Shown: positions 1-64,000 of the stretch, piece by piece
Numbering within the stretch: position 1 is the stretch's first letter
Layout of the letters: each line of letters starts with the position of its first letter
Source of the DNA: Shigella phage ChubbyThor
Sequence record: OL615013
Length of the DNA: 64,000 nt
Direction: 5' to 3' (one strand)
Notes under the pieces: model-generated
What the model was told of the DNA's origin: nothing
Database searches by the model: none
What the model saw: the letters and a program-made list of their open reading frames with translations, nothing else
Made by a program: the position numbers and the translations under genes

Positions 1-2133
1 TTACGTTACCGGTACGCCGTTAACCAAGAATTCTTCTGTGCCGTTACTCGTGCCGTTCGCGCCGTTGCTGAAACGGTTGGTAACAGAAGAATAGAAGTTC
101 GGCTGAACCTTAGCCACTGCCGTTCCAGTGCTGCGGGAAATGCGGTGCGCGTTTACCGTACCAAAGAATTCATTTCCTCCCCACGGGAATGTGGAGTCAG
201 TGTTCACGTAGGTTCCGTACCAAATTCCGTAACCAAAACCATAAATCTGGTTTCTTCTGACGTTCACCAGTTCGCCTTGACTTGTAATAAGGATTGATGC
301 GTTGGTGGTTACGTTGTTAGTCGTGCCGCGCATTTCAACATTTTTGATGTTTACCGGAGCAGTGATGCCGTTGGCAATCTGGATGGCATAACCATCGGTG
401 TTGCGTTCCAGTTTACCGCCTTCAATCGTGATCCTACCAAAGTTTGCAGCAGATGCCTGTGGCGTTATGAAAATGTTTGGCTTCGCCGGGTTGATGCTTC
501 GATGCCCTTTGATAAGTACGTCAACAACCTGACCAGTCATCTGGATGCCGTAGCCAAGCGAGTTTATGTCAACGTTATCAGATAGTGTGATTTTCCCTGT
601 GCCCTGCGAATCCTGGATTTTGTAAGCTGCGTTGTTTGTACCACCAAAACCAGAAACCAGGTTGCCAGAAACAATGTCACCGTCAACGATGTCGCCCAGC
701 AAGATGCCAGCGCCGATGTTGTCCTGGTTTATATTCAGACCAACATCATAAATCTGGTTGTTGGTTATCATGCACGGAAGATAGGCAACAGTTCCGTCTG
801 AACCACCTGAACGATAAATACCTGTCCAGCCAGTATCACGAAGGATATTGTTATCAACTTCGATGCCGCCACCGTAATCCTGGTGAGAAACGTAACCAAT
901 CGTGATCGCGTGTCGTTTTTTGATATCTGCCTTGGCCTTCGGCGTGAATTCAGTGTTTGAATACGTCATACAGTGGTTTCCACTGATGATCACGTTTCTG
1001 GAAGCCGAAAGAGAGTTAACAGATATACTCTGGCTTGCATCTGACAAACAGGTGTTGTTTGTAATGCGTCCAGATTTTGAGTTTCCCGGCGTGCCTGTCC
1101 ACTCGACTAAATCAGCACCTGATGAAAACGTGGTTGAACCATCCCAATCATTACGCCAACCAAAGAAATCATCAATTTCGTAACGGATGACATTCATCCA
1201 CATGGCACCGGAGTTCATCCATCCTTGCGCTTCACAGCTTTGAAGTTTCAGGAGTCGCAAGCCGGGGAAGTAGAAACCATTGGAGTTATGTGATAATGTG
1301 CTGATAACGCCATCCGCAGCATGGCTAATCATCTTCTTAATTTTAATGCTTTTCGACATAGACGCAGGACAAGTTACACCGTTTTTATTAGATGTGGTGA
1401 TGATAACTTTCATCCCGTTGCCATTTACGTTGATCGTAGAACCTGTGCCTGATAATGTAACCGTGTCGCTCGAATAATAATCAAGCGGTGAGCCAATACA
1501 GTAGTCCTGTGATGCCCAGCGGTTCAATGCCACACCGTTATCGAACGCTGGATCATTGGGTACACAACCACATTCTTCTGGGATTAGTCGTCCGCGCTTG
1601 ATATTGACCCAACGACCGGAACCCGAAACAGAATTTGGCTTGATAACAGAGAACGCATCATCTGGTGTTGTTGAAGATCCATGCCACTGGAAAACGCCCC
1701 CACCGATGTCGTAACCATCCAGGAAACTGCGCACAACCACACGATCTCCCGTGCTCAGAGACTGGATCCCACTGAAATCCTTTAAGGCAGCAACAGAAGG
1801 GAATGAACCGATCAACGCCATCCCATAATCGTCTGCGAGTTCACTGCGGAAGGTAATGGTTGGTCCTTCTAACATTTTGACCGTAACCGGACCTGTGTAA
1901 GTCAACTCAGAACCAGACACAGAAATGATTTTGGCACCGTTTGGGATGCCAGACGGCTTGCCCCAAATCTTTTGCGCCGTCTCATCATAAATAACGGTCT
2001 TGTTATCCAGATTTACAGTTGTTTCAGAACTGAAGATAACGGCGCTCTCGGCCACGTTCGCCGCGCGAGCAACAGCCTTGTGATTGATGTTCCAAGACGT
2101 CGAGCCTTTCGGCTGATTGAATTGCGGATTCAT
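1..2133 (-). CDS. tailspike protein (right-handed beta-helix / pectate-lyase-like receptor-binding protein)
   Basis: 710-aa ORF, stop codon TAA at positions 1-3; Gly/Asn/Ser/Thr-rich repetitive beta-helix-like composition; N-proximal segment (VNLDNKTVIYDETAQKIWGKPSGIP...) shared with the neighbouring 974-aa protein; RBS AGGAGA upstream of ATG at 2133. Confidence 0.55.
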   Translation of the reverse strand: MNPQFNQPKGSTSWNINHKAVARAANVAESAVIFSSETTVNLDNKTVIYDETAQKIWGKPSGIPNGAKIISVSGSELTYTGPVTVKMLEGPTITFRSELADDYGMALIGSFPSVAALKDFSGIQSLSTGDRVVVRSFLDGYDIGGGVFQWHGSSTTPDDAFSVIKPNSVSGSGRWVNIKRGRLIPEECGCVPNDPAFDNGVALNRWASQDYCIGSPLDYYSSDTVTLSGTGSTINVNGNGMKVIITTSNKNGVTCPASMSKSIKIKKMISHAADGVISTLSHNSNGFYFPGLRLLKLQSCEAQGWMNSGAMWMNVIRYEIDDFFGWRNDWDGSTTFSSGADLVEWTGTPGNSKSGRITNNTCLSDASQSISVNSLSASRNVIISGNHCMTYSNTEFTPKAKADIKKRHAITIGYVSHQDYGGGIEVDNNILRDTGWTGIYRSGGSDGTVAYLPCMITNNQIYDVGLNINQDNIGAGILLGDIVDGDIVSGNLVSGFGGTNNAAYKIQDSQGTGKITLSDNVDINSLGYGIQMTGQVVDVLIKGHRSINPAKPNIFITPQASAANFGRITIEGGKLERNTDGYAIQIANGITAPVNIKNVEMRGTTNNVTTNASILITSQGELVNVRRNQIYGFGYGIWYGTYVNTDSTFPWGGNEFFGTVNAHRISRSTGTAVAKVQPNFYSSVTNRFSNGANGTSNGTEEFLVNGVPVT

Positions 2134-2156
2134 GTGAATCTCCTGTTGTTATCACG

Positions 2157-2174
2157 AAGCCCCTGAAGGGGCTT
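2157..2174 (-). terminator. hairpin between the two tailspike genes (attenuator/terminator-like)
   Basis: AAGCCCC-TGAA-GGGGCTT; no strong T-tract. Confidence 0.3.
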
Positions 2175-2214
2175 TATCGATAGAAGTTGCTAGACATCTC
2201 TAGACAGAATCGGA

Positions 2215-5139
2215 TCAATTTGACATCTGTTTCCAGTCTGAGGAGGTTAAGCCATGTGATTTCCACCAGGAACTCGCACCTGCACTCCAGACTTCCTGTC
2301 CAATAAAACGGGGGGTTACTGTAGCCACAGGCGTAGGACCAGAGACGACAACATACCCATATTTTGCTGGGCCAGTAGCATTGTTCAGTATCGTGTCTTT
2401 GGTAATTCCAGTCGCACCATTAAACCATTCTAGGTCTGTTCCGCTCGCCCCACTAATAAACTCAGGTGAAAACTTAGTGAAACTACAGGCTGCATTTACA
2501 CGTGCGCCGTTGTATGCATTATATCCACTAGCCTGGGTATTAGTCCAACGGCCACCGATCACACTGCCGCCACTACAGCTCAGGAACCAAGCTGCGTATC
2601 TTGCGAACCCTTCCACGTTCACATTAATCAGTTCAAAACCGGAAGCACCATTACACTGAATACCATCGTTGTTTGGGACACCACTCGCGATTTGTGGGTT
2701 AGCAGCATATCCAGTTAAGTTAGCGCCATTAATGTAAATACCAGTACTTGTGTTAGTGCTGAAGAAGATACCGACACCAGAACAGTTCTGAACGCTGAGG
2801 TTGCTAATACGGATACCACGAGCATAATCGAAACTTAAAGCTCGCTCTGCCGCTGAAACAGACCGATAACCAAATCCAATATCACGCAGACGTATATTGC
2901 TCATAGTGATATTGGATGGGTTCATACCCGGTGTCACAACTTCAAAACCTTCAAAGGTGATTCCGTTACCACAGTTGGTGGCTACAACATTATCCACAAC
3001 AATGTCGGCAACGTAGCGTTTGAAACCCATAGCCCCTTGAGCGCAGTCGCGCAACACCAGGTTGGACATTGCGCAGTTACGAGTACCGCCTGCCACACTT
3101 GCAGATAAGTAGATCCCAAGGTCGCGCGTGTTTTCTACATAAAGACCATTCACCCAGCAGTTTTTGGTAGTCGCAAACATCAGACCTGAGTCGGGGGCAT
3201 TCACGAGCTTACAGTTGGTGATAGAGCATCGATTCCCACCGAACGTTAAGATGTCGGCTACAGCATACAATGTGTTGCTTGCTTGGTTTCCGTCTATATA
3301 CAAATCTATTAAATGGGTATCCTGTGCATCAAAGTTCTCGACAAGATAATATGCTTTGGTCGCATCATTACAAACATTATCTGCGAATTTCAACCAGCCG
3401 CCTGCACCCTTAACAATAGTTTTAGAACCAATATGCAGATGCGTGAACACCCAAGGGTCTCCATTTTTGTTTTTGGGTGTGATGCCAATTACGCAATGTC
3501 CGGAAACACTATCCGCATAATCCAATGCTGCCTGTAATGTTTCCTGATCTGTCATTGCGCCGAACATGAAAGCGCGAACATCAATATAGTCTTCAAATTG
3601 AATTTCAAGTTGATTACCGTCCAGGCGGTCAATTAATACCACACCGTCGGCAACTTTACCTGTGTTGGGAACAACTGAATATTTGTTGTAAATACCAGAA
3701 AGAGTTTTGCTGGCCACAATACGCCCGAGCACGGTCTGGTTCGAGTTTAGCGAGTTTCGGTCTCCTAATTCCACAGCAACGCCGCCAATAGACCCAACCC
3801 CCACATTAGACTCTAATAATTCTTGGAAAACGACCAAGCTTTCAGAAGTCGGCAAGAGCAAAGAAACAACAACATTCCCTGGTGCATATGTCAGAGTGCT
3901 CCCACTCACAGATACAACAGAAGAACCTGTCGGGATACCAGAAGGTAAGCTCCAAATCTTTTGCGCCACCACATCATAGATAACAGTCTTTCCGTCCAAT
4001 TTGGTGACAGTATCTGATGACAGAATAACCTGAGAATTTGGAACGTTCATAGAACGCGCCACTTCGTTTGGTGTACGGTCGATCTGGTTGTACAGGGTTG
4101 GGTCGCCATTAATGACGACAACAACTTCATCACCAGCTTCGAGTTCGTCGGCCAGCGTGATGATCTTCGTAACGGAGTCATAAGTGAAGCCCAGACCTTT
4201 TTGCTGGCGGGATCCATCGATAAAGATCTCAGAAACATCTTCGGCATCCACGTCCAACTCGATCTCGGTTTCACCACCCGCAGCTGATCCACTATTGTAG
4301 ATCCAAGTGATAACCGTGCCGCCGCCGGAACCACCGGAGCCATTGCCCAACTGGATCGGGACGTATTGGATGACCTGCAGCTCGGAACCTGATGGGATTG
4401 ATGGACTGAAGTCCACATTGTAACCGTTCAGGGAATACTTTGATTCCAGCAGGCGTTTGCCGTCAACATACACGTCAACGATAGAAGGTTGTGTAGTCAG
4501 CGTTACCTGAGCAGTGTCTGCCGAAACGGTTTCCGTGAAGATGGTACGACTGTAAACGCGCCCCTGACCAAGGCCGACACCAGCAGTAACAATCCAACCA
4601 CGCGCGTCTCCAGACCAGGTAAAGGTCGCAGATACGCTGTCGGTGGAGAGCGTCATAGGCTCTACAGAGCCGTACATTGGGCGACCATTTGGGTCAATGG
4701 TCAGGGGATACAGGGAGAACTTTCCATACAAGTCACAGACTGTAACAGAATCACCCACACGCGTAGGGGAAGGGAACACCACCGTAGAGACGCCTGTGGA
4801 GTTGTCTACCAGATAGCCTCGCCCTTCAGTGAGCGTTGCCGTAGAGGCATGCGGAAGGGCTTCCCAGCGGATACCACCGCCACCCAGCGGCAACCATCCA
4901 CCATTTTCGTAGAAGCCCTCAAATTCGTCGGAGTCGGCATTGTAGCGAACAGAAGACGGGAGACCTGCGTCAGCATTACCCTCAGGTAAAGTCAGGACAG
5001 CATCTGGTCCATGCTCAATCGTACCCGTGTTGAGGATACCAGCCAAAGTAGACTGCTCTTCAGCCACCAGACCGAGAGGGAAAACAGGCTGTGTTGGTTT
5101 ATTAGCCATTTCAAATACCCCTAAATGTGTTCGTTTCAT
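2215..5139 (-). CDS. tailspike / tail fibre protein with N-terminal anchor module, Gly-rich linker and beta-helix domain
   Basis: 974-aa ORF; GSGGSGGG linker; internal segment (TKLDGKTVIYDVVAQKIWSLPSGIP...) homologous to N-terminus of ORF 1..2133; likely true start is the second in-frame ATG at 5109 (SD AGGGG 8 nt upstream, late-promoter-like box at 5141-5153). Confidence 0.55.
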   Translation of the reverse strand: MKRTHLGVFEMANKPTQPVFPLGLVAEEQSTLAGILNTGTIEHGPDAVLTLPEGNADAGLPSSVRYNADSDEFEGFYENGGWLPLGGGGIRWEALPHASTATLTEGRGYLVDNSTGVSTVVFPSPTRVGDSVTVCDLYGKFSLYPLTIDPNGRPMYGSVEPMTLSTDSVSATFTWSGDARGWIVTAGVGLGQGRVYSRTIFTETVSADTAQVTLTTQPSIVDVYVDGKRLLESKYSLNGYNVDFSPSIPSGSELQVIQYVPIQLGNGSGGSGGGTVITWIYNSGSAAGGETEIELDVDAEDVSEIFIDGSRQQKGLGFTYDSVTKIITLADELEAGDEVVVVINGDPTLYNQIDRTPNEVARSMNVPNSQVILSSDTVTKLDGKTVIYDVVAQKIWSLPSGIPTGSSVVSVSGSTLTYAPGNVVVSLLLPTSESLVVFQELLESNVGVGSIGGVAVELGDRNSLNSNQTVLGRIVASKTLSGIYNKYSVVPNTGKVADGVVLIDRLDGNQLEIQFEDYIDVRAFMFGAMTDQETLQAALDYADSVSGHCVIGITPKNKNGDPWVFTHLHIGSKTIVKGAGGWLKFADNVCNDATKAYYLVENFDAQDTHLIDLYIDGNQASNTLYAVADILTFGGNRCSITNCKLVNAPDSGLMFATTKNCWVNGLYVENTRDLGIYLSASVAGGTRNCAMSNLVLRDCAQGAMGFKRYVADIVVDNVVATNCGNGITFEGFEVVTPGMNPSNITMSNIRLRDIGFGYRSVSAAERALSFDYARGIRISNLSVQNCSGVGIFFSTNTSTGIYINGANLTGYAANPQIASGVPNNDGIQCNGASGFELINVNVEGFARYAAWFLSCSGGSVIGGRWTNTQASGYNAYNGARVNAACSFTKFSPEFISGASGTDLEWFNGATGITKDTILNNATGPAKYGYVVVSGPTPVATVTPRFIGQEVWSAGASSWWKSHGLTSSDWKQMSN

Positions 5140-5153
5140 CTAGGGGTATTTAG
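5113..5153 (-). promoter_or_regulatory. late-promoter-like box CTAAATACCCC with SD-sequestering inverted repeat upstream of tailspike gene
   Basis: Minus-strand CTAAATACCCCTA = plus 5141-5153; 11-bp inverted repeat plus 5113-5123 / 5141-5151; 3' arm contains AGGGG SD for ATG 5109. Confidence 0.4.
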
Positions 5154-5161
5154 TTTTCACT

Positions 5162-6373
5162 TTAGAAAGAAGCGACTAGATTGTAGTCAACGGAGCAAGC
5201 AGTCGTCGTGTTCGCATTTGTTATCGTCAAACGAAGTTTTGAAGACACTACAGAACCCGAGAATGTCACCGTACCGGAAGTGGACTTCTGAATCAACAAC
5301 TCCGACTTGATAGTCCCGTCACGGGTGATCGTCACACGATACGTATCCACGACGTTGCCTGTACCCCATTGTGCACTGATCAACACCTGACAAAGGTTCA
5401 CCAAATCGAAGTCGGGCAACGCAGAGTTCCCCGAAGCAGAGACAGTGATGCCGCTTGGGTTGGTCTTCCCGATCTTCACACGGGCAGCAATGTCGGCGTC
5501 CAGGCTTGTCATTTTGGCGTTGTAGGTCGATGTGTTGACCTTTCCAGACAACGTGGTATTGATCGTGCCGATATCACTCTGAATGCCGCTGATGGAACTG
5601 TCCAACGCCGCCATCTTCGTGTTATACGTACTGACGTTCACTTTGTTGTTCGTCAGATCTAGTATACTGGTGTCCAGGCTAGACATCTTGGAGTTGTAAG
5701 TCGACGTGTTGACCTTCGCAGCCAGAGTGGTGTTGACAGTGTTGAACTGAGACTGGATATCCAACATGTCAGCATCGTAATCGACCACTTTCAGATACGC
5801 ATTGAAGCGCGTGTCATTGAAAATGGAAGTCACAAACGCAGATGTGTCGTACTTGACAGTGTCGGTTCCACTCACCAGTAACATGGTAGTTGGCACACCA
5901 GTACCAGAGTAAGTGACCAGATTTGTGCCGTCGAAAGTGAGTTTGTTGTAGCCGCCAGATAACAACTCGATTTTCAGACCAGAGTTAACCCCGGCAGTGT
6001 CTTCACTCACGCCGTGCTTGCGCAGCATAGACAGATTGACGCCATCAGTGGAATCAACTGGCTCATCTGCGATGGTAAGTTTCTTCCCCGTAGGGATACT
6101 GACACCAGCATTGGCTCGGATTTCTGCGGCAAAAGTCTTCCGCCCGTTGATAGTTTGTTCCCCACCGTCGGTGCGAATCACCTTATTATCCAACGTGTCG
6201 TAGATGTCATCCACAGAACGCTTCAGTTCATACGTCAGATGAGCTGAAGGAGGAAACAACGGATCATCAACAGCGAAATCGTTGATAACATCGTTCTTGC
6301 TTACTTTGTCGTCAACAGAACCAAGAATTGCGTCAATCTGCTGACCTGTATATTGACTCAGGAAATCGGCCAT
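5162..6373 (-). CDS. tail fibre protein with internal sequence repeats
   Basis: 403-aa ORF; three copies of motif VN(T/V)STYNxKMxxLD; Ser/Thr/Asn-rich; sits between baseplate genes and tailspikes. Confidence 0.5.
   Translation of the reverse strand: MADFLSQYTGQQIDAILGSVDDKVSKNDVINDFAVDDPLFPPSAHLTYELKRSVDDIYDTLDNKVIRTDGGEQTINGRKTFAAEIRANAGVSIPTGKKLTIADEPVDSTDGVNLSMLRKHGVSEDTAGVNSGLKIELLSGGYNKLTFDGTNLVTYSGTGVPTTMLLVSGTDTVKYDTSAFVTSIFNDTRFNAYLKVVDYDADMLDIQSQFNTVNTTLAAKVNTSTYNSKMSSLDTSILDLTNNKVNVSTYNTKMAALDSSISGIQSDIGTINTTLSGKVNTSTYNAKMTSLDADIAARVKIGKTNPSGITVSASGNSALPDFDLVNLCQVLISAQWGTGNVVDTYRVTITRDGTIKSELLIQKSTSGTVTFSGSVVSSKLRLTITNANTTTACSVDYNLVASF
5500..5760 (-). repeat. three imperfect direct repeats inside tail-fibre gene
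   Basis: Three related DNA segments starting near 5507, 5612 and 5685, encoding VN(T/V)STYNxKMxxLD. Confidence 0.5.
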
Positions 6374-6375
6374 TT

Positions 6376-7230
6376 TTAACTCCTTGAACTTTCCAGGAAT
6401 ACGGTAAACCCAGCAGGATGGAAATGCTGACGGAAGACGCGCTCAAACACACCTTCAAAATCAGATACGTCGCCAGGAACTCTTATCACATACGTGAATT
6501 CATCATAGTAGTAATCGTCACGCATTCCTGTCGCGCCGTCACATTCAAAGTTATCGTCCAAACCACCAATTTCTTCCTTGGGGTAATACACACTCACAGG
6601 GCAACCAAAATAAATCCAGAAGAACAATTCAATCGCTTTCTTCGTCCCGCGAATGCGATAAATGTGTTTAAGCAACTTCAACCAGCGGACATGGTCCAGC
6701 GTTCGGCGTTTGGTTCCCTCGACATACACAGAGAGCGTGTCTCCGTCTGAAGTCACCAAACTGTCCGAACCAACTGGCACAAACTTCCCGAACTCCAGGA
6801 AGGTCTTATCAACCGTTCTCTGGAATCCGAAATCAGCATACCAATCGTCGATGCGTTCGTTCTTGTCTTCCATTGAGATTAATGGCCGACCGTCTACATC
6901 CAGCAAATTTTCGAAGTCTAGCGCCATCATGTTCTCAAACGTGCGCGTCAGGAACTTGTCTTCTAAGAAGTCCTTGGCCTCGGTCCCTGGTGTCTTGCGC
7001 TTCTTGATGTCAATCAGCTGCTCAATAGGAGATTGATCCGTATTTCGGTTCACCCAACCATCAGTGTCTGCCAGATACGCCAAAATCTCCTCTTCGGTGA
7101 ATCCCTGCTGGCGATACAGCCAGTTGAAGAACGTGTCCATGAACTCGATGAACACTGGGAATTCATTCTGGTAGAACAATGGGGTTTCATATTTCACCCC
7201 ATTGTGTCCGTTATTGAGATCTTTGGACAT
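6376..7230 (-). CDS. baseplate protein (wedge component, gpI-like position)
   Basis: 284-aa ORF overlapping upstream baseplate gene by 20 nt and abutting tail fibre gene; assignment by gene order only. Confidence 0.35.
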   Translation of the reverse strand: MSKDLNNGHNGVKYETPLFYQNEFPVFIEFMDTFFNWLYRQQGFTEEEILAYLADTDGWVNRNTDQSPIEQLIDIKKRKTPGTEAKDFLEDKFLTRTFENMMALDFENLLDVDGRPLISMEDKNERIDDWYADFGFQRTVDKTFLEFGKFVPVGSDSLVTSDGDTLSVYVEGTKRRTLDHVRWLKLLKHIYRIRGTKKAIELFFWIYFGCPVSVYYPKEEIGGLDDNFECDGATGMRDDYYYDEFTYVIRVPGDVSDFEGVFERVFRQHFHPAGFTVFLESSRS

Positions 7231-8992
7231 AACGCACCTCCGGCTCCACAGTTACAGCACCGATGCGAAGCACCTGGTTTTGTGTGGCCTGAATGTTCTG
7301 GTCAAGACCGTCTGGAGACACGATGATAGTCACTCCCTCGGTGTTGTAGTTGGATACTATGATGCGCTGGAGTTCAACAACGCCATTCACATAATCAACC
7401 GTTCCAACAGCTTGTACCAGATATTCCTTGGTCGTGTCTGCTGTACTCACCTTGTACATATTCAGGACACCACTGACATCGCGCATGTAGTAAGTGAAGT
7501 CGACCTCGGCCGGAAGCGGCTTAAACCCACTGATACGCACAGAACCAGATGCAATCGAGCGCCCATAATCGAACGTGAAGCTGTCTAGTACCCCATAGTC
7601 TGGCTTGAAGTGGCGCTTGTACTTCACGGAAGCGATGTTTGACGCTATCGATCTGTCCATGTCGGTGATGGCCGACTGCAACTGCTCTTTATCGAACAGT
7701 TCGTCGAATCCTTCCAGGTTCCCCAAGCCCCAGTTGACAACACCGTTCTTTACGACTGTCTTCAACTGCTCTTCGGTGTAGGCCGTGGAAGTCGGATCCC
7801 AGAACACGCGGGTGGTGACATCAACATAAGTCAGTTCAGCGTCGACAATCTTGGGTGTGATCGTACCCACATTGTACTTGTCCAAAGTCGCCACGATATC
7901 TGCCTTCTCAGCGTCGGACAGCGTCTCACCAACAGAAGGTACTACAGCAATGTAAACGTATCCAGAGTCGGGCGGAGATAGCGTGTCTCCACCATATGCT
8001 TTGGCGCGGGAGACGTTGGAGAACAGGCGCTCGGTCAACACAGCATAATCGACTTCGGCTACCGCCGCACCCTCAGCCTGATAAGCCAGCGGAGCAAGGC
8101 GCTTGATGTCTTCAATGCTCTCTGGGTCTGTACCGCCAGAAGAACGTTCTGACACCAGTTCAACATCTACAAGGTTGAAGCCCCCGATGGAAGACGCAGA
8201 GGACAAGGCAGTGATGTCATTGCCGTCTGCACCAGAGGTCTCCAGATACTGAAGGTACACGACGTTCCCGTCTTCTACTCGCTTGCAGATATAACCGTCG
8301 CCGAATTCAAACGTGTACATCCCGTCCAACCCCAGCTCAACGAAGTAGAGTTGTGCATACTGGCTCAAATCGAACGGGCTGACATATCGTGAGAAGGTAG
8401 ACCGCACGTCGGAGGTCTCAGATTCCTGCACCTGCACCACCATGTGGTTGATGTCCACGGAAGAAGACGGGATCACATAGGTAGAGATCGCGCTGCCTTC
8501 CACGTCATAGGACTTGTACAGCCAGTTGCCCTGCACGAGTTTGATGTTCTCGAACTTGTAAGAGCCGTCTACAAGAGAGGCGCTCACAGGTTGGTCAACC
8601 GTGAAGTTGTAGGATTTGCCATCCTTCGCTCCAATGAACATCGCCCGGCGGTCCATTACAATCGTATCTGGAGCCGTGCTGGCGTCATATGGAGTGACTG
8701 TGACGTTTGCGTACAGGAACGCCGCCTGGTAGTTGTGAGGGGTGTAAGACAAGAACCCCGCCGCCAGACCAACATTAGAACGCTGTTGAGCAGAGTGAAG
8801 ATGGCTTTCGCCATTCAGCATGTTCTGCATGAACCCGATAGAGTTGGCATCCGAGGCCAAGATACGCACGATTGCACTGAGACCAGAACCTTCAAAGTCA
8901 TAATCCTTGAAAGTTGGATCAGCTTTCATGCGCTTCTTGATAAGATACTCGAAAGCCCTGACATCGAGTGAAGGAACTGTTTGTGTGGCCAT
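7211..8992 (-). CDS. baseplate wedge protein (Baseplate J / T4 gp6-like)
   Basis: ORF track 7211..9007 (598 aa); most plausible start is ATG at 8992 preceded by GGAGA SD; size and position upstream of tail fibre genes; late-promoter-like box upstream. Confidence 0.4.
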   Translation of the reverse strand: MATQTVPSLDVRAFEYLIKKRMKADPTFKDYDFEGSGLSAIVRILASDANSIGFMQNMLNGESHLHSAQQRSNVGLAAGFLSYTPHNYQAAFLYANVTVTPYDASTAPDTIVMDRRAMFIGAKDGKSYNFTVDQPVSASLVDGSYKFENIKLVQGNWLYKSYDVEGSAISTYVIPSSSVDINHMVVQVQESETSDVRSTFSRYVSPFDLSQYAQLYFVELGLDGMYTFEFGDGYICKRVEDGNVVYLQYLETSGADGNDITALSSASSIGGFNLVDVELVSERSSGGTDPESIEDIKRLAPLAYQAEGAAVAEVDYAVLTERLFSNVSRAKAYGGDTLSPPDSGYVYIAVVPSVGETLSDAEKADIVATLDKYNVGTITPKIVDAELTYVDVTTRVFWDPTSTAYTEEQLKTVVKNGVVNWGLGNLEGFDELFDKEQLQSAITDMDRSIASNIASVKYKRHFKPDYGVLDSFTFDYGRSIASGSVRISGFKPLPAEVDFTYYMRDVSGVLNMYKVSTADTTKEYLVQAVGTVDYVNGVVELQRIIVSNYNTEGVTIIVSPDGLDQNIQATQNQVLRIGAVTVEPEVRYVQRSQ

Positions 8993-8995
8993 GTT

Positions 8996-9039
8996 TATCT
9001 CCATCACCTGAACTTGAATATGGTGTTGGAGATATTTAG
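8996..9039 (-). promoter_or_regulatory. late-promoter-like box CTAAATAtCtcc with SD-sequestering inverted repeat upstream of baseplate gene
   Basis: Minus-strand CTAAATA = plus 9033-9039; 7-bp inverted repeat plus 8996-9002 / 9028-9034; 3' arm is the GGAGATA SD of ATG 8992. Confidence 0.4.
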
Positions 9040-9341
9040 TGGGATGGGATTGAAACTTCCTCGCGCGTTATTTTATTATACTATCACTCGCTTCACTGCG
9101 TTCCGCTCGGATAACACCGCCTTGACAGGCAGTCCCATTCCACAGCCATGGAGGCTGCTTTTCGTTGTTCGTTAACACTCACAACTCAAAGGGCACAGCG
9201 ATACGATACAGTCTCTGAGTGGTGTAGAAAAGTAGTTTTTGCCTATTAATAAACCGCGCTCCTATTCGTTGGCCTTTAATTCAATAACACCTTCACCAAT
9301 ATAATAGTGCGGTCAATTAACCATATATTAAGGAACCTCTC

Positions 9342-9914
9342 ATGCACATCAACACTGCTATCACGAAACACATCATTCCTTTGTTAGAGAAATATGAAGG
9401 GAAGAAATCAAAGGATATTTCGTTTGAAGATATATCCGCCGAAGTGAAGCGCTTGACACGTAAAGAAGTCAATTTCCGCCGTGTCCCCCCATCTGCAGTA
9501 GATCGGGCAAAGTCAGATTTGAACACGGCTTCCACTTTCTCCTTTAATATCGATGCCACGGCGACATTGGTATCCGAATTAACGCAGTCGTCACAAGCCC
9601 GTCGCGATCGCTTCCGCCATTTATGTGTGGCCAACGACTATCCTAGCACCCGTGTCGGCATCAAGCTTGAAGCAATCCGCTCCGAGGTGTGCTTCACAGT
9701 GAACTACATCCTGGAGCCTGAAACCAGCAACATTTATTTCGCAGCCATCATCGGCTTCTATGGTACATCCATTAATGGTTGGGCTGAGCGCGTTGAATTA
9801 AAAGAGACTCTGAACAAACACAGCATCCCGTCCACCCATTATATGTCGCTGGCCGCCGCTCGCGAATATGTGTATCTGCTCGAGCGTGATGTGAAGTTAA
9901 AAGTGGTAAAATAA
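9342..9914 (+). CDS. hypothetical protein
   Basis: 190-aa ORF starting with ATG, first plus-strand gene after divergent intergenic region 9008-9341. Confidence 0.5.
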   Translation: MHINTAITKHIIPLLEKYEGKKSKDISFEDISAEVKRLTRKEVNFRRVPPSAVDRAKSDLNTASTFSFNIDATATLVSELTQSSQARRDRFRHLCVANDYPSTRVGIKLEAIRSEVCFTVNYILEPETSNIYFAAIIGFYGTSINGWAERVELKETLNKHSIPSTHYMSLAAAREYVYLLERDVKLKVVK

Positions 9915-9971
9915 CGCTTTATTCAATAAAGAATTGCAGTAAAGTTAGTTGCATGGAAGGGAGGGAACACT

Positions 9972-10118
9972 ATGTTTTACATGATGTTACTCCTCATCCT
10001 CCTGATCGGGATTACCTTTACTCTCCTGGGTCTACCCGATCAGTCCGGTAAACAGTCGCCCACTTCGGCGCATCCGGTTTTGAGTGAAGGTTCGTCCGCA
10101 CTGCTGTGGGCAGTGTAG
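9972..10118 (+). CDS. small hydrophobic peptide (48 aa)
   Basis: ATG at 9972 preceded by GGAGGGAA SD at correct spacing; N-terminal hydrophobic helix MFYMMLLLILLIGITFTLLGL; below ORF-track length cut-off. Confidence 0.3.
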   Translation: MFYMMLLLILLIGITFTLLGLPDQSGKQSPTSAHPVLSEGSSALLWAV

Positions 10119-10119
10119 C

Positions 10120-12170
10120 TCAAAGAGGAGAGGACTTTTCAAATTAGCTGGTCTGCGGTAAAGTATTAAACACGAGGGAAACAGCGCATTGAGTTAGGCA
10201 TCTAAAGCCGACCTCACTAATCCCAGTCTCAGGGGCATGCGTGAATAGAGGCGTAATATCCACCTCGCTGGTGTCAGTGGACGCACTTGACCGTCGGAGA
10301 ACGAAACTCCCTGTTGTAGCGTGATTAGCTCAGAATCAGAGAGCACCCCGTTGGCAAGTCGACACCAACATATAAGGGGAGGTCGGGGGCGCTAATCTCC
10401 ATCACGCCGACAACATTATGAGTCTTCATAGAGGGTTCATAATGTTGCGTCAAAGGGCAACACAAAGGTTCCTGTTGGTTGAATTAACTTGATTCATAGT
10501 TCCTGCTGATCTTCCCGGATTCGAAGGAGCACCAACAGGCGAGGCCGGATGCGTAAGTTCCGGCAAATCGATGGCGAGGTGGTGCATTGGTGACACGGGG
10601 TAGCGCCCAGAAGTGTGGTTCGATTCCACACCCTCGCCAACAAATTAAAGGTTTTGTCAATAACGGGTTGCAGAGTATAGTTAACCCACTGAACGAAAAG
10701 CTGTTTGGGCACTAGACAAACACTTCGATGTGAACCCAGGACATGGCGTCTTGTGCTCAAACAGGTTTTCGTTCTCGTTGCTTGCGGCTTTGCGGGTTTT
10801 AAGAAACAGACCACAAAGATAAATGCAAATGATAACGCTTATCTGGCAGTAGCTTAACAGCTAAAACACCAGTGAGGTCTTCCGACTCCTCATAACAAAA
10901 TTCGGCGCACTAAAAATAGGCGGGAGGGTGTGATTAATAAGCTCCCGCCGACATCTGAGAGGGCACTTGATCGAGGTCGGTATCCGCTATACGGGATGCT
11001 GTAAAATGAATCCACGGAGTGTCCTCCCAGATGTGTCTCACAGCGCATCAGTTTGCAGTTATGCAAGCTTCAATAAGTTAAAACGCGCCTCAGGCGTTAT
11101 GGGATAAAGCCTTAAACAGTGGAATCCCCAGGGCTGGCAATCCCTGTTAAAGAAGTAGCCGTGTGGGGGTCAGCCCCCACAACGCAAAGTAGAGTCCTCT
11201 GGACGTTGAACTTTAACCCAAGGGTTGATTCACATGGTGAACGTTCCCGGCGGCGATAGTACAAGATGAGGGGTCATTGAAGTTCAGAGAACTCTACTTT
11301 GCGGCAGGTACTGCAAAACAGTGATCATCCTGACAAGCGTGATCACTCTTCGACAAAGCATCGCATCGTGGCTATCAACCACATCCTCGCTCTAGTGATG
11401 AGTGGTGTTATGTTCTGTCGGCCAGCCTCGTTTGGTCTGAACGTTAGAGGACAAGTGCTGAAGTGTGACGAAGACACTGAAGTGCGGGTTGTTTGGTGAA
11501 TCCTGCTAAGCGCAAGGGTTGAGTGGCAAAGAAACACCTGAGGGTAAGTCAACGCCATTATTCGCCATGATAATGGCATCGGGAGGCACCCGACGCTAAA
11601 CCGTTTGGCCTGGCGAAAGCAGGCAAGTATCTGGGGTCGATCACCTTGTCCTCTCCCAGGTGCGGGTTGTAGCATGGCTGCAACTCTGATGGCTCTGGGC
11701 ATCCGAATATCAGTTGTGGATGACTAGTGAAAAGAACGTTCAGAGCCATCAGAGTTGTGACCAACCCGATCTTGCAAGCCCGTATCCCGATCTGGTTAAG
11801 ACTTGCAAGTGGAAAGCCCTGGAAAAATAAACGCCTGTTGTGAGGCTACGGTGCAAGCCAATGACCAGCAGAAGCGCGTTGCCGTGAGGCGCACAAAGAG
11901 GCCTGCATGAACTGATCATGCACAAACGGGATAAAGGGTTGACAGTCCTTGGTTGGTTACACAACAGATTAAGGGGCGATAGTTTAAGGGATAGCTGTCC
12001 GGACAGCGAATCCTCATAGAGAACGGCTGGGAGGCCAAACCCAGCAGGTGAGGTGAAAATCCTCAAACCCCGCCAAACATTGTTGGACTGCCAGCAAGCT
12101 CCGGTCTACGGCAGGCGTGATGGGATCGCGGAATTCAAATACCGCCTTGGGAGCACCTAAATAAACCAGT
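10120..12170 (+). ncRNA. ORF-free, hairpin-dense region: candidate large structured non-coding RNA(s)
   Basis: No ORF with plausible composition or RBS on either strand over about 2 kb; many stable stems (e.g. GGCGGGAG/CTCCCGCC near 10920-10950, GTGGGGG/CCCCCAC near 11163-11183, 12-bp long-range pair GCAAAGTAGAGT/ACTCTACTTTGC); strand and boundaries undetermined. Confidence 0.3.
11680..11756. repeat. 17-bp perfect inverted repeat with 43-nt loop
   Basis: caactctgatggctctg (11680-11696) is the exact reverse complement of cagagccatcagagttg (11740-11756). Confidence 0.85.
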
Positions 12171-12193
12171 TGTTCAATAAACAATTGGTGAGT

Positions 12194-12394
12194 ATGATGA
12201 AAACGTTCGGTGATTTTATTGCTGAGTGGGATGGCCTCGCCACCGACAACAAAGAGATTGTCGAGTTTGTTGAAAAGCGAGGTGACAAGTGGGTTGTCCT
12301 TGACCACACCAAGACGAAGGTTCTTGGTACACATGACACCAAAGCTGACGCTGATGCCCAATTAAGGGCGATTGAAGCGAACAAGCACGGATAA
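12194..12394 (+). CDS. small hypothetical protein (66 aa)
   Basis: ORF track 12170..12394 begins at TTG; internal ATG at 12194 with GGTGAG SD is more plausible; stop lies 1-2 nt before tRNA-Asn. Confidence 0.35.
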   Translation: MMKTFGDFIAEWDGLATDNKEIVEFVEKRGDKWVVLDHTKTKVLGTHDTKADADAQLRAIEANKHG

Positions 12395-12395
12395 A

Positions 12396-12471
12396 GACGA
12401 TGTAGTTCAGTCGGTAGAACGGTGGACTGTTAATCCATATGTCACAGGTTCAAGTCCTGTCATCGTCGCCA
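12396..12471 (+). tRNA. tRNA-Asn (anticodon GTT)
   Basis: Hand-folded cloverleaf: acceptor GACGATG/CATCGTC, D-arm GTTC/GAAC, anticodon stem GTGGA/TCCAT with loop CTGTTAA, T-arm ACAGG-TTCAAGT-CCTGT, discriminator G, CCA encoded. Confidence 0.8.
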
Positions 12472-12727
12472 GACAATGGGTGTGAACGAAAGTGAATAGG
12501 CACGAAGTACGCGACCGACAAGCTCCAAGCCTCTGTCCAATAGCCGAACGGAATCTGAAGACGACGATAGTAACGCCCACCAAATTCAGAGTGTAGAGGC
12601 TACAGTAGTGCGCACCTCACGGGTTGCTACACCGGACACTCTGATACAAATCTGCCGCTGCGTGGATTAGCTGAGGAAGGATGGCCGATGTCCTCGAGTG
12701 TGGCCCAGCACGCAGCGGTAGACCAAA

Positions 12728-12811
12728 TGTGAGTGTGGCAGAGCGGTCGAATGCAGGAGACTGTAAATCTCCCCGTAACAGCGCGGTGGTTCGAATCCAT
12801 CCACTCACACC
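12728..12811 (+). tRNA. tRNA-Tyr (anticodon GTA), type II with long variable arm
   Basis: Acceptor GTGAGTG/CACTCAC, anticodon stem GGAGA/TCTCC loop CTGTAAA, T-arm GGTGG-TTCGAAT-CCATC, discriminator A, CCA encoded. Confidence 0.75.
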
Positions 12812-12952
12812 AAACACAGTAAGCGTTGCAGCCACGCTGTGTATCTGACCAGAAGGCACTGGTCGCCAGTTAACCAATCGGCGCTGAGAAGCGCGGGGAG
12901 TTGGGCTACGGCAGATCAAATGCTCAATCGGGTGTGAAGCCCGTTCAAATTT

Positions 12953-13036
12953 CGCGGGAGCCATAGGGGTTGGACAGTAGCCGACTGATCATCGGCGACG
13001 ATCACTGGACAGGTTCGAATCCTGATCTCCCGCTCC
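12953..13036 (+). tRNA. tRNA-like element, possibly tRNA-Ile (anticodon GAT) with irregular D/T arms
   Basis: Perfect 7-bp acceptor GCGGGAG/CTCCCGC + CCA; stem-loop GCCGA-CTGATCA-TCGGC fits an anticodon arm; TTCGAAT T-loop present but T-stem has a mismatch/extra nt; could not fold a canonical D-arm by hand. Confidence 0.4.
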
Positions 13037-13040
13037 AAAT

Positions 13041-13129
13041 TGGAAGGTTGCCCGAGAGGTTTAAGGGACTCGACTGCTAATCGAGTGGGGCTTTTAGCCC
13101 CCGAAGGTTCGAATCCTTCACCTTCCGCC
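13041..13129 (+). tRNA. tRNA-Ser (anticodon GCT), type II
   Basis: Acceptor GGAAGGT/ACCTTCC, 3-bp D-stem CCC/GGG, anticodon stem CTCGA/TCGAG loop CTGCTAA, variable-arm hairpin GGGGC/GCCCC, T-arm GAAGG-TTCGAAT-CCTTC, discriminator G, CCA encoded. Confidence 0.8.
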
Positions 13130-13540
13130 AAATTTGCGATCATCGCGGAAATCCCAGACGCGAGTGGAGGCCAGGGTGAAGACTGGCACATGGGCACTGA
13201 CGGCAAAGGTGTTCTACCTCCTGGAATTGGGTGGCCTGAATGGTAGGGAAAGCAGCCAAGCGTTGTGGGTTCAACTCCCACTCACCCAGCCCCAGATGGA
13301 ATGGGTCCATCATCGCAAATCATATTTTGGGCGTGACTTCCTGAAGAGTTAGAAGGTGTGCATGCCGACTCTCTCGTAATCGGGTGTTTAGGAAGTTAAG
13401 AAAATCGCGGCGAGGATAGTGAAATGCAAATAGCTTTCTCTACGCCGACGACTTCAGGTTCGATTCCTGACGCGCTCTCCCATAAGGCAGTACCAGTGCG
13501 AAGTGTGTAGTCTTTTCAACCCATCCCCATCGATGTGGTA

Positions 13541-13570
13541 TAGCCAGGTAAGGAAACCTGGCTTTCTTTT
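13541..13570 (+). terminator. intrinsic terminator closing the tRNA cluster
   Basis: Hairpin AGCCAGG-taaggaaa-CCTGGCT followed by TTTCTTTTG. Confidence 0.5.
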
Positions 13571-13694
13571 GCCCCCAGCTTAATGTCTTCTTATCACCCC
13601 AAATATGTAATCCTTCGTCGTAGTTTGTTCAATGATACAAAGGGGTTTAAAATTTAACCGTTAAAACCCCTATCATTGATTTGAGGATACACCA

Positions 13695-14348
13695 ATGCGT
13701 AATGTTTCTATCTGGGAAAATACTGAAGAATGGGAATTGCAGTCCACCCCAACTATAATCCGTATGTTCCAATACAAAGGCAACAAGCGTACTCTGAACG
13801 AGTTCTTGTCGCCGAATTATATCCATCGCGGCTCCCAGCTCGCTCCGCGTGATCTCAACCAGCCTGGCGAATGCACACCCTTTGATCTCGGCGTGAAGGG
13901 GCAGGTTGTCCTTATGGGTTACTCTAGTATTACCGCCGCCGAAGAGGGCAACGGTCAACCGTTCAAAGTATTCCATACACGCGAACAGGCAATCCATTGG
14001 CTGGTCAAAAACTTCTTCTATTTCTATGGCGATGAAAGCGCAACCCGCCGTTGTCGTAAAGCCGTTTCTATGGACTTCGACGCAGAGAATCGGAAGTACC
14101 AGGCCATGGCTCGCGAGTATGAAAAGAATCTCGTCAAGCCTGTCACTGTGGTTGACAACAAATACGTCGCTGAAGCCCCGCGTCATACAGTGAATATCGT
14201 TCCGGCCTGTGAAACGAAAGCGCCGACACCGCCTACTCCTCCGGTCAGTCGTGTTCTGAATGATCAGGGCGCTCCGGTAAAACAAAAGGCCAAGAAATCG
14301 TCATTTGTGGATAACATGATGAAGTTCCTGCGGTTGTTCGGGAAATAA
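13695..14348 (+). CDS. hypothetical protein
   Basis: 217-aa ORF, ATG start with GAGGAT SD upstream. Confidence 0.5.
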   Translation: MRNVSIWENTEEWELQSTPTIIRMFQYKGNKRTLNEFLSPNYIHRGSQLAPRDLNQPGECTPFDLGVKGQVVLMGYSSITAAEEGNGQPFKVFHTREQAIHWLVKNFFYFYGDESATRRCRKAVSMDFDAENRKYQAMAREYEKNLVKPVTVVDNKYVAEAPRHTVNIVPACETKAPTPPTPPVSRVLNDQGAPVKQKAKKSSFVDNMMKFLRLFGK

Positions 14349-14405
14349 TAGAAGGGGGGGTGTCTCTCTGCAGTAAATAATAGACACCCCTTATGGAGAA
14401 TTACC

Positions 14406-14915
14406 ATGAAAGCATTTTCTGATTTTGTTAACAACCGCCTCCAAGAAATAGACCACCCTCTCATGAAGGGTAAGACACCGCTCACCACACAGGAAATGGT
14501 GAAAACAATCAATGATTACTCTGGCATCCAGTTCAAACATGCGTCCAGCAAACAAGGCGGTTTACAACGACTAGACCACCAAATCGAATTAGGATACAGA
14601 ACAACAGTAGGTGGTAAAACTGTTTCTGTAAACACGTCATTCCGCCCTATCGATCAGGCGACTATAAGAAAGTTGGATCTAGACAAGAATATCACTAGTG
14701 GTATGGATAACACTCACTATGAAAATTCTGAGATCATATTCGAAGTAGGCGGTGATGGTTACTACAAGACAATGAAAGGCAAGAACGACGGAAATACCAA
14801 ATCCATTAATGAACTTAAGAACGAATTAAAAACGGCAGGCAGCGCCCTGAAATCTAGTAAAAACTCGGAAGACCTGGTCGAAAAATTGAAGTCTGCTGGA
14901 TACCAGTCCTTCTAG
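14406..14915 (+). CDS. hypothetical protein (Lys/Asn-rich, lower GC than neighbours)
   Basis: 169-aa ORF, GGAGAA SD 7 nt upstream of ATG; visibly AT-richer codon composition. Confidence 0.5.
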   Translation: MKAFSDFVNNRLQEIDHPLMKGKTPLTTQEMVKTINDYSGIQFKHASSKQGGLQRLDHQIELGYRTTVGGKTVSVNTSFRPIDQATIRKLDLDKNITSGMDNTHYENSEIIFEVGGDGYYKTMKGKNDGNTKSINELKNELKTAGSALKSSKNSEDLVEKLKSAGYQSF

Positions 14916-14950
14916 ATTCAGGAAATAATCTGAGATTCTCCTTTTCTATA

Positions 14951-14990
14951 CTCCTGTAGATACGCTATGATAAGCCAATGTCTACAGGAG
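14951..14990 (+). promoter_or_regulatory. SD-sequestering hairpin in 5' UTR of the PLP-enzyme gene
   Basis: 10-bp inverted repeat CTCCTGTAGA (14951-14960) / TCTACAGGAG (14981-14990); 3' arm contains the AGGAG SD, ATG at 14998. Confidence 0.45.
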
Positions 14991-14997
14991 AAATAGA

Positions 14998-16254
14998 ATG
15001 AACAAATTCGCTGCACAACCCCTCGCTCCATATATTCCGTTTCACACGTTAGGGAAAGGTCCATACAAAACGATTTTTGATGTCCTCTCTCTTCATCGTG
15101 AACATATTCACTGGGAAGACTACCTCTACAAACACACTCCGTGTGAACTCGTCCCCAACCCCGAAACTAACCAGCAGGTCTGGTTCAAGCGTGAAGATTA
15201 CTTCGCGCCGCTATCTTGTTATATGAATGGCAAGCAGGGCATCAACGGCAGCAAACTCCGTCAGGCCATCTGGCTCATGGTTGAGCACCTGAAGGCCGGA
15301 GGCTCCCCTGACATCATCCACGGCACTGTCGTTGGTAGTCCGCAGTCCCCTATGGCGACGGCAGTCTCTCGGCACTTCGGCGGCAAGACAACCACTGTAC
15401 TCGGCGCGACCAAACCCACCACTTGTATGAACCATGATATGGTGGAAATGAGTGCCTGGTTCGGTAGTGAGTTCAACTTCGTCGGCTCCGGCTACAACAG
15501 CACCATCCAACCTCGCTGTAAGAAGCTCATCGAGCAGGTGAATCCAAAGGCGTACTACCTGGAATATGGTATTACCCTGGACCACACAGTGCATTCCCCC
15601 GAGCGCATCGCAGGATTCCATATGCTGGGCGGCGAGCAGGTTGCTAACATCCCTGACCATATCACCGATCTGATCATCCCTGCTGGATCATGCAACTCAT
15701 GCACAAGCATCCTGACCGGGCTGGCGATGCACCCTAAGCCTAATCTGAAGCGTGTTTATCTGATTGGGATTGGACCAAACCGCCTGGACTTCATTGAGAG
15801 CCGCCTGCGCATCATCGGCAAACAGGCCAATCTGCCTCACATTGTCGACTTCACCCGTCGTTATCACGACAACCCAGACTATGTGCACGGCAAGAAGGAG
15901 CTTCAGCATGCCTCTAAGAGCGTTTCGCTGGCTGGCCTCCTAAGTGGTATCAGGCAGAAGGGAGAGCCAGAGGTCGTGCTTCCTCGCTTTGAGGTACACC
16001 ATTGGGATCTTCACACCACCAATTGGGTTCGTTACAATGACCTGATGGATTATCAGTGGGGTGATATCGAACTGCATCCTCGCTATGAAGGCAAGGTCAT
16101 GACCTGGATCCAGCAGAACAAGCCCGAGTTGCTCAATGAGAACACTCTGTTCTGGATCGTGGGAAGTAAACCATACATCGAGCCGATGAAGGCTGCATGC
16201 CCTGAGCTGGCTATCCCAGATGAAGTGAACGTCAACACCTTCACTCCTTCCTGA
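14998..16254 (+). CDS. PLP-dependent enzyme, fold type II (ACC deaminase / D-cysteine desulfhydrase / Trp-synthase-beta-like)
   Basis: 418-aa ORF; segment FKREDY...NGSKLRQAIWLM resembles the KREDx...GGNKxRKLE PLP-lysine region of the ACC-deaminase family. Confidence 0.5.
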   Translation: MNKFAAQPLAPYIPFHTLGKGPYKTIFDVLSLHREHIHWEDYLYKHTPCELVPNPETNQQVWFKREDYFAPLSCYMNGKQGINGSKLRQAIWLMVEHLKAGGSPDIIHGTVVGSPQSPMATAVSRHFGGKTTTVLGATKPTTCMNHDMVEMSAWFGSEFNFVGSGYNSTIQPRCKKLIEQVNPKAYYLEYGITLDHTVHSPERIAGFHMLGGEQVANIPDHITDLIIPAGSCNSCTSILTGLAMHPKPNLKRVYLIGIGPNRLDFIESRLRIIGKQANLPHIVDFTRRYHDNPDYVHGKKELQHASKSVSLAGLLSGIRQKGEPEVVLPRFEVHHWDLHTTNWVRYNDLMDYQWGDIELHPRYEGKVMTWIQQNKPELLNENTLFWIVGSKPYIEPMKAACPELAIPDEVNVNTFTPS

Positions 16255-16260
16255 TCCCTT

Positions 16261-16291
16261 CTAAATACCCCATACAACCCGTGTGGGGTAT
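16261..16291 (+). promoter_or_regulatory. late-promoter-like box CTAAATACCCC whose tail forms a hairpin with the SD of a 31-codon uORF
   Basis: CTAAATACCCC at 16261-16271; 8-bp stem ATACCCCA (16265-16272) / TGGGGTAT (16284-16291); small ORF ATG at 16294. Confidence 0.4.
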
Positions 16292-16360
16292 CTATGAAAC
16301 CTTTCTTGAATATTTCCGTGATATCGTCCTGTACAAACCCGGCCTGGCAGTGCGGGAAGC

Positions 16361-16371
16361 CTAAATACCCC
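16361..16371 (+). promoter_or_regulatory. late-promoter-like box CTAAATACCCC upstream of acidic-protein gene
   Basis: Exact second copy of CTAAATACCCCATA, 29 nt upstream of ATG 16400; GAGGA SD between. Confidence 0.45.
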
Positions 16372-16399
16372 ATATGGCTAACCCACTGAGGAACCCAAC

Positions 16400-16858
16400 A
16401 TGCCAACCTCCAAATTGTTTGAATCAGAATACACCAATGATATCCCCGTATGGACTGGTGTTCAAGACGGCATCACGATTGAGCTGTTTGATCGTGAAGA
16501 GACGGGCGCGGAAGAGATCTATGCAGGCGTTGAAGGCACTGATGTTGTTCGCGCCGCTGTAGCCCTTGCCACCTTCCTGGAAGATGCGCCGATTGATGGT
16601 GTGCCGTTCGAGGCGCACGTAGATCCCGAGGATCCAACGTCTATCATCATTACAGTGAATGGGGTGCCATACACTTCATACAGCATTGAGACGGACGAAG
16701 AGGGCAGCGGAGCGCTGTATATTGCTACTGACCTGCAGCTGGAAGACGATGAGATGGATTATCTGATTCAGAATGGGGTACTGCCGCCGTTCACAGATGA
16801 AGACCTGGACACGGAACTGGCCGCCGTCGGTGACGATGACGACTTCTGGGAAGAATAA
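16400..16858 (+). CDS. strongly acidic protein (about 40 Asp/Glu in 152 aa); candidate DNA-mimic / host-takeover protein
   Basis: ORF with GAGGA SD; composition by direct count; poly-Asp C-terminus GDDDDFWEE. Confidence 0.55.
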   Translation: MPTSKLFESEYTNDIPVWTGVQDGITIELFDREETGAEEIYAGVEGTDVVRAAVALATFLEDAPIDGVPFEAHVDPEDPTSIIITVNGVPYTSYSIETDEEGSGALYIATDLQLEDDEMDYLIQNGVLPPFTDEDLDTELAAVGDDDDFWEE

Positions 16859-16861
16859 GAA

Positions 16862-16890
16862 AAGGGGCGTTAAGCCCCTTTCTTTATTTC
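16862..16890 (+). terminator. bidirectional intrinsic terminator between convergent genes
   Basis: Hairpin AAGGGGC-GTTAA-GCCCCTT followed by TTTCTTTATTTC, A-rich on 5' side. Confidence 0.55.
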
Positions 16891-16896
16891 TTCACA

Positions 16897-17423
16897 TTAA
16901 AGGCGGGAATCCAGCCAGGCGTTCTTTTCGTTCTGCCATTCCCAAGCGGCCTGACCGCCTGCCATGATCACTTCCAGGGAAGGAGTATTGTCATCCTCGC
17001 CACCGTGAAGGTCAGGGTCGAAGCCGTCGTCTTCAGGATCGTCTTCACATTCATTCTGGTAAGCGGAATATTCGATATAATGGGCTTCGGCTTCGCAATC
17101 CATGTCACCCAGAGCTTCCTCGAGGGTCATTTTACCTTCGGCAATCAGTTCGGCAGTGGCATCGTCCAGACCTGCGTCTTTCGCTTCAACGAACAGTTCG
17201 TGACGTTTCTGGAAGAGGAAGAAGTTCATGGCATCAACGTAGGAGTCAAATTTCTGTTTCAACTCTTGGCGGACGCCTTTCATGATAAGATGATACACCA
17301 CCATGTAACGACCAGCAGAAAGTTTGTCGCCGTCTGCCGCGCCGAAGAAGTTACCGAAGACGTGACCTTCACCTGCGTCAGACAGAACTGTGTTTTTGTT
17401 TGCGGTTTCTGCTAAAATTTTCA
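16897..17423 (-). CDS. hypothetical acidic protein
   Basis: ORF track 16897..17604; internal ATG at 17423 has strong SD GAAGGA 7 nt upstream, giving 175 aa; acidic C-terminal half. Confidence 0.45.
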
Positions 17424-17519
17424 TGATGTATTTCCTTCTCTTCAGATTGTTGTTTGTTCGTACTACAATTAGAAGTATACGCCAGTTATTGAAGAAGTAA
17501 ACTTTATTCAATAAATATT

Positions 17520-17732
17520 TTAATAAATTTTGAACTCTGCTCCCTTGTACGTTGCCGACCCTCGTTCTATGAGACCGTCTGGGACAATCACCTTTGTCGG
17601 CCAACCACCATCTGGAGCCTTAACAGTCAGGCGTGTCTTGTGATCACCCAGCTGTGTCTGTTCATAGATCCTTCCGCGCACTATCGTCGCCCCGCCTTGG
17701 GTGACGAGCAATCTCTTGTTTACCACTTTCAT
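17520..17732 (-). CDS. hypothetical small protein
   Basis: 70-aa ORF between terminator hairpin and downstream minus-strand gene. Confidence 0.35.
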   Translation of the reverse strand: MKVVNKRLLVTQGGATIVRGRIYEQTQLGDHKTRLTVKAPDGGWPTKVIVPDGLIERGSATYKGAEFKIY

Positions 17733-17739
17733 TCCCTAA

Positions 17740-17770
17740 ACACCAAAAGAAAGGGGAGTTTCCTCCCCTT
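17740..17770 (-). terminator. intrinsic terminator (minus strand)
   Basis: Hairpin AAGGGGAG-TTTC-CTCCCCTT; on minus strand followed by TCTTTTGG. Confidence 0.45.
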
Positions 17771-17774
17771 GAAC

Positions 17775-18365
17775 TTATTTCTTCAGATCAGGCCACGCAC
17801 CAGAGGTCGCAGTAGACCCAGCTGGGGGAGCAGACTCAAGATCGGGAGCACCCGACTGAGTAACAACAGTGGGATCTTTTTGTACGACCCGGACCCCAAA
17901 TTGCTTGAGAGCATCCACAGCCTGGGCTTTTCGCCCGTTGCTTTTGTAGTGGTTGTAGCCTTTGATACCGAATGATGCACTAATTGCTGTCAATAATGAA
18001 TAGGTATACCATTCAGGTGCGGTATCGAGCGCCTGGAGGCCACCGATTACTGCTTTGATGAAATCCCCTTTATGATACTCACCAGGGAACAAAATCAGTT
18101 CCACAACCGGAGCAGTCATGACGAGGATAGCGGGTACGGCCAACACGATAGTCCAGAATTCGTCTTTCCAAGATCCGCCGACTTCGGTGATCTTAGACAG
18201 CTCCCAATCTGAGGAGGACTTGATAGCCTCCAGCTTGACGTCGTGTTTGGCCTGAACAACTTCCCGCTTATATTGAATCAAATCAGTCCCGAGGTTCCAG
18301 AGTTGCTTGAGCGCCCCTGGGATCATACCAACGAGGGGGATTGCCATAATAAACTCCTTGGTCAA
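17775..18365 (-). CDS. membrane protein
   Basis: 196-aa ORF with hydrophobic segments (IMAIPLVGMIPGAL, FWTIVLAVPAILVMTAPVV). Confidence 0.45.
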   Translation of the reverse strand: MTKEFIMAIPLVGMIPGALKQLWNLGTDLIQYKREVVQAKHDVKLEAIKSSSDWELSKITEVGGSWKDEFWTIVLAVPAILVMTAPVVELILFPGEYHKGDFIKAVIGGLQALDTAPEWYTYSLLTAISASFGIKGYNHYKSNGRKAQAVDALKQFGVRVVQKDPTVVTQSGAPDLESAPPAGSTATSGAWPDLKK

Positions 18366-18426
18366 TGAATGGCTCTATGGTTAAATATGCCCACGTGCTA
18401 ACGGCACGGATAACCTGGAGAATTAC

Positions 18427-21426
18427 ATGACCGTTTTCTATACGAACGTTGCCCGCCGGGGCAATGACCTGTTGATTCGAATCGCAGATGACATGGGTAA
18501 TCGCCGTCTGTTGAAAAAGAAATTCGAACCCACTCTCTATTTACCCACGGCTGATTATTCAAATGTTGAAAAGGTCGGCTTGCTCAACGAACCTTTGATC
18601 TCCAAGAAGTTCCCTGACATGCGCACTGCTGACAACTACCTTGAAGAGTACAAGGAAGTCCAGGGTGCAGCCATTTACGGGCAGACCGATTATGCATACC
18701 AGTTCATCGCCCACAGCTTTCCTGGGAAGATCGAGCCGGATTACTCCAATATCCATATCGCCAACCTCGATATCGAAGTGTTCACCGCCGGGTGGAAAGA
18801 TGGGGAGATGACCAAGGGTCCATTCCCTCATCCGACTATTGAGCAGCAGACGTTCAAAGGTAGCGAGGCACGCATCCGCCGCTTCCATCAGCAGGTACTG
18901 GCCAACCATGACTTCATCCGTGAGCACTTTCCCAGTTCCTTTATCAGCAATAATGTAACTGATCAGTTCCCTATCATTGATAGCAATGGCAAGATCACCC
19001 AGGACATGAATGCAGCGTTCCCTATCACGCTCATCCAGCTTCAGGACATGGCGACCAATAAGTTCATGGTGTGGGGTATGCCGTGCGCGAAGGATCGTGC
19101 GAAGTTCAGATACGATCCAGAAGACGCGGAGATCGGTGGACTTGAGGTGGAGTACAAGGAGTTTGTCACCGAGCAGGATCTGCTGCGATCTTTCCTTGAC
19201 TTCTGGTCACAGCGTCAGTTTGATGGCTGGACAGGCTGGAACATTGAAACGTTCGATAGCCCGTATCTTGTTGAGCGCATGAACCAGGTTCTGGGCGAAG
19301 CCGAAACATCGCGCCTCAGTCCTTGGGGTATCATCAAGAAGCGTATCATTCGCGATAAGAAGGGCGATATCACGACGTATCAGTTCGTGGGCTGTCCTAT
19401 GCTCGATTATATGCAGATCTACAAGAAGCACACGTACACCACCCGTGAGCGGTACTCTCTTGATTGGATTGCTTACTGTGAGTTGGGTGAGAAGAAGATG
19501 GACTACAGTGAGAGCAAGTCGCTCTTTGATCTGTACTTCAATGACTATGCCAAGCACACCCGATATGGTATCAAGGACGTCAAGCTGGTATGGCGTCTCG
19601 AACAGAAGCTGCGTCTGCTCCAGCTGATGTTCGTCCTTGCGTACCGCACCAAGTCGAACTATGAAGACGGCCTGGGTACAGTGGCTCCGTGGCTGGCCAT
19701 GTGCTACTATCGTCTGTATGAGAAGGGCATCGTGCCTAAGATCCAGCGTGTATACGATGGTCCGACCGATTTTGAGGGCGCATACGTCATGGAGGTGACA
19801 CCAGGAATCTACTTCTGGGTCTTCTCTGAGGACTTGAACTCCCTCTACCCTCACATCATCCAGCAATACAACCTCGGTCCTGAGACTATCGTTGGCGACA
19901 AACACCAGCGCCGTGAGATCATTGAGGCTATGTGTGAAGAGCTGGCTGCTCAGATGAATAACATGGCAACGCCGATGCACAAACGTCGGTTGATGAAAGC
20001 CCTTCACGACAAACTGTTGCGCGCGATTGACGAACGCCTGCAGGTTGTTGATGAACTGGTTGCTCTGGGTGAGTTCCACTTTGAAACCCTGCGCCGCTAC
20101 AACGTGTCCTTCACGCCGAACGTTCAGTTCTTCAGCAACGAGAAGATGTCGTTCCTGTCTGAAATCATGCGCGGTATCTACAGCGACCGTAAAGTAGAGA
20201 AGGCCAAGGGGCTGAAGTACGAGCAGTGGGCTGGTTGGTGTAAAGAGATGGCGAAGGGTGACTTCCATCTTGAGTCCGCCATGAAGTCCCGCTACTACGA
20301 TCCAGAGTGGTATGAAGAGCACAAGAACATCGATCTTGATGCACTGACCGAAGTGATGAAGAAGTGGGAAGATCTGGGCGTTGCCCAAGATACCCTACAG
20401 CAAGGTCTGAAGATCTTGATGAACGCAGGTTATGGCGCGATCTCAAACGTCTGGTTCAAAGAGTACTTCAACCTCAACATCGCCGAAGCCATCACAACGT
20501 CCGGTCAGCTGATCAACAAGTGGAACAAGCGCTACACCGATGACTATCTGAACAAGCTGTGCGGCACGACAGGCCAGGACTTCGTCATCGCGGGTGATAC
20601 CGACTCCAACTACATCTGCATTGAGCGTCTTGTCAAGCAGTTGTGGCCTGATGTTACTGACCATCATGCTATGGTTGATAATATCGACCAATGGATCAAA
20701 GACAACTACCAGCCGAAGACCAATGAGTGGGCACAGCTTCTGTGTAACACCATGAACGGATTTGAACAGCGCATGGTGTGGGAGCGTGAAGTAATTGCAT
20801 CAGCTGCCGTCTGGCGAGCCAAGAAGATGTATGCCATGGCTGTGTACGACAGTGAGGGTATCAAGTACGAGAAGCCGAAGATCAAGTTCAAAGGTCTGGA
20901 AGCCCGTAAGTCCACCACGCCGGAATGGTGTCGTGAGCGCCTTGTCAAGTGCTATGAGAAGATCCTACTCGGCACCGAAGAGGAAGTACAGACGCTCATC
21001 TCCCAGTACAAAGAGGAGTACATGAAACTCTCTGTAGACGATATCGCCAAGGCGTCAGGCGTGTCCGACATAGAGAAGTGTGTGGCCGCCGACGGCTCGT
21101 TCATCTCTGGTGCTCACTATGCTGCCAAGGCTTGTGTGGGTTACAACCGCATGGTAGAGAAGAACGAAGACCTCGGCCTGCCGATGATTGAGTCGGGTGA
21201 TAAGGTCAACATGGTACTGCTGAAGAATGGCAACCCGTTTGGCCAGAATTACTTCGCATATCCTGAGTTCTTCCCCGAGGAACTGGGTATGGGTAAATGG
21301 GTGGATTACCATACAGCCTTTGAGAAGTCCTTCATCGACCCGATTCAGTCCATCCTTGACGTGGTCGGCTGGTCACACAAGCGTCGTGTGAACCTTCTTG
21401 CCATGATGCAAAAGAAGAAAGGTTGA
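18427..21426 (+). CDS. DNA polymerase, family B (T4 gp43-like) with 3'-5' exonuclease domain
   Basis: 999-aa ORF; Exo I motif ANLDIEVF, polymerase motif A DLNSLYPHII, motif C IAGDTDSNYI. Confidence 0.95.
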   Translation: MTVFYTNVARRGNDLLIRIADDMGNRRLLKKKFEPTLYLPTADYSNVEKVGLLNEPLISKKFPDMRTADNYLEEYKEVQGAAIYGQTDYAYQFIAHSFPGKIEPDYSNIHIANLDIEVFTAGWKDGEMTKGPFPHPTIEQQTFKGSEARIRRFHQQVLANHDFIREHFPSSFISNNVTDQFPIIDSNGKITQDMNAAFPITLIQLQDMATNKFMVWGMPCAKDRAKFRYDPEDAEIGGLEVEYKEFVTEQDLLRSFLDFWSQRQFDGWTGWNIETFDSPYLVERMNQVLGEAETSRLSPWGIIKKRIIRDKKGDITTYQFVGCPMLDYMQIYKKHTYTTRERYSLDWIAYCELGEKKMDYSESKSLFDLYFNDYAKHTRYGIKDVKLVWRLEQKLRLLQLMFVLAYRTKSNYEDGLGTVAPWLAMCYYRLYEKGIVPKIQRVYDGPTDFEGAYVMEVTPGIYFWVFSEDLNSLYPHIIQQYNLGPETIVGDKHQRREIIEAMCEELAAQMNNMATPMHKRRLMKALHDKLLRAIDERLQVVDELVALGEFHFETLRRYNVSFTPNVQFFSNEKMSFLSEIMRGIYSDRKVEKAKGLKYEQWAGWCKEMAKGDFHLESAMKSRYYDPEWYEEHKNIDLDALTEVMKKWEDLGVAQDTLQQGLKILMNAGYGAISNVWFKEYFNLNIAEAITTSGQLINKWNKRYTDDYLNKLCGTTGQDFVIAGDTDSNYICIERLVKQLWPDVTDHHAMVDNIDQWIKDNYQPKTNEWAQLLCNTMNGFEQRMVWEREVIASAAVWRAKKMYAMAVYDSEGIKYEKPKIKFKGLEARKSTTPEWCRERLVKCYEKILLGTEEEVQTLISQYKEEYMKLSVDDIAKASGVSDIEKCVAADGSFISGAHYAAKACVGYNRMVEKNEDLGLPMIESGDKVNMVLLKNGNPFGQNYFAYPEFFPEELGMGKWVDYHTAFEKSFIDPIQSILDVVGWSHKRRVNLLAMMQKKKG

Positions 21427-21479
21427 TTCAATAAACCAAAGGGGGATATAATTCCCCCTGTTAACCCTTTGACAAACAG

Positions 21480-21830
21480 GTGATTGAAATGAAACTCAAT
21501 AAGATTCTTCTGGTGTGTGCTCTGGCTTTCTCTACCACCGCATGCTCTACCCTTCTGGACGTTGCGTCTACTGTAGACCTTGACGCGCCGACGTTCACCA
21601 ATGAACAAGCCGTGGCCAAGATGGAAGATACCATTAAGGCGCATGCGGCGTTGGATAACGCCACCCCAGGTCCGCTCCAAACTGTCTGCAACTATGACGA
21701 TTCCATCCAGGAAGACGAAACCTACCACTGCACCACCTACGTGAAGCAGGCTTCCGTCGTTCTGTATGCGGATTGTACCGAAGAACAGTGCGTTGCTACG
21801 GGCTACGACAAAGTGGAGAAAGATCAATGA
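21480..21830 (+). CDS. putative lipoprotein
   Basis: 116 aa; signal peptide followed by lipobox-like LAFSTTAC. Confidence 0.45.
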   Translation: MIEMKLNKILLVCALAFSTTACSTLLDVASTVDLDAPTFTNEQAVAKMEDTIKAHAALDNATPGPLQTVCNYDDSIQEDETYHCTTYVKQASVVLYADCTEEQCVATGYDKVEKDQ

Positions 21831-22606
21831 ACAACCTGGTCTGTCTCTATGATATGAAATCAAAGGTCGGTGGTCTGTATCGCGTCCTCGTGGATGTTGA
21901 CCTGACGCTGGTCGACAGCCTCTCCCCTTGGGTGCAGTGGTTCAATGAAGAGAACATCGCTGCCGCTGCTATCGCTACGGGGGAACATAAGTCATATCAG
22001 TTCCAGCCGATCACCAAAGAGTGCTATATGGCTCATGCTGGCGACCTGGCTATTCTGATGCGAGAACGTGCACATCCGGCGTGGTTGATACGCCGCGTGT
22101 ACCTCGCTGGGCAATGGATGTATGCTCCTACAGGGCGTGATCCTATGGATTGGTGGCGTCGCCCCGATCTGTATGCCAAGATGAACCCGCTCCCGGGTGC
22201 TTACGAGTTCCTGGTGAATCTGAAGAAGATTCTGCTCGAAGACTTTGACAATGTTGAATTCATCGCAGTGTCCAAGTGTGAGCCGGAACACGAGCGCAGC
22301 AAGCGCCAGTTTGTCTACGACAAGTTCCCTGGCATCTTCAACGGATTTGTCAGTACTGACGAAAAGCATCTGCTGGCAGGCGATGTCCTGATTGATGACA
22401 ATCCGAAGTATGTTGAGCCGTGCGGCCTGAACAACATCTTCGTCATCTTTGTTCCTCAGGGCAATTATGAAAAACTGGATCTTTCGAATTCGGAAGATAT
22501 GCTTTATATTAAACCAGTAGAAGGCCAGAACCACTTCGACTTCCTGAATCACAATATTGTTGAAGTGGTGAACCGCTTGATTGGTCATTATCAATACGTC
22601 CGATAG
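21827..22606 (+). CDS. HAD-superfamily phosphatase (putative 5'-deoxynucleotidase)
   Basis: ORF track 21773..22606; start ATG 21827 overlaps upstream stop (ATGA); N-terminal DVDLTLVD matches HAD motif I DxDxT. Confidence 0.5.
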   Translation: MNNLVCLYDMKSKVGGLYRVLVDVDLTLVDSLSPWVQWFNEENIAAAAIATGEHKSYQFQPITKECYMAHAGDLAILMRERAHPAWLIRRVYLAGQWMYAPTGRDPMDWWRRPDLYAKMNPLPGAYEFLVNLKKILLEDFDNVEFIAVSKCEPEHERSKRQFVYDKFPGIFNGFVSTDEKHLLAGDVLIDDNPKYVEPCGLNNIFVIFVPQGNYEKLDLSNSEDMLYIKPVEGQNHFDFLNHNIVEVVNRLIGHYQYVR

Positions 22607-22615
22607 GAGGACATC

Positions 22616-22921
22616 GTGCAAGAACAATCCAAGTTTGGGGAAACCCCAGACAAGCGTTCCGGTGATAGCGATATGGATGGCGTGATTATCCATGTCAACA
22701 ACTTTATTCGCCAGCAGGAGACTCCGACTCCTATCGGCGCAGCCAAGGCTCTTCATGACGTACTGGTAGAGATCGGTCAGCGCTCTGAAGCGGATGAAAT
22801 CTTCTATAACTTCGACGACCAGTATAAAGTGAAGTTTGAAGAGAATGGCCGTCCACAGGTTGCTGTATTCTGGGCACCATGGATGGGCGGCGTGAGCTGG
22901 CGTATTGAGGATGCTGTGTAA
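22616..22921 (+). CDS. hypothetical protein
   Basis: 101-aa ORF in co-directional array. Confidence 0.45.
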   Translation: MQEQSKFGETPDKRSGDSDMDGVIIHVNNFIRQQETPTPIGAAKALHDVLVEIGQRSEADEIFYNFDDQYKVKFEENGRPQVAVFWAPWMGGVSWRIEDAV

Positions 22922-23607
22922 TGCTGTCGCTCTACCTGATCACGAATCTCGTCAATCATAAATTCTATATCGGTGTCACTTCAGAACCGGATAGGCGGTT
23001 GGCTGAGCATAAGTGTGGTCAGGGGAGCATTGCATTACAACGAGCGTTCAAGAAATATGGTGAAGATCAGTTCAAGTTTGAAGTTCTGTTCCGAGGGAAA
23101 GATTCGGTTATCCTTCAGATAGAGTCTGAACTGGTCTGCCAGGAGATCCTCGATAGCGGGTGGTGTTACAACATGGTCGCCGGGGGTGGGAAGCCTCCAT
23201 TGGCCACGCCAGAGTCATCCGCAAAGAGCGCCGCAACCCGCAAACGTTTGATCGCTGAGGGTAAGATTAAACCTCCACCAAGACTCACCCCTGAAGCACA
23301 AGCCAGAAAGGGTAAGATCATAAGCAAATTGATGTCAGAAGGGAAGATCCCCAAACCACCAAGACCTTCCTCTGAATCTCAAACGCGTGGAGGGGAAACT
23401 AGGAAGAGGCTGCATGCTCTTGGCCTGATAGACATTGGTCCTGGCCGTGATGAAACGATTTACAAATGGCAGCACAAAGATGGTCGCATCGTTGAGTTAA
23501 GGAGGTGTGACATGGAACTTCAATATGGCCTCCCTTCCGGTAATATAACGAATCTCTTGAAAGGTAGGGCTAAAACATGTCTCGGTTGGAGAATATTAAA
23601 TGGCTAA
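22921..23607 (+). CDS. GIY-YIG homing endonuclease (free-standing)
   Basis: N-terminal LYLITNLVNHKFYIGVT...RRLAEHK matches GIY-YIG catalytic module; basic C-terminal DNA-binding region. Confidence 0.7.
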   Translation: MLSLYLITNLVNHKFYIGVTSEPDRRLAEHKCGQGSIALQRAFKKYGEDQFKFEVLFRGKDSVILQIESELVCQEILDSGWCYNMVAGGGKPPLATPESSAKSAATRKRLIAEGKIKPPPRLTPEAQARKGKIISKLMSEGKIPKPPRPSSESQTRGGETRKRLHALGLIDIGPGRDETIYKWQHKDGRIVELRRCDMELQYGLPSGNITNLLKGRAKTCLGWRILNG

Positions 23608-24517
23608 AATAATTGTAGTGAAAGGCACCTCGGCCACGGGCAAGGGTACGAGAGTGGTCCAGTTCATCGAATGGCTCCGTACGAAGCTGGAGCCTACCGA
23701 ACTCACCTACACCATTGGTGGCAAGACGCGCCCGTTTGGCCTGAAATTCGAAGAGCTGAAGTTGATCTTCGTCGGCCAGTACACTGTGTCCAACAAATCC
23801 GGCCTGGCTTCCTGGACTTCCATGGACGCCATTCATGCTGCCACAGGCTCGGGTGATATCGCTCGTGACCTGGTCAAAGGCTGGCTGGCTCAGGGTTACA
23901 CCCTGGTGTGTGAGGGCGAACCCCTCATGCTGTCGGACAAATGGCGTCCTGAGTGGATGTTCAAGAACTATCCGATTGAATCATTGGCGCTGCTGTACTT
24001 TGCGTACCCCGACCGCTATCAGTACGATGCCCGCATCCGTGGTCGCTCTGGTAAAGAAGCAGGGGACTCCGGCTGGTCTCGCAACGAATCTTACTCCAAG
24101 GAGTTTGAGAAGTCGAAGGCCGAAATGCTGGCGCTGGGCTTCACCCCTGTGGTTGACAACTACAGCGGGCAGGATATCCTGTATAAAGCGCCAGAGGCCA
24201 ACACCCAGGAGTTCACGACCAAACAGCAGTCCGAGTTGGCGGTGCTCCCATACGACGCCCCGCTGTGGGTTGTGGGTAATGCGATTTGTCATCAGATACG
24301 GTCCGAACTGCGTGAAGTGAACATGGACACCAAAGACTTCTATGGTTTCTGTGAGACCGACCCAATGACCCGTGAGGTCGGCGGTGATGATCCTTTGGCG
24401 CACAGAGTGCCTGAGAAGCCGCAGAAGGCATCCAAAACTAAAACCAAGGCGAGCGCCCAGCCAGAAGCACCGAAGGCAGCGTCGCGCTCCCTCCTTGACC
24501 TGATGAAGAAGGGGTGA
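23600..24517 (+). CDS. P-loop kinase / NTPase (candidate DNA 5-hydroxymethylpyrimidine kinase)
   Basis: 305 aa; Walker A-like VVKGTSATGKGT at N-terminus; functional assignment inferred. Confidence 0.5.
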   Translation: MAKIIVVKGTSATGKGTRVVQFIEWLRTKLEPTELTYTIGGKTRPFGLKFEELKLIFVGQYTVSNKSGLASWTSMDAIHAATGSGDIARDLVKGWLAQGYTLVCEGEPLMLSDKWRPEWMFKNYPIESLALLYFAYPDRYQYDARIRGRSGKEAGDSGWSRNESYSKEFEKSKAEMLALGFTPVVDNYSGQDILYKAPEANTQEFTTKQQSELAVLPYDAPLWVVGNAICHQIRSELREVNMDTKDFYGFCETDPMTREVGGDDPLAHRVPEKPQKASKTKTKASAQPEAPKAASRSLLDLMKKG

Positions 24518-24717
24518 TCATGAAACGGTTGTCTAATTATCTGTTATTCGTCGGTCTGGTTATGGCAGCCGTTTCAATGTGCGCTGCCCTAGCCTATCAT
24601 TTCACTCCTCTGGACTTAACAACCTCAGAGAAGTTGAACGTGACTGTGATGTACTGTATTGGCGCGGTGATGTCTATCGGCGCTGCTGGTTACAAAATAT
24701 TCAAGGAACCAAAATGA
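24514..24717 (+). CDS. small membrane protein
   Basis: 67 aa with two hydrophobic helices. Confidence 0.4.
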   Translation: MIMKRLSNYLLFVGLVMAAVSMCAALAYHFTPLDLTTSEKLNVTVMYCIGAVMSIGAAGYKIFKEPK

Positions 24718-25070
24718 AAATTCAAATCCCTCGCGATGCTGTGGCTGTCGCAATTGACTACACCGGAAACGCCAAGCACATTACTGCTGTGCGCCTGATT
24801 CCTGAAAAGAACTGCGTGATCCCTCAGTTCCAGCTGAATGCCAACCCGTCGTCTAAAGACTTCGGTCAGTGGCTGCAAGCGGCTCCGTTCCGCACCCAGA
24901 CGAATGCCCAGATGTTCATCTCGGGTAAGACTCACACTGCAGCCCGTCTGTGGTTCGTGACCGCTGACCGTCGCTTTGTCGATATGTGGGAGCGCCCGAT
25001 GGGGTTCGTGAAACCAGAAGACATTCAGCTGGCTCCTGAAGAGGAAGCGAAAGATGACGCATCTATCTAA
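24714..25070 (+). CDS. hypothetical protein
   Basis: ORF track 24579..25070; ATG at 24714 overlaps upstream stop. Confidence 0.45.
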   Translation: MKIQIPRDAVAVAIDYTGNAKHITAVRLIPEKNCVIPQFQLNANPSSKDFGQWLQAAPFRTQTNAQMFISGKTHTAARLWFVTADRRFVDMWERPMGFVKPEDIQLAPEEEAKDDASI

Positions 25071-26280
25071 AATGCCGACGGGATATACACCCCCGGCTGA
25101 ATGGAAGTATCCGATTGACCTGGCTGTTGATTATCGCAAGCCTGAGAATCGCATGTACCTGCTCAAGGCTTGGGTGGAGGCGCTGTCCTACACCGAAGAG
25201 CACAATCAGCAGATGCGTCTGATGGACTATGCTATCGAAGTCACTGAAGGTATCAGCCTCGAACAGAAAGTCGAGCGCAAGATCTGGATGGCATTCCTTT
25301 GGGGTTGTTGCTATAACGCCATCGGTCCATGGACGATCTACAGTGAGTTCCCTGTGCCACCACAGTCCAAAGAAGAGATGCAGCGCTTCTCTGATTGGTA
25401 TAACCTGAACTTTGATCGCATGCGCTTCGATACCGACTGTCGCTACCGCAAGTCGAAGATGATTCCATGTGTTCAGTCCTATATTGACTGGCTGGCTGGC
25501 CGTACTCAATATGACGCTTTCCGTGAGATGCTGGTGTGCATCGATAAAGCAGAACAATTCACTCAGCTGTGGGACACGGCGATGTCCTGGAAATACTTCG
25601 GTCGCCTCAGTGCCTGGAACTTCCTGGAAGCCCTGAACATGGTCTTCGGGGACGAATACACCATTGACGTCCCTGGCTTCATGCTGCGTGACCGTGATGG
25701 TAGCGAGTCCAACCGCAACGGCGCGGCGTTCTTGTCCAACCGTGACGACTGGGTGACCAAGCACGGGAAGAAAAAGATCAACGGTTGTCCTATCACGGAT
25801 GAAGAGTGTGACATCCTTGAGGCCGACCTTGAGCAGGCGTTCCAGGATTGCGTGGCTGAGTTCGGGCATCTGACGTTCATCAATCGCCTGAACTTTGAAA
25901 CCTCCGGCGCATGCTGGCTGAAGAAGTTCTTCCGTGAGAAGAATACCCGTTACATTGGGTGGGATGCCGAGCGTACCTGGGATGAGATCGACTACATGGA
26001 ACGCATCTGGCCGGAGTACTCCTGTGCAGCGCTCTGGGAAGCCCGTTCGCTCTGGCTACCAGATACCCTGTTATGCGAAAAGGCACCTCCAGGGCACGTT
26101 CCAGGCGTTCAGAAGTGGAAGATGCCTGTGTTCTTTGAGACTGGCGTTCCTCTGCACATCTGGCATCTGCAAAAGGGTACGCGCTGGGAGCCTGACCAGG
26201 TGTATCAAGAATTGGGTAAACCGAAGATTGATAAACCGAAGTCCAACAGCGTCAACCTCATGGCACTCTTGAAACGCTGA
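25054..26280 (+). CDS. hypothetical protein (408 aa), candidate base-modifying transferase partner of the kinase
   Basis: Large Trp/Cys-rich ORF immediately downstream of kinase; function inferred from context only. Confidence 0.45.
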   Translation: MTHLSKMPTGYTPPAEWKYPIDLAVDYRKPENRMYLLKAWVEALSYTEEHNQQMRLMDYAIEVTEGISLEQKVERKIWMAFLWGCCYNAIGPWTIYSEFPVPPQSKEEMQRFSDWYNLNFDRMRFDTDCRYRKSKMIPCVQSYIDWLAGRTQYDAFREMLVCIDKAEQFTQLWDTAMSWKYFGRLSAWNFLEALNMVFGDEYTIDVPGFMLRDRDGSESNRNGAAFLSNRDDWVTKHGKKKINGCPITDEECDILEADLEQAFQDCVAEFGHLTFINRLNFETSGACWLKKFFREKNTRYIGWDAERTWDEIDYMERIWPEYSCAALWEARSLWLPDTLLCEKAPPGHVPGVQKWKMPVFFETGVPLHIWHLQKGTRWEPDQVYQELGKPKIDKPKSNSVNLMALLKR

Positions 26281-26312
26281 TATAAATATCCTCGCCTATA
26301 AAGTGAGGATAT
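26281..26312 (+). promoter_or_regulatory. T4-type late-promoter box TATAAATA whose tail forms an SD-sequestering hairpin
   Basis: TATAAATA at 26281-26288; 8-bp stem ATATCCTC (26286-26293) / GAGGATAT (26305-26312); ATG of small ORF at 26317. Confidence 0.4.
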
Positions 26313-26316
26313 TATC

Positions 26317-26484
26317 ATGTTACAAGATCTGTTGGTCTACGCACTTCCGGGTGTGGTTGTTGGATTCATCGCAGGTGCTCTGGTCTTCCGCAAACACGCG
26401 CAAGACGGTGAAGTGATTGTTCAGAAGGGTAAAGACATCCTGGAACAAATCGAAGCCAAACTGGATGAGCTGAAGAAAAAGTAA
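26317..26484 (+). CDS. small protein (55 aa) with N-terminal hydrophobic helix
   Basis: ATG 26317 with GAGGA SD; below ORF-track cut-off. Confidence 0.3.
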   Translation: MLQDLLVYALPGVVVGFIAGALVFRKHAQDGEVIVQKGKDILEQIEAKLDELKKK

Positions 26485-26512
26485 TCTGATTGCGATTGCG
26501 TTCTTCAATAAA

Positions 26513-26550
26513 GGGGAATGGGTTAATATTAGCCCGTTCCCCTTTCTTTT
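26513..26550 (+). terminator. intrinsic terminator
   Basis: 10-bp stem GGGGAATGGG/CCCGTTCCCC followed by TTTCTTTT; preceded by TTCTTCAATAAA motif. Confidence 0.55.
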
Positions 26551-26565
26551 GCAAGGAAATACATC

Positions 26566-26778
26566 ATGGCAATGCAACGAATTGAAGATATGTCCCTACT
26601 GGATATGGAAGCGACTTTTGGTGATTACTTTGAGTCCACTCCGAAACAAAAAGACCCTCTGGTTGGCCGTCTGGTGGTTTCTGAAGCGTTCGCACAGAAA
26701 GTTCGCGAAGGTCTTCCGCCTGAATATGGGTGCTTCCGTAATGGCGCTTCCGTTATCGTCATGGGTGAATCTAAATGA
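26566..26778 (+). CDS. hypothetical protein
   Basis: 70-aa ORF. Confidence 0.4.
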   Translation: MAMQRIEDMSLLDMEATFGDYFESTPKQKDPLVGRLVVSEAFAQKVREGLPPEYGCFRNGASVIVMGESK

Positions 26779-27161
26779 CACAGTCCGAATACAAACAGTA
26801 CCTGTACGATCTGTTCATGAAAGAAACGGATGGTACACTCCATCCTAAGAAAGCCACTATCGTCGTGCTGCATTCACAAGGTGCCCTGTCATTCTCCTAT
26901 CTTTTCAAAGAATTGGATCTGATGGGCATTGAATATAAAAAGCACATTACGCCAGAACGCACTCTGAAGCGCGCAACCGCTCACTGCGTCCATTCAGTGG
27001 CAACTGTTATGTTCCGCCATCACATCACATTTGATGAAGCGCTGGACCCACAGTATCACGAAGAACGCTGGGGACTGTTGTTGCATAACGGTGCCAATCC
27101 TGAGCACAAAGATCAACTCCTTGGGATGACCAAGGCACAACTCGTGGATGGTGTGTTATGA
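26775..27161 (+). CDS. hypothetical protein
   Basis: 128-aa ORF, start overlaps upstream stop. Confidence 0.45.
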   Translation: MTQSEYKQYLYDLFMKETDGTLHPKKATIVVLHSQGALSFSYLFKELDLMGIEYKKHITPERTLKRATAHCVHSVATVMFRHHITFDEALDPQYHEERWGLLLHNGANPEHKDQLLGMTKAQLVDGVL

Positions 27162-28273
27162 TCTATCTCCTGTTTGGTGTGCCATTGATACTGGCCATCC
27201 TGTTTGTGGTCTACCACCGCAAGACCCATGAGCCGAAAGAGACTCTGATTGCGACGGCGATTGTGGTGGTGCTGTCCTGTCTGATTCAGGTCGGGGCTTA
27301 TGCTGCGTTCTCCCTCGGCAGTTCAGGGGACGTTGAGATCCTGAACGGATACGTCACTGGCAAAGAGCGCAATAAGGTGAGCTGCGAGCACTCGTATCAG
27401 TGCAACTGCTACTACACCACATCATGCTCCGGCTCCGGTAGCAGCAAGTCCTGTACCCGTACCCGTCATTGTAGTACCTGCTATGAGCATTCGTATGACG
27501 TGGACTGGGATGTGCTGACGACTGTCGGTAATCTGACAATTGACCGCATTGACCGCCGTGGTCTTGGCCAGCCGCCGCGCTGGGCGCAGGTTCAGATTGG
27601 TGAGCCAGCCGCCCGTGAGCACTCCTACATGAACTATGTGCTGGGCAACAAGGACTCTCTGTTCTCCCGCTCAGACCAGCAGTTTGCTGAGCGCTTCAAA
27701 GACAAGATTCCCAAGTACCCTGAGGTCTATGACTACTATCGTGTCACTCGTGTGCTGAACGTGTCCGGTCTGGCTTTGCCGACCACATACTGGAACGACT
27801 ACCTGAATGATGTTCTGAAGAAGCTGGGCGCGGCCAAGCAGGTGAACATCGTCTGGGTTGTGACATCCGGGCAGCCAGTTGAATATTTCCAGGGCTTGGT
27901 CTATGCATGGGATGGCGGTAAAAAGAACGACGTTATCGTCGTGACCGACATCAGCAAAGACCTGAAGATCAATTGGGGTAAGAGCACTTCGTTCGCTGAT
28001 GGTATGCACAACCGTGAACTTCACTCCCGCAACGGTATGGACCTGACTGGGCATGATATGGGTATCGGCGTCATGACAGACGTTGTCGCCAACATCACCA
28101 AAGGCTACAACCGCGTTGAGATGAAGGAAATGGAGTACCTGAAGTGGCGGGAACTCAAGACCTGGGAAGTTGTGGTTGTTGTTCTGCTGGGCTGCTTGCC
28201 GTTCACCGCAATTTTCATATTGCAGCGAATGGAGTACAATGGTGGCCGTCGTCGTTATCCGTTTAATTTTTAA
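27158..28273 (+). CDS. Cys-rich membrane protein
   Basis: 371 aa; N- and C-terminal hydrophobic helices; cluster CEHSYQCNCYYTTSCSGSGSSKSCTRTRHCSTC. Confidence 0.5.
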   Translation: MIYLLFGVPLILAILFVVYHRKTHEPKETLIATAIVVVLSCLIQVGAYAAFSLGSSGDVEILNGYVTGKERNKVSCEHSYQCNCYYTTSCSGSGSSKSCTRTRHCSTCYEHSYDVDWDVLTTVGNLTIDRIDRRGLGQPPRWAQVQIGEPAAREHSYMNYVLGNKDSLFSRSDQQFAERFKDKIPKYPEVYDYYRVTRVLNVSGLALPTTYWNDYLNDVLKKLGAAKQVNIVWVVTSGQPVEYFQGLVYAWDGGKKNDVIVVTDISKDLKINWGKSTSFADGMHNRELHSRNGMDLTGHDMGIGVMTDVVANITKGYNRVEMKEMEYLKWRELKTWEVVVVVLLGCLPFTAIFILQRMEYNGGRRRYPFNF

Positions 28274-28291
28274 TCAAAAGAGGAAGTAAGA

Positions 28292-28861
28292 ATGTCTCAA
28301 TCTAAGGGTATTGCAACAGGTTGGATCGTTGGTTTGGCTTTGCTGGGTATGGTGATTGTCGGCATCGGCACAGTCATCAGCTACTTCAACGACTTCAACC
28401 GCACCGAACAGCAGGTCAAGAAGTTCAACAAAGACTCAGAGAACTACCTGAGCAACTACACGCTCAAAGTTCAGGAGACGGCGCAGATTCCTGACATGTA
28501 CAAAGACGGCCTGAAGGAAGTGATCAAAGGCACGTTCGAAGGGCGTTATGGCGCTGATGGTTCCAAGGCTGTTATGCAGTGGATCCAGGAGCAGAACATT
28601 CAGTTCGATTCCAGCCTGTACAAAGAGATCCAGGTGGTGATCAGTTCTGGGCGTGATGAATTCCGCATCAGTCAGACCAAGAAGCTGGATATCTGCGCAA
28701 TGTACGAAACCAAGCTGGCTCAGTTCCCTGGTTCGTTGATTGCTGGCATGTTCGGCTACCCACGCATCGATCTTGACAAGACCTGTCAGGTGGTGAGCGA
28801 TACCCGTACCCAGGCTGCGTTTGACGCTGGGGTTCAGAAACCGATCAACTTCAAAGGCTGA
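28292..28861 (+). CDS. membrane-anchored protein
   Basis: 189 aa with N-terminal TM helix. Confidence 0.45.
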   Translation: MSQSKGIATGWIVGLALLGMVIVGIGTVISYFNDFNRTEQQVKKFNKDSENYLSNYTLKVQETAQIPDMYKDGLKEVIKGTFEGRYGADGSKAVMQWIQEQNIQFDSSLYKEIQVVISSGRDEFRISQTKKLDICAMYETKLAQFPGSLIAGMFGYPRIDLDKTCQVVSDTRTQAAFDAGVQKPINFKG

Positions 28862-28865
28862 TATC

Positions 28866-29291
28866 ATGAGCGTGAAACTCACTGAATCACTGACGCTGGA
28901 CCAGCAGCAGGCGCTGTTAGACGAAGTGGTGATCTCTGCTGTCAAACAGGGGATCATCCGTGACGACACACTGATCAACCGCCCGGAGATGATTCATCAT
29001 CTGGCGGTGTGCCTGGGTGAGGCCAGCAACCCTCGCAAGAAGATCCGTATGTTCAAGGGCGGCGTGATCTATCCAAACGGGCGTTTCGGTTTCATTGAAC
29101 CAGTGCTGAAGACCGACGGCACCCCAAACAATAATGGTGGTCATATCAAGACCTCTGTTCCAGTAACGCCGTATACTGAAGGGGTCGATCAGCTGTCTTG
29201 GTTCGAGACAATCAACACCATCTATATCATGGCACCTGACGGAGAGCCTGTTCAGGATTTGCGAGGCGTCAAAGTAGAATCTGAAGACTAA
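28866..29291 (+). CDS. hypothetical protein
   Basis: ORF track 28821..29291; ATG at 28866 follows upstream stop. Confidence 0.45.
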   Translation: MSVKLTESLTLDQQQALLDEVVISAVKQGIIRDDTLINRPEMIHHLAVCLGEASNPRKKIRMFKGGVIYPNGRFGFIEPVLKTDGTPNNNGGHIKTSVPVTPYTEGVDQLSWFETINTIYIMAPDGEPVQDLRGVKVESED

Positions 29292-29307
29292 TCGTTCTTC
29301 AATAAAA

Positions 29308-29341
29308 GGGGATAGGGTATTATTGCTCTATCCCCTTTTTC
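29308..29341 (+). terminator. intrinsic terminator
   Basis: Stem GGGGATAG/CTATCCCC followed by TTTTT; preceded by GTTCTTCAATAAA. Confidence 0.55.
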
Positions 29342-29353
29342 GTGGACAGGAAC

Positions 29354-29722
29354 ATGACAGACAAGCCAAGAAAGATCGCGATTATTGGAGCCGGACTGGG
29401 ATCTCGGTTGATCAAAGTTCTACTGGAAGAGAAGCTGCCAGGAGTTGAGGTTGTGCACATCACTCCCGATGATATCCCGAAGCGTCGAAGTGAATCGGGT
29501 GAACGCATGATCATCTGCGACGAGCTACAGCAGATGCCAGACACCAAGGAATTGATCGCCAAGCTGAAACGACTGGATGAAAGAGAATTACCAGCCGAGG
29601 CCAGCATGCGTGAATTTTACGCCGACCGCCGCTATCAAGAACCCACACGCCTGCGTGGAGCCGCTGCTCACAAACGTCAGGCCGCTAAAATGAAGAATAA
29701 ACGCCGGAGCAAACGCAAATGA
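29354..29722 (+). CDS. hypothetical protein with basic C-terminus
   Basis: ORF track 29342..29722 (GTG); ATG at 29354 likelier. Confidence 0.45.
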   Translation: MTDKPRKIAIIGAGLGSRLIKVLLEEKLPGVEVVHITPDDIPKRRSESGERMIICDELQQMPDTKELIAKLKRLDERELPAEASMREFYADRRYQEPTRLRGAAAHKRQAAKMKNKRRSKRK

Positions 29723-30171
29723 CTACCAAACCAACTTATGAAGAACTGGCGCAGACCGTTCTGACCTTCGACAGCACCCTGAAGAATCTGTACAAGGTGC
29801 TGGGGAATAACCCGACTTCGCAGTCAGGCAACACAGTCAATCTTCTGTTACTGCTGAACCCTCTGTGGGATATTGATGCCACTGTTGCTGCCCTGAAAGA
29901 TCCTGGGGCACAGGAACCGGAGCCGGAGCCAGCCCCTGTATCCACGGGGATTCAGAATTATCTGGAGAACTTTGATGAGTACTCCTTCACCGACCTGCTC
30001 CTGCGTGATATGATCAACGCAGAACGCCGTCGCCAGGAAAAGAACTGTCCTGAAGTTCAGTCTGATGAAGAAATCGAGCAGAGCGTTCGCGAAGGACTGG
30101 AGGCTTCTATAGGCCTGGCTGTGATGATTGTTCAGGCGCTGTCCTATGCTGCCAAGGGGGAAACGAAATGA
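29719..30171 (+). CDS. hypothetical protein
   Basis: 150-aa ORF, start overlaps upstream stop. Confidence 0.45.
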   Translation: MTTKPTYEELAQTVLTFDSTLKNLYKVLGNNPTSQSGNTVNLLLLLNPLWDIDATVAALKDPGAQEPEPEPAPVSTGIQNYLENFDEYSFTDLLLRDMINAERRRQEKNCPEVQSDEEIEQSVREGLEASIGLAVMIVQALSYAAKGETK

Positions 30172-30368
30172 AGAAATCATCTGCGGCTGTTGCTGCTATG
30201 CTAGCGCTGTCAGAAATGGAAATCGTCGCCGCGCATCGTGGTGATGACATGTGGGGGCGTCGTTACACTCAGGGTGGCACACCCGGCGAACCGGGACATG
30301 GTCGTCCATCTGTAACCCGCAAGAAGAAGGCGAAGACCAATGGAAAGAACAAGCGCAAACGTAAGTGA
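30168..30368 (+). CDS. hypothetical small basic protein
   Basis: 66-aa ORF. Confidence 0.35.
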   Translation: MKKSSAAVAAMLALSEMEIVAAHRGDDMWGRRYTQGGTPGEPGHGRPSVTRKKKAKTNGKNKRKRK

Positions 30369-30523
30369 GGAGCGCCTGAAGGATTTGTCCGTTGGCAATC
30401 CCAAGTTAGCCAGATCATGGGTGATGTTTGAAGAAGGTAAGATGATGGCCGACGAGATCATCTTCCTTCGAGCAGAGGTCGCTCGATTAAGTAAAACCGA
30501 ACCCAAAAAGTAGAGGATATGTT

Positions 30524-30871
30524 ATGAGTTCTATTGAACAGCTGATCACCCCACAGTATGTGTACTCCAACATTGTTGAGCATCTGCGCTCACAGTTGAA
30601 CGTGGGAACCCTGAGCAGCACTGACCTGAAAGATCTACAGATCACTGAAGTTGAAGTGGCCGCGTTCGGTAGCCGTTATCACTTCAATGTGGACTACACG
30701 CGTGTAGAAGAGCAGCAGTCCTCTATCATCACACTGGCCACTCCGGTCAACCCTCGCAAAGAGCCTGTGTCAGTCACCCGCACCGTCGTGGGCTATCTTG
30801 AGGAAACCCTTGAGCCTGGGGCAACCCGACCGACATTCAACTTCCAGGCACGATTTGCCACCGAAGATTGA
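30524..30871 (+). CDS. hypothetical protein
   Basis: 115-aa ORF followed by terminator. Confidence 0.45.
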   Translation: MSSIEQLITPQYVYSNIVEHLRSQLNVGTLSSTDLKDLQITEVEVAAFGSRYHFNVDYTRVEEQQSSIITLATPVNPRKEPVSVTRTVVGYLEETLEPGATRPTFNFQARFATED

Positions 30872-30877
30872 TCTGAA

Positions 30878-30903
30878 CAAAGCCCTCAGCCGAGGGCTTT
30901 TTC
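30878..30903 (+). terminator. intrinsic terminator
   Basis: AAAGCCCTC-AGCC-GAGGGCTTT then TTTC. Confidence 0.55.
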
Positions 30904-30977
30904 AATTGAAGCCCACCACAGTATCATACCCACTCAATCAATATGTTTCCCTTTGACATTGATAGGATTTCTATACT

Positions 30978-33734
30978 ATGAAAATGCGCAAGTCCGAGCA
31001 CTTCATCCGCTCGTCGTCTTCCATTCAGGGGCAGGCGTTTAACGTCAAAATGAACGACAAGATGTTTGAGACTCTGTTCTCATCATTGTATCGTTACAAA
31101 GAGGCCGCAGCCCTGCGTGAGACCGTCTGTAACGCCATTGACTCCCATGGCATGCGTGATCGTATGCACCGCATGGTCGCATCCCACTACGCGCCTCTCA
31201 CTCCCCCTCCTGCCCGCCACAGCAAATATCTCGCGCCGAAGGGCACACGAGTTGTTGTGCATTTGCCTGATGACTTTGAGCCATGGCTGGAAATCCGTGA
31301 TTACGGTATCGGTCTGCCGCTTGAGAAGATCATCGGTGAAGCCATCCCAGCGCAGGAAGATGAGGTGCTGCTGGAAGGCAACATGGTCGTGAAGGAAGAC
31401 GAGATCCCCGATTCGGCCGAAGTCATCGGTATTCCAGGGTTCTACAATGGGTCTTTGGTGTTCCGTCGTGAAGACGGCGAGATCATTCGTGCGCCTGGAT
31501 TGTACACCACCCTCTTCCACAGTACGAAGGAAGAAGATGATGATCAGATTGGGGCATTCGGTCTTGGCTCCAAATCACCATTTGCGGTATCGGATTCGTT
31601 CACTGTGGAAAGCCGCATGGATGGTAAACTCCATCGCTTCCTGATGTACCTGAACGCCAAGCGCATCCCGACTGTTGATCTGATCACCAAAGATCTTGAA
31701 ACCCGTGATCCTAAGCCGGAAGACACCGATGAGTTCAACGGCATGACGGTGAAGATCCCGGTGAAGAACGCTCGTTTCTCTGCATTCTCCGATGAACTGG
31801 TCCGTCTTGGTCGTGTTATGCGCCCTGAACAACGCCCGGTTGTTGAGAACGCTTCATACCGCTTCAGCTGGGAAGATATCAGTTATGATTTCAAGGTCAA
31901 CAATACGTACATCCAGCCGAAAGGCCAGGGGAACACCCATTATGCTGTGATGGGCGGCGTGTCATACCCGATTGACCTGGACCAGCTGGACCCGGACACT
32001 GCTTCCATCATGAGCAAGTTCCCGTCGTCCTATACGTTCTTCGAACTCGGCTCGCTGAACGTACCGCCGTCGCGTGAAGACCTGTCGTATGACGAATTCA
32101 CGCGTGAGACGCTCTCTGAGGAGTTTAAGGGCACCGCCAATGCAATCTTGACAGAAAAGATGCGCGACCTGGAGTTGGCGTGTAAGCGTGGTCCTCTTGC
32201 CCTGTATATGGAGAAGGCAAGACTGAGCGAAATGTTCGGCAGCGGGTTCCGTAAGATGGTTGAAAAGGAATACCCGGCGGACAAGCGCTTCCACGATTCA
32301 TATTATCGTTACCCGCTGCCTGTTGAGATTGATCGCGATTATGACCATACCGCTCCGTTCAATGAGCTGTCATCGCCGTTCTCTATGGAGATCTTCTATG
32401 ACTGGGGTGAGTCCAGTACTTTGACCATTTCAGAAATCCAGAAGTGGATTGATCGTGGACAGCATGTTACTGTGGTGATCGAAGATAGTGTTCGTGCACG
32501 TAATCTGAAGATCAAGCAGCTGAAAGATACAGGAACGATGGTCATCGTGGCCAAGCCGAACACATCCTATGTCACCAAGCGCAACCAATCTAAGGACAAC
32601 CCTGCGTTCAATAATTCTCAGGCTCTCTATGATTTCTTTGAAACTTGGATTGGTAAAGAAGAAACGACGGTTGATTATCTGTGCTTCGCTGACAAGTTCG
32701 TCGATTGGCTGAGTGCGGTGCTGGAGCCTGCTGAAGTCAAGTTCATGAACGAACTGACGTATGTCACGCCTCCGGTCACCAAAGACCCTGGCCTGTTTCC
32801 GTTCACGTCCAGCAACTTCGACATAAAACAGTATGAAGAACTGACGGGCGACCAGATCTCAGATATTATCAACAAGGGCGAGCGCATCGTCTACATTGAG
32901 GTGTCTGGCCATGAGTGTATCCATCAGGTGATGGACAGAACGTTGACGGCTGCGGCGGCTCGGGGTATTCGCAAATCTCTGTACGAGCACGCTGTCGGTG
33001 CAGACGATGAAGGCAAGCCAGTGTATATCAGCGACATGCTGAACGTTCACAAGAGGATCTTCTTAGCTCGCCGTAAATCCGTGCCAATGATGAAGAAGTT
33101 TCCAGAGGTCTTCATCCCGATCGATGAAATTCTGAAGATCATGTTGGAAAACGTGAAGCCTATGATGGAGCGCGATAGCGCCAGGCGCATACTGGAATCA
33201 CACCGCCGCATGCGCCTTGGGGCGGACCGATTAAAATACGGGAGCCGTCTGGTTCATCAGGCGTTTGGTGATGTTGAAGATGATCGTTATGGCAAATTGG
33301 TCAGTCGTTACAACAAGTTAATGAAAGTTGTGGACGATATCTTGGATGAGCAGACTATACGTCATTACCAAAGCCTGGCGAAAGCCCCAGTGTCGATCCA
33401 TGATAAACGTCGTTTTAGTCATTTCCAAGACACGATAAGTTCTCTTAACGTGAATTTGTACGCCAACGAGCGTGACGAAAAGATCTTCCGTTCAGAACAT
33501 CAGATGCTACAGATCTTTGGTTACGCTTCGGATGTGTTGCGGTCTCATGGATTTACGCCGTTTGATATATCGAGGACTCCGTCATTGAAAGCAAGGCGGG
33601 AAAACCGATTGACCATTGAGCGTCACCGTGTTATCCGGTTCTTGAAAGAGAATTACAAACCAAGCGCCCTGAACCCGATTGAAAATTCTTCGGATTACTT
33701 GGACGTTATTTCAAATTCCATCATCAGGGCATAA
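30978..33734 (+). CDS. rIIA: rIIA protein (GHKL-type ATPase fold)
   Basis: 918 aa; blocks matching T4 rIIA as recalled: ALRETVCNAIDSH, IRDYGIGLP, GAFGLGSKSPFAVSDSF, LGSLNVPPSREDLSYDEFTRE. Confidence 0.9.
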   Translation: MKMRKSEHFIRSSSSIQGQAFNVKMNDKMFETLFSSLYRYKEAAALRETVCNAIDSHGMRDRMHRMVASHYAPLTPPPARHSKYLAPKGTRVVVHLPDDFEPWLEIRDYGIGLPLEKIIGEAIPAQEDEVLLEGNMVVKEDEIPDSAEVIGIPGFYNGSLVFRREDGEIIRAPGLYTTLFHSTKEEDDDQIGAFGLGSKSPFAVSDSFTVESRMDGKLHRFLMYLNAKRIPTVDLITKDLETRDPKPEDTDEFNGMTVKIPVKNARFSAFSDELVRLGRVMRPEQRPVVENASYRFSWEDISYDFKVNNTYIQPKGQGNTHYAVMGGVSYPIDLDQLDPDTASIMSKFPSSYTFFELGSLNVPPSREDLSYDEFTRETLSEEFKGTANAILTEKMRDLELACKRGPLALYMEKARLSEMFGSGFRKMVEKEYPADKRFHDSYYRYPLPVEIDRDYDHTAPFNELSSPFSMEIFYDWGESSTLTISEIQKWIDRGQHVTVVIEDSVRARNLKIKQLKDTGTMVIVAKPNTSYVTKRNQSKDNPAFNNSQALYDFFETWIGKEETTVDYLCFADKFVDWLSAVLEPAEVKFMNELTYVTPPVTKDPGLFPFTSSNFDIKQYEELTGDQISDIINKGERIVYIEVSGHECIHQVMDRTLTAAAARGIRKSLYEHAVGADDEGKPVYISDMLNVHKRIFLARRKSVPMMKKFPEVFIPIDEILKIMLENVKPMMERDSARRILESHRRMRLGADRLKYGSRLVHQAFGDVEDDRYGKLVSRYNKLMKVVDDILDEQTIRHYQSLAKAPVSIHDKRRFSHFQDTISSLNVNLYANERDEKIFRSEHQMLQIFGYASDVLRSHGFTPFDISRTPSLKARRENRLTIERHRVIRFLKENYKPSALNPIENSSDYLDVISNSIIRA

Positions 33735-33765
33735 TAGTCCTGTTAACCAACGTGGGAACTACAAG

Positions 33766-35328
33766 ATGAACAAGATTGACGAAAAGATCCTCAAGCATTT
33801 GAAGGCAGGCATGAGCCAGAGCGCAATTGCTACTCTGTTGGGCATACCCCGCTCGACTGTACAACGTGTTGCAGACACGGAACTCGGTGTTAACCCGTTA
33901 TCGCTGAAATCTCTGACCACTGAAGAGATTCAGCAGATTCAGGTGAAGAGCAAGGCTGGTGAAAGCAACCGCGCCCTGGCTGAGTTCTTTGCTGTAAGCG
34001 CCAAGACCATTGCTCGCGCTCTGCTGGTCCGGATTACTGAGGAGGAAAACAAGGTAACTGTGATCTCTCCTATCAAGCAGGAAGAGCAGGAAGTGTTCGA
34101 GGTCCAACCGGGCGGCACGGCCAAAGACAAAGATGACTCAGAATGGTATGTTGGGGCATATCTACCGAACCACAACAAGTATCTGTGTCTCACCAAAGAC
34201 GGTAATTTCACAGGGGCTTTCTTTGAAAAGTCTGAATTGACTCCTGTTGAAGGAAACAGCCGCGCTTTCGGCGTTGAAGCTATCGGTAAGATGGCAGAAA
34301 TTTCTGTGGCGCTGTCAGAAGGTGCGGATAAAGTTCCGAGCAACGTTGAAATCAGCGTTGTGGTTGACGGGGAAACTTATCCTGTTCGTGGATCTCTGGA
34401 TGCCCGTCGCCGTGTTGGTTACTTCGATGCCATCCTCGGCCGCACTCTGCGCCTGGCTCTGTCTTCTGTGGAATTCGCTGTCGCTATCAAAGACGTTGAA
34501 GAAGTGGCTGAAGACAAGAAGACCAAGCAGGACTTCGGCGCGAAAGACCTGGACGTGTTCCTGAACGAACACCAGATCCTGATTCTGCCTGACAGCGTTG
34601 TTATCGCGATTGATGGCAAGCCGGAAACGATCACCACTTCACATCCAGCATATGACCGCATCGTACAGGCGATCAAAGACAAAGACGTGAAGCTGGCATA
34701 CTCGCTGATGCGCCCTCGTGATGCCATCGCGAAGTACGCTGAAGGTCTGGTAGACGTGTCTGACAACCGTGTCCGCTGGTCTGGTCATGACATCACAGGC
34801 ACATCCATCGCCAAGCGTGTACTGGCGCTGATGCTGAAGGGTGACTTCCACAACCTGGACCGCATGGCGAAGTTTATGGATAAAATGTTCCAGAACCCGT
34901 CGGCTGCTCTGGTTCAGTCCGGGCGCATCTACGAGTTCATGGCGTACTCCGACATCGAGATTGACGACGATGGTGACATCATCCTCTACAAATCGGTGCG
35001 CGGGAACTACATGGACAAGTACAGCAACACGATCAGCAACGCCCCAGGCACTATCGTGCGCATGGCTCGCTCATTCGTGAACGACAACAACTCTGACCTG
35101 TGTTCATACGGTCTGCATGTGTGCTCCCTGGCCTACCTGAAACAGTGTTTCGGTTCTGTTGGCCAGCGCGTTGTTCGCTGTAAGCTGAACCCGAAAGATA
35201 TCGTGTCTATCACCAACGATTATGGCTCCAGTAAAATCCGCTGCTGCGAATACCTGGTGTTGGATGACTACACTGCTGAGTACAACCGCCAGCACAAGTC
35301 TATTGACGTCACTGGCCTGTACAAGTAA
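33766..35328 (+). CDS. rIIB: rIIB protein
   Basis: ORF track 33679..35328; ATG at 33766; N-terminal HTH-like region and C-terminal block NAPGTIVRMARSFVNDNNSDLCSYGLHVCSLAYLKQCFGS...RVVRCKLNPKDIVSI matching T4 rIIB as recalled. Confidence 0.85.
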   Translation: MNKIDEKILKHLKAGMSQSAIATLLGIPRSTVQRVADTELGVNPLSLKSLTTEEIQQIQVKSKAGESNRALAEFFAVSAKTIARALLVRITEEENKVTVISPIKQEEQEVFEVQPGGTAKDKDDSEWYVGAYLPNHNKYLCLTKDGNFTGAFFEKSELTPVEGNSRAFGVEAIGKMAEISVALSEGADKVPSNVEISVVVDGETYPVRGSLDARRRVGYFDAILGRTLRLALSSVEFAVAIKDVEEVAEDKKTKQDFGAKDLDVFLNEHQILILPDSVVIAIDGKPETITTSHPAYDRIVQAIKDKDVKLAYSLMRPRDAIAKYAEGLVDVSDNRVRWSGHDITGTSIAKRVLALMLKGDFHNLDRMAKFMDKMFQNPSAALVQSGRIYEFMAYSDIEIDDDGDIILYKSVRGNYMDKYSNTISNAPGTIVRMARSFVNDNNSDLCSYGLHVCSLAYLKQCFGSVGQRVVRCKLNPKDIVSITNDYGSSKIRCCEYLVLDDYTAEYNRQHKSIDVTGLYK

Positions 35329-35345
35329 TCTTCAGTAAACCTACA

Positions 35346-35370
35346 AGGGGGCTTCGGCCTCCTTTTCTTT
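35346..35370 (+). terminator. intrinsic terminator
   Basis: AGGGGGC-TTCG-GCCTCCT then TTTCTTT. Confidence 0.5.
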
Positions 35371-35379
35371 GAGGTCGAT

Positions 35380-35685
35380 ATGTTAACCACTGATGTCTAC
35401 TTCAAATATGCCCAGCAAGCATATGGACCACACCGCCGGATAACGAAGTTCCTGATTGACTCTTTCCAATTCGAAGGAGAGACCAGGGAATACTCCCACA
35501 AACAATTCCCTCCCCGTGAAGTGCATGGCGACCAGTTCGTGAAGTTGTTCTGTCGCTGTGGTGGTTGTGACTTCACAGATGATGGGTATGCAATGCACGT
35601 ATACTGCTGCAATTGCTGTGGTAAATACATAACAGTCTATAGGAGAACCAATCATGGCGAAGAAACCCGAAACCAAGAAAGTTGA
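35380..35685 (+). CDS. small Cys-rich (zinc-binding?) protein
   Basis: 101 aa; CRCGGC...CCNCCGKY cysteine cluster. Confidence 0.4.
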   Translation: MLTTDVYFKYAQQAYGPHRRITKFLIDSFQFEGETREYSHKQFPPREVHGDQFVKLFCRCGGCDFTDDGYAMHVYCCNCCGKYITVYRRTNHGEETRNQES

Positions 35686-36079
35686 AACCGCAACTACAGC
35701 CCCCGTTGATGACATCCAGGCGAAGGAGGAAGGTGTGTTACCCACCTACCTGCAACGCGCTGTGGACAACATACCTACAGGCGGGGATGGAGGCGTCGTC
35801 TACGCTGGCGGGTACGGTTGGGTGTGCGAATACCAAGACGGCACCAAAGAACTCCTTCAGGAGCTTCCAGGACTGGCGTCCACGCTGAAGCGTTATGGTC
35901 GCGACAAGTATGGCAAGCCGTTTGAGAAGGGCGCTGTCGTCTCCACCAACATTACTGCAGATACTCTGAACCTTCTGGGCGTGGACGACCTGAAGCTGCT
36001 GGCTGAACCTTTGGGTATCACAGTAGAAGATCGCATTACGTTGATTGCTCAACTGATCGAAAAATTGCAGATTAAATAA
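35654..36079 (+). CDS. hypothetical protein
   Basis: 141-aa ORF. Confidence 0.45.
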   Translation: MAKKPETKKVETATTAPVDDIQAKEEGVLPTYLQRAVDNIPTGGDGGVVYAGGYGWVCEYQDGTKELLQELPGLASTLKRYGRDKYGKPFEKGAVVSTNITADTLNLLGVDDLKLLAEPLGITVEDRITLIAQLIEKLQIK

Positions 36080-36108
36080 AGCAGTGTACAACAGCTGAAT
36101 TAATCTAT

Positions 36109-36501
36109 ATGGTTATCGTTGACGAAAGCAATCTGATAGAGTATGCCCTGAGGCATTACATTGTTGATTCTATCTCACGGGATGAGTTGCTGACAGACAT
36201 ACAGCGAATTTCGCTAATTAACCAATCATTGAAGAGATTTGTGCCTGGCAAGAGTCCAAGGCTCATATTGAATCAGCTGATCACTCTCTTCAATACGTTC
36301 GAAGCAGAAGCAGTCTGTCGTATGCTTGTGTTGAAAACGGATAAGTCTCAGCTTCCGCGCCTCAAGGCTGCTTTGTTGACGTTAGGCGTATGGCGTGATG
36401 ATTTATGTTCCGGTTCATACGAACCAGATAACGAGCTATTAATGGCTCTGAACAACGATTTGGGCGAGTGGAGGAAACCATGCCAACAATCACTGTATTA
36501 G
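36109..36501 (+). CDS. hypothetical protein
   Basis: 130-aa ORF. Confidence 0.45.
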   Translation: MVIVDESNLIEYALRHYIVDSISRDELLTDIQRISLINQSLKRFVPGKSPRLILNQLITLFNTFEAEAVCRMLVLKTDKSQLPRLKAALLTLGVWRDDLCSGSYEPDNELLMALNNDLGEWRKPCQQSLY

Positions 36502-37289
36502 TAGCACCGGAAGTTGTTCGCAACAAACCGGAAACCGAGCGTCTGCACACCGTGACAGGCACTGCCAAGGGTTGGGAAAAGACCAGTCTTAACCAAGACC
36601 CTGACGAGATCCTGACCGAGTGTAAAGGCCTGGATGCACTTCTGACCAAGAGCAATCTTCAGGCTGATGGCGTGACCAAAGTTGATCCAACCAAGCCTAT
36701 CGGCTTCGAGATCTCTTACGAAATTCACGACCCAAGCGCCGTGCTGACCACTGGCCTGACCATCACCCCTGCTACTGCTGGTGGTGAAGTCGGTCAGGTT
36801 GTTGAACTGCTGGCGACCGTCGCTCCGGCGAACGCGACCTACCAGGGTGTCAACTGGTACTCTGGTGACATCACCAAAGCTGTACACATCGGCGGTGGTA
36901 AATTCAAGCTGCTGGCTCCTGGTTCTGTGACTGTGTACGGTGTTACCATCGAAGGTGGCCACACTGACTCCACGGTCATCACAGTGGCGGGTGCGCTGGC
37001 TCTGTCTACCGATCTGGCTGCTTCTCAGGATGTAACAGCAGGTGAAGACGCAACCTTCACCATCGCTGCTACAGGCGGCACCACCCCATACACATATGCT
37101 TGGTACTTCTCTGATGTCCCTGGCGGTGAAGGTGTGGTGATCGATGCTGGCGCTAACGCCACTGCTGCTACAGCAAGCCTGGTTATCACTGCAGTTGATG
37201 CCGCCGACGAGGGTGAGTACTGGTGTGTTGTTGAAGACGCCGACGGCCACTCTGTGACCTCCACCCGTTGTGAAATGGCTGTGGTCTAA
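36480..37289 (+). CDS. Ig-like (Big_2-type) domain protein, possible capsid/virion decoration protein
   Basis: ORF track 36468..37289; ATG 36480 after GGAGGAAA SD; beta-rich segments resembling bacterial Ig-like repeats. Confidence 0.5.
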   Translation: MPTITVLVAPEVVRNKPETERLHTVTGTAKGWEKTSLNQDPDEILTECKGLDALLTKSNLQADGVTKVDPTKPIGFEISYEIHDPSAVLTTGLTITPATAGGEVGQVVELLATVAPANATYQGVNWYSGDITKAVHIGGGKFKLLAPGSVTVYGVTIEGGHTDSTVITVAGALALSTDLAASQDVTAGEDATFTIAATGGTTPYTYAWYFSDVPGGEGVVIDAGANATAATASLVITAVDAADEGEYWCVVEDADGHSVTSTRCEMAVV

Positions 37290-37291
37290 TC

Positions 37292-37522
37292 ATGAAGGGC
37301 TTCCAGGACTTTCTTGAAGACTCGGCAGCCCCTGGCACCACTACCACCGATGTGGGGAAACCCGAAGGTGGTATGGTGAAAGAGCCTGTCAAGAAGCCCA
37401 AGGATCTCGAGGAAGAACAAGAGCAGACCGACTTCCAAAAGATCTTTGGAAACATCTTCAAAGACCTCGACCTGAAGAATGCACGAAAGTGGAACTTCAG
37501 GACAGGCAAATATGAAGACTAA
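37292..37522 (+). CDS. hypothetical small protein
   Basis: 76-aa ORF followed by terminator. Confidence 0.4.
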   Translation: MKGFQDFLEDSAAPGTTTTDVGKPEGGMVKEPVKKPKDLEEEQEQTDFQKIFGNIFKDLDLKNARKWNFRTGKYED

Positions 37523-37524
37523 AA

Positions 37525-37546
37525 GAGGCTCCGGCCTCTTTTTCAT
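37525..37546 (+). terminator. intrinsic terminator
   Basis: AGAGGC-TCCG-GCCTCT then TTTTTC. Confidence 0.55.
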
Positions 37547-37610
37547 TTCCAGCATTCGGTGTATAATGGACCCGTTCCCCATGAGCGGAACCTAACTGAG
37601 GATACACCAA

Positions 37611-38123
37611 ATGCAATCCATGATCAAACGTAAAGTAGAAATCTCCCTGAATGCCCATGTTGAAATGATCCAGCAGCTTGTGTCTGACGCATATGAGATA
37701 CAAAAGGATCGCCAATCGAAGGGAGGCGTGATGGACCCCACCTGTCCCGGAAACATACTACACTATCGCATGCTGCGCTGGACTGGGCATACGGCTGCTC
37801 TGAAGAAACTGCTTTCTAAAAGATTCCAGGCCGAAAACGACGCCTATGTGTTTGGCGTCTTCCATAATTCGCGTGAACGCGATGCGCTCTTCTATCCTTC
37901 CCGCAACCCAAAGACAGGCGAAGAACTGCCTATCCCTGATGTCGACAAGGAAGAGAGCACGGCCACCATCGCCCATTTCATGGGCACGAATATCGATAAA
38001 GCAAACATCATCGTGTTCTCTGATACACTTCATGATCCGAAACGCTTGGCTGCCGCCCATGAAATGTTGCGCAATAGCCGCAGTGCTTTCACAAATTTGA
38101 CTTTAGTAGTGTTTCTGGGCTAG
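37611..38123 (+). CDS. hypothetical protein
   Basis: 170-aa ORF. Confidence 0.45.
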   Translation: MQSMIKRKVEISLNAHVEMIQQLVSDAYEIQKDRQSKGGVMDPTCPGNILHYRMLRWTGHTAALKKLLSKRFQAENDAYVFGVFHNSRERDALFYPSRNPKTGEELPIPDVDKEESTATIAHFMGTNIDKANIIVFSDTLHDPKRLAAAHEMLRNSRSAFTNLTLVVFLG

Positions 38124-38172
38124 ATAGTTACAGGGGAGGAAACTCCCCTATTTCCCTAACAGGAGGCGCACA

Positions 38173-38403
38173 ATGTACAAGTTCAGAATTAACAGAGAAC
38201 GTAATTCGTTCAAGTTCAGAATTAACAGAGAACGTAATTCGTTCAAGTTCGGTGTAGTCGCTGGAGTTTGTTTGTTCCTGGCGCTCGAAAGCGTTGTCAG
38301 CCTGCTTACAACATCACAAATGCAGGTGACTCGTTACCTACTTGCCATTATATTTTCTGCTGTCGGTTTACTCTGCTCCTATTTGGGGTGTGTGAAGAAA
38401 TAA
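38173..38403 (+). CDS. small membrane protein containing an in-frame tandem duplication
   Basis: 76 aa; KFRINRERNSF encoded twice by exact 33-nt tandem repeat; C-terminal TM helix. Confidence 0.4.
   Translation: MYKFRINRERNSFKFRINRERNSFKFGVVAGVCLFLALESVVSLLTTSQMQVTRYLLAIIFSAVGLLCSYLGCVKK
38179..38250 (+). repeat. exact 33-bp tandem direct repeat (2.2 copies)
   Basis: aagttcagaattaacagagaacgtaattcgttc x2 followed by partial aagttc. Confidence 0.85.
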
Positions 38404-38430
38404 ACTGGCTGCACACAGCAATACTTTGAT

Positions 38431-38934
38431 TTGAGAAACTACATCATGATGCTGTTAATGAGCGTTCCACAGAACAAGATGACCCCTGAAACAGAGGGTA
38501 AGAATCACTTCAACATCTACAGCCAGAGCCAAACGGAACTCGGGCGCTTCCTCTCGCATTTTGCCCATCATCCAGTGACTACCTATGAGCACGGCGTGTT
38601 CAACTCCATGGAAGGCTACTGGTATTGGCTAAAGTACAGGGATGACAACCTGCGCTTGCTCGACGGCTACGAAGCCAAGCAATATGGGCAGGGGTTGGCG
38701 GCCACTCGCATCGCTGTCCTTGATCCATCATCCGAAGAATTCAAGCGGGACATTCTGTTTGCCACCAGCATGAAACTCCAGACAATGCCCGACCTGCTGA
38801 AGATCAGATTGGCGTACAGTCGACTCCCTCTGATCCATGCATACGTTCGGAACGGGAAATATAGTTTTCAAAACTCTATGGACTATATCATTGCACACAT
38901 TAATCGTCTCCGCATACAAGGAACTCTGAAATGA
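38431..38934 (+). CDS. NADAR (YbiA/DUF1768)-like domain protein, candidate ADP-ribose N-glycosidase
   Basis: 167 aa; FNIYSQS...ELGRFLSHFAHHP...MEGYWYWLKY resembles NADAR signature (NFYS...G.FSNFA..P...SEHYFQAQKF) as recalled. Confidence 0.4.
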   Translation: MRNYIMMLLMSVPQNKMTPETEGKNHFNIYSQSQTELGRFLSHFAHHPVTTYEHGVFNSMEGYWYWLKYRDDNLRLLDGYEAKQYGQGLAATRIAVLDPSSEEFKRDILFATSMKLQTMPDLLKIRLAYSRLPLIHAYVRNGKYSFQNSMDYIIAHINRLRIQGTLK

Positions 38935-39515
38935 AATTTATACACACCATCGTCGGCACTTCCTATGATTGCACCGCACACGAGCCAAACCGCTCGCCCG
39001 TGTTTGTTCTGAACAAACTGGGTGAAGAGATCTGTGAACTGTCTGATGTGTTTCATGGTATCGGCACAGCGTCCGAACCGTTGAATGGTGAAGTTGCTGA
39101 CGTCATTATCTCTGCCATTGACCTCCTGTATGTTATGGATTTCAATGACCAACAACTGCATGGTTGCATGACCAAAGAAGAGTTGGTCGACTCGGTTCAG
39201 ACACGTTTGGGGTTGTGTGGTGATTGTTCTCCCGAATATCTTGAAGCAGATTGGTTCCGCATTATCGATCGTGAACCCCAGAAGCATCTGAACCTCATTC
39301 ACCATTACCATGGCCGGATCATCCGATTATGCAATCAGCCTTATCGTAGCCAAGACATTCTAGAGAGGCTCGTTGCTAATTTGATCAAACATGTCGCACG
39401 GATGGCTTGCGGTGAAGGTGCCTTGCACAGCGTGAATATGTTGAGTACCCACATCAAAGTAGAGCACGCCATTGAACACAAAGTTGAAAAGTGGCGCATT
39501 AAATTTGGCCTATGA
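38931..39515 (+). CDS. MazG-like nucleoside triphosphate pyrophosphohydrolase
   Basis: 194 aa; LGEEICELSDV ... EVADVIISAIDLL matches all-alpha NTP-PPase EExxE/D motifs. Confidence 0.45.
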   Translation: MKFIHTIVGTSYDCTAHEPNRSPVFVLNKLGEEICELSDVFHGIGTASEPLNGEVADVIISAIDLLYVMDFNDQQLHGCMTKEELVDSVQTRLGLCGDCSPEYLEADWFRIIDREPQKHLNLIHHYHGRIIRLCNQPYRSQDILERLVANLIKHVARMACGEGALHSVNMLSTHIKVEHAIEHKVEKWRIKFGL

Positions 39516-40342
39516 AATACAAAATAATTTTGGATGCTCTTATACAGAGAGCAAAACTTCGAGGTAGAATGGAAGGCGTTTATCAAGAACGCCACCACAT
39601 AATCCCTGTGTGTTTGGGTGGAACCAACCATTTTTCCAACCTTGTGTGGCTCACGCCAGAAGAACATTATGTTGTTCATCACCTGCTTTGGAGGATAACC
39701 CCGCTTAACCCCGGAGTGAGGAAAGCTTGGACTGGGATGAACAACATGTCTAGGAGCAACAAAGAATTTGGGGAATTCAGGAGAAATAATTCCACCAGAA
39801 TGAAAGAAGTGATGTCATCTGATGAACAAAAGGAACGTTGTCGTAAGCAATCCAAGAAAAACTCATTGAACCCAGAAGTGCAGAAGAAACGTGCGGGTAG
39901 CTTGAGAGGTTACACTTGGGATGACGAATCAAGGCGCAGGTTGTCAAAATCCAGGAAAGGGATACCACACTCCGAAGCACACAAAGCCAACCTTACCAAA
40001 TCAGTCACCGAACGGATGAGGCGACCAGAAGAAAGGGAGAGGTATTCTGCTATGTGGCGCCAGAACAATCCCATGAATAACATACAACCTTGGGAACACC
40101 CGACTGTCGTAAAGACGGGTAAATCCCGACAATGGCTCCTGGCTGGTGAATTCTTTGAATGGTGGTGTGGTAACGGTGAAGACAAAGTGAAGAACCGTTA
40201 TTGTTTAATGTTGAAAGAAACCGGGTTAAGCTCTGTGTGTTCTAAGGCCACAGCTCAAACTTGTATATCTAAATTTCAGAAAGGTTGGATACCAAAAGAA
40301 GATCCCGCCTGGTTGAAATTTTACGGAGATAATAATGGTTGA
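39512..40342 (+). CDS. HNH homing endonuclease (free-standing)
   Basis: 276 aa; ERHHIIPVCLGGTNHFSNLVWLTPEEHYVVHH HNH motif; AT-rich; paralogous to ORF 56926..57621; overlaps topo II start by 8 nt. Confidence 0.7.
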   Translation: MKYKIILDALIQRAKLRGRMEGVYQERHHIIPVCLGGTNHFSNLVWLTPEEHYVVHHLLWRITPLNPGVRKAWTGMNNMSRSNKEFGEFRRNNSTRMKEVMSSDEQKERCRKQSKKNSLNPEVQKKRAGSLRGYTWDDESRRRLSKSRKGIPHSEAHKANLTKSVTERMRRPEERERYSAMWRQNNPMNNIQPWEHPTVVKTGKSRQWLLAGEFFEWWCGNGEDKVKNRYCLMLKETGLSSVCSKATAQTCISKFQKGWIPKEDPAWLKFYGDNNG

Positions 40343-42236
40343 TGTAAACAGAAAATACAAAAAGCTCTCACACATCGAGCATATACTCCTTCGCCCAGAG
40401 CGCCATCTGGGGAGTATCCGTTCTTCTGTCGGGTTGGCTTGGGTATATGATCTCAGCAAAGACAAAGTTGTATTTAAAGACAATTTTGAATATAACCCCG
40501 CTCTTATCAAACAGTTTGATGAAATCATCACCAACTGCGTTGACCACAGCAAGACGCCTGAGGGTAAATCCCTGACGGAAATCACTGTCACGGTTTCCCC
40601 GATGAACGGTCAAATCATCGTTGCTGACAACGGGGGCATCCCTGTGGTCAAGCATGAATCTGGTATGTGGTTGCCAGAAATGCTATTTTCGGAATTGTTT
40701 GCGGGATCAAACTTCAACGACGATGACGAAGAGTACAACAACCAGAAGTCTGGTGGCCAGAACGGTGAAGGGGCTTCGCTCGTCAACGTGTTCTCAAAGT
40801 GGTTCCGTGTTGCTACCAGTGACGGCAAGAAGTCTTATGCCCAGCTGTTTGAAGACAACATGAGCAAGAAGTCTAATCCGGTCATCAGCAATACGCCGAA
40901 AGAGTTCGGCACCACCATCGCCTGGATCCCTGACTATGCTCGCCTGGGCGTCAAAGGGCTTGACCAGAACAACCTGCTGATGATCTATCGCCGCGCGTTT
41001 GAAGTGGCTGCGTGTAACCCGCGCCTGAAGGTTGTGTTGAACGGGAAGCAAATCCGGATTGACCGCTTTGGTCACTTCGTTGATTACTTCCATGCTGGTT
41101 CCGCTGTTGATGAATCTGGTGAATGGTCGGTTGCTGTAGCCCCTTCATCCGGTACGTTCATGCACGCATCATACGTGAACTCTATTGCCACCCACATCGG
41201 TGGTCCTCACGTTGATTATGTCGCCGACCAGATCGTGGCTGCGATTCGTCCTCAGCTGGTGAAGAAGTTCAAGACCGAGCTGAAACCTGCCATGATCAAG
41301 AACCACATGTCCTTGTTCATTGCCGCCGACATCAACAACCCGCGCTTTGACAGCCAGACCAAGGAGCGCATGACCACTCCTGTAAGCCAGTTCGGTACGT
41401 CGTACAAGCCGAGTGACAAACTCATCCGCAAGGCGCTTGAGTTCGTTATGGCTGGTCTGAGCAAAGAACTGGCTTCCCTGCGCAATGAGCAGGATGATGC
41501 TGAGTTTGAAAAGGCCAAGAAGGATATCAGCAAGCGGGATTATCGTGAGATTGAGAAGTATTACCCGGCGACCGCCCGTGGTGACCGCAGTGGTTGCTCC
41601 CTGTTGCTGACAGAGGGTGATAGCGCCTCCAACCCTATCCTGAACGCCCGTGACACCAAGAAGATCGGATTGTTCCCGCTTCGTGGTAAGTTCATCAACT
41701 GCCTGAACGCCCCGCGCACAAAGGTGATGAACAATGAAGAGTTCAAGAACCTGTGTACGATTCACGGCGGCGCAGTGCCAGGCCAGCCCCTTGACATCAG
41801 CCGCTACCCACAGACTGTTGTGGCTACCGATGCGGACGATGACGGCATTCACATCCGTGGGTTGTTGATCACCCTGTATTGCACCTACTGGCCGGAGTAC
41901 GTCCGTCAGGGCAGGCTGAAGCTGCTGCGTACCCCTTACATGCGCGTGTGGTGTGGTAAGGTGATGCATGAGTTCATGAACAACGCCGAGTATGAGGAGT
42001 TCCTGAAGACACCTGATGCCAAGAAGATCACGAAGAAGAAATATCTGAAAGGTCTGGGCGGTAACAGCACTGAAGACTTCAAACGTATTCTAAACAACCT
42101 GGATGCGTATACTACGACGGTCACGCTGGACGATGGCTATCAACAGTCACTGAAGAATGGCTTCGGTGATGAGGCCGCCGATTACCGCAAAACCTGGTTT
42201 AGCGATGTTTGCCTGTTTGAAACTGAGGATGAATAA
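40335..42236 (+). CDS. DNA topoisomerase II large subunit (T4 gp39/gp60-like, GyrB-type ATPase + TOPRIM), unsplit
   Basis: 633 aa; RFDSQTKER, TOPRIM LTEGDSAS, DADDDG, YLKGLG blocks matching T4 gp39 as recalled. Confidence 0.9.
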   Translation: MVDVNRKYKKLSHIEHILLRPERHLGSIRSSVGLAWVYDLSKDKVVFKDNFEYNPALIKQFDEIITNCVDHSKTPEGKSLTEITVTVSPMNGQIIVADNGGIPVVKHESGMWLPEMLFSELFAGSNFNDDDEEYNNQKSGGQNGEGASLVNVFSKWFRVATSDGKKSYAQLFEDNMSKKSNPVISNTPKEFGTTIAWIPDYARLGVKGLDQNNLLMIYRRAFEVAACNPRLKVVLNGKQIRIDRFGHFVDYFHAGSAVDESGEWSVAVAPSSGTFMHASYVNSIATHIGGPHVDYVADQIVAAIRPQLVKKFKTELKPAMIKNHMSLFIAADINNPRFDSQTKERMTTPVSQFGTSYKPSDKLIRKALEFVMAGLSKELASLRNEQDDAEFEKAKKDISKRDYREIEKYYPATARGDRSGCSLLLTEGDSASNPILNARDTKKIGLFPLRGKFINCLNAPRTKVMNNEEFKNLCTIHGGAVPGQPLDISRYPQTVVATDADDDGIHIRGLLITLYCTYWPEYVRQGRLKLLRTPYMRVWCGKVMHEFMNNAEYEEFLKTPDAKKITKKKYLKGLGGNSTEDFKRILNNLDAYTTTVTLDDGYQQSLKNGFGDEAADYRKTWFSDVCLFETEDE

Positions 42237-42237
42237 G

Positions 42238-43569
42238 ATGGTTGCCAAGAGCATTACTGTAACGGACTTTGTCAACACTGACCATAAGCAGTTTTCTGTG
42301 GTCAACAGCATCCGTCAAATCCCTCAGCTGATTGACAGCCTCAAGCCGAGCCAGCGCAAGATCCTCTTTGCTGCTCTTGAGTACAACAAGGAGGAGATCG
42401 TTGACCGCCTTGGTATGTTCGCCGCCGCCCGGACCAACTACAAGTCTGGTGGTGAGAACATGAGCGGCACTATCGTGAACATGGCTCAGGGGTTCCCAGG
42501 CACGAACAACATCCCGTACTTTGACCGCGACGGCCAGTTTGGTTCTATCATGGGGCGTGATGCTTCATCTGCCCGATACATATCCGTCGCTGTATCTGAT
42601 GTTATCCGCAAGATCTTCCGCAAGGAGGATGAGGGTATTTTAGAATACAATTACCTTGGTGAAGAAAGACTGGAGCCGAAGTTCTTCCTGCCCATCCTCC
42701 CCATGTTCCTGGTGAATGGGATCAATGGTATCGGCACCGGATATTCCACCGACACCCCGTGTCATTGCGTTAAGTCCGTGCTCAGTGCCCTGAGAGCGCT
42801 TCTCCGTGGCGAAGACCCGAAAGACTTAAAACCGTACTGGAACGGCTACAAAGGGGAGACAGGCTATACTGAGGAAGGAAGAGCATACAGTCGCGGCATC
42901 TTCCGTCGCGTCAATGCCACCACCCTGCATATCACCGAAGTCCCAGTGGGTTGGTTCGCCAAGACCTATGAGACCAAGGTGTTGCTGCCTCTGTACAAGG
43001 CTGGTATCCTGACCGAGTACGCCAACGACACGACCGAAGATGGCTGGGATATCACGGTTGTATTCAAGCGGGGTGAACTGTCCAAGCTGGATGATAATCA
43101 GGTTGAGCAGATGTTCAAGTTGTACTCTGCTAACAAGCCTGTTTGGACAGCATGGGATGAAGACGGGGTAATCCATCGTTATGCGGGTTGGCAGGATATG
43201 TTGCTACCGTTCTTCAATTATCGCCTGTCACGGTATGAAGACCGTCGCCAGTATCTGTTGAAGGACATGGCAGACAGGATCCGCAAGCTGGGTGACCGGG
43301 CGGTGTTCATTGAATGGGCGACGCGTGTTGATCTCCGCCAAAAGATTGACGTACTGAAGTCTCTGTTCATGCAGGACTACCCGGACTTTGGCGGTGATCT
43401 TGACGAGTTGTTCAAGATGCCGCTGTCATCCATCACCCTAGACGCCCGTGAGCGCCTACTCAAGCAGATTGAGAACCTTGAAGCACAGCACAAGGAATTA
43501 AGTAAGAAAGAGGACATCGATCTTTACACTGAAGACCTTGATGACCTTGAAAAGGCTCTTGGCCTATAA
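42238..43569 (+). CDS. DNA topoisomerase II medium subunit (T4 gp52-like, GyrA-type)
   Basis: ORF track 42157..43569; ATG at 42238 after GAGGATGAATAAG; 444 aa similar to gp52 length; adjacent to large subunit. Confidence 0.8.
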   Translation: MVAKSITVTDFVNTDHKQFSVVNSIRQIPQLIDSLKPSQRKILFAALEYNKEEIVDRLGMFAAARTNYKSGGENMSGTIVNMAQGFPGTNNIPYFDRDGQFGSIMGRDASSARYISVAVSDVIRKIFRKEDEGILEYNYLGEERLEPKFFLPILPMFLVNGINGIGTGYSTDTPCHCVKSVLSALRALLRGEDPKDLKPYWNGYKGETGYTEEGRAYSRGIFRRVNATTLHITEVPVGWFAKTYETKVLLPLYKAGILTEYANDTTEDGWDITVVFKRGELSKLDDNQVEQMFKLYSANKPVWTAWDEDGVIHRYAGWQDMLLPFFNYRLSRYEDRRQYLLKDMADRIRKLGDRAVFIEWATRVDLRQKIDVLKSLFMQDYPDFGGDLDELFKMPLSSITLDARERLLKQIENLEAQHKELSKKEDIDLYTEDLDDLEKALGL

Positions 43570-43576
43570 CATCGGA

Positions 43577-43600
43577 GGGGTTAGCCCCTCCTCACCTGCG
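43577..43600 (+). terminator. hairpin (possible terminator)
   Basis: GGAGGGG-TTAG-CCCCTCC after topo gene stop; weak T-tract. Confidence 0.35.
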
Positions 43601-43611
43601 AGGGTTGTGCT

Positions 43612-43899
43612 ATGTTCTATCTCCGTTCTGCGGCACCTGTGGTATTCATCATTTTCCTATTTGATTTCCTGGTTCCTCGCTTTATCAAAGAAGAGGTGGC
43701 GTTTGGTCTCTATGGTGAGACGGAAGACCCAGAGGTCGATGAATATTACCCAATGTGCGCCCTGAAAGATATCGAGGAGGGGGAAGATGTTGCAATGGTC
43801 GGCACCATGCGTTCTTTCAACCTGTTTGGGCTTGCACTCTTTCCGAAACTGATCGGCGAACTTCGCCCCTACGATCCTGATGCTACTGTAGAGGGTTGA
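43612..43899 (+). CDS. small membrane protein
   Basis: 95 aa, N-terminal hydrophobic helix. Confidence 0.4.
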   Translation: MFYLRSAAPVVFIIFLFDFLVPRFIKEEVAFGLYGETEDPEVDEYYPMCALKDIEEGEDVAMVGTMRSFNLFGLALFPKLIGELRPYDPDATVEG

Positions 43900-44213
43900 C
43901 CATGTCACAGCTTCTGAGTCCTAAACTTCTGTCTATGGGTGATTCCCTGTATTTTCACTGCCCTGGATGTGGTATGCTTCACCCATATCGCGTAAAGGGT
44001 GATACCCAAGGTCCGATGTGGTCGTGGAACAACAATGTTGTTGAGCCTACGTTCACGCCGAGCCTGCTGGTGAATGCATCTGATCCAGCATCACGTTGCC
44101 ATCTGTTCCTGACCGACGGCAAAATACAATTCCTCGGCGACTGTTTCCATGATCTGAAGAACCAGACAGTGGATATGGTCGACATCCCTGAACCTGAAAT
44201 TTGGATTGAATAG
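43896..44213 (+). CDS. hypothetical protein (CxxC zinc-ribbon-like)
   Basis: 105 aa; FHCPGCGMLH. Confidence 0.4.
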   Translation: MTMSQLLSPKLLSMGDSLYFHCPGCGMLHPYRVKGDTQGPMWSWNNNVVEPTFTPSLLVNASDPASRCHLFLTDGKIQFLGDCFHDLKNQTVDMVDIPEPEIWIE

Positions 44214-44216
44214 ATT

Positions 44217-44627
44217 ATGAAATTACTCGGTTATTTTCGCGAACTCCCAACGGGTACTGAAGGCAAGTTGTTCTCACAGGTGAAAGGGAATGACATCGGT
44301 GATACGATGGTTCCATTGTACACCCGTGACCTTCCTGCCGAAGGTGCCTGGGAGCGCCGTGTGGTCGCTGCCGCCAACAAATATGGTGATGTGATCGTCG
44401 TTGCCGACCGTCATCACAGCCGATTCATGAACAGTCAGCTCAAGATCCTGAAAGAGGCTGGCGTCATTAAATCCACCCATACCCGCGAACAGGGATTCAT
44501 CGACAACCAGGGCAACTTCCTCACTCGTGAAGAGGCTTGCGTCGTAGCCCGTGAAGCCGGACAAATCAATCAGGTGCGCCTGAAGACAACCCCATTCCGC
44601 GAACTCTTTTCCGAAGACCTCTATTGA
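44217..44627 (+). CDS. hypothetical protein
   Basis: 136-aa ORF. Confidence 0.45.
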   Translation: MKLLGYFRELPTGTEGKLFSQVKGNDIGDTMVPLYTRDLPAEGAWERRVVAAANKYGDVIVVADRHHSRFMNSQLKILKEAGVIKSTHTREQGFIDNQGNFLTREEACVVAREAGQINQVRLKTTPFRELFSEDLY

Positions 44628-44676
44628 AGAAAAAGGCGGTATTATTACCGCCTGATCCCCATACGAGATAACAACT

Positions 44677-44901
44677 ATGGCTAATGAAATTGGTGATGTC
44701 GCTCAGTTCCGCGCTATCTCTCGACGCCTGAAAATGTCAGGATTTGAAAAGGAAGAGATCGACGAAGATGTGCTGGGAGTATTGGAAGGAATGTTCGGTA
44801 CTTCTGTTGGGACGGAATTGTTTGAACTCTTAAAGATGGCGGCAGACAATGAGTTTGTAGAATACGCAACCGAACGAGCCATACATGGTATAAACTCATG
44901 A
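44677..44901 (+). CDS. hypothetical small acidic protein
   Basis: 74-aa ORF. Confidence 0.4.
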   Translation: MANEIGDVAQFRAISRRLKMSGFEKEEIDEDVLGVLEGMFGTSVGTELFELLKMAADNEFVEYATERAIHGINS

Positions 44902-45140
44902 ACCAAGAATTTGAAAACCTGTTTGAGCGTTGCTTTGAGCCTGCGTCTGTTGCGGGTTACATGGACCGCCTCAGTAAAGAGATCATATCCCGTCTGGTGG
45001 CGAAGGGTATCCATGTTGGTACGCTCGTGCGCAACGGTGACAACTTCATCATACAGATGTCCGACTGTCGTCATCGTTCTGGCATCTTCTACGTTAAATG
45101 CATTGACAACAGCATTATTGAATGGAGACAGTACGCATGA
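44898..45140 (+). CDS. hypothetical small protein
   Basis: 80-aa ORF. Confidence 0.4.
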   Translation: MNQEFENLFERCFEPASVAGYMDRLSKEIISRLVAKGIHVGTLVRNGDNFIIQMSDCRHRSGIFYVKCIDNSIIEWRQYA

Positions 45141-45736
45141 CCACATATGTAATCCATGGTGGCGATCTACTGAAAGCCGCCTGCAGCTTTAATCTGATCG
45201 ACATCTTTGCCCATGGTGCCAACTGCTGGTCTACCATGGGCGCGGGTATTGCCCTGCACATCGGCAACAACTTCCCAGCCCTACGCGAAGTCGATGCGAA
45301 CGATCCTCGTGGTCCAGAGCAACGCCTGGGTGGCATGACCTATGCATTCGACCACAGCAAGGGCGTTTGGGGCGCGAACCTCTACACTCAGTTCTACCCA
45401 GGTCCGAATGCCCGCATGCCGTCTGTCATCAGTTCTGTTCAGACCCTGTTTGAGCAGGTTCACGAAATTGTGGAAGCAACGGATGAAGAAACCGTCTATG
45501 TCGGCCTGCCTGCTATCGGCTGTGGTATCGGCGGCCTGAATCTCTACAGCGTAGTACGCCATATTAACCGGATCGCTGAAAGCGTGTATGAAGAGACCCG
45601 CCGTCGTGTCGTCCCAGTCTTCTATATCAGGGAAGGAGACGGGTTCGATGATGATCTGATGGAACTTTCTCATCTGGACGCAGAAGGTATCATGATTGTC
45701 GAAGATGAGCAAGAAATCATCGACGAGGAGGCGTAA
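45137..45736 (+). CDS. macro-domain protein (ADP-ribose binding / hydrolase)
   Basis: ORF track 45122..45736; ATG 45137 overlaps upstream stop; GDLL...IDIFAHGANCWSTMGAGIALHI and VYVGLPAIGCGIGGLNL match the two conserved macro-domain glycine-rich loops. Confidence 0.65.
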   Translation: MTTYVIHGGDLLKAACSFNLIDIFAHGANCWSTMGAGIALHIGNNFPALREVDANDPRGPEQRLGGMTYAFDHSKGVWGANLYTQFYPGPNARMPSVISSVQTLFEQVHEIVEATDEETVYVGLPAIGCGIGGLNLYSVVRHINRIAESVYEETRRRVVPVFYIREGDGFDDDLMELSHLDAEGIMIVEDEQEIIDEEA

Positions 45737-46369
45737 ATGTACAAGTCTAACTTCTTGGCAGTGGCCGACAGCGAGACTCTGGGGCGCTGGGATGATGCAG
45801 TTGTGTTGTCCTGGGCGCATACCATTGCCGACCTGACCAAGCGTTATACTCTTCAGCAGCTGGTTGAGGAGCGCACGACGTTCATTAAGCTGAATGTCAA
45901 AGAGCAGATCGAACTCGGTCGCGTGAAGGACCAGGGGACGGTAGAATGGTGGTTGGGGACGGGTAAACGTAACCCGTGTGATGCGGCTCGCGCCGTCAGT
46001 CTGTACCCGACTGAGCAGGACGTCTCTATCTTCCAGCTGGCCGATGAAATCCGCAAGGGTTGTCATCGTCTTGGGGTAGACCCGCGCTCGGTTGACTGGT
46101 GTGACCGTAACTTGTTCGATCTGCGCAAGGCTCAACACATCATTGAGGTGACGTGCAAGCAGGACTCCAACGAGCCTTGGGACTACCACCACACCTTCGA
46201 CATCGTGAGCTGGCTGAAGGGTGTCGGGCAACAAGATCGCTACGCTGGCATCAAGGCGTGGGAACTGGAAGGCATGGTCTATCATGATCCTCGTTATGAC
46301 GCCGCGCTTGATTGGCTTCGCATTCAAAAGACTATGGAAGACCTGATGGGTCTGGAGGTGGTAGGATGA
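45737..46369 (+). CDS. hypothetical protein, possible DEDD-type 3'-5' exonuclease
   Basis: 210 aa; N-terminal AVADSETLG resembles DxE(T) Exo I motif and YHHTFDIVS a possible Exo III; weak. Confidence 0.3.
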   Translation: MYKSNFLAVADSETLGRWDDAVVLSWAHTIADLTKRYTLQQLVEERTTFIKLNVKEQIELGRVKDQGTVEWWLGTGKRNPCDAARAVSLYPTEQDVSIFQLADEIRKGCHRLGVDPRSVDWCDRNLFDLRKAQHIIEVTCKQDSNEPWDYHHTFDIVSWLKGVGQQDRYAGIKAWELEGMVYHDPRYDAALDWLRIQKTMEDLMGLEVVG

Positions 46370-46671
46370 GCGCATTCTTCGAATTCGTCGGCGTCATAAC
46401 AGTGACGGTATTCCTCGTCGTTGTACTTGGTGTGATCTATTCCCTGTTTGTCCACCCAGTGTTCCAGGCCGTCAGTATCATGCGTTGGATCACAGCTTGC
46501 TCCTTGTCGGTGGGTAACAAGCCGCCGACCCTGAAAGAGAGATGGAGTTTCTTCAAATGGGGATATGAAATCGGTGGTCCCAGAACAACCCGCTACTCTA
46601 ACAACACCGGAGAATGGTGTGGGATAGGCCGATGGCAAGTATTCAAATCTGAAGAAGATGAAGCCCCGTGA
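46366..46671 (+). CDS. small membrane protein
   Basis: ORF track 46312..46671; ATG 46366 overlaps upstream stop; strongly hydrophobic N-terminus. Confidence 0.4.
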   Translation: MSAFFEFVGVITVTVFLVVVLGVIYSLFVHPVFQAVSIMRWITACSLSVGNKPPTLKERWSFFKWGYEIGGPRTTRYSNNTGEWCGIGRWQVFKSEEDEAP

Positions 46672-46682
46672 GGGGCTTTTCT
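46661..46682 (+). terminator. intrinsic terminator
   Basis: AAGCCCC-GTGA-GGGGCTT then TTCTAT; overlaps stop codon. Confidence 0.5.
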
Positions 46683-46713
46683 ATATCCGGGATAGAGTAT
46701 CATTGTTTCACCA

Positions 46714-46947
46714 ATGAATCCTCGGGAAACTGCTATGACTACAGCAAGAAGTTACAGAAAGAACTTCAACATCGAAGGGATTGAGTTCTACCACCATTAC
46801 GCCCAGGACACCCATGGCACTGTATGCAACACATACATGCTTGACGGTCGCCCTGTAGGTTCCGATGAGTTCTATCGTGTTTTGCGCGAGTCTACAGAAG
46901 AATCCCTGTCTTACATTATCAATGCCAACGGATTGATTAAACCATGA
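46714..46947 (+). CDS. hypothetical small protein
   Basis: 77-aa ORF. Confidence 0.4.
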   Translation: MNPRETAMTTARSYRKNFNIEGIEFYHHYAQDTHGTVCNTYMLDGRPVGSDEFYRVLRESTEESLSYIINANGLIKP

Positions 46948-47630
46948 TCAACGTATCAATAAACGACCGAGATTTCGTCCACGCTGTTATGACAAACAAC
47001 AAAGACCCTCTTGCGTACAACGGGGAGAAGGTTACTCTGTTCTGGTCAGGCGGCGTGGACAGCACGTACATGCTATTCTGGCTGTTGGCTCACGGGTACG
47101 AAGTTCACACGATCTACTGCGAACTGGAGAACAACTCCTTCAAGGTGAAGCGTGAGAACTGGTCGCGCAAGAAGATCAGGGAATGGGTGACCACAAATTC
47201 GCCGAGGTTGAACACTCATTGGCATCACAGAGAAACCCCGATCAGCAAAATGAGCATCCAGTCTGGTGAGTTCCGGCCTTGTCTGGCTCAAGCCCCTGTG
47301 TGGTTGGTGAACACCCAATTCGCGGGTGGCCATTTTGATCGAGGACTGCCAAGAACTTATGTGATGGCATACGTCAACGGAGACGACGCTCTACACTGGA
47401 TCCCTGCCTTCAACAAGATCGTGGAGGGTTATAACATGTTGGCCAAAGACGGGCATGAGATCACCGTTCTCTTCCCTCTCGCCAGCATGAAGAAGACATG
47501 GTTCTACGAAGCCTTGTCGCCAATCTACGGGCTGATGACCTGGTGTGAATATCTCGTTCTGAAAAAGAACTGTGAATGCCCCGCTTGTGTCCGCCACCGT
47601 CATGAACTTTCCGTGTTTGAGGGGAAATAA
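46944..47630 (+). CDS. PP-loop ATP pyrophosphatase (QueC/ExsB-like)
   Basis: 228 aa; SGGVDS PP-loop motif near N-terminus; C-terminal Cys cluster WCEY...CECPAC like QueC zinc site. Confidence 0.55.
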   Translation: MINVSINDRDFVHAVMTNNKDPLAYNGEKVTLFWSGGVDSTYMLFWLLAHGYEVHTIYCELENNSFKVKRENWSRKKIREWVTTNSPRLNTHWHHRETPISKMSIQSGEFRPCLAQAPVWLVNTQFAGGHFDRGLPRTYVMAYVNGDDALHWIPAFNKIVEGYNMLAKDGHEITVLFPLASMKKTWFYEALSPIYGLMTWCEYLVLKKNCECPACVRHRHELSVFEGK

Positions 47631-47971
47631 TGAAACCGTCTGTTGTGGTGAACGACATCACCAGATTGATAAACCTTGTCAAAGATGTGTTCCCACAACA
47701 GGTGGATGTCGAGTATGTTGGGAAGAACGGGAAGTGCTATCAGGTTGCTCTGTTGTTGAAGCACGTGTACCCTCAAGCAGAGATCCATTACAGTCAGATT
47801 GAAGGCCACGTGTACACTCTGATTGATGGGAATTATTACGACATCGACGGCATCCACTTCAGTGTGCCACCGGACACGTGTTTGCTCGAACACAACAGAG
47901 GCCACAAACCACATCGCTGGCATAAAGGATTTGTGAACGTACCGATTTTAGAATGGTTGAGGAGACCATAA
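47630..47971 (+). CDS. hypothetical protein
   Basis: 113-aa ORF, start overlaps upstream stop. Confidence 0.4.
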
Positions 47972-48531
47972 TGGCAGGAATTGTGAAGTATCTGGGCGAC
48001 ACCCACCTTGGGCACAAGAAGATCTTCAAGCCCCGTGGGTTCGACACACAGGAAGCCCACGACGCTGCGGTCATTGACAGTATCTATCAGGGACTGAAGT
48101 CCCGAGACGTCCTTGAACTTGCAGGCGACATCTGCTTCATCGGGGCTGAGGGGTTCATTCGCCTGATGCGCGAGGGTGCCAAGCGGAACATTGATGAGTT
48201 CAAGCGCCGCCCAGTTCCCGATGACTGGCGTCCGAACTTTATCATCAGGGTGGCGCAAGGCAACCATGACAGCTTCAAGATGTTGATGCAGCTGTATCAA
48301 GAGGGATGGATTAGCTCCTTCGGTGCGATGTATGAGCGTGACACTCCGGTTGGTCGTGTGCTGACCACTCACGTTCCTTATCAATTAGACCGCTGGGCGT
48401 ATAATATCCATGGTCATCTTCACGGCGAAATGCGTGAAGAACGCGAATACCTGAACTGCAGCTGGGAACAATTCAAGCGCCCTGTGACATTGGCCGAGCT
48501 GCTCTATACCAATCTGGGGATTGAAATATGA
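47971..48531 (+). CDS. calcineurin-like metallophosphoesterase
   Basis: ORF track 47953..48531; motifs GDTHLGH, GDICF, GNHD, HGHLH. Confidence 0.55.
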
Positions 48532-48845
48532 AAATTTATTTTCCTGGTCAGAAAGTGCCTTCTGAAGTGGAGAAGGTGGAGTTCACGGGTTATCGGGGAG
48601 GAGATCCCAACTTGCGTTTCTCCTCTCCTTGTATCGTGAAAAGAACAGAAACGGGCTATTACGTCAGACCAATCGTATTGATGGGCAGCGTGATGACATT
48701 AAGAGCAACCGCCGACCATGTTTCTATACAAGGCAGCCCAGAGATTACATGTGGGATAACCCACATGAACTGCAAGCCGATTATCCCGACATGGTTGATT
48801 ATTGGTGTGCTTTCTGTTTTGGCTCTGAAAGGGGTATTGTTATGA
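48528..48845 (+). CDS. hypothetical protein with C-terminal TM helix
   Basis: 105-aa ORF. Confidence 0.4.
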
Positions 48846-49180
48846 AAAAGCCGCGCATCACAGGACACCAACTCTCGGTTCTCTACGGGATAGAGAACTT
48901 TGAGAAAGGTCATCGCCGTTATGGTGAACGGTACTTGCATCCCAAATCCTGGGCCAATGACAAGGGCAACACCGTCTGGACGTTCCAGGTATGCCCGAAC
49001 GCTGGTGGTTTCACCTCCGTCAAAGGCGATCCATGGGACACCCGCACAGGGGCTTCCCTGCTCGCCAAGGGGTTGATCGAACCAGCTGGCTCAATGGTTC
49101 ATGACGGTTCGTACGTGAACTGGCCGAACACTGAGGTGACGTTCTACCGCCTGACTGAACTCGGTAAGTCTTATCTCTGA
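48842..49180 (+). CDS. hypothetical protein
   Basis: ATG 48842 inside ORF-track entry 48629..49180. Confidence 0.4.
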   Translation: MKKPRITGHQLSVLYGIENFEKGHRRYGERYLHPKSWANDKGNTVWTFQVCPNAGGFTSVKGDPWDTRTGASLLAKGLIEPAGSMVHDGSYVNWPNTEVTFYRLTELGKSYL

Positions 49181-49202
49181 ATAAAGATTCAGCGGTTATT
49201 GA

Positions 49203-49232
49203 AGAAGGGGGAGTATATACTTCCCCTTAGTT
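49203..49232 (+). terminator. long GC-clamped hairpin (terminator-like)
   Basis: AAGGGGGAGTATA/TATACTTCCCCCTT; flanked by TTATTGAAGAAG motif. Confidence 0.4.
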
Positions 49233-49250
49233 TATTAAGAGGAACCGGAA

Positions 49251-49592
49251 ATGACCCCATTAAAAGAAATGTATGAGCGCCTGGCTGAACTGCAGGCGAA
49301 GGAAAAGCGCTTCTCGGAAGAAGAGACAGAGCTGTCCGAGCTGAACACTTTGATCGCCACTCGCGAGAAGTACCTCCAGCGCTACATCAACCATCCTCCC
49401 CACATGGTGGAGCGTGTGTCTGAAGCGATCATGCCGTTTGCTGGGCGTGAGTTTAATGAGCAAACTCGTGAAGAGATACTCAAAGTCATCGTAGCAGAAG
49501 TCCATTCCATGGTCTCCCTCGGCCAGATCTTTGGCCGCGCAGACCAGGAGGACATGATCTTCCTTCTGAACAAGAATGTGGTGGTGAAATAA
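49251..49592 (+). CDS. hypothetical protein
   Basis: 113-aa ORF. Confidence 0.4.
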   Translation: MTPLKEMYERLAELQAKEKRFSEEETELSELNTLIATREKYLQRYINHPPHMVERVSEAIMPFAGREFNEQTREEILKVIVAEVHSMVSLGQIFGRADQEDMIFLLNKNVVVK

Positions 49593-50095
49593 TGTCCATC
49601 AAGCCCCGTATGATGTTTGCGCACATGCGCTCGGCTCATGCATATGCACTGTCCAGCTATGCTCGGCGCCTGAAGGTCGGCTGTGTTATCGTTGACCCAA
49701 ATATTGACCAACCTGTTGCCATCGGCTGGAACGGGACTGCTCCTGGTGCTCCTAACGTCTGTGAGCAAGAAGTGGACGGTCAGTTGGTAAGCCTCGAAAG
49801 TGTTGTCCATGCTGAAGAGAATGCCCTGGACAATATACGAAAGGCTCACACCGGGCTTGTAATGTTCGTAACACACAGCCCCTGTCCGAGATGCACGAAG
49901 AAGATAATCGAAAGCGGTAATATCGACCAGATCTTTTACAATGTGCCATATCGAATCACAGACGGCATCGTTGAGATGATGAACGCTGGCATTGAAGTCT
50001 ATCGCATGGTCGACCAGTACGCCGTCGTCAAACATTGCTTTGATACCGAAGGCAAATTAACATCCACCCCTGTTTTAGTGAACCCTGACAAGTAA
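49592..50095 (+). CDS. cd: dCMP deaminase (cytidine/deoxycytidylate deaminase family)
   Basis: 167 aa; zinc-binding HAEENAL and PCPRC motifs. Confidence 0.75.
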   Translation: MSIKPRMMFAHMRSAHAYALSSYARRLKVGCVIVDPNIDQPVAIGWNGTAPGAPNVCEQEVDGQLVSLESVVHAEENALDNIRKAHTGLVMFVTHSPCPRCTKKIIESGNIDQIFYNVPYRITDGIVEMMNAGIEVYRMVDQYAVVKHCFDTEGKLTSTPVLVNPDK

Positions 50096-50105
50096 GGAAT
50101 TTATC

Positions 50106-50513
50106 ATGCGTTATGTAGATCGTATGCTCGGCAAAGACGAGCACGTTATTGCCTTCACTCGCCCGACCTGGTGGAGCGGCTTCTGGATGTATGTGTTGGT
50201 TGTGCTTCTGTTTGTGCCAACCTTCGGCGTCAGTCTGTTGTTCCTGATCCCGACTGTACTGAACGTCCTGACCACTGAATTCGCTGTGACCAACAAGCGT
50301 GTCATCGTCAAACGTGGTTTCATCCGTCGTGATGCTGATGAGTTGCGCATCGGCAAGGTGGAAACAGTGAAGGTCGACCAGTCTATCACAGGCCGCATCC
50401 TGGGCTTCTCTACCATCAGTGTCATCGGTACGGGCGGCACTCGCCTGCTGGCCACGGGTTGTGCTGGCGGCAATGCGTTCCGTCAGAAGATCTACGACCA
50501 GCTGGACGATTGA
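50106..50513 (+). CDS. membrane protein with bacterial PH-like domain
   Basis: 135 aa; two N-terminal TM helices then NKRVIVKRGFIRRD...VETVKV pattern. Confidence 0.45.
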   Translation: MRYVDRMLGKDEHVIAFTRPTWWSGFWMYVLVVLLFVPTFGVSLLFLIPTVLNVLTTEFAVTNKRVIVKRGFIRRDADELRIGKVETVKVDQSITGRILGFSTISVIGTGGTRLLATGCAGGNAFRQKIYDQLDD

Positions 50514-50515
50514 TT

Positions 50516-50728
50516 GTGATCACTTCAGGCTACACCATCGACCTGTATTGTGAATGCTCCGACTGCAAATCATGTAGTTGGGCTTGGGAAGAACACCACC
50601 CCAAATGCGGATTCAAGCAATACTCTGGTGAGACTTGGGGTGAGTGTGTCAAACAGGCGCGAGCAGACGGCTGGCAAATCGGGCGTGACAGATATACCTG
50701 CTACGCCCCTGGCCACAAAAGAAGTTAA
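50516..50728 (+). CDS. small Cys-rich protein
   Basis: Within ORF-track entry 50459..50728; only non-overlapping start is GTG 50516; weak. Confidence 0.3.
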   Translation: MITSGYTIDLYCECSDCKSCSWAWEEHHPKCGFKQYSGETWGECVKQARADGWQIGRDRYTCYAPGHKRS

Positions 50729-51339
50729 GGCAATAGAAGTCCATCATCCCGCTCCGTTGGGGCGGGTTTAATCTCCTTCCGCATCTGTTCCTTCAGCACC
50801 CTGACGCGTTCGGCATGTCGGCGGTCTTGCATCTCCATATCCCGTTTCTTCTTCGACTTCAGCTCAAACTGTTTGCGGACATCCGGATCTTCACCTGGAA
50901 CAAGATGCTCTTCAGTCCAGATAATGAACTTCCAGTTCTTCTTGGCACACAGTTCACGGGTAGCCTCCCACTTGGCAGAGTTGACCAACCAGGTTCGCAT
51001 CGCATTGTTGAATGTCGACTCCTTCATGTTCGGAGTCTTCTTCGGCTGCTTGATCTGGTCTTTGGGCTTGATCTCAATGAGGGTGACCTGCAGTTCCTCT
51101 TGCCCTTCACGGCGCGTCCAGACCTTGAGGTCCATGAAGTAACGATGGGTGCGCCCGTCGACTGGGGAAATGTAAGGGATTACAGTCTCCTCGCTCGACC
51201 ACTTCACTATCGCGGAGTTCATATCACAGAACTTGAAAGCCACCAACTCCAGCGAAGAGCGGAAGATGATGTTGTTCACATTCCCCTGATACTTCTTGGG
51301 ATTAACCGGGGTGTATTTCCCCTGAAGATAGTTGCTCAT
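50725..51339 (-). CDS. PD-(D/E)xK-fold protein, possibly head-completion (gp4-like) protein
   Basis: 204 aa; FMDLKVW ... LIEIKP D...ExK arrangement; divergent from structural operon. Confidence 0.35.
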   Translation of the reverse strand: MSNYLQGKYTPVNPKKYQGNVNNIIFRSSLELVAFKFCDMNSAIVKWSSEETVIPYISPVDGRTHRYFMDLKVWTRREGQEELQVTLIEIKPKDQIKQPKKTPNMKESTFNNAMRTWLVNSAKWEATRELCAKKNWKFIIWTEEHLVPGEDPDVRKQFELKSKKKRDMEMQDRRHAERVRVLKEQMRKEIKPAPTERDDGLLLP

Positions 51340-51348
51340 AATTTAGTC

Positions 51349-51380
51349 CTAAATAGCCATAACACTCTATCTATTTAAGG
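51349..51380 (+). promoter_or_regulatory. late-promoter-like box CTAAATAG with downstream inverted copy overlapping the SD
   Basis: CTAAATAG 51349-51356; inverted copy CTATTTAAGG 51371-51380; ATG 51390. Confidence 0.35.
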
Positions 51381-51389
51381 GCTGAGACC

Positions 51390-52358
51390 ATGTCCGACTT
51401 CAAAAAGACAATCGATAAGATCAAAGTTCTGAACACGAAGGGATTGTCCCAGGCTCAGAAGCAATTGACTTATCCCCTGGACGTCACTGGGGGTAAGACC
51501 CTGGGCCACTATGTCCTATTCAACATCAACCGCATCTCCGGTTCATCTTACGGTGACACGGCTACCCAGACTGTCGAGAACCCAATACAGAACCCTCTGG
51601 GGAATACTCCTGTGGTCTATGGGTCCAAGTCTGGTTCCATCACCAAATATGCATGGGCGCGTCACGTTCGCTCGAACGAATCCATCGTCCTGTGTATGCC
51701 AGAGTCCATTACAACCAACTATGGCGTTGGCTGGAATGGCAGTGAGCTGGGGCTGGCTGGAATGGGGGCACAGTTCCTTTCCCGCGCCGCCCAAGACATG
51801 ACTCAGTTTAAACTGGGTGATGCATTGAACGTCGGGAAGGAGATGGGGCGATTCGCTGCCACCAAGGCCATTCAGTCGGCCTCTGAGTCTATTCCGTTCC
51901 TACCGACCATTAACGCCCATGACACCCTTGAGTTGTTCACAGGCACCATGACCAACCCGTATGTGGAGATGATCTTCCAGGGCGTCCGCAACCGTGAGAT
52001 TCCATTTACATTCAAATTCACGCCGCGATCTCAGAAGGAAGCCAAGATGGTCCGTGAGATCATCCGTCTGTTCAAGATGCACATGTACCCTGAGTACAAG
52101 TACAACAAGAACTCCAGTGCCTTCTATCTGCATCCATCGACCTTTGATATCACGTTCATGGTCAATGGTGAGCGTAACCAATGGCTCCACCGCATCTCCA
52201 CCTGCGTGCTGTCCAACATGTTCGTCAACGAGACGCCGGACAGTTCATACGCGGTTCACAAAGATGATGGTATCGTGTCCACGCAGGTTGACATGACCTT
52301 CATCGAACTGGAGCCTCTGCATAAAGGGCGCTTTGAAACCGAAGGCGATAGCTTCTAA
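51390..52358 (+). CDS. tail tube / baseplate-tube junction protein (gp48/gp54-like)
   Basis: 322 aa; first gene of plus-strand late operon; assignment by size/order/composition. Confidence 0.35.
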   Translation: MSDFKKTIDKIKVLNTKGLSQAQKQLTYPLDVTGGKTLGHYVLFNINRISGSSYGDTATQTVENPIQNPLGNTPVVYGSKSGSITKYAWARHVRSNESIVLCMPESITTNYGVGWNGSELGLAGMGAQFLSRAAQDMTQFKLGDALNVGKEMGRFAATKAIQSASESIPFLPTINAHDTLELFTGTMTNPYVEMIFQGVRNREIPFTFKFTPRSQKEAKMVREIIRLFKMHMYPEYKYNKNSSAFYLHPSTFDITFMVNGERNQWLHRISTCVLSNMFVNETPDSSYAVHKDDGIVSTQVDMTFIELEPLHKGRFETEGDSF

Positions 52359-52369
52359 GAGAGGATGCC

Positions 52370-52924
52370 ATGAAATATTTTGAGAAGTTTCCCCTTGTTT
52401 GGCATCAATTGCAAGATGTCCAAGAGAATGACCAGGTGCTGTTACAGAACTTAACGCGCCGGGTAATGATCTTACAGAAAATTAAGGACATCGAAGGGCT
52501 TCTCCTGCCGTATACGATCCAAGAGGGGGAAACCCCAAGGTCTTTCGCAGAACGCGTTTACGGATCCTTCGAGTTGTTTTGGATACCTTGTCTGATAAAC
52601 GGCATCATGGACATCAATAAGGACTGGCCGAAACCGGAACGTCGTATTGTTGAAGAACTGACTGCAGACTATGGCATCGATGGTATGTGGGATACAGCCT
52701 ATTATGTCGACCAGTTCAACAATGTGACCGACGCCCGTGCGATCAAATTTGCGTATAACCTGGACCTGGATGAGCCGTCCATAATTGCTAACTATGGTCT
52801 GACGGCAGTTTCATATCATGATGATGCAATCAGTAAGAACGAAGCCAAACGGAACATCCAAGTACTCGACCCAGATTATGTGTCTTCGTTTGTCAATCAG
52901 CTGGAGCAGGAGTTGGCGAAATGA
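52370..52924 (+). CDS. baseplate structural protein
   Basis: 184-aa ORF in structural operon. Confidence 0.35.
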   Translation: MKYFEKFPLVWHQLQDVQENDQVLLQNLTRRVMILQKIKDIEGLLLPYTIQEGETPRSFAERVYGSFELFWIPCLINGIMDINKDWPKPERRIVEELTADYGIDGMWDTAYYVDQFNNVTDARAIKFAYNLDLDEPSIIANYGLTAVSYHDDAISKNEAKRNIQVLDPDYVSSFVNQLEQELAK

Positions 52925-54309
52925 TCGAAAACAGAGAGACCCAAGACGGTATTGTAACACCGTCAACAACATTTGACCTGAAGTATATGGCGATCCTCCC
53001 TCATACACCCCAGGGCGGAACACCAACGCCATACGACCTGACGGCGTTGTTTGAGGAGTTCAACGTCTTCCAGGATCTGGGTCTTGAAGGGAAGTCATCT
53101 CCATCGCTTACAGCCAATGTCTTGATAAAAGAGGGGTGGGACATTCTGGACACAATGCCTATCTTGGGTGGTGAAGAAGTTGTGGTGTCATTCAAGAGTC
53201 CGGCGGCCTCGGATTACACCACTCTCTCCCTGCGCGTGGCGCGGGTAGGGCGCGTGGCTGATGAGTCCAACAGCTCGTCCAAGAAAGCATTCTGGTTGCA
53301 CATGGTGACTACCGATGCCTACAAGGACAGCATGATCCGCTGCTCCCTCGGTCTTGACGGTTCGTACTCTGACATGGCAAAGGTAATCTTCAACCAGCTG
53401 GAGTCGCGCACCAAGTTCGAAGACATCGACCCGTCATATGGCATTCAAGAGCGATTCGCCACCCCGCTCTGGCCTGTGCTGCGATCTATTGATTATATGG
53501 CGAGCCGTTCTTATGACGAATTGTTCATGCCATTCGTCTTCTATGAAGACTTCAATGGCTATCACTTCAAGAGCCTGACGACGTTGTTCAACCAGGGCAG
53601 CCAGTCATTGACGGCAGAAGAGAAGCAGGAACTGGCTCAGCAGAACAAGTTATTCCGTGATCCTCAGGACGCGCCGCTCATGCAGGATAACAACTTCAAC
53701 TCTGAGCGTTTCATGCGCACTATCATTAAGGCAGAGAAGAAGCTGGCGCGTGACCAGTTCATGGCAAACTACCGTGATGTCCTGGCGGTGAATGAGCGTG
53801 TATACGACTTTGAGACCAAGACAGTCACCCCTACACAGCGCATCTACACTGAGTGGTTTGCAGAGACGGCTCACCTTGACCCATTCCCGATGTTCTCAGA
53901 TGAATTCGATCGTCAGAACGTCCGTTATATTGAAGCCCAACCGGATGGAGCGGAGCAGATTGATTATGCTCGTCGTGTTATCAACTTCAGTCTTGCCAGT
54001 ACTGTGATGCGCGTGTTGCTCGTTGGTGATAACCGCCTGAACGTCGGCCAGGTGTTCTACATCGAAGACCAGTCCAACCGTCCTAAGAAGAACGAAAACC
54101 TGGCAGAGTTAAGTAAGCTATCGACAGGCCACTATATCGTGACCAAAGTACGTCACAAGATTTCCCGCCTGACCAAAGATTATCAGTGCATCGCTGAGAT
54201 TGCCAAGGACAGTTTGCTGGAGCAGGTGCTTCCACCTCAGACCAATCAGACAACTGCTTCCACCACTACTCCTCAGGCGATTGAGAAAGGCCAAGCACAG
54301 AAGGTTTAA
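52921..54309 (+). CDS. baseplate hub-like structural protein
   Basis: 462-aa ORF in structural operon. Confidence 0.35.
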   Translation: MIENRETQDGIVTPSTTFDLKYMAILPHTPQGGTPTPYDLTALFEEFNVFQDLGLEGKSSPSLTANVLIKEGWDILDTMPILGGEEVVVSFKSPAASDYTTLSLRVARVGRVADESNSSSKKAFWLHMVTTDAYKDSMIRCSLGLDGSYSDMAKVIFNQLESRTKFEDIDPSYGIQERFATPLWPVLRSIDYMASRSYDELFMPFVFYEDFNGYHFKSLTTLFNQGSQSLTAEEKQELAQQNKLFRDPQDAPLMQDNNFNSERFMRTIIKAEKKLARDQFMANYRDVLAVNERVYDFETKTVTPTQRIYTEWFAETAHLDPFPMFSDEFDRQNVRYIEAQPDGAEQIDYARRVINFSLASTVMRVLLVGDNRLNVGQVFYIEDQSNRPKKNENLAELSKLSTGHYIVTKVRHKISRLTKDYQCIAEIAKDSLLEQVLPPQTNQTTASTTTPQAIEKGQAQKV

Positions 54310-54320
54310 CGAGGTGACCC

Positions 54321-56267
54321 ATGGCACAGGAAGCAACGAACAATGATGTTGTCAAAGTTCTAGACAAGATCAAGGCGGAGATGATGCAGCGCAAACAACT
54401 CCGCGCTCAGAATGAAACCAACAAACAGCTTGACCGGATGAACAAGAATCTGGCCAAGCTGGAATCTGCTGCTAAACAGGACACCAAGGCCGAGTCCAAG
54501 CCATTTGAAATCCGCATCCCGACGGTCAATGAGATCGTCATGGGATTCGCTCGCATGTCTCCGATCTTCACCCGCGATTTCGGCGTATGGATGAAGGATA
54601 CCGTCGATGTGGGCAACGAAGGCAATCGGGAACTGGAGAACATCGCAGGCAAAATTGACCGCCTCGGCGAGATCACCCGCATGCCAACAGATGACACGTC
54701 CCTGGAGTATCTGAACCTCATCTCAGATCAGTTGAAGTCGGCCAATGATGACAGCCTCAAGCGCATGGACGAGCAGAGTGTGTCTCTGGTTCGTGTAGGA
54801 TCATTCCTGAACATGATCGACGGAGTGATGATCGAGGTTCGTGATGATGTTGCTGAACTGAAAAAGAACTCCGATGACAGCCTTACTCGCTTGTCTAGCA
54901 TTGAAGACAAGATTGGGCGCACGGGTGGTCATATCGTTGGAGCGCTGACACGCATCTTTGATGAAGACCAGAAGTGGCGTGAGAAGGACGAGATGCGCCG
55001 TGGGGAAACCGACAAAGAAACGGGTGGTCATCCTCAGGCGAGTTCTGTTATACCCAAAGACGATGACCAGAAAGACGATTCCTCCGGTATCGGGGCGGCG
55101 GTGGCGGCCATGCTTGGCCTGAATGCACTGAAGGGATTCCTGCTCAAGCCATTCAAGATCATCGGTGGCGTTGTCGGGGCTTTCCTCGGTATGTTCTCCA
55201 AGCTGGGAGAAGGTATCACCAAACTTCTGGGTCCATTTGGGAAGGTGTTCAAGTTCCTGAAAGTCGGTCCACTGGCTCTTCTGTCTATGATCTGGGACTT
55301 CGGTAAAGGCTTCATTGATGCGAAGGAGATCCTGGGTAAAGGTGCTGTCACGATAGTTGACCGAGTACGGGCGGGCATATCCGAGTTGGTCGGCGGCTTT
55401 GGTGATCTATTTGACTGGGTGTCCAAGATCTTTGGCTTCGATACAGAGGCGGGAGAAACCCTGCGCAAATATACCCTCATGCTCACTGAGGCTCCCGCTC
55501 GCTGGCTGAATGGTATTGTAGACTGGATTAGTAACGACTTGTTTGCAGGGATCGGGAGAGGGACGTCTCTTACGGATATCCCTGGCAAGCTGGCAGACAA
55601 CCTTCAGTCGGAATTGATGAAGCTGGTCGACTGGATCACAGGTGGCATCAGTGGTGTTATCGACGAGGGCATGGGTGTCGCCAACAAGGTCATTGACGAT
55701 ATCAAGAAGGGTTTTGCCGAAAACGTGAAGAAGCCTTTCTTCAACATGCTGAACGCTATCACCAACGCGATGTTCGATATCGTTGACAAATTCGTCAGCA
55801 TCATCCCAGACGCTCTGGGTGGACAGGCTGCGAAGCAGAAGATGGATGAGGCTCGCCAGTCTATGCTGATTGGCACTGATGAGAATCCGTCTCCTAATAC
55901 GACAGCGGCCTCGCAGCCACAGACGCCACCACAACCGAACATTGATCCACAAACGCTGACTCCGATACCTTCTGGTGTGTCTTCAGATTACAAGAATGTG
56001 ACTGATGACCGCACCTCTCAGCTGAAAGATGCGTATGGTTCTATTGGGGGTGGTACTCTGGGTGGGGCTATGCCATCACAAGGGAGGGCGCTGTCTAATA
56101 TTGAACAAGTGCAAGGCGGCTATTCACCGCCTCCAGCCAGCGTCGTAATGCCAGTGCAGCAGAATGTGGATGCTTCTAAGAAGATCAACACGACCAATAA
56201 CTTCAACAGCTCATCCCTTGAGCCTGAGAACAAAACAGATAATTCCCGCATCCTGTGGGAATGGTAA
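54321..56267 (+). CDS. tape-measure / baseplate hub protein (gp29-like)
   Basis: 648 aa; N-terminal coiled-coil-like region, central Gly-rich hydrophobic stretch GIGAAVAAMLGLNALKGFLL...GGVVGAFLGMF. Confidence 0.4.
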   Translation: MAQEATNNDVVKVLDKIKAEMMQRKQLRAQNETNKQLDRMNKNLAKLESAAKQDTKAESKPFEIRIPTVNEIVMGFARMSPIFTRDFGVWMKDTVDVGNEGNRELENIAGKIDRLGEITRMPTDDTSLEYLNLISDQLKSANDDSLKRMDEQSVSLVRVGSFLNMIDGVMIEVRDDVAELKKNSDDSLTRLSSIEDKIGRTGGHIVGALTRIFDEDQKWREKDEMRRGETDKETGGHPQASSVIPKDDDQKDDSSGIGAAVAAMLGLNALKGFLLKPFKIIGGVVGAFLGMFSKLGEGITKLLGPFGKVFKFLKVGPLALLSMIWDFGKGFIDAKEILGKGAVTIVDRVRAGISELVGGFGDLFDWVSKIFGFDTEAGETLRKYTLMLTEAPARWLNGIVDWISNDLFAGIGRGTSLTDIPGKLADNLQSELMKLVDWITGGISGVIDEGMGVANKVIDDIKKGFAENVKKPFFNMLNAITNAMFDIVDKFVSIIPDALGGQAAKQKMDEARQSMLIGTDENPSPNTTAASQPQTPPQPNIDPQTLTPIPSGVSSDYKNVTDDRTSQLKDAYGSIGGGTLGGAMPSQGRALSNIEQVQGGYSPPPASVVMPVQQNVDASKKINTTNNFNSSSLEPENKTDNSRILWEW

Positions 56268-56933
56268 TCAGATTCCGTGGGCTTGTATTAGCTCACGGAG
56301 TCTCTGTTTTGAATATGTTGTATCCTCATCCGGCACCACAGCATTCGTCTTCCTGAGCAGGAAAGCCTCAGAGTTCCAGTAGATGTCCTCCCGCAGCTGG
56401 GTGTCATACAGGTGGATGAACCCCACTATCTTGTTCAGACCAACCAGGAACCACATCGGGAACCGCTTGGTGATGATGTCTGTCAGCAGCGCCGGGTGCC
56501 CCTGGCCTGTACCCTTCACATAATCAATGAACGATAGGTTGCGCTCTTTGATGGCCGGGATCATCTCCCTCTCGAACTCCTCAAGGAAGTTGTATGTGAA
56601 GTTGTCGTACAGCTTGCGATATTCATCATAATTCGATTGCGCCTGGCGGGTAAGCAATGTTGTCACCCAGGTCTTCGGTGATTTGATGAAGTTGGCGATG
56701 ATGTAGTTCTCTACCACTTCACCCTGGGATGTTTCGAACCGACGAGCCAGGCGAGCAAACTGTTTGCACACGGCTTCCTTCGCCAAGAAGGTTTCGAACT
56801 TGTAGTTCATCGGTCCATACAAACTGTAGTCGAAGTCCTTGGTGGTGAAGTGCAACTTAATCGCCATGAAGACACAATACACGTTGAACGCCCGTTCAAA
56901 CTGCATTTTTTCCCAATCGGTATACTCACGCAT
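56268..56933 (-). CDS. hypothetical protein (possibly helicase-loader gp59-like)
   Basis: 221 aa; size and loose similarity to T4 gp59; low confidence on function. Confidence 0.4.
   Translation of the reverse strand: MREYTDWEKMQFERAFNVYCVFMAIKLHFTTKDFDYSLYGPMNYKFETFLAKEAVCKQFARLARRFETSQGEVVENYIIANFIKSPKTWVTTLLTRQAQSNYDEYRKLYDNFTYNFLEEFEREMIPAIKERNLSFIDYVKGTGQGHPALLTDIITKRFPMWFLVGLNKIVGFIHLYDTQLREDIYWNSEAFLLRKTNAVVPDEDTTYSKQRLRELIQAHGI
56275..56298 (+). terminator. hairpin between convergent genes
   Basis: CCGTGGGC-ttgtatta-GCTCACGG; lies in 3' end of minus-strand ORF. Confidence 0.3.
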
Positions 56934-57621
56934 TTTTCATTTCCTCGAAAAACTTAACCCAATTCTCATCATTGTACGGCACCCATCCTTTTTGAAATCT
57001 TTGTATGCAACTTTTGGCGGTCATTTCGGCGCGATCTACCCCCAATTCCTTGGCCATCGTTACATTTCGACATATGCCCAACCTGGCACCATCGGCTACC
57101 CACCAATCATAGAATACTCCTGCCAAAGCCCAATATTTGCGGGTATGCTTCGCATTTGGACTCTCCCAAGGCTTTGAATGGATTTGTTTTAATTTGGAAC
57201 GTTGTGAATCTGATTTGGGTCTGTCCATCAGCGAATCGGAAATTTTCGATCTGTGTTCGCGGGATAACGCCACCCCCTTGAATCTTTCACTGCATTTTCG
57301 TTTAAACTCTGGAGTGCTGTTGGCTGCCTTCATCCTTTCCCATTTTCTGAGAGCAAACTCTTCATATTGGCGTGAAGTTTGTGATTTTGATCTATTTCTC
57401 ATCAAAGAAAAGATTTTCACGTATGCAGGGGACATACTGAATATCTTGGCCAAAAGTTTGTGAACTATGAAATGCTCCCGAGCAGTTAGAACAGCAATAT
57501 TCTCCGCAGTATCACTCCCTCCCAAGCTCCTGGGTTCTCTATGGTGTCTTTCTGAATACCCAATCAGATTGCGAGAATAAGACCTTTCAAGGATAGAAAA
57601 CAACGCTCGGGTGTAGTTCAT
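56926..57621 (-). CDS. HNH homing endonuclease (paralog of 39512..40342)
   Basis: 231 aa; SERHHREPRSLGGSDTAENIAVLTAREHFIVHKLL; C-terminal CIQRFQKGWVPYNDENWVKF matches CISKFQKGWIPKEDPAWLKF in the other HNH. Confidence 0.7.
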   Translation of the reverse strand: MNYTRALFSILERSYSRNLIGYSERHHREPRSLGGSDTAENIAVLTAREHFIVHKLLAKIFSMSPAYVKIFSLMRNRSKSQTSRQYEEFALRKWERMKAANSTPEFKRKCSERFKGVALSREHRSKISDSLMDRPKSDSQRSKLKQIHSKPWESPNAKHTRKYWALAGVFYDWWVADGARLGICRNVTMAKELGVDRAEMTAKSCIQRFQKGWVPYNDENWVKFFEEMKNA

Positions 57622-57956
57622 TTGCGCTTCCTCTTATTTCGCCCAGCTTCTACATCATTTAGTTTCAGCCAGTTGGTCTCCTTGACGTCAGAAGACCCCC
57701 AGCCCTGGGATTCATGGTGTTTGATGTATTTCATCAACTCTGGCATGAGGTCCAGTTCGTGAATAAACCGCAACACCAGCATGAACCGCTTGAAGGAAAC
57801 AGGAATCTGTCGATACCCCATAGTCCAATGGTTCACCACGTTAGAGCAAGACAGCACCCTTGTCAATGCGCTCTGGTTCATCCCCATCATCTTCAAGAAT
57901 TTCAATAGGAACAGAGAGTCATTATTTTCCTTGACTTCTCGAAGTTTTGAAATCAT
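57618..57956 (-). CDS. hypothetical protein
   Basis: 112-aa ORF. Confidence 0.4.
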   Translation of the reverse strand: MISKLREVKENNDSLFLLKFLKMMGMNQSALTRVLSCSNVVNHWTMGYRQIPVSFKRFMLVLRFIHELDLMPELMKYIKHHESQGWGSSDVKETNWLKLNDVEAGRNKRKRK

Positions 57957-58179
57957 GATATTTGTCCGCTAATGTCTTGTAATGTTTGTCAGGATTATAC
58001 TCCTGTTTGGAATAGTGAAGAGTAAGGGAAGCGCTCAGACCGAGGATCATCACGGCGATGAGAACCCTGTGGTTCTTGATGTCGGGAATAGCTATCCACA
58101 CCAGCACCATTACAAGCGAGCTGACAACCAGGGACAGCAAGAACGTTAATGTAAACACCAATGCGAATAGCTCGTCCAT
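57922..58179 (-). CDS. small membrane protein
   Basis: 85 aa, two hydrophobic helices. Confidence 0.35.
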   Translation of the reverse strand: MDELFALVFTLTFLLSLVVSSLVMVLVWIAIPDIKNHRVLIAVMILGLSASLTLHYSKQEYNPDKHYKTLADKYHDFKTSRSQGK

Positions 58180-58180
58180 A

Positions 58181-58414
58181 TTACACCTCTTTGTGATTCT
58201 TCATCTTGCGAACAGTGCCCACAAATCCAAGATCCTTCCCACAGTGGGTGCAGATAGCATGGCAAGCACGGTTCTCGCGGTAGGTGCTGTGCTTACAGCG
58301 CCATTGCCTGAAAGCCGAACGGATAACCGGAATCATGCCGATACAGAAGAGGACCAGGAACACAATACCGGATATCTGAAGTTCAACCAAGAACTTCGCC
58401 CACCAGAAACTCAT
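58181..58414 (-). CDS. small membrane / Cys4 zinc-finger protein
   Basis: ORF track 58181..58531 overlaps ligase by 113 nt; internal ATG 58414 with GGGTGAG SD gives 77 aa. Confidence 0.35.
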   Translation of the reverse strand: MSFWWAKFLVELQISGIVFLVLFCIGMIPVIRSAFRQWRCKHSTYRENRACHAICTHCGKDLGFVGTVRKMKNHKEV

Positions 58415-58418
58415 ATAC

Positions 58419-59849
58419 TCACCCATTATCCGACTCCAACAGGAACACGATGTTTTCGATGTATGCTTTTTGAATCGCATAGACTTCATCCAGCGTGTTG
58501 GCCACTTTCTTGTCAATACGGATTTCCGCAAGGCGTGGCAGGAACAATGACTTCAGCGCATCATCTGTCTTATCCTGTACGCCATTGGAGAGCACTGCGG
58601 CAATCTTGCCAATGTAGTCGCCCTGGTTCTCCCACATCCGGAGCCTCAGCTCATCTGAGATCCCTGAGACGCCAACAACAAGCAAGCCATCGGAAGTCTT
58701 ACACAGCAGGGAGCCAAAGGTCTTGGCGTGTTTGCCCTTCTTGTCGGCTTCGTTGAAACCAACAATTTCAAGGTCACACTCCACTTCCATCTTCAGCTTC
58801 AGACCTTCGGAAGAAGTCCCATCTTCCCACGGCATGTCGGCGGCCTTACAGATCGTGCCTTCTTCTTTACGAGCCAGCGCGTCTTTGAAGTGGTCGACAG
58901 CTTCGGCAAATGAGTGAACAACACGGGTTTCCTGAACCTGAACCAGCCCATCTTCTCCGTGGAACATTTGCATGATCATGTCGAAGCGGGTTTCATACGG
59001 TAGGTCTATGCGCTCGGCGTTGAACCATTTCTCATAAGGCACGACATCCCACACCCGATAGATCACCTGATAACGATCTTCCAGGGGTTCGCCAGTCTGA
59101 ATCACACTGTTGAGTTTGCCGTTACCGACAGCGCGAGGTAGGATAGAATTCGACTTGAGGTCAACAACGAGTAGTTCGCCATGGAACACGCTCTCACCAA
59201 TCCCCGTATCATAGATAATGTCCTTGAACACCAGTGACAGATTGTCAACCGAACCGCCTGCGATAAGGGAACCGGAGCGAGAGCGTATCTCAGGCTCTTT
59301 GTTGTAACGACAGATGATGTTGGCGAACATACCGTCTGACTTCAGCTGGCTGTAGACGCCGCGCTTGAAGTCCATCTTCTTCAGCAGGTCAATCGTCATG
59401 TTGTCATAACGATGATATGGAAGGATGTTGATCAGGCGGCCTGTACCCCCAGCTGCGTTGAATGCAGCGTTGATGCCCTTTTCAGCAATACCCGCCTTGA
59501 TATCACGGTCCAGGATCATCTGGATGAGTTCGTGGTATTGGGGATCCATCTTCAGGGCAACAGAGGCCAACAGGGCATCAGCCTTTTGACCACCGACAAG
59601 GCGCTGCGCCATCTGGTCGAGGACGTCATAGACTTCGCTGATGTCATCAGTCTTCTCACGGACGAGCATGCGAGGATACGCGCTGAGCTTCAACTCAGTC
59701 CGATAGAACGACGTCATTGGGTCATAGACATACTGCAGGAAGTCTACCAAGTCTGGGTTGTTCTTGAATGCTTCGGTCAGCACAGCTTTCTTCGCATTGC
59801 TGCCTTTGGTTTCGCGAAGTCGGTGAACTGTTTCGAGGATAGGGATCAT
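58419..59849 (-). CDS. ATP-dependent DNA ligase (T4 gp30-like)
   Basis: 476 aa; adenylation motif I LKSDGMFANI (KxDG). Confidence 0.85.
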   Translation of the reverse strand: MIPILETVHRLRETKGSNAKKAVLTEAFKNNPDLVDFLQYVYDPMTSFYRTELKLSAYPRMLVREKTDDISEVYDVLDQMAQRLVGGQKADALLASVALKMDPQYHELIQMILDRDIKAGIAEKGINAAFNAAGGTGRLINILPYHRYDNMTIDLLKKMDFKRGVYSQLKSDGMFANIICRYNKEPEIRSRSGSLIAGGSVDNLSLVFKDIIYDTGIGESVFHGELLVVDLKSNSILPRAVGNGKLNSVIQTGEPLEDRYQVIYRVWDVVPYEKWFNAERIDLPYETRFDMIMQMFHGEDGLVQVQETRVVHSFAEAVDHFKDALARKEEGTICKAADMPWEDGTSSEGLKLKMEVECDLEIVGFNEADKKGKHAKTFGSLLCKTSDGLLVVGVSGISDELRLRMWENQGDYIGKIAAVLSNGVQDKTDDALKSLFLPRLAEIRIDKKVANTLDEVYAIQKAYIENIVFLLESDNG

Positions 59850-59962
59850 GTGGTGTCTCCAGGGTTATATGTGCTGCTATTATAACCCTGGCGACTTCAA
59901 TAGATTATTGGCGGGTGCGGGATCTTGCCTGGCTGACGATGAGGTCAGTATGTAGTCCTCAG

Positions 59963-60304
59963 TTATTTCTTCGGGGGTTTAATGGAGGTGAAAGAATCCT
60001 TCCAACTCTTGAATTGTTCAACCAGAGCATCTTTACCCAGCTCGCCATTTGACACGCTGTGAACGTAGGCGAATGCTCCATAGCCGGATCCTGGCATAGC
60101 CTTGCAGATGCGCAGACTGACCAAAGACTCGCCCACAGAAACAAGGTAATGGTCGCGGCGATTGTTCATGGCATAGTGGTTGTCGTGAAACTTGTCGATA
60201 ACAACACAGTTCTGAGGTTCGACGTCAATCGGTAGCCCGTTGGCTTCGGATCCACCGCGCCCAAGCACGCAGCCTGGGAATAATGTTTCTACGAGTGTGG
60301 TCAT
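59963..60304 (-). CDS. hypothetical protein
   Basis: 113-aa ORF. Confidence 0.4.
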   Translation of the reverse strand: MTTLVETLFPGCVLGRGGSEANGLPIDVEPQNCVVIDKFHDNHYAMNNRRDHYLVSVGESLVSLRICKAMPGSGYGAFAYVHSVSNGELGKDALVEQFKSWKDSFTSIKPPKK

Positions 60305-60358
60305 GGTCTGTTCCTTCTGTAAGTTCCCATGTATTATATGGGTGAATCGTTTAATGAA

Positions 60359-60709
60359 TTATTTGTTATGAAATCCCAGAGCCTTGCGGACTTCTTCACG
60401 GTGTTTCTGCTCTTTCTGAGCCTCTGTGCGATTAATCCGGCGCTTGTGGTGTCGGACAAGGGCTCTGTGCACAGCCTTGGCTTCATGGTGAGGCAGGCAA
60501 TCTGTGTTATAACCAATATCGACCGTGTAGCCCGAACAGCTGTTGACCGTGTAAGCATACACTTTGACGCCGTTATAGATCACAGCATCGATCCCAACCA
60601 GTCGCTCTCCGTTCCATTCAACGTCATCGGCGTCAATGGCATCGATTAGACAACGGATTTCGGCGCTTAGTGGTGGTATACAGAACAACCAGTTGATAAA
60701 CTTGATCAT
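60359..60709 (-). CDS. hypothetical protein
   Basis: 116-aa ORF. Confidence 0.4.
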   Translation of the reverse strand: MIKFINWLFCIPPLSAEIRCLIDAIDADDVEWNGERLVGIDAVIYNGVKVYAYTVNSCSGYTVDIGYNTDCLPHHEAKAVHRALVRHHKRRINRTEAQKEQKHREEVRKALGFHNK

Positions 60710-60710
60710 G

Positions 60711-60926
60711 TCACTTCCTCATCAGTGAGAGCAGGTTGACCACAGCCGGACGCGCATCAGGGGCGTAGAAGACGTCCTGAGAGTGCCTCTTACAGCACGG
60801 GCAATCCTTCGTGGCGATTACACAGGGAGCCTTGTCCACGGCAAATCCGGCGGCTTCGGCTTCCTTCACGGTGGTGAATGGCAGGTAAGCACTTGTGCCC
60901 TGCCCTCCGCATGAACATTCCATCAA
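60711..60926 (-). CDS. small Cys-rich protein
   Basis: 71 aa; CSCGG...CPCCKRH. Confidence 0.35.
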   Translation of the reverse strand: MMECSCGGQGTSAYLPFTTVKEAEAAGFAVDKAPCVIATKDCPCCKRHSQDVFYAPDARPAVVNLLSLMRK

Positions 60927-61039
60927 CGTTTCCTCTTAAAGGGGATGATCAGAGCTATGATGACAAGCATAGCTGTAATCACCCCGCATGCTATCAGACC
61001 AAAGGCGAACGACTTCAGAACAAACTCAATCAAATTCAT
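60925..61039 (-). CDS. small membrane peptide (38 aa)
   Basis: ATG with GAGGAAG SD; stop overlaps next start (TGATG); hydrophobic; below ORF-track cut-off. Confidence 0.3.
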
Positions 61040-62241
61040 AACTTCCTCAATTTGGCTCTGGTGACCTGAGTTTGTTTAACGCCATTATACTCGGTCAGTT
61101 CTTTGACACGACCGCGGATGATCATATCGCCCTGCAGGAACTCGGTATCCATGTACGAGGTCTTCCAGGTAATTGTATTACCTTCTGCTGTTTTGAAAGT
61201 GAACAGGTAGCTGTCGCCGTATTCATTAGAGAAGAGGAAGGTACGCTTGTCAAACGTGACGCGGACTTCCAGCATTTCACCGACTTCTGCTACCCACTTG
61301 TTCTCCGTCTTGCGGTCGGTGCGAGGACGATGGATGTAATCGTAATATTTCTTGGCACCCCAACGGACTGTGTTATTGTCCTTGATGAGGTGGTAGCCCG
61401 GTTCGCACATGCGTTTCAGACGAACGTTGAACTCGTTGGATTCAGACAGCGCGCTGATGAAGAGCATCATGTGGTACATTTCTGACTCGGCATCTTCGCG
61501 ATATTCACGAGCCTTAATCAGAAACATCTCGGCATCAGAACCCGCCTTTGGCTTCTGCCCAGCACGCAGGTAGCCCAGCACCTGGTCAAACAGTTCTGAT
61601 TTGATGTCCACTCCGGCCAGCAGCACCTGGAAGCATGCACGCAAATAACCGTGGGTGTCCACGAAGCGTTCATTCCGGACGCGATAGATCCCCTCTGGGT
61701 CGTCTTCATCCGGCATGAAGAATTCGGTGATACCCAGATAGTAGGACATAATCGCATCAAGCGATTTCTGATGCGGTACGTAGTGATGCATGCAGGTGCT
61801 ACCAATCAGCATCTGGGTGTGGGTCTGCTCATTCTCAATCACATATGTGTTCTTGCGATTGATGAGCAGATTGCAGTGCTGGCACCAAGAAACGTTCTCC
61901 CCCTCGAAGCGGCGGATGAAGTCGGCATTGATGTTGTCAGACAGTTTGTTCAGGATGACCTTTGGGTATTCGTGATTGAACTGACCGATAATCTTCCATC
62001 CGCCGTAAGAAACCGGGCGGTCAATGCCTTCTCCTTCGAGGGTGACGGGTTTCCACCAGTGAGTGAGAATCTCACCAGTGATGTCACGGGTGTGGGTCTT
62101 GAAGGGTTCACCATAAGTCACAGTCGGGAACGGGACACCCAGCCTTTCGGCAGTGCGCTCGAGCTTCTTCAGCCGCTCAACGACCAGTTCTTCATTGTCG
62201 ATCGGAATGTTGAATGTTTTGGCGTTCATTTCCAGCCTCAT
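61036..62241 (-). CDS. hypothetical protein (401 aa)
   Basis: Large ORF in replication module; Cys/His cluster WCQHCN...CMHHY; no Walker A or TOPRIM recognised. Confidence 0.45.
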   Translation of the reverse strand: MRLEMNAKTFNIPIDNEELVVERLKKLERTAERLGVPFPTVTYGEPFKTHTRDITGEILTHWWKPVTLEGEGIDRPVSYGGWKIIGQFNHEYPKVILNKLSDNINADFIRRFEGENVSWCQHCNLLINRKNTYVIENEQTHTQMLIGSTCMHHYVPHQKSLDAIMSYYLGITEFFMPDEDDPEGIYRVRNERFVDTHGYLRACFQVLLAGVDIKSELFDQVLGYLRAGQKPKAGSDAEMFLIKAREYREDAESEMYHMMLFISALSESNEFNVRLKRMCEPGYHLIKDNNTVRWGAKKYYDYIHRPRTDRKTENKWVAEVGEMLEVRVTFDKRTFLFSNEYGDSYLFTFKTAEGNTITWKTSYMDTEFLQGDMIIRGRVKELTEYNGVKQTQVTRAKLRKL

Positions 62242-62312
62242 GATTTAGTAACAACTCTTCAATAGAGATTAAATATTAGGCGCTTTATTCTTGAAAGTAA
62301 AGTTATTGAAAT

Positions 62313-62340
62313 TAAAAAGCCCAGTACTTGACTGGGCTTC
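62313..62340 (-). terminator. intrinsic terminator (minus strand)
   Basis: AGCCCAGT-ACTTG-ACTGGGCT; on minus strand followed by TTTTTAATTTC. Confidence 0.5.
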
Positions 62341-62356
62341 TTGGTATTCGGTCCGT

Positions 62357-62677
62357 TTATTCTTCAGCAGAATCAACGTTCGGGTCGCGATCCGGTTTAG
62401 CGTTCGGGAACAAGGATTCATAAAGATCCTGATACTTCTCGCTCGTTTCGATCGTTTTCTGGTAGGTGCCGTTCGCGCGGTCAGACACAACCTTACGCAG
62501 GTCGCTGGCCTTAATGCCCGTGTCTTTCGCCAGCTCGGCCAGAGTCTCAGTAATGAAAGTCTGTTCCGATTTGATGCGGACCTGGGCGGCGCGGCAGTTT
62601 TCAATCGCGCCCATCAGCTTGCGGCGAGACTCAGGATCAGACGGTAGTGCATAAAAGCCGATTTGTTCTACAGACAT
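62357..62677 (-). CDS. hypothetical protein
   Basis: 106-aa ORF. Confidence 0.4.
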   Translation of the reverse strand: MSVEQIGFYALPSDPESRRKLMGAIENCRAAQVRIKSEQTFITETLAELAKDTGIKASDLRKVVSDRANGTYQKTIETSEKYQDLYESLFPNAKPDRDPNVDSAEE

Positions 62678-62692
62678 TTGTTGTTCCTCTTG

Positions 62693-63049
62693 TTAAGATC
62701 TCATGCCTTGTGGGATCAGATTAGCCCCACGGCGGCGTAAAAAGAAGTTTACGATGGAGTGATATTGGAACTTCGGGATGATCTCTACACCGTCTTCCGT
62801 CGTATACCATTCCACTGTGTTGGTGCGCACTGGAAGGGGGAATGACGGCAGATCCAGCTGTACGAGTTCACCCTCTTGGCAGATCATGCCGATGCCATAT
62901 TCCTCCCAGATTTTACGATTGTCAAAGAACTCCAGAGTCTGCTCCGGACTCAGTTCAATCGCTTGTTTGGTGTGGCACACCTGTTTGGCGGCCTGCACCA
63001 GGCCAGCCATAAAATCATTGTGTAACATGATGTGCTCCTGGTTTAACAT
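62693..63049 (-). CDS. hypothetical protein
   Basis: 118-aa ORF. Confidence 0.4.
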   Translation of the reverse strand: MLNQEHIMLHNDFMAGLVQAAKQVCHTKQAIELSPEQTLEFFDNRKIWEEYGIGMICQEGELVQLDLPSFPLPVRTNTVEWYTTEDGVEIIPKFQYHSIVNFFLRRRGANLIPQGMRS

Positions 63050-63090
63050 TCAGATCATAGAATTATACCCTATGACCCACGGTATTGAAT

Positions 63091-64000
63091 TTAGCCGAAA
63101 TTCCAATTATTGACTGTTTGGGCTTTCTGCTCATCGCTCGCCGCCGAACCTGACTTGTTGAGGTCATGTTTGATGTGTACATTCTCAACATATTTGGCCT
63201 CAGCCTCAGTCAGGTCCTTCTTAACTTCATTCCAGTCCAGGTCAAACAGGATCTGTTTGTCTTGGTCCATACCAAACAGGAATGACTTGAGCTTCTGCTT
63301 GTTGGCATAACGGTTCTTGAGTATTGAGGCTCGGGCTTTCTTGACCGCCGCCAGTTCGTCAGGAGCATAGAATGCCATGATGAAGTCGGCCACCTTCGGG
63401 ATACCGATAGCATCTGCCAGATCACTGATTCCACCATCCGTGCTATTCTGATTCTCACGGTTGAACTGCATACCAGTCCATACAGGGACATCAAACTCAA
63501 ATCCCAGCGCACGAAACTCACGAGCCACAGACGTGTAATAGACGTTCGTGTTCTGCATCAGGTGGGCGGGCAGGCGCGAGGAAGCGGCTTCACCAAGATA
63601 GTCAATAACGATAACATCAGGAGCGCGACCTGTCGCCTGGATATACTCAAGGATGTCGCGGCGGAATAAACCTGTGTGTCCAGCGCCGGACGGATATTCC
63701 TTGATGACGATATCACCCTTGGGCGCACCATCTTGGCGACTGCGGAGCTTCTCTATCGTGGCGATGTACTCGTGCCTTGTGAGTTTCTCTAAAGACTCAA
63801 AGTCGCGACGCATGATACGGGCATCAAGACGGTGTCGCCAGACGTTCTCGGCCACTTCGAGGGTGAAGACAAAGACGTTCAGCCCCTGCTCCGAGTACCC
63901 TGCGGTCAGGTCAATCAGCGTTGTGGTCTTACCTGCGTTGATCGCGCCTGTTACGATGTTCAGTGTCTTCTTACCAACGCCGCCGCGCGTCGCCTTGTTG
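63091..64000 (-). CDS. DnaB-like replicative helicase (T4 gp41-like), partial: N-terminus beyond window
   Basis: Reading frame stays open to position 64000; Walker A VTGAINAGKTTTLIDL and DnaB motif H2-like IVIDYLGEA. Confidence 0.6.
   Translation of the reverse strand, partial: NKATRGGVGKKTLNIVTGAINAGKTTTLIDLTAGYSEQGLNVFVFTLEVAENVWRHRLDARIMRRDFESLEKLTRHEYIATIEKLRSRQDGAPKGDIVIKEYPSGAGHTGLFRRDILEYIQATGRAPDVIVIDYLGEAASSRLPAHLMQNTNVYYTSVAREFRALGFEFDVPVWTGMQFNRENQNSTDGGISDLADAIGIPKVADFIMAFYAPDELAAVKKARASILKNRYANKQKLKSFLFGMDQDKQILFDLDWNEVKKDLTEAEAKYVENVHIKHDLNKSGSAASDEQKAQTVNNWNFG

Follow-up and report, generated by a model that had tools for sequence, protein, structure and literature searches.

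Gene content of the tailspike locus

The window, a 64,000-nt stretch of the genome record of Shigella phage ChubbyThor (OL615013), begins within the cluster of tailspike genes of an Agtrevirus (Ackermannviridae). Two minus-strand open reading frames (ORFs) lie at its beginning, one of 710 aa (1-2133) and one of 974 aa if counted from its first ATG (2215-5139). On the same strand they are preceded by genes for a gp6-like protein (7211-9007), a PF23786 wedge protein (6376-7230) and a 403-aa protein (5162-6373). The longer ORF, tsp4 (2215-5109), is the first gene of the tsp cluster and directly 3' of the baseplate wedge/fibre genes, as in MK-13 and Ag3. Over positions 2098-9000 the DNA is 98% identical to that of Agtrevirus MK-13, whose genes follow one another in the same way (gp6-like wedge, wedge, fibre, tsp4, tsp3). 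Two more tailspike genes of ChubbyThor, tsp2 and tsp1, are found at the opposite end of the genome record, beyond the window. The following features were assigned:

1-2133, minus strand: tsp3-position gene, 710-aa tailspike; stop codon at 1-3
4-1581, minus strand: TSP3 receptor-binding body with capping helices, right-handed beta-helix (aa 211-645) and C-terminal module
1594-1857, minus strand: TSP3 neck helices (aa 93-107) and D3'-like alpha/beta module (aa 110-180)
1870-2082, minus strand: TSP3 D1/TD1 head (aa 18-88), the shared module; helix and six strands in the AF2 model
2083-2133, minus strand: N-terminal peptide of TSP3 (aa 1-17, MNPQFNQPKGSTSWNIN); the DNA alignment with MK-13 stops at 2098
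2134-2214, minus strand: spacer between tsp4 and tsp3, containing the Shine-Dalgarno sequence of tsp3 and a GC-rich hairpin (2157-2174)
2215-5109, minus strand: tsp4 gene, 964-aa anchor/hub tailspike
2218-3846, minus strand: TSP4 neck, D3'-like module (aa 446-504), capping helices, beta-helix (aa 539-857) and C-terminal module
3850-4098, minus strand: XD3-D1 linker (aa 338-349, TLYNQIDRTPNE) and TSP4 D1/TD1 head (aa 350-420), the shared module
4099-4311, minus strand: TSP4 XD3 (aa 267-337), net charge -13 per chain
4312-4362, minus strand: Gly-rich XD2-XD3 linker (aa 250-266), which holds GSGGSGGG
4363-4545, minus strand: TSP4 XD2 (aa 189-249), preceded by the linker GLGQGRVYSR, identical in CBA120
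4576-4872, minus strand: TSP4 XD1 (aa 80-178), T4 gp10/gp9-like domain
4885-5109, minus strand: TSP4 baseplate anchor domain (AD, aa 1-75), from the 7REJ alignment with limits according to PMC8825819
5113-5151, minus strand: 16-bp hairpin separating the 403-aa fibre gene from tsp4, with the GGGG upstream of ATG 5109 in its 3' arm

We regard positions 1-5109 as the first two tsp-cluster genes of an Agtrevirus (probability about 0.9), encoding a TSP4 hub spike and a TSP3-position spike with a common D1 head and unrelated beta-helices. The pair is real but ordinary; it is of a known kind, and the published model gains nothing from it.

The hairpin upstream of tsp4 has a free energy of -22.2 kcal/mol (z=-6.6) and occurs also in Kuttervirus SFP10. 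The tsp4-tsp3 intergenic region is kept in MK-13, Ag3 and SKML-39, and the fold energy of its hairpin is no better than that of shuffled sequences (z=-1.6). AGGAG is located 7 nt upstream of the ATG of the 710-aa protein. Promoter and terminator consensus scans of positions 1-9400 gave no hit above shuffles.

The anchor spike TSP4

The true start of the longer ORF is most likely ATG 5109 (MANKPTQP..., 964 aa), because the PDB alignment, MK-13 gp201 (annotated with 964 aa) and all database homologues begin there; the upstream ATG at 5139 sits in the loop of the 16-bp hairpin. This start agrees with the end coordinate of 5109 given in the original prediction. The 964-aa protein is 99% identical to MK-13 gp201, and its residues 1-338 match the crystal structure of CBA120 TSP4-N (7REJ/7RFO; phmmer, E=3e-150, residues 11-348 of the 974-aa ORF aligned with chain residues 1-336), which supports the earlier proposal of an anchor tailspike. 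From the N-terminus, the order is anchor domain, XD1, XD2, Gly-rich linker and XD3, followed by D1, neck, D3'-like module and beta-helix.

The same AD-XD1-XD2-Gly linker-XD3 arrangement, with three conserved linkers, is known from CBA120 TSP4 (ORF213; 7REJ, 7RFO, 7RFV; Chao et al. 2022, PMC8825819), and all three, GGGG (aa 76-79, directly after AD), GLGQGRVYSR and the Gly-rich linker, are in place in the window protein. Also common to both are D1 after XD3, the D3'-like module before the beta-helix, and a gene that adjoins the baseplate wedge genes. In contrast to CBA120 TSP4, the head of the window protein consists of D1 only (no D2/TD2, no PF18668 match), and the receptor-binding body is unrelated. 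TSP4 of Kuttervirus SFP10 is 60% identical over aa 1-434, with no similarity beyond.

Some details of the original prediction have to be revised. The additional N-terminal part, put at about 370 aa, comprises 349 aa. The GSGGSGGG linker (aa 257-264, nt 4318-4341) does exist and is the known flexible linker between XD2 and XD3, but it lies inside the anchor region, not at the junction with the shared segment. Likewise, the idea of an anchor spike carrying a second specificity holds with regard to baseplate anchoring, but the protein would serve as hub not for one but for as many as three other spikes. By analogy with CBA120, we infer that the window TSP4 binds the baseplate and recruits TSP2 and TSP1.

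The AF2 model of TSP4 (pLDDT 82) shows a beta-helix, and its Foldseek matches are tailspikes; the D1 part is of low confidence (pLDDT 52-67). Pfam detected PF13229 in the body (residues 626-730 of the 974-aa ORF, 616-720 in 964-aa numbering). Among the Agtrevirus relatives compared (MK-13 gp201/gp200, Ag3 orf213/orf212 and EspM4VN gp211), Ag3 TSP4 shares only aa 1-458 with the window TSP4. The receptor-binding body of ChubbyThor gp2 is of the MK-13 type and not of the Ag3 TSP4-14 type, which corrects the previous typing.

The shared segment is the D1/TD1 head domain

The two tailspikes do have a segment in common, as originally claimed: BLASTP aligned residues 21-109 of the 710-aa protein with residues 360-452 of the 974-aa ORF (350-442 in 964-aa numbering) at 52% identity over 94 aa (E=4e-15). 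The core (21-88 versus 350-418) spans 69 aa with 61% identity. The motif quoted in the original prediction is present in both proteins (LDNKTVIYDETAQKIWGKPSGIPNG..SVSGSELTYT and LDGKTVIYDVVAQKIWSLPSGIPTG..SVSGSTLTYA). Downstream, no significant similarity is left (next BLASTP HSP E=1.7), although both bodies are predicted beta-helices. The modular-tailspike reading is supported, the segment being a genuinely homologous domain.

Its sequence, compared with tailspike sets of Ackermannviridae, identifies this segment as D1/TD1, a head domain already described for that family. TSP1 and TSP3 are reported to dock through D1/TD1 onto trimers of XD3, and the domain is also reported as the site at which one receptor-binding module is replaced by another; what AD, XD and TD1 do, and recombination at TD1, is described in PMC8825819, PMC8432352, PMC11414711, PMC10791037 and PMC7506556. 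AF2 modelling, a check already suggested with the original prediction, gave both proteins a helix plus six strands in the same order in D1, followed by neck helices, an alpha/beta module and a beta-helix. For both models the best Foldseek match was full-length CBA120 TSP2 (E ~1e-16).

A D1 profile search yielded 255 cluster representatives. The family is characterised by a domain of ~70 aa that is located either directly behind XD3 or at a free N-terminus, with variable bodies following it. In the best 150 of the 255 representatives, D1 starts at discrete offsets (16-28, 163-177, 283-314 and 343-347). PHROG profiles place D1 at 1-80 in TSP1/3-type, at 160-245 in TSP2-type and at 350-429 in TSP4-type families. 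Many D1 matches, with an offset of ~305, follow two XD3-like repeats, a layout that seems to resemble the one described for gp66 in PMC8825819. In an alignment and tree of 47 sequences, D1 clustered by position (TSP3-, TSP4-, TSP2- and TSP1-type), not by genome.

D2/TD2 (PF18668), present in CBA120 TSP3 and TSP4, is absent from both window heads according to Pfam and AF2, and the docking geometry may therefore differ from that in CBA120. CBA120 TSP2 (ORF211; 6W4Q; PMC7506556) also has a D1-only head, a short neck, D3' and a beta-helix, and it is the best match for both window proteins in sequence and fold. The difference is in what precedes D1, namely a 168-aa XD2-XD3 region in CBA120 TSP2, AD-XD1-XD2-XD3 in the window TSP4 and neither in the 710-aa protein.

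The 710-aa spike

The 710-aa protein is identical (100%) to ChubbyThor gp1, annotated as "putative head binding protein". It is composed of the 17-aa N-terminal peptide, D1, neck, D3'-like module and beta-helix, without XD domains. Its AF2 model (pLDDT 87) gave CBA120 TSP2, TSP4, TSP3 and TSP1 as best Foldseek matches. By HMMER, residues 3-75 match CBA120 TSP3 (5W6F/6NW9, residues 3-74), and residues 6-191 match the D1-neck-D3' region of CBA120 TSP2 (6W4Q, residues 160-342). The Pfam search had no match, PF18668 included; a precomputed domain label on this protein is PF27114. An exact-sequence look-up retrieved no contig that encodes it.

With CBA120 TSP3 (ORF212; 5W6F, 6NW9) the protein shares the location of its gene after tsp4, the lack of XD domains, and an N-terminal peptide of the form M-x-x-QFNQP(K/R)GS that is followed by D1; it differs in the TSP2-style neck-D3' region and the unrelated beta-helix. 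The two-module head (D1 plus D2/TD2) of CBA120 TSP3 was not found in the AF2 model, where D1 runs straight into the neck helices and the D3'-like module. This D1-only protein is a head variant and still a TSP3, since the literature defines TSP3 by its position and its lack of XD domains.

Proposed assembly of the spike complex

According to our proposal, the N-terminal 337 residues of TSP4 (AD, XD1, XD2, Gly linker and XD3) would fix the spike complex to the baseplate, with the XD domains providing gp10-like trimeric platforms for partner spikes. The rest of TSP4 (D1, neck, D3'-like module and beta-helix) would be an ordinary tailspike that binds or cleaves polysaccharide. The 710-aa spike would dock in trans, via its N-terminal peptide and D1, onto the XD3 platform of the TSP2:TSP4 complex, and its own unrelated beta-helix would add a second specificity. 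The homologies, the domain order, the predicted folds and the positions of the junctions were obtained here, whereas the partner bound by each domain, trimer assembly and enzymatic activity are transferred to the window spikes by analogy with CBA120. Phage G7C gp66/gp63.1 and T4 gp10 follow the same principle, in which XD2/XD3 trimers receive another spike or fibre by its N-terminal head. The head of G7C gp63.1 has the D1 fold; differences are the two branches and another anchor in G7C, and the lack of a receptor-binding body in T4 gp10.

In CBA120, XD3 of TSP4 is a docking platform for a D1 head, and the model has the TSP3 head docking on a pre-formed TSP2:TSP4 complex, not simply on TSP4 (PMC8825819). 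That the TSP3 head docks directly on TSP4 XD3 instead of TSP2 XD3, which would agree with the original prediction's picture of an anchor spike and one second spike, appears improbable. This possibility is in line with the findings that CBA120 TSP3 binding requires TSP4 XD3 and that the D1 domain of TSP1 binds TSP4 XD3 (PMC8825819), with the charges of the window proteins (-13 for TSP4 XD3, +2 for the TSP3 head), and with the region after XD3 in Ag3 and MK-13 TSP2, which differs from the Kuttervirus version. However, CBA120 TSP3 fails to bind TSP4-N without TSP2 (PMC8825819), and TSP1 of this phage, reported to be of the Ag3 type, would compete for the same platform.

The TSP3 proteins of the window phage and EspM4VN and 12 metagenomic cluster representatives of the TSP3 type contain D1. 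It is precisely absent from TSP3 of Ag3, MK-13 and SKML-39, where the 17-aa MNPQFNQPKGST..IN joins a TD2-like module directly. D1 as an essential docking element is therefore questionable. The N-terminal peptide is the one element kept in every TSP3 examined; related forms occur in TSP1 and other D1 heads with a free N-terminus, and it resembles the XD3-D1 linkers of TSP4 (DPTLYNQ...) and TSP2 (KQPNIS...). Tentatively, D1 may be optional for a TSP3 and the peptide, rather than D1, the main docking determinant, though we consider this the less probable case. A 2024 review describes the mode of TSP3 binding to TSP2 as still unclear, and the presence of D1 in some Agtrevirus TSP3s and its absence from others bear on how TSP3 docks. 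The branched four-spike complex is the source of the multi-host range of Ackermannviridae and a platform for host-range engineering.

Tailspike depolymerases (O-antigen or capsule glycosidases) are characterised by a pair of catalytic carboxylates in an inter-subunit cleft and by halos on lawns of the host. To our knowledge, catalytic residues are not conserved from one tailspike family to another. No close characterised homologue of the window tailspikes that could guide a depolymerase assignment was found. O-antigen specificity was not transferred from E. coli prophage homologues, as identities of 50-65% are too low.

Origin of the shared domain and typing of the 710-aa spike

We propose that D1 is of old origin and has a separate version for each spike position: in TSP4 it follows XD3 in cis, in TSP3 it stands at the free N-terminus. 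A shared segment would also result if this genome had recently undergone a duplication or gene conversion involving tsp3 and tsp4. Whole receptor-binding modules common to TSP1/TSP3 and TSP4 have been reported in Kuttervirus (Sorensen 2021), and in one metagenomic TSP4 (P0051), D1 has residues like those of TSP3 and the D3' region is 45% identical to the window TSP3. Nevertheless, such a recent event is very unlikely. The two D1 copies are just 61% identical in protein, their DNA is alike only in one 59-nt patch (81% identity, longest exact word 16 nt), and in the D1 tree each copy falls into the clade of its position, next to orthologues of other phages. A patch of this size is also too little for efficient homologous exchange between tsp3 and tsp4 within the genome.

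In PMC10892097, the 710-aa protein was typed as TSP2 ("TSP2-1, SA157lw gp3, 35.8% over 26%") and no TSP3 was reported for the phage. This typing has in its favour that CBA120 TSP2 is the best PDB match by sequence and fold, and that the search in PMC10892097 with Ag3 TSP3 found nothing. The latter failed because Ag3 TSP3 lacks D1 and has only 17 aa in common with the window protein. The TSP2 match is limited to D1-neck-D3' (TSP2 residues 160-342), and the N-terminal XD2-XD3 region of ~170 aa that defines TSP2 is absent, D1 beginning at residue 18. The gene directly follows tsp4, with no separate tsp3 in between. Both the spacer before it and its first 12 codons are conserved in MK-13, Ag3 and SKML-39, where they belong to tsp3. 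DNA matches to these three phages cross the tsp4-tsp3 spacer and end at window positions 2098-2105; residues 1-17 are the sole part that their TSP3 proteins share with the 710-aa protein. The peptide MNPQFNQPKGST is identical (12/12 residues) in TSP3 of MK-13, Ag3, SKML-39 and EspM4VN, and the first 119 aa, D1 included, are 73% identical to EspM4VN TSP3. We therefore judge a phage without TSP3 to be most improbable and, from these sequence comparisons, correct the typing of gp1 to a TSP3-position spike.

Finally, a chance or low-complexity resemblance, the outcome that would have undone the original prediction, is practically dismissed by 16-18 residue types and an entropy of 3.6-3.9 bits in the segments, a Smith-Waterman score of 208 versus 37 +/- 5.3 (maximum 60) in 1000 shuffles (z=32), the E-value of 4e-15, the 255 representatives and solved structures with the same domain.

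Module junctions and exchange

The part common to the window TSP3 and its homologues is aa 1-88, 1-110 or 1-194, with divergence beyond; for TSP4 it is aa 1-418 to 1-432. Conversely, TSP3-body homologues (50-61% identity) whose N-termini are of the P22 head-binding, T7 or PF18668 type start to align at aa 94-107, and TSP4-body homologues with other adaptors were also found. The distal end of D1 and the neck would thus be the junctions where receptor-binding cassettes are swapped with other phages and prophages. The boundary between the conserved docking part and the exchangeable cassette, at aa 88-107 in TSP3 and aa 418-432 in TSP4, is useful for engineering host range. In the "phages" collection, the body of the 710-aa protein was found only in two Kayfunavirus podophages, with 54% identity.

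Gene layout and the shared head domain

Both tailspikes are encoded among five minus-strand genes, all in the same direction, in window 1-9007:

7211-9007, minus: gp6-like wedge protein
6376-7230, minus: PF23786 baseplate wedge protein (Pfam, E=3e-148)
5162-6373, minus: 403-aa fibre-like protein
2215-5139, minus: long ORF (tsp4), 974 aa counted from the first ATG
1-2133, minus: 710-aa ORF (tsp3 position), AGGAG 7 nt 5' of its ATG

The real start of the long ORF is almost certainly ATG 5109 (MANKPTQP..., 964 aa), because the crystal-structure alignment begins at that residue, MK-13 gp201 is annotated with 964 aa and all homologues begin there, and the upstream ATG sits in the loop of a strong hairpin. 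Residue numbers of the long protein follow the 964-aa form. Window DNA 2098-9000 shows 98% identity with Shigella phage MK-13 and, in matching pieces only, 96-97% with Ag3 and SKML-39, all three belonging to the genus Agtrevirus (Ackermannviridae).

The original prediction held that the two spikes share a conserved segment and diverge downstream of it, which is confirmed. By BLASTP, residues 21-109 of the 710-aa protein align with residues 350-442 of the long protein at 52% identity (E=4e-15), with 61% in the core (21-88 versus 350-418); beyond this segment no significant similarity between both proteins was found, and both bodies are predicted beta-helices (AF2). A low-complexity coincidence is ruled out by a Smith-Waterman score of 208 versus 37 +/- 5.3 (maximum 60) in 1000 shuffles (z=32), as well as by the 16-18 residue types in use, which show that the segments are not of low complexity.

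The shared segment is the D1 (TD1) head domain, which earlier work on this well-studied spike system has described, and the phage too has been published: ChubbyThor (OL615013) is an Agtrevirus with Shigella boydii as host of isolation, and its "putative head binding protein [Shigella phage ChubbyThor]" matches the 710-aa protein at 100% identity. According to the literature, TD1 spans residues 1-96 in TSP1 and TSP3, 157-257 in TSP2 and 344-421 in TSP4, its distal end being the proposed swap site for receptor-binding modules (PMC8432352). Its published role is to dock TSP1 and TSP3 onto XD3 of TSP4 and TSP2 (PMC11414711; PMC8825819), and some Agtrevirus phages were noted to carry the same identity patch in tsp1, tsp3 and tsp4 (PMC10791037).

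In a tree of 47 aligned D1 sequences, the window's two copies fall into separate clades, one N-terminal (TSP3-type) and one at an offset of ~345 (TSP4-type), with TSP2-type and TSP1-type sequences apart from both. Both copies are therefore old position-specific paralogues, and a recent duplication is contradicted by the separate clades. At the DNA level they have only one patch of 59 nt (81% identity) in common, and their longest exact word measures 16 nt. Searching 1.84 billion proteins with a profile of both copies gave 255 cluster representatives at E<=1e-3. Among the best 150 of these, D1 starts at offsets 283-314 (76), 163-177 (27), 343-347 (25) or 16-28 (12), and such discrete values confine D1 to few fixed architectures. 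In the most numerous class of these 150, D1 follows two XD3-like repeats, which would resemble the layout of G7C gp66 (PMC8825819).

Domain architecture of the two spikes

Residues 1-338 of the long protein match the CBA120 TSP4-N structures 7REJ/7RFO (E=3e-150), which supports the interpretation of modular tailspikes with the longer one as anchor. Domain limits up to residue 337 were transferred by alignment from the CBA120 definitions (Chao et al. 2022, PMC8825819); the remainder is from an AF2 model of residues 331-964 (pLDDT 82).

Domains of TSP4 (long protein)
1-75: anchor domain (AD)
76-79: GGGG linker
80-178: XD1
179-188: GLGQGRVYSR linker
189-249: XD2
250-266: Gly-rich linker
267-337: XD3
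350-420: D1, helix and six strands, pLDDT only 52-67
422-440: neck helices
446-504: small alpha/beta module, then capping helices
539-857: beta-helix, then C-terminal module

Domains of the 710-aa protein (AF2, pLDDT 87)
N-terminal peptide: disordered
18-88: D1, helix and six strands
93-107: neck helices
110-180: small alpha/beta module, then capping helices
211-645: beta-helix, then C-terminal module

The extra N-terminal module and GSGGSGGG linker of the original prediction are both present, but the linker (257-264) does not mark the boundary of that extra module; it joins XD2 to XD3 and is the counterpart of the disordered CBA120 linker Thr250-Thr264. XD3 carries a net charge of -13 per chain, the CBA120 XD3 platform being likewise acidic. 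The top Foldseek match of the TSP4 model was full-length CBA120 TSP2 (6W4Q, E=4e-16), followed by TSP3, TSP4dN and the HK620 and Sf6 tailspikes; Pfam returned PF13229 alone.

In the 710-aa protein no XD domains were found. Its residues 3-75 match CBA120 TSP3 (5W6F/6NW9, E=2e-8), residues 6-191 match residues 160-342 of TSP2 (6W4Q, E=6e-15), i.e. the D1-neck-D3' part, and Foldseek retrieved CBA120 TSP2, TSP4dN, TSP3 and TSP1. PHROG profiles align with its first 80-98 residues at positions 1-80 (TSP1/3-type), 350-429 (TSP4-type) and 160-245 (TSP2-type families). In both window proteins the head consists of D1 alone and a D3'-like module comes next, as in CBA120 TSP2, whereas the heads of CBA120 TSP3 and TSP4 combine D1 with D2.

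ChubbyThor gp1, the 710-aa protein, was typed TSP2-1 from a match of 36% identity and 26% coverage, with no recognisable TSP3 reported (PMC10892097). Assignment to TSP2 is rejected, as the match is limited to D1-neck-D3' and XD2-XD3 are absent. We place gp1 at the TSP3 position, since gene location, spacer and the first 12 residues all agree with tsp3. The published TBLASTN search with Ag3 TSP3 failed because the Ag3, MK-13 and SKML-39 TSP3 lack D1 and have only 17 residues in common with gp1. The label TSP4-14 (Ag3) given to gp2, the long protein, in the same paper is valid only for the N-terminal 458 residues.

Exchange junctions

TSP3-type homologues have residues 1-88/89, 1-108/110 or 1-176/194 in common before unrelated bodies follow; in TSP4-type homologues the common part is 1-418, 1-425 or 1-432. 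The window TSP4 body is of the MK-13 type (99%), whereas Ag3 TSP4 is common over residues 1-458 only. Homologues of the 710-aa body (50-61% identity, alignments starting at residues 94-107) carry at their N-terminal side P22-type head-binding domains (PF09008; in prophages of E. coli and E. fergusonii), T7-type fibre N-termini (PF03906; Kayfunavirus) or PF18668 modules. Those of the TSP4 body (57-83%) stand behind other N-termini in 40-75 kb contigs and E. coli prophages.

D1-less spikes and the N-terminal peptide

Compared with window 1870-2133, the TSP3 of MK-13, Ag3 and SKML-39 (L001:6934-9036, L002:7014-9035, L004:220-2145) retain a 17-aa N-terminal peptide (MNPQFNQPKGSTAKEINKN), which joins a PF18668-like TD2 module (RELWRR..GSFEDGAT..YTWGGSLPK) directly, D1 being precisely missing. 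D1 is present at this position in the window phage and EspM4VN, and is thus optional in Agtrevirus TSP3. A metagenomic TSP3 (P0045) has peptide, D1 and TD2, so D1 was apparently deleted cleanly in the Ag3 form. In the TSP2 of Ag3 and MK-13 (L002:4552-6813, L001:4076-6856; ..VWVVAEMSVKQNYLALSSEGGASLVG..) no D1 was recognisable after the XD3 region, unlike in TSP2 of the Kuttervirus SFP10, so D1 is not universal across the four Agtrevirus spikes. All TSP3 examined retain the peptide MNPQFNQPKGS, and related forms are present in TSP1. An optional D1 next to a kept peptide may bear on TSP3 docking, a question left open in a 2024 review.

The free N-terminus of TSP3 (NPQFNQPKGS..., window 2083-2133) resembles the XD3-D1 linker of TSP4 (DPTLYNQIDRTPNE, window 4063-4104) and the SFP10 (L005) linkers of TSP4 (TPNIYNQIDYTLRE) and TSP2 (VKQPNISPAFDRSIQE). 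This sequence likeness fits an origin in which TSP4 and TSP2 would have arisen when a D1-headed spike was fused to a gp10-like adaptor.

Proposed assembly

What the analysis shows directly is the homology, the order of the domains, their predicted folds and the mosaic junctions; D1 lies in cis after XD3 in TSP4 and at the free end in TSP3. By analogy to CBA120 biochemistry (PMC8825819; PMC11414711), TSP4 trimers would attach to the baseplate via the anchor domain and pair through XD2 with XD2 of TSP2. The XD3 platforms would then receive TSP1 and TSP3 by their D1 heads, TSP3 presumably binding only once the TSP2:TSP4 complex exists, and each beta-helix would bind and cleave its own polysaccharide.

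Additional observations

The first window bases (1-3) are exactly the tsp3 stop codon. Both window spike genes are gp1 and gp2 of the ChubbyThor record, with the remaining two (gp207, gp208) at its opposite end, so window position 1 looks like the record start, linearised inside the tsp cluster. SKML-39 is cut at the same place (its record runs ~220 bp beyond the tsp3 stop), and that of P46FS4 breaks off within tsp4. The tsp cluster is therefore divided between the two ends of published Agtrevirus records, and this goes some way to account for the inconsistent TSP types given in papers.

A perfect 16-bp hairpin (5113-5151, minus, -22.2 kcal/mol, z=-6.6) follows the stop codon of the 403-aa fibre gene and precedes tsp4, with the spurious ATG 5139 in its loop and GGGG 9-12 nt 5' of ATG 5109 in its 3' arm. 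It could be a terminator, an attenuator or a mask over the tsp4 ribosome-binding site; SFP10 has a near-identical hairpin (L005:1664-1700).

Three tRNA genes (Asn-GTT, Tyr-GTA, Ser-GCT; 12396-13130, plus) occur in the same order as in Ag3; the tRNA-Ser(TGA), an extra upstream gene in the Ag3 annotation, was not found in the window by ARAGORN. The 403-aa protein (5162-6373, minus) carries three motifs of the VNTSTYNxKMxxLDxxI type within a predicted coiled/fibre-like stretch. PHROG 3838 (E=6e-204), of unknown function, is the only family it belongs to; NPV P10 and BppL_N gave weak matches, and its gene is kept between the wedge genes and tsp4 in all relatives.

Follow-up and report, generated by a model that had tools for sequence, protein, structure and literature searches.

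Introduction

The hairpin at gene e of bacteriophage T4 cuts lysozyme synthesis from long transcripts ~100-fold, as determined by experiment (PMC3014915), and control by a promoter placed inside a hairpin has also been described at T4 soc, 49, I-TevI/II/III and segB and at mobE of phage Aeh1 (PMC3014915; PMC2988022). T4-type late promoters have a -10-like element and need no -35 element. Within the open complex formed by T4 gp55, positions -12, -9 and -8 hold flipped-out adenines. In the PeSL cassettes of T4-type phages the promoters are early sigma-70 promoters, with a terminator stem-loop lying upstream of them. In the ViI-like phages the CTAAATAcCcc motif was reportedly first proposed in a 2012 paper in Archives of Virology; the literature that we found on this motif lists or annotates it only, with no description of pairing with a downstream Shine–Dalgarno (SD) sequence.

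Here we examine the tailspike junction in a 64,000-nucleotide stretch (hereafter the window) of an Ag3-like Ackermannviridae phage. We assign a probability of roughly 0.6 to the reading that a T4-type late promoter is built into a hairpin masking the ribosome-binding site (RBS) of the tailspike gene, which is a known T4 device, here in a new phage family.

Results

The junction and its surroundings comprise the following features:

2215..5109, minus: tailspike gene, TSP4 homologue, 964 aa, from ATG 5109-5107 to TGA 2217-2215
5112..5127, minus: 3' arm of the hairpin, perfect part 5123-5113
5118..5122, minus: Shine–Dalgarno AGGGG, fully paired in the long RNA
5128..5136, minus: hairpin loop AAACGAACA, 9 nt
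5137..5152, minus: 5' arm of the hairpin, perfect Watson–Crick part 5151-5141
5139-5137, minus: in-frame upstream ATG, which adds 10 codons (MKRTHLGVFE)
5141, minus: predicted transcription start, an A, 6 nt past the last A of the box as in T4 geometry
5146-5142, minus: CCCCT, the candidate anti-SD, occupying -5 to -1
5153-5143, minus: CTAAATACCCC box, an exact match to the ViI-like CTAAATAcCcc motif
5154-5147, minus: -10-like element ACTAAATA, aligned to T4 late TATAAATA at -13 to -6
5162..6373, minus: upstream co-directional ORF, 403 aa, with TAA at 5164-5162

Start codon of the tailspike gene

The first 249 residues of the tailspike match the N-terminal structures of CBA120 TSP4 (7RFV, 7REJ and 7RFO) from residue 1. 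The chains of these PDB entries open with MANKPTQP and derive from recombinant constructs, so that their N-terminus shows only what the depositors assumed. The upstream ATG at 5139 is followed two codons on by a stop (ATG ACA TGA or ATG AAA TGA) in most relatives, namely LIMEstone1, EspM4VN, RC-2014, SW16-7, pSal-SNUABM-02, P46FS4 and ten Kuttervirus-type loci, and in Taipeivirus GACG stands in its place, which gives the start at 5109 good support. At the position equivalent to 5109 EspM4VN reads GTG, and variation at third codon positions sets in directly past ATG 5109. A preliminary description made from the letters alone had placed the start at 5109, and on this comparative evidence we regard that start as strongly supported.

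The equivalent start is annotated in Ag3, LIMEstone1, EspM4VN, RC-2014 and SW16-7, and the long form in Gloob only. The 10-codon extension is free of stops in the window and some relatives, but it is without an SD, and 2 nt would separate its AUG from the predicted 5' end of the RNA. The proteomic supplement for EspM4VN contains no N-terminal peptide for gene 101; since the expected tryptic peptide is ~54 residues long, its absence is uninformative. A conserved upstream mini-ORF was considered and rejected, as its stops fall at differing places, it has no AUG in Taipeivirus and in Serratia phage 3M its AUG stands in another frame.

A hairpin that encloses the Shine–Dalgarno sequence

The sequence AAATACCCCTA (5151-5141, minus) has its exact reverse complement in TAGGGGTATTT (5123-5113), which confirms the 11-bp inverted repeat of the preliminary description as perfect, and the AGGGG that it had assigned to the 3' arm can be read directly on the minus strand, at 5122-5118 and separated from ATG 5109-5107 by the 8-nt spacer TATTTGAA. 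Folded with RNAfold, the repeat extends to a stem of 16 bp with two G·U pairs (5152-5137 / 5127-5112), the 3' strand of which holds AGGGG together with UAUUU, the five bases with which the spacer begins; the stem also buries the upstream in-frame AUG (5139-5137). The long RNA folds at -21.0 kcal/mol (z = -8.1), as well as which none of 200 shuffles folded, whereas an RNA from 5141 gives values between just -0.9 and -3.2 kcal/mol (z = +0.3). The window contains only five inverted repeats that are perfect over arms of 11 bp or more with a loop of 3–30 nt, against 0.38 ± 0.58 in dinucleotide shuffles. Rfam covariance models gave no match to the 4800-5500 region at E-values up to 1.

A putative late promoter within the hairpin

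Copies of the box with at most one mismatch occur three times in the window, against 0.48 expected. An orthologous copy at EspM4VN 65377-65387 is listed in the paper on that phage at the same junction, and the LIMEstone1 record labels the orthologous box 'putative late promoter'; in LIMEstone1 the box sits before the tailspike, gp6 and endolysin genes and genes for confirmed virion proteins. The promoter box that the preliminary description had noted ahead of the tailspike thus matches the motif of the family, while its placement in the 5' arm needs correcting: box and perfect arm overlap by 9 nt, but the box is not entirely inside the arm.

The flipped-out adenines place T4 TATAAATA at -13 to -6. 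Aligned to it, ACTAAATA is identical at 6 of 8 positions and retains A at -9 and A at -8; at -12 it has C where T4 has a pocket-bound A, which counts against a promoter of T4 type. With the box on T4 numbering, +1 would fall on A5141 and the anti-SD on -5 to -1. The genes for gp55, gp33 and gp45 lie outside the window; Ag3, the DNA of which is 97 per cent identical, has Orf122, Orf076 and Orf165, and the annotation of LIMEstone1 includes gp33, gp55 and gp45. The box is accordingly treated here as a putative T4-type late promoter, probably dependent on the late sigma factor gp55. Our literature search found no transcript start or promoter activity mapped for any Ackermannviridae phage.

In the proposed mechanism, ACTAAATA and the CCCCT that follows it at -5 to -1 would form the 5' strand of the 16-bp RNA hairpin. 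RNA made from this promoter would begin at about A5141, inside the hairpin, and would be without the anti-SD strand; its SD would be open to translation from AUG 5109. RNA that comes in from the baseplate genes upstream would contain both strands and fold at -21 kcal/mol, and because this fold would bury the SD and the spurious AUG at 5139, the tailspike would be translated poorly or not at all. Because the predicted start is downstream of the anti-SD arm, the hairpin would mask the SD only in RNAs from upstream, a main consequence that the preliminary description leaves unstated, and probably only RNAs started at the tailspike promoter are translated. Any read-through RNA at the junction would come from the unit of the 5162..6373 ORF, a homologue of the confirmed virion protein ORF161 of LIMEstone1. 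The 5162..6373 ORF ends 9 nt ahead of the stem, and no terminator is called.

Comparison with T4 gene e and with terminators

As a control, the same analysis was applied to T4 gene e (UAAAUACCUUCUA...UAGGAGGUAUU-AUG), the long RNA of which folds at -14.0 kcal/mol and the two late RNAs of which fold at -2.8 or 0 kcal/mol. The two sites have in common that AAUA of the box pairs with UAUU just past the SD, that the pyrimidines following the box are paired with the SD, and that the predicted start lies inside the 5' strand, such that the promoter's own RNA would be open and a longer one closed. They differ in the length and strength of the stem (16 bp and -21 kcal/mol at the tailspike against ~11 bp and -14 kcal/mol at gene e), in the SD (GGGG against GGAGG) and in the box (CTAAATA against TATAAATA). 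The T4 gene e design was shown by experiment, whereas promoter activity, transcription start and translational effect at the tailspike site are what we infer from sequence and folding. The setting differs as well: e, soc and 49 of T4 are kept off early and turned on late, while the genes upstream of the tailspike (gp6, gp7 and ORF161, the baseplate operon) are themselves late, and the early-versus-late rationale is therefore not obviously applicable.

It is unlikely, in our judgment, that the hairpin is mainly a terminator or 3'-end stabilizer of the upstream baseplate operon that overlaps the next promoter and RBS by chance, in a compact cassette of terminator and promoter. Like intrinsic terminators, it has a GC-rich core flanked by AAAUA/UAUUU, the base of the stem resembling an A-tract and U-tract, and in the plus-strand reading TTTTCACTTT comes after the hairpin. 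In LIMEstone1, UUUUCUU follows two sister elements, one at 54282 ahead of the endolysin gene and one at 92917, both of which the depositors annotated as factor-independent terminators. On the coding strand, however, the full stem is followed by GAAAUGGCU, which is no U tract, and the tail past the core stem, UAUUUGAA, holds 4 U in 8. The loop of 9 nt is likewise unlike that of intrinsic terminators, and neither the terminator scan nor the LIMEstone1 annotators called the tailspike hairpin. Among nine hairpin-type sites a U-rich tail is present at only two or three, whereas the SD lies in the 3' arm at every one, ending 2–8 nt ahead of the start codon, and at the gp6 site there is no upstream gene to terminate.

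Conservation among relatives

The hairpin is present in five genera (Agtrevirus, Limestonevirus, Kuttervirus, Taipeivirus and Miltonvirus) and is retained even where the N-terminus of the protein has fallen to 47 per cent identity. Among close relatives substitutions are confined to the loop, which is unrelated in Taipeivirus and Miltonvirus, and the flanks change across genera as well. GGGGTAT is invariant, and the remaining spacer bases vary. At the orthologous junction of LIMEstone1, 12 of 12 bases of the SD region are paired in the long RNA. Arms were compared straight from the folds, as MAFFT misplaces the 3' arm where loop lengths differ. Because the core 10 bp are invariant in orthologues, covariation among these comes from peripheral pairs alone: a G·U is replaced by G-C in the stem of Taipeivirus, and one base pair is gone from both arms in Serratia phage 3M; both changes leave the structure intact. 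In its conservation, its specificity and a geometry like that of the T4 gene e hairpin, the structure bears out the anti-SD hairpin of the preliminary description.

Each arm is also under separate constraint, one as promoter and the other as SD, and this, like the invariance of the core, counts against the preferred reading.

The closeness of the upstream stop to the hairpin brings in translational coupling, by which the SD of a polycistronic RNA would become accessible only once the 5' arm is melted by a ribosome completing the ORF upstream. SD-masking stems opened by terminating ribosomes are an established mechanism, and the stop lies 9 nt before the stem here and, in Kuttervirus-type genomes, just 2 nt ahead of the box. 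The distance from stop to stem nevertheless differs between genera, a terminating ribosome in the window would get no further than the first base pair of the 16-bp stem, and coupling is impossible at the gp6 site and wherever the box lies well past the upstream stop. We consider coupling improbable, more so than termination.

Own and swapped pairs of box and ribosome-binding site

The same arrangement is seen at further boxes, both in the window and in LIMEstone1. In the window, the boxes at 5152 and 16262 pair with their own SD through ACCCC/GGGGU, that at 9038 through AUCUCC/GGAGAU and that at 26283 through AUCCUC/GAGGAU. When 15-nt box segments were exchanged among 32 LIMEstone1 sites, own pairs had a mean stabilization of -5.04 kcal/mol and swapped pairs one of -2.80 kcal/mol; the own-pair value was reached in 0 of 5000 permutations in LIMEstone1 and in 113 of 5000 in the window. 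For each box, the best partner is its own RBS.

These values bear on the alternative that we rate lowest of all, which is that the pairing is functionless and arises from composition, a pyrimidine stretch facing a purine-rich SD, or that the true start is 5139. Bases rich in C and T do follow many boxes, and even swapped pairs gain a mean of -2.8 kcal/mol; the longer reading frame, for its part, is annotated in one GenBank record. Composition does not account for own pairs winning in all 5000 LIMEstone1 permutations, nor for pairing that reaches the spacer UAUUU and the loop-proximal GAUG/CAUU, which have no role as SD or promoter, and the start at 5139 meets the stops in most relatives described above.

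Discussion

The reading that we prefer, a late promoter within an RBS-masking hairpin, treats the repeat as a property of the RNA. A role at the level of DNA, as the site of a dimeric regulator, an opposite-strand promoter or a recombination joint for tailspike modules, seems to us very improbable, if slightly less so than a functionless pairing. Conservation is far higher in the 57-nt junction than in the coding sequence that flanks it on both sides, tailspike exchange between these phages is known, and a joint in DNA would be comparable to the PeSL cassettes of T4-type phages. The boxes at 51350 and 51377 in the window moreover form a palindrome, because two divergent promoters overlap there. 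The arm sequences, however, differ by site and covary with the SD of each gene, so that no single DNA-binding protein explains them, and the change from G·U to G-C and the loss of one pair from both arms are signatures of an RNA type. A second promoter on the plus strand was rejected, the complementary arm TCAAATACCCC having two mismatches to the box and no gene lying in that direction. With the PeSLs the tailspike cassette shares the form of a short, conserved promoter-plus-stem-loop recurring between genes in a variable genome region; unlike theirs, its promoter is of late type and lies inside the stem, which includes the RBS.

On the preferred reading, that of a promoter inside the masking hairpin, a classic control device of T4 would be extended to a distant T4-related phage family, and the recurrence of the design suggests that it is used more widely in the Ackermannviridae than in T4, including between two late genes. 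The gp6 site has a hairpin-type box between divergent genes, a place at which read-through should be slight; as the design stands there without an upstream gene, a general rule for late genes in the Ackermannviridae is possible, although the gp6 case might instead indicate a role for the repeat in DNA or in the open complex. The idea that hairpins occur only where read-through is possible is not supported: they are found at 7 of 18 co-directional and 1 of 10 divergent sites, a difference that is not significant (p = 0.12), and the gp6 promoter is a counter-example. We advance only tentatively, and with more doubt than belief, that a quarter to a third of Ackermannviridae late promoters are self-insulating cassettes, in which the start of the RNA would license translation of many late genes and read-through or pervasive RNA would be silent, with the five bases that lead from the -10-like box to +1 tuned to the SD of each gene.

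For annotation, the comparative evidence would settle the start of the TSP4-type tailspike at 5109 rather than at the longest-ORF position 5139 used by at least one GenBank relative, and the arrangement offers a rule by which starts and promoters can be positioned in the genomes of Ackermannviridae, which are used in biocontrol and tailspike engineering. Swaps of tailspike modules made without the intact 45-nt cassette could alter expression. In LIMEstone1 the genes preceded by hairpin-type sites encode the endolysin, a RuvC resolvase, an intron homing endonuclease and virion proteins, a set that echoes that of T4.

A proposed promoter/anti-SD hairpin before the tailspike gene

The likeliest reading of the element in front of the large tailspike gene is a T4-type late promoter lying within a hairpin that masks the Shine–Dalgarno (SD) sequence. 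This arrangement, proposed in the preliminary description as a promoter/anti-SD hairpin, is supported by the layout of T4 gene e, by conservation, by recurrence at other boxes and by the specificity of each promoter for its own pairing partner. The 1.2-kb stretch around the hairpin shares 97% identity with Shigella phage Ag3 and 84–89% with Dickeya Limestonevirus phages, which makes the window an Agtrevirus-type member of the Ackermannviridae (ViI-like, T4-related phages). On the minus strand the genes run from a gp6 baseplate homologue through a gp7-like gene and a 403-aa virion protein to a large ORF, the product of which is a homologue of CBA120 tailspike protein 4 (TSP4): residues 1–249 from ATG 5109 match the solved TSP4 N-terminal domains (7RFV, 7REJ, 7RFO; E ~1e-116), and the match begins at residue 1 when counted from this ATG. 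The coordinates first proposed for the hairpin were all verified on the minus strand.

Features around the tailspike start
5162–6373, minus: 403-aa virion protein
2215–5139, minus: large ORF
5153–5143, minus: putative late-promoter box, CTAAATACCCC
5151–5141, minus: 5' arm, AAATACCCCTA, exact complement of TAGGGGTATTT
5139, minus: in-frame ATG
5123–5113, minus: 3' arm, TAGGGGTATTT
5122–5118, minus: SD AGGGG, separated from ATG 5109 by 8 nt

RNAfold gives a 16-bp stem including two G·U pairs (5152–5137 with 5127–5112) and a 9-nt loop, at −21.0 kcal/mol (z = −8.1; 0 of 200 shuffles fold equally well). The window contains 5 perfect hairpins (arms ≥11 bp, loops 3–30 nt) against 0.38 expected, and 3 copies of the box against 0.48 expected; the promoter-box hairpin is a real feature and not a product of chance. 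The other four perfect hairpins are centred near 2894 (within tailspike coding sequence), 10428, 29320 (AAAGGGGATAG...CTATCCCCTTTTT, resembling an intrinsic terminator) and 59874. No box is present where the TSP4 gene gives way to the next tailspike gene, which starts at 2133. This junction (2134–2214, minus strand) holds a GC-rich hairpin, AAGCCCC-TTCA-GGGGCTT (2174–2157), and a canonical AGGAG SD; the LIMEstone1 counterpart does have the box-hairpin cassette.

The box as a putative late promoter

Both the box motif and the orthologous promoter are already known, the former from the literature and the latter from annotation. CTAAATAcCcc was described as a regulatory motif of ViI-like phages in the EspM4VN paper, with listed positions that include this orthologous junction, and TAAATA at this junction is annotated in the LIMEstone1 record as one of 33 putative late promoters. 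In addition, gp55, gp33 and gp45 are encoded in the family, and virion and lysis genes stand downstream of boxes. The CBA120 authors stated in 2011 that the late promoter of this phage family had not been identified, and no later mapping of an Ackermannviridae late promoter was found in the literature searched; calling the box a promoter is accordingly reasonable but unproven.

Cryo-EM of the T4 gp55 open complex shows pockets occupied by the flipped-out adenines −12, −9 and −8, which places TATAAATA at −13 to −6. Alignment of ACTAAATA (5154–5147) to the T4 element gives a predicted +1 at A5141 and places CCCCT, complementary to the SD at every base, at −5 to −1. A late RNA, transcribed from the box's own promoter at 5141, would keep no more of the 5' arm than its last five bases and is predicted to leave the SD unpaired, with a folding energy of −0.9 kcal/mol. 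A start at 5139 would, as had been argued, have no leader, since that AUG would lie 2 nt from the predicted 5' end.

T4 gene e, processed identically, reads UAAAUACCUUCUA...UAGGAGGUAUU-AUG, and folds at −14.0 kcal/mol in the long RNA (the transcript from upstream carrying both arms) and at −2.8 and 0 in its two late-promoter RNAs. At both sites the UAUU following the SD pairs with AAUA in the box, and the SD itself with the pyrimidines downstream of the box. The T4 hairpin lowers lysozyme synthesis from long transcripts about 100-fold (review, PMC3014915), and the same design is reviewed for soc, 49, I-TevI/II/III, segB and Aeh1 mobE (PMC3014915, PMC2988022). The arms at the LIMEstone1 endolysin gene, AAAUACCUUCGCA/UGCGGAGGUAUUU (record 54246–54285, minus strand), nearly equal those of the T4 lysozyme gene although the phages are only distantly related; this stem was annotated as a terminator by the depositors.

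Conservation and the start codon

The hairpin is found in five genera. In close relatives every substitution sits in the loop, and in Taipeivirus the loop is unrelated and a G-C pair replaces the window's G·U. Serratia phage 3M, in which the N-terminal 250 residues are 47% identical, has ATACCCCTAATG/CATTAGGGGTAT, with one pair gone from both arms. All copies share GGGGTAT and differ in the rest of the spacer (TTGAA, TACAA, TTTCAA, CAAA); classical covariation is confined to the edges because the core 10 bp of the stem show no variation.

In an alignment of ten relatives the junction is better conserved than the coding sequence flanking it on either side. The upstream ATG (equivalent to 5139) runs into a stop, reading ATG ACA TGA in LIMEstone1, EspM4VN, RC-2014, SW16-7, pSal-SNUABM-02 and ten Kuttervirus-type loci and ATG AAA TGA in P46FS4, the protein of which is 99% identical to the window's; in Taipeivirus it is replaced by GACG. 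In EspM4VN the codon corresponding to 5109 is GTG. Differences downstream of the 5109 ATG mostly affect the third base of codons (GCT/GCC, AAT/AAC, CCT/CCG), as expected of translated sequence, and most records annotate this start. Together the stops, the third-position variation and the annotations bear out the start first proposed, and 5109 is close to certain. A single base is all that keeps the 10-codon extension open in the window. Only Shigella phage Gloob (OL615011.1) has its TSP4 homologue annotated from the equivalent of 5139, probably 10 codons too long.

Recurrence at other boxes

Other boxes in the window repeat the design, the arms changing in step with the SD of the gene concerned.

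Further hairpin boxes in the window
9038, minus: AUAUCUCC/GGAGAUA, before the gp6 homologue
16262, plus: AUACCCCAUAC/GUGUGGGGUAU, hairpin of −18.3 kcal/mol
26283, plus: AAUAUCCUCGC/GUGAGGAUAUU, hairpin-type box

At the gp6 site (8992–9041, minus strand) UCUCC after the TAAATA box at 9038 pairs with the GGAGAUA that closely precedes ATG 8992; folding energies are −16.1 kcal/mol for the long RNA and −6.9 for the predicted late RNA. The ORF list starts this gene at GTG 9007, and LIMEstone1 is annotated with the ATG. At 26283–26320 (plus strand) TAAATAUCCUCGC pairs with GUGAGGAUAUU, 4 nt upstream of ATG 26317 (long RNA −14.0 kcal/mol, late RNA −1.7); its LIMEstone1 orthologue, at 147905, stands upstream of ORF191, whose product is predicted to be a membrane and coiled-coil protein. 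Downstream of the 16262 box (16261–16400, plus strand) lies only a 31-aa ORF (16294–16389), and a second box at 16361 (plus), without a hairpin, precedes a 152-aa acidic ORF (16400–16858). LIMEstone1 has two full 152-aa paralogues there, ORF173 and ORF174, each a confirmed virion protein, so only a remnant of the first copy seems to survive in the present phage. LIMEstone1 genes behind the same design include the next tailspike, endolysin, RuvC resolvase, an intron homing endonuclease and several virion genes.

When 15-nt box segments were exchanged among promoters, own pairs in LIMEstone1 averaged −5.04 kcal/mol of stabilisation and swapped pairs −2.80; the own-pair value was reached by 0 of 5000 permutations there and by 113 of 5000 in the window. 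Own pairs thus outdo swapped ones, and the pairing is specific to each promoter and its own ribosome-binding site. No description of the SD pairing, or of its recurrence across Ackermannviridae late promoters, was found in the literature searched; the promoter-in-hairpin design is possibly a general rule of late-gene expression in the family.

Possible other roles of the hairpin

The early-off/late-on logic of T4 e fails to explain the device at the tailspike, because the genes upstream of this hairpin are late themselves. The gp6 box carries a hairpin yet sits in the intergenic region between divergent genes, an argument against read-through silencing as the sole function, and enrichment of strong hairpins in co-directional contexts is not significant (7/18 versus 1/10, p = 0.12). 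Some sites may combine SD masking with a terminator or 3'-stabiliser role, as two sister elements have U-rich tails and annotated terminators, whereas the tail at the tailspike site is GAAAUGG and the terminator scan makes no call. Read on the plus strand, the 5112–5152 hairpin is directly followed by TTTTCACTTT (5153–5162) and resembles an intrinsic terminator that would act on antisense transcription; this tail derives from AAAAC, the A-run before the box, which is kept in Aglimvirinae and Kuttervirus and not in Serratia phage 3M.

TAAATA is under-represented in the window (20 observed, 31 expected) and in LIMEstone1 (54 and 79), consistent with avoidance of stray late-promoter boxes. Between divergent genes at 51339–51392, TAAATAG boxes at 51350 (plus) and 51377 (minus) overlap as a palindrome, and this inverted repeat is a matter of paired promoters, not of SD masking.

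Follow-up and report, generated by a model that had tools for sequence, protein, structure and literature searches.

A box-tail hairpin that may tie translation of the baseplate gene gp6 to its own late promoter in an Agtrevirus

We analysed a 64,000 nt stretch of the Shigella phage ChubbyThor genome (the window). The window is of Agtrevirus type (Ackermannviridae) and is 98% identical to phage AG3. Our preferred explanation, to which we give a probability of roughly 0.6, is that the tail of a late-promoter box forms a hairpin that serves as a cis-acting RNA lock. The lock would tie translation of the baseplate wedge gene gp6 to its own late promoter. Complementarity between boxes and Shine-Dalgarno (SD) sequences exceeds chance; in two divergent Ackermannviridae genomes, about a third of the late boxes show it.

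Briefly, CTAAATA (9039–9033) would drive the gp6 operon as a T4-type late promoter, presumably read by a gp55-like sigma factor. The last two bases of the box, the next six and a few upstream bases are complementary to the gp6 SD and, in part, the AUG. RNA begun upstream of the box would form a three-part hairpin (about -16 to -19 kcal/mol) that buries the ribosome binding site. RNA begun at the late promoter, some 6 nt past the box and near 9027, would lack the 5' arm. GGAG would then lie in a loop and the transcript would be translatable.

The gp6 box, hairpin arms and start codon

gp6 encodes 593 amino acids (7211–8992, minus strand) and is the first gene of a minus-strand late operon. The first-pass annotation took ATG 8992 as the likely start. 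This codon agrees with the AG3 annotation, has an SD and is conserved among relatives; an alternative in-frame ATG at 9004 reads ACG in L007 and L018. The GGAG ends 6 nt short of the ATG (8992–8990).

The T4-type, -10-like element CTAAATA (9033–9039, minus strand) had been called a late-promoter box. It matches the family motif CTAAATAcCcc, a published Viunalikevirus/Ackermannviridae regulatory motif cited in the EspM4VN paper. Independently, the AG3 paper proposed the same promoter, placing a putative late promoter, Porf217, before gp6. CTAAATA carries the TAAATA core and, at gp6, forms a TATAAATA-like -10 box without a conserved -35 element. Each of the six CTAAATA sequences in the window is followed within 45 nt by a co-oriented start codon. 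The genes behind them include gp6, the tail spike and the tail-tube cap; the head-closure gene is preceded by a TTAAATA box. Homologues of the late sigma factor gp55, the co-activator gp33 and the clamp gp45 are annotated in AG3 (orf122, orf076 and orf165, respectively). These were taken from that 98%-identical genome and lie outside the 64-kb window. When relatives are aligned, conservation covers the box and everything downstream, not the sequence upstream of the box.

Direct reading and a repeat finder both confirmed the inverted repeat first noticed here, TATCTCC (9034–9028) followed after 25 nt by GGAGATA (9002–8996). The repeat is larger than initially reported: a perfect 8 bp is followed by a 1x1 A/A mismatch and 4 bp more. 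The repeat finder returned 13-nt arms, 92% complementary and spaced by 13 nt. On the minus strand, the anti-SD 5' arm TATCTCCA (RNA UAUCUCCA; 9027–9034) comprises the last 2 nt of the box and its 6-nt C/T-rich tail. The 3' arm TGGAGATA (RNA UGGAGAUA; 8996–9003) holds the SD, GGAG (9002–8999). Within these arms, an inner helix pairs CACC (9022–9025), which stays in the late transcript and is conserved in relatives, with GGUG (9005–9008). Outside them, CCA (9040–9042) pairs with UGG (8989–8991), which consists of AUG bases 2 and 3 together with base 1 of codon 2. The 5' strand of this outer helix lies upstream of, and overlaps, the box and reads GGCUA or AGCUA in relatives. According to the fold, the outer helix would partially sequester the start codon.

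Predicted folding, chance pairing and conservation at gp6

In a 96-nt long gp6 leader, the hairpin is both the minimum free energy and the centroid structure (-19 kcal/mol, z = -2.1), and 5 of 200 shuffles fold as well as the native sequence. We set the probable start site at about 9027 from T4 geometry, with the box at -13 to -6. This predicted site coincides with the final base of the 5' arm and, hence, the late transcript would be without the arm. As had been proposed, the two transcripts differ by prediction: the probability that the SD is unpaired rises from 0.00 in the long leader to 0.74 in the short one. The role suggested for the box tail, as an anti-SD arm, is likewise borne out. All 13 distinct enterobacterial orthologues of the leader behave alike (0.00 long versus 0.41–0.75 short). 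The proposed lock presumes that 5'-extended gp6 transcripts exist and that the hairpin would block 30S binding to them.

In 64 kb, an inverted repeat of 8 bp is by itself common; the configuration at gp6, with the 5' arm on the box tail and the 3' arm on the gene's own SD, is not. Across the window, 11 TAAATA sites lie upstream of start codons, and 4 of them are perfectly complementary to their own SD zone over 8 bp or more. Pairs of a box with the SD of another gene reach at least 8 bp in at most 0.9% of cases. The count of own-SD pairings was matched by none of 20,000 permutations (p<5e-5).

The gp6 complementarity could still be a functionless by-product. A TCTCC tail would then face a GGAGA SD with flanks that match by chance, no transcript would start upstream and the hairpin would never form. 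CTCC/GGAG complementarity is indeed built into anti-SD and SD sequences. The 5' arm of most relatives carries a weakening C-to-U change, giving a U-G pair, and conservation extends over the entire leader, so a conserved stem is no evidence of pairing by itself. The locus itself also fits a by-product. gp6 heads its operon at a divergent junction, with its neighbour (9342–9914) on the opposite strand and no co-directional gene upstream. A consensus scan of the gp6 strand from 9040 to 9340 found no sigma-70-type promoter, and a source of read-through is not evident at gp6. The 5'-extended RNA that the lock would target is thus hypothetical at this gene.

Other data speak against a by-product. 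Shuffling the 10 nt of box end and tail gave a mean SD unpaired probability of 0.29, against 0.00 for the native sequence, and none of the shuffles came down to the native value. The outer helix uses bases that precede the box, and one of its pairs covaries among orthologues (GC in 4, AU in 3, GU in 1) with a synonymous site of codon 2. This counts against a by-product because such pairing is selectable only in RNA started upstream. Position pair 22–50 alternates between C-G and U-G. Double changes occur at two pairs in the gp6 orthologues, and one of these is an artefact of aligning the KNP4 group; covariation is thin because the leader is strongly conserved from box to ATG. In Serratia phage KNP4, the gp6 arms AGCUCUAA/UUGGAGUU still pair despite their different sequence. 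Vibrio phages K447 and YC pair more weakly, with box-adjacent bases, and there the tail shuffle is not significant. Finally, enrichment across the family makes gp6 less likely to be a lone exception. We consider a by-product unlikely.

Recurrence at other late boxes

We compared box genes with all others in an AG3-like genome and in KNP4. In the former, the SD is fully paired for 7 of 22 box genes (32%) and 6 of 108 others (5.6%; Fisher p=0.0014). In the latter, the counts are 8 of 22 and 4 of 102 (p=9e-5). Gene starts came from a crude ORF caller and the percentages are approximate. The arrangement had been described as a general design. It does recur in both genomes, but at only about one third of boxes, and the hairpin is absent at several late structural-gene boxes (sheath gp18, prohead core gp22, hub gp5, orf206 and orf207). 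C-rich tails go with the hairpin class: there are 2.83 C per 5 nt of tail in that class and 1.54 at other late boxes (p=0.003). This agrees with the earlier suggestion that the conserved C-run has an anti-SD role.

In the window, the tail-spike site (5113–5153, minus strand; ATG 5109) has its box at 5153–5147, and AAAUACCCCUA (5151–5141) pairs with UAGGGGUAUUU (5123–5113). In relatives its arms are invariant and the loop is variable; the KNP4 arms are ATACCCCTAAT/ATTAGGGGTAT. Two further sites are on the plus strand. At 16261–16296 (box 16261–16267, ATG 16294), AUACCCCA (16265–16272) pairs with UGGGGUAU (16284–16291). The gene behind this box has shrunk to a 31-codon remnant in ChubbyThor. At 26281–26319, the box TATAAATA (26281–26288) precedes ATG 26317 of a 55-aa protein (phrog_3879), and AAUAUCCUC (26285–26293) pairs with GAGGAUAUU (26305–26313). 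Gene order at 5109, 16294 and 26317 allows crossing by upstream transcripts.

Compensatory arm changes separate AG3 from KNP4 at the endolysin (AAATACCTtCGC/GCGgAGGTATTT versus ACCCTCTG/CAGAGGGT), at the RuvC-like resolvase (TAAATAGCCCATA/TATGGGCTATTTA versus AAATACCCGTAAC/GTTACGGGTATTT) and at orf174. The endolysin and resolvase sites are within replication and nucleotide-metabolism gene clusters.

A lock could instead act mainly on late polycistronic or processed mRNAs rather than on early read-through. It would set stoichiometry by making the translation of each gene rely on mRNA from its own nearby promoter, couple translation to an upstream ribosome, or serve as an RNase III-type processing site. 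The upstream late gene orf214 stops 9 nt before the tail-spike box, so the long RNA there would itself be late, and some stems reach 12–16 bp across the hairpin sites. However, the stems are short for RNase III, and a ribosome terminating 9–13 nt upstream would barely touch the 5' arm. gp6, first in its operon, is left unexplained, and the endolysin and resolvase sites have surroundings like those of T4 e and 49. We regard this alternative as rather unlikely.

A DNA-level element, whether a protein-binding palindrome, a cruciform or back-to-back promoter boxes, would also give an inverted repeat. At 51349–51379 the repeat truly is two divergent late boxes, TAAATAG and CTATTTA, which are mutual reverse complements between the tail-tube cap (from 51390, plus strand) and head-closure (from 51339, minus strand) genes. 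Each box abuts the SD of the opposite gene, and AG3 repeats this layout at its gp2/gp54 junction. Elsewhere the 3' arms are not intact opposite-strand boxes, and their reading as antisense late promoters was rejected except at these two divergent junctions. Furthermore, loop length ranges from 5 to 25 nt depending on the site, several stems contain G-U or U-G pairs that are mismatches in DNA, and the 3' arm is always on an SD. We consider a DNA-level element highly improbable. Folding energies of sense and antisense strands did not consistently favour the sense strand. Intrinsic termination was rejected as a role for the hairpins, since no unpaired U-tract follows the stems.

Perfect 5' arms stop 5–7 nt past the box, adjoining the T4-type start position; weaker predicted pairing runs up to about 12 nt beyond them. 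The predicted short leader keeps the SD poorly accessible (0.03–0.27) at several hairpin sites besides gp6. This would suit a box that is not, or not only, a promoter, with the hairpin present in mature late mRNA, where it would stabilise the 5' end or act as a translational operator opened by a phage factor. In phage Mu, the SD and AUG of mom are sequestered in a late-gene leader hairpin, which the mRNA-binding protein Com opens. The gp6 hairpin would similarly sequester the SD and, in part, the AUG, and AG3 encodes a RegA-like translational repressor. Whereas the mom hairpin is opened by protein, that of gp6 is proposed to be avoided through promoter choice. The 50-nt divergent junctions (51339/51390 and AG3 gp2/gp54) offer their two boxes as the sole candidate promoters. 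These boxes are about 32–34 nt before the start codons, as -10 elements should be. The box is similar to T4 TATAAATA, genes for gp55 and gp33 are present, and the perfect 5' arms end where a T4-type transcript would begin. The T4 e leader, for which start sites are mapped, shares the architecture. A hairpin working in mature mRNA is, in our estimation, very unlikely.

Comparison with T4 and implications for the family

For T4 e, soc, 49 and I-TevI, it is established that RNAs started at upstream promoters conceal the ribosome binding site and that those from an internal late promoter expose it (PMC3014915). T4 I-TevI/II/III and segB, and Aeh1 mobE, belong to the same class (PMC3014915). The first-pass annotation had invoked this T4 logic. 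Run through our pipeline as a positive control, T4 gene e was recovered, with an SD unpaired probability of 0.0 in the long and 0.5 in the short leader. Its arms, AATACCTTCTA/TAGGAGGTATT, are almost identical to those of gp6. In both genes, the late box and its pyrimidine-rich tail make up the 5' arm, and the SD followed by UAU(U) the 3' arm. The parallel can be read from T4 e (TATAAATACCTTCTA...TAGGAGGTATT-ATG), the AG3 endolysin (TAAATACCTTCGC...GCGGAGGTATTT) and gp6 (TAAATATCTCCA...TGGAGATA). Both the endolysin and the resolvase, a functional analogue of T4 gp49, have the hairpin design in AG3 and KNP4. Hence, gp6 and the recurrent sites are best viewed as new members of a known T4 mechanism.

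There are also differences. gp6 is a structural gene heading its own operon, whereas T4 e is a late gene lying inside an early unit. Early transcripts with the 5' arm are known for T4 e, and about 100-fold repression has been measured; at gp6, extended transcripts and repression are predicted. In T4, the partner of the SD is upstream of the box at 10 of 30 sites and in the box or tail at 4 of 30. In the two Ackermannviridae genomes, the box tail more often takes this part (7 of 20 and 7 of 25 sites). We rejected the view that the design is used far more widely here than in T4. By the metric used for AG3 and KNP4, the T4 SD is fully paired for 36% of box genes and 8% of others.

Just upstream of gp6 is an unannotated, structured and highly conserved non-coding block of about 160 nt (9095–9255). 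An Rfam scan of 8900–9400 gave no match, nor did a tRNA scan of the gp6 intergenic region. A bolder proposal, which we consider doubtful, involves this block. The C-run of the Ackermannviridae motif would be the anti-SD half of a genome-wide lock restricting translation to RNA from each gene's own late promoter, rather than a promoter determinant. The gp6 lock would guard against RNAs from 9095–9255. That block would then be a transcription unit that has escaped recognition, either a non-coding RNA or a module of the origin or primer type, and gp5 and gp45 would have related copies upstream. Our literature search found no paper linking the C-run to the downstream SD, the motif being reported only as a motif. 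The same search returned no Ackermannviridae transcriptome, start-site or expression study, and no description of the hairpin.

If the lock operates as proposed, a classic T4 post-transcriptional device would extend to another family of large myoviruses, one widely used in biocontrol and therapy. The C-run of a motif copied through the literature without explanation would gain a functional reading. For engineering, the rule would be that a tail-spike or lysis gene should fall silent if it is moved without its box and tail, or if a foreign promoter is set in front of an intact 5' arm. The comparison with T4 suggests, in addition, that SD masking in 5'-extended leaders is commoner at T4 late promoters than the few textbook cases would indicate.

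Pairing between the late box and the gp6 start

By megablast, the best relatives of 7000-11000 are the Shigella phages Gloob and AG3 (Ackermannviridae, Agtrevirus; 98% identity), with weaker matches in about 280 Ackermannviridae genomes. The gene of interest encodes baseplate wedge subunit gp6 (7211-8992, minus strand) and precedes more baseplate, tail-fibre and tail-spike genes on that strand. The upstream neighbour, phrog_3788 (9342-9914), lies on the plus strand. Hence, gp6 heads an operon at a 350-bp divergent junction. Public annotations place the gp6 start differently (8990-9007, minus strand): GTG 9007 in Gloob (598 aa) and ATG 8992 in AG3 (593 aa). We favour 8992 because of Shine-Dalgarno (SD) position and conservation.

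The probable late-promoter box CTAAATA precedes gp6 at 9039-9033 (minus strand). CTAAATAcCcc is one of two regulatory motifs cited for such phages (PMC7283392), and the AG3 genome paper reported a putative late promoter before gp6 from a search with T4 TATAAATA (PMC3121705). AG3 encodes homologues of gp55, gp33 and gp45. By itself, CTAAATA shows no excess in the window (6 copies, 3.4 expected). Each of the six is followed within 45 nt by a start codon in the same orientation, and at two 50-nt divergent late-gene junctions boxes are the only plausible promoters. The T4 late box occupies -13 to -6 (PMC2988020). By analogy, gp6 transcription would start near 9027, which coincides with the final base of the 5' arm described below.

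The first-pass annotation had noted an inverted repeat between the C-rich tail of this box and the gp6 SD. Direct reading of the minus strand confirmed every coordinate at gp6. The repeat is present but was reported too short, having longer arms and extra helices. In the main helix, the 5' arm UAUCUCCA (9034-9027, box end plus tail) pairs with UGGAGAUA (9003-8996, the SD stretch). Beyond an A/A mismatch, an inner helix joins CACC (9025-9022) to GGUG (9008-9005). An outer helix joins CCA (9042-9040), just upstream of and inside the box, to the UGG of AUGG (8991-8989); therefore, the start codon is partly buried as well. In a 96-nt long leader carrying the 5' arm, this hairpin is both the minimum free energy and the centroid structure (-19 kcal/mol, z = -2.1). 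A short leader, from 9027 on, forms a weak structure (-8.2 kcal/mol, z = -0.6), with GGAG looped out. The proposal that long transcripts hide the SD, and that those lacking the 5' arm free it, is thus borne out in the model: partition functions predict the SD to be unpaired with a probability of 0.00 in the long leader, rising to 0.74 in the short one. AACACCAUAUUCAA (9011-9027, minus strand), at the head of the predicted late 5' UTR, is nearly invariant across genera and still recognisable in Serratia phage KNP4 as AACACCAU; the sequence upstream of the box is divergent.

Recurrence at other boxes and in other phages

In the window, 11 TAAATA sites lie before start codons, and in 4 of them box plus tail perfectly complement their own SD zone over 8 bp or more (5152, 11 bp; 9038, 8 bp; 16262, 8 bp; 26283, 9 bp). 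When boxes were paired with SDs of other genes, at most 0.9% reached 8 bp or more, and none of 20,000 permutations reached the observed count. Tails vary by site (CCCCUA, UCUCCA, CCCCA and UCCUC) and SDs match correspondingly (UAGGGG, UGGAGA, UGGGG and GAGGA). At all four sites the 3' arm runs on into UAU(UU), complementary to the invariant box end. Further AG3 sites precede genes for the endolysin (12 bp, one U-G), a RuvC-like resolvase (13 bp), a tail spike (10 bp), orf174 (12 bp) and neck protein gp14 (8 bp, one U-G). On a whole-genome equivalent, the SD is fully paired for 7 of 22 genes that have a box no more than 75 nt away, compared with 6 of 108 without (p = 0.0014).

The same holds in KNP4 (Miltonvirus), whose gp6 is 66% identical: 8 of 22 genes with a box have a fully paired SD, against 4 of 102 without (p = 9e-5). 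Between AG3 and KNP4 orthologues, both arms are altered and pairing is retained. Endolysin arms change from ACCUUCGC/GCGGAGGU to ACCCUCUG/CAGAGGGU, resolvase arms from GCCCAUA/UAUGGGC to CCCGUAAC/GUUACGGG and orf174 arms from CCAU/AUGG to UCAC/GUGG. Such evidence is thinner at gp6 because the leader is highly conserved from box to AUG. Most relatives carry a C to U change in the gp6 arm, giving a U-G pair, and the KNP4 arms are AGCUCUAA/UUGGAGUU. One outer-helix pair joins codon 2, at a synonymous position, to a base 2 nt before the box and varies between G-C, G-U and A-U among relatives. The long-leader SD has an unpaired probability of 0.00 in all 13 distinct enterobacterial orthologues. In two Vibrio phages (box CTAAGTA), other box-adjacent bases are used, and the gp6 SD is 0.21-0.26 unpaired in the long leader and 0.65-0.88 in the short. 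Shuffling the tail in these two phages gave no significant result; therefore, the Vibrio pairing is suggestive only.

The likeness to T4 gene e drawn in the first-pass annotation stood up. The same scripts recovered the known gene e structure (SD unpaired 0.0 long, 0.5 short), and its arms, AATACCTTCTA/TAGGAGGTATT, are almost identical to those of the AG3 endolysin. Genome-wide in T4, the SD is fully paired in the 5'-extended leader of 9 of 25 late-box genes (box within 75 nt) and 8 of 96 others (p = 0.0014). Hence, SD masking in 5'-extended leaders is equally enriched at T4 late boxes. T4 late-box genes with a masked SD extend beyond the textbook e, soc, 49 and I-TevI to include the divergent gp53/gp4 and gp51/gp26 junctions. 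In T4 the SD partner lies mainly upstream of the box (10/30, against 4/30 in box or tail), whereas in the Ackermannviridae genomes it is more often the box tail itself (7/20 and 7/25). The "general design" suggested earlier is therefore real and recurrent, but covers only about one third of boxes and is no departure from T4. Statistics on the sequences, covariation among paralogues and orthologues, and the positive control lend good support to the known T4 e-type lock as the predicted mechanism. The gp6 site and other Ackermannviridae sites would be additional cases of it.

The region upstream of gp6

The weak point of the lock at gp6 is that, with no co-directional upstream gene, RNA bearing the 5' arm is hypothetical. 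A consensus scan of the gp6 strand over 9040-9340 gave no sigma-70-type promoter. Apparent selection on the outer helix, which uses bases preceding the box, nevertheless suggests that 5'-extended gp6 RNAs do occur.

A speculative source of such transcripts is a block of non-coding DNA, roughly 160 nt long, in the intergenic region (~9095-9255). It matches 273 Ackermannviridae records, with a best match 90-95% identical in 193. Over the 4 kb around gp6, identity in most records reaches only 60-80%, so the block is better conserved than flanking coding DNA. These records hardly ever annotate the block, and it has no match in Rfam. Its three hairpins show compensatory changes, and it folds somewhat better in the gp6 sense (-47.9 kcal/mol, against -41.5 for the other strand). 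Besides the copy at gp6, AG3 has related ones upstream of gp5 (segment L085, 15800-15960) and gp45 (segment L086, 15140-15400); in KNP4 they lie upstream of gp6, gp5 and a third gene. Copies share a GAGCGAAGCGA(A/G)T motif, have partly different hairpins and are co-oriented with the downstream gene wherever that gene is known. In Kuttervirus, block and box are separated by a hairpin that, in the gp6 sense, resembles a terminator. We regard the block as a possible non-coding RNA, long leader or origin-like module.

On the opposite strand, a sigma-70-like promoter (TTGAAA-18-TATTAT, 10/12 matches; 9050-9079, plus strand) adjoins the gp6 late box. About 65 nt past it lies a terminator-like hairpin, CAGCCATGGAGGCTG then CTTTTCGTTG (9143-9167, plus strand), which would permit a transcript of about 80 nt. 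Conservation of the promoter does not extend to other genera. An early-type family motif, TTCAAT-N14-TATAAT, occurs 21 times in the window with up to 2 mismatches (3.9 expected), for example at 21427-21452 (plus strand). A perfect copy at 9280-9305 (plus strand) faces the plus-strand gene 9342-9914. Several copies hold AAAGGGG stretches resembling overlapping stem-loops.

Other hairpins and the C-run of the late motif

Two SD-sequestering hairpins have no late box: CTCCTGTAGA/TCTACAGGAG (10 bp; 14938-14997, plus strand) before gene 14998, and CCAGGGTTATA/TATAACCCTGG (11 bp; 59850-59905, minus strand) before the DNA ligase-like gene 59849. Sigma-70 -10-like hexamers, TATGAT and TATAAT respectively, lie in or at the edge of their loops, a hint that a promoter may sit inside a lock with other promoter classes too. 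Between genes 13695-14348 and 14406-14915, a GC-rich hairpin, GGGGTGTCT...AGACACCCC with TTAT after it (14355-14395, plus strand), carries a TAAATA box in its loop and may be a terminator enclosing a late promoter. The box and hairpin at 16261-16291 (plus strand) lead only into a 31-codon remnant ORF (16294-16392, plus strand). In Kuttervirus and other relatives, a matching leader precedes a full-length gene (MKTFLEFYRES...), which points to a deletion in ChubbyThor that orphaned the regulatory cassette. A 55-aa ORF (26317-26484, plus strand; phrog_3879), hydrophobic in its N-terminal half and missed by our crude ORF caller, combines a perfect TATAAATA box with a 9-bp lock; some relatives lack the ORF at this position.

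Of the dual role suggested for the conserved C-run, the anti-SD part holds for the hairpin subclass. Five-nucleotide tails contain a mean of 2.8 C in boxes whose tail pairs with the SD and 1.5 in other boxes (p = 0.003). The latter include AT-rich tails of the T4 kind, such as those before the KNP4 sheath, tube and capsid-sized ORFs, and also a few CCCCA tails. Hence, the published "cCcc" largely reflects the anti-SD arm of one subclass. That the C-run of the family motif is an anti-SD arm is a modest new insight.
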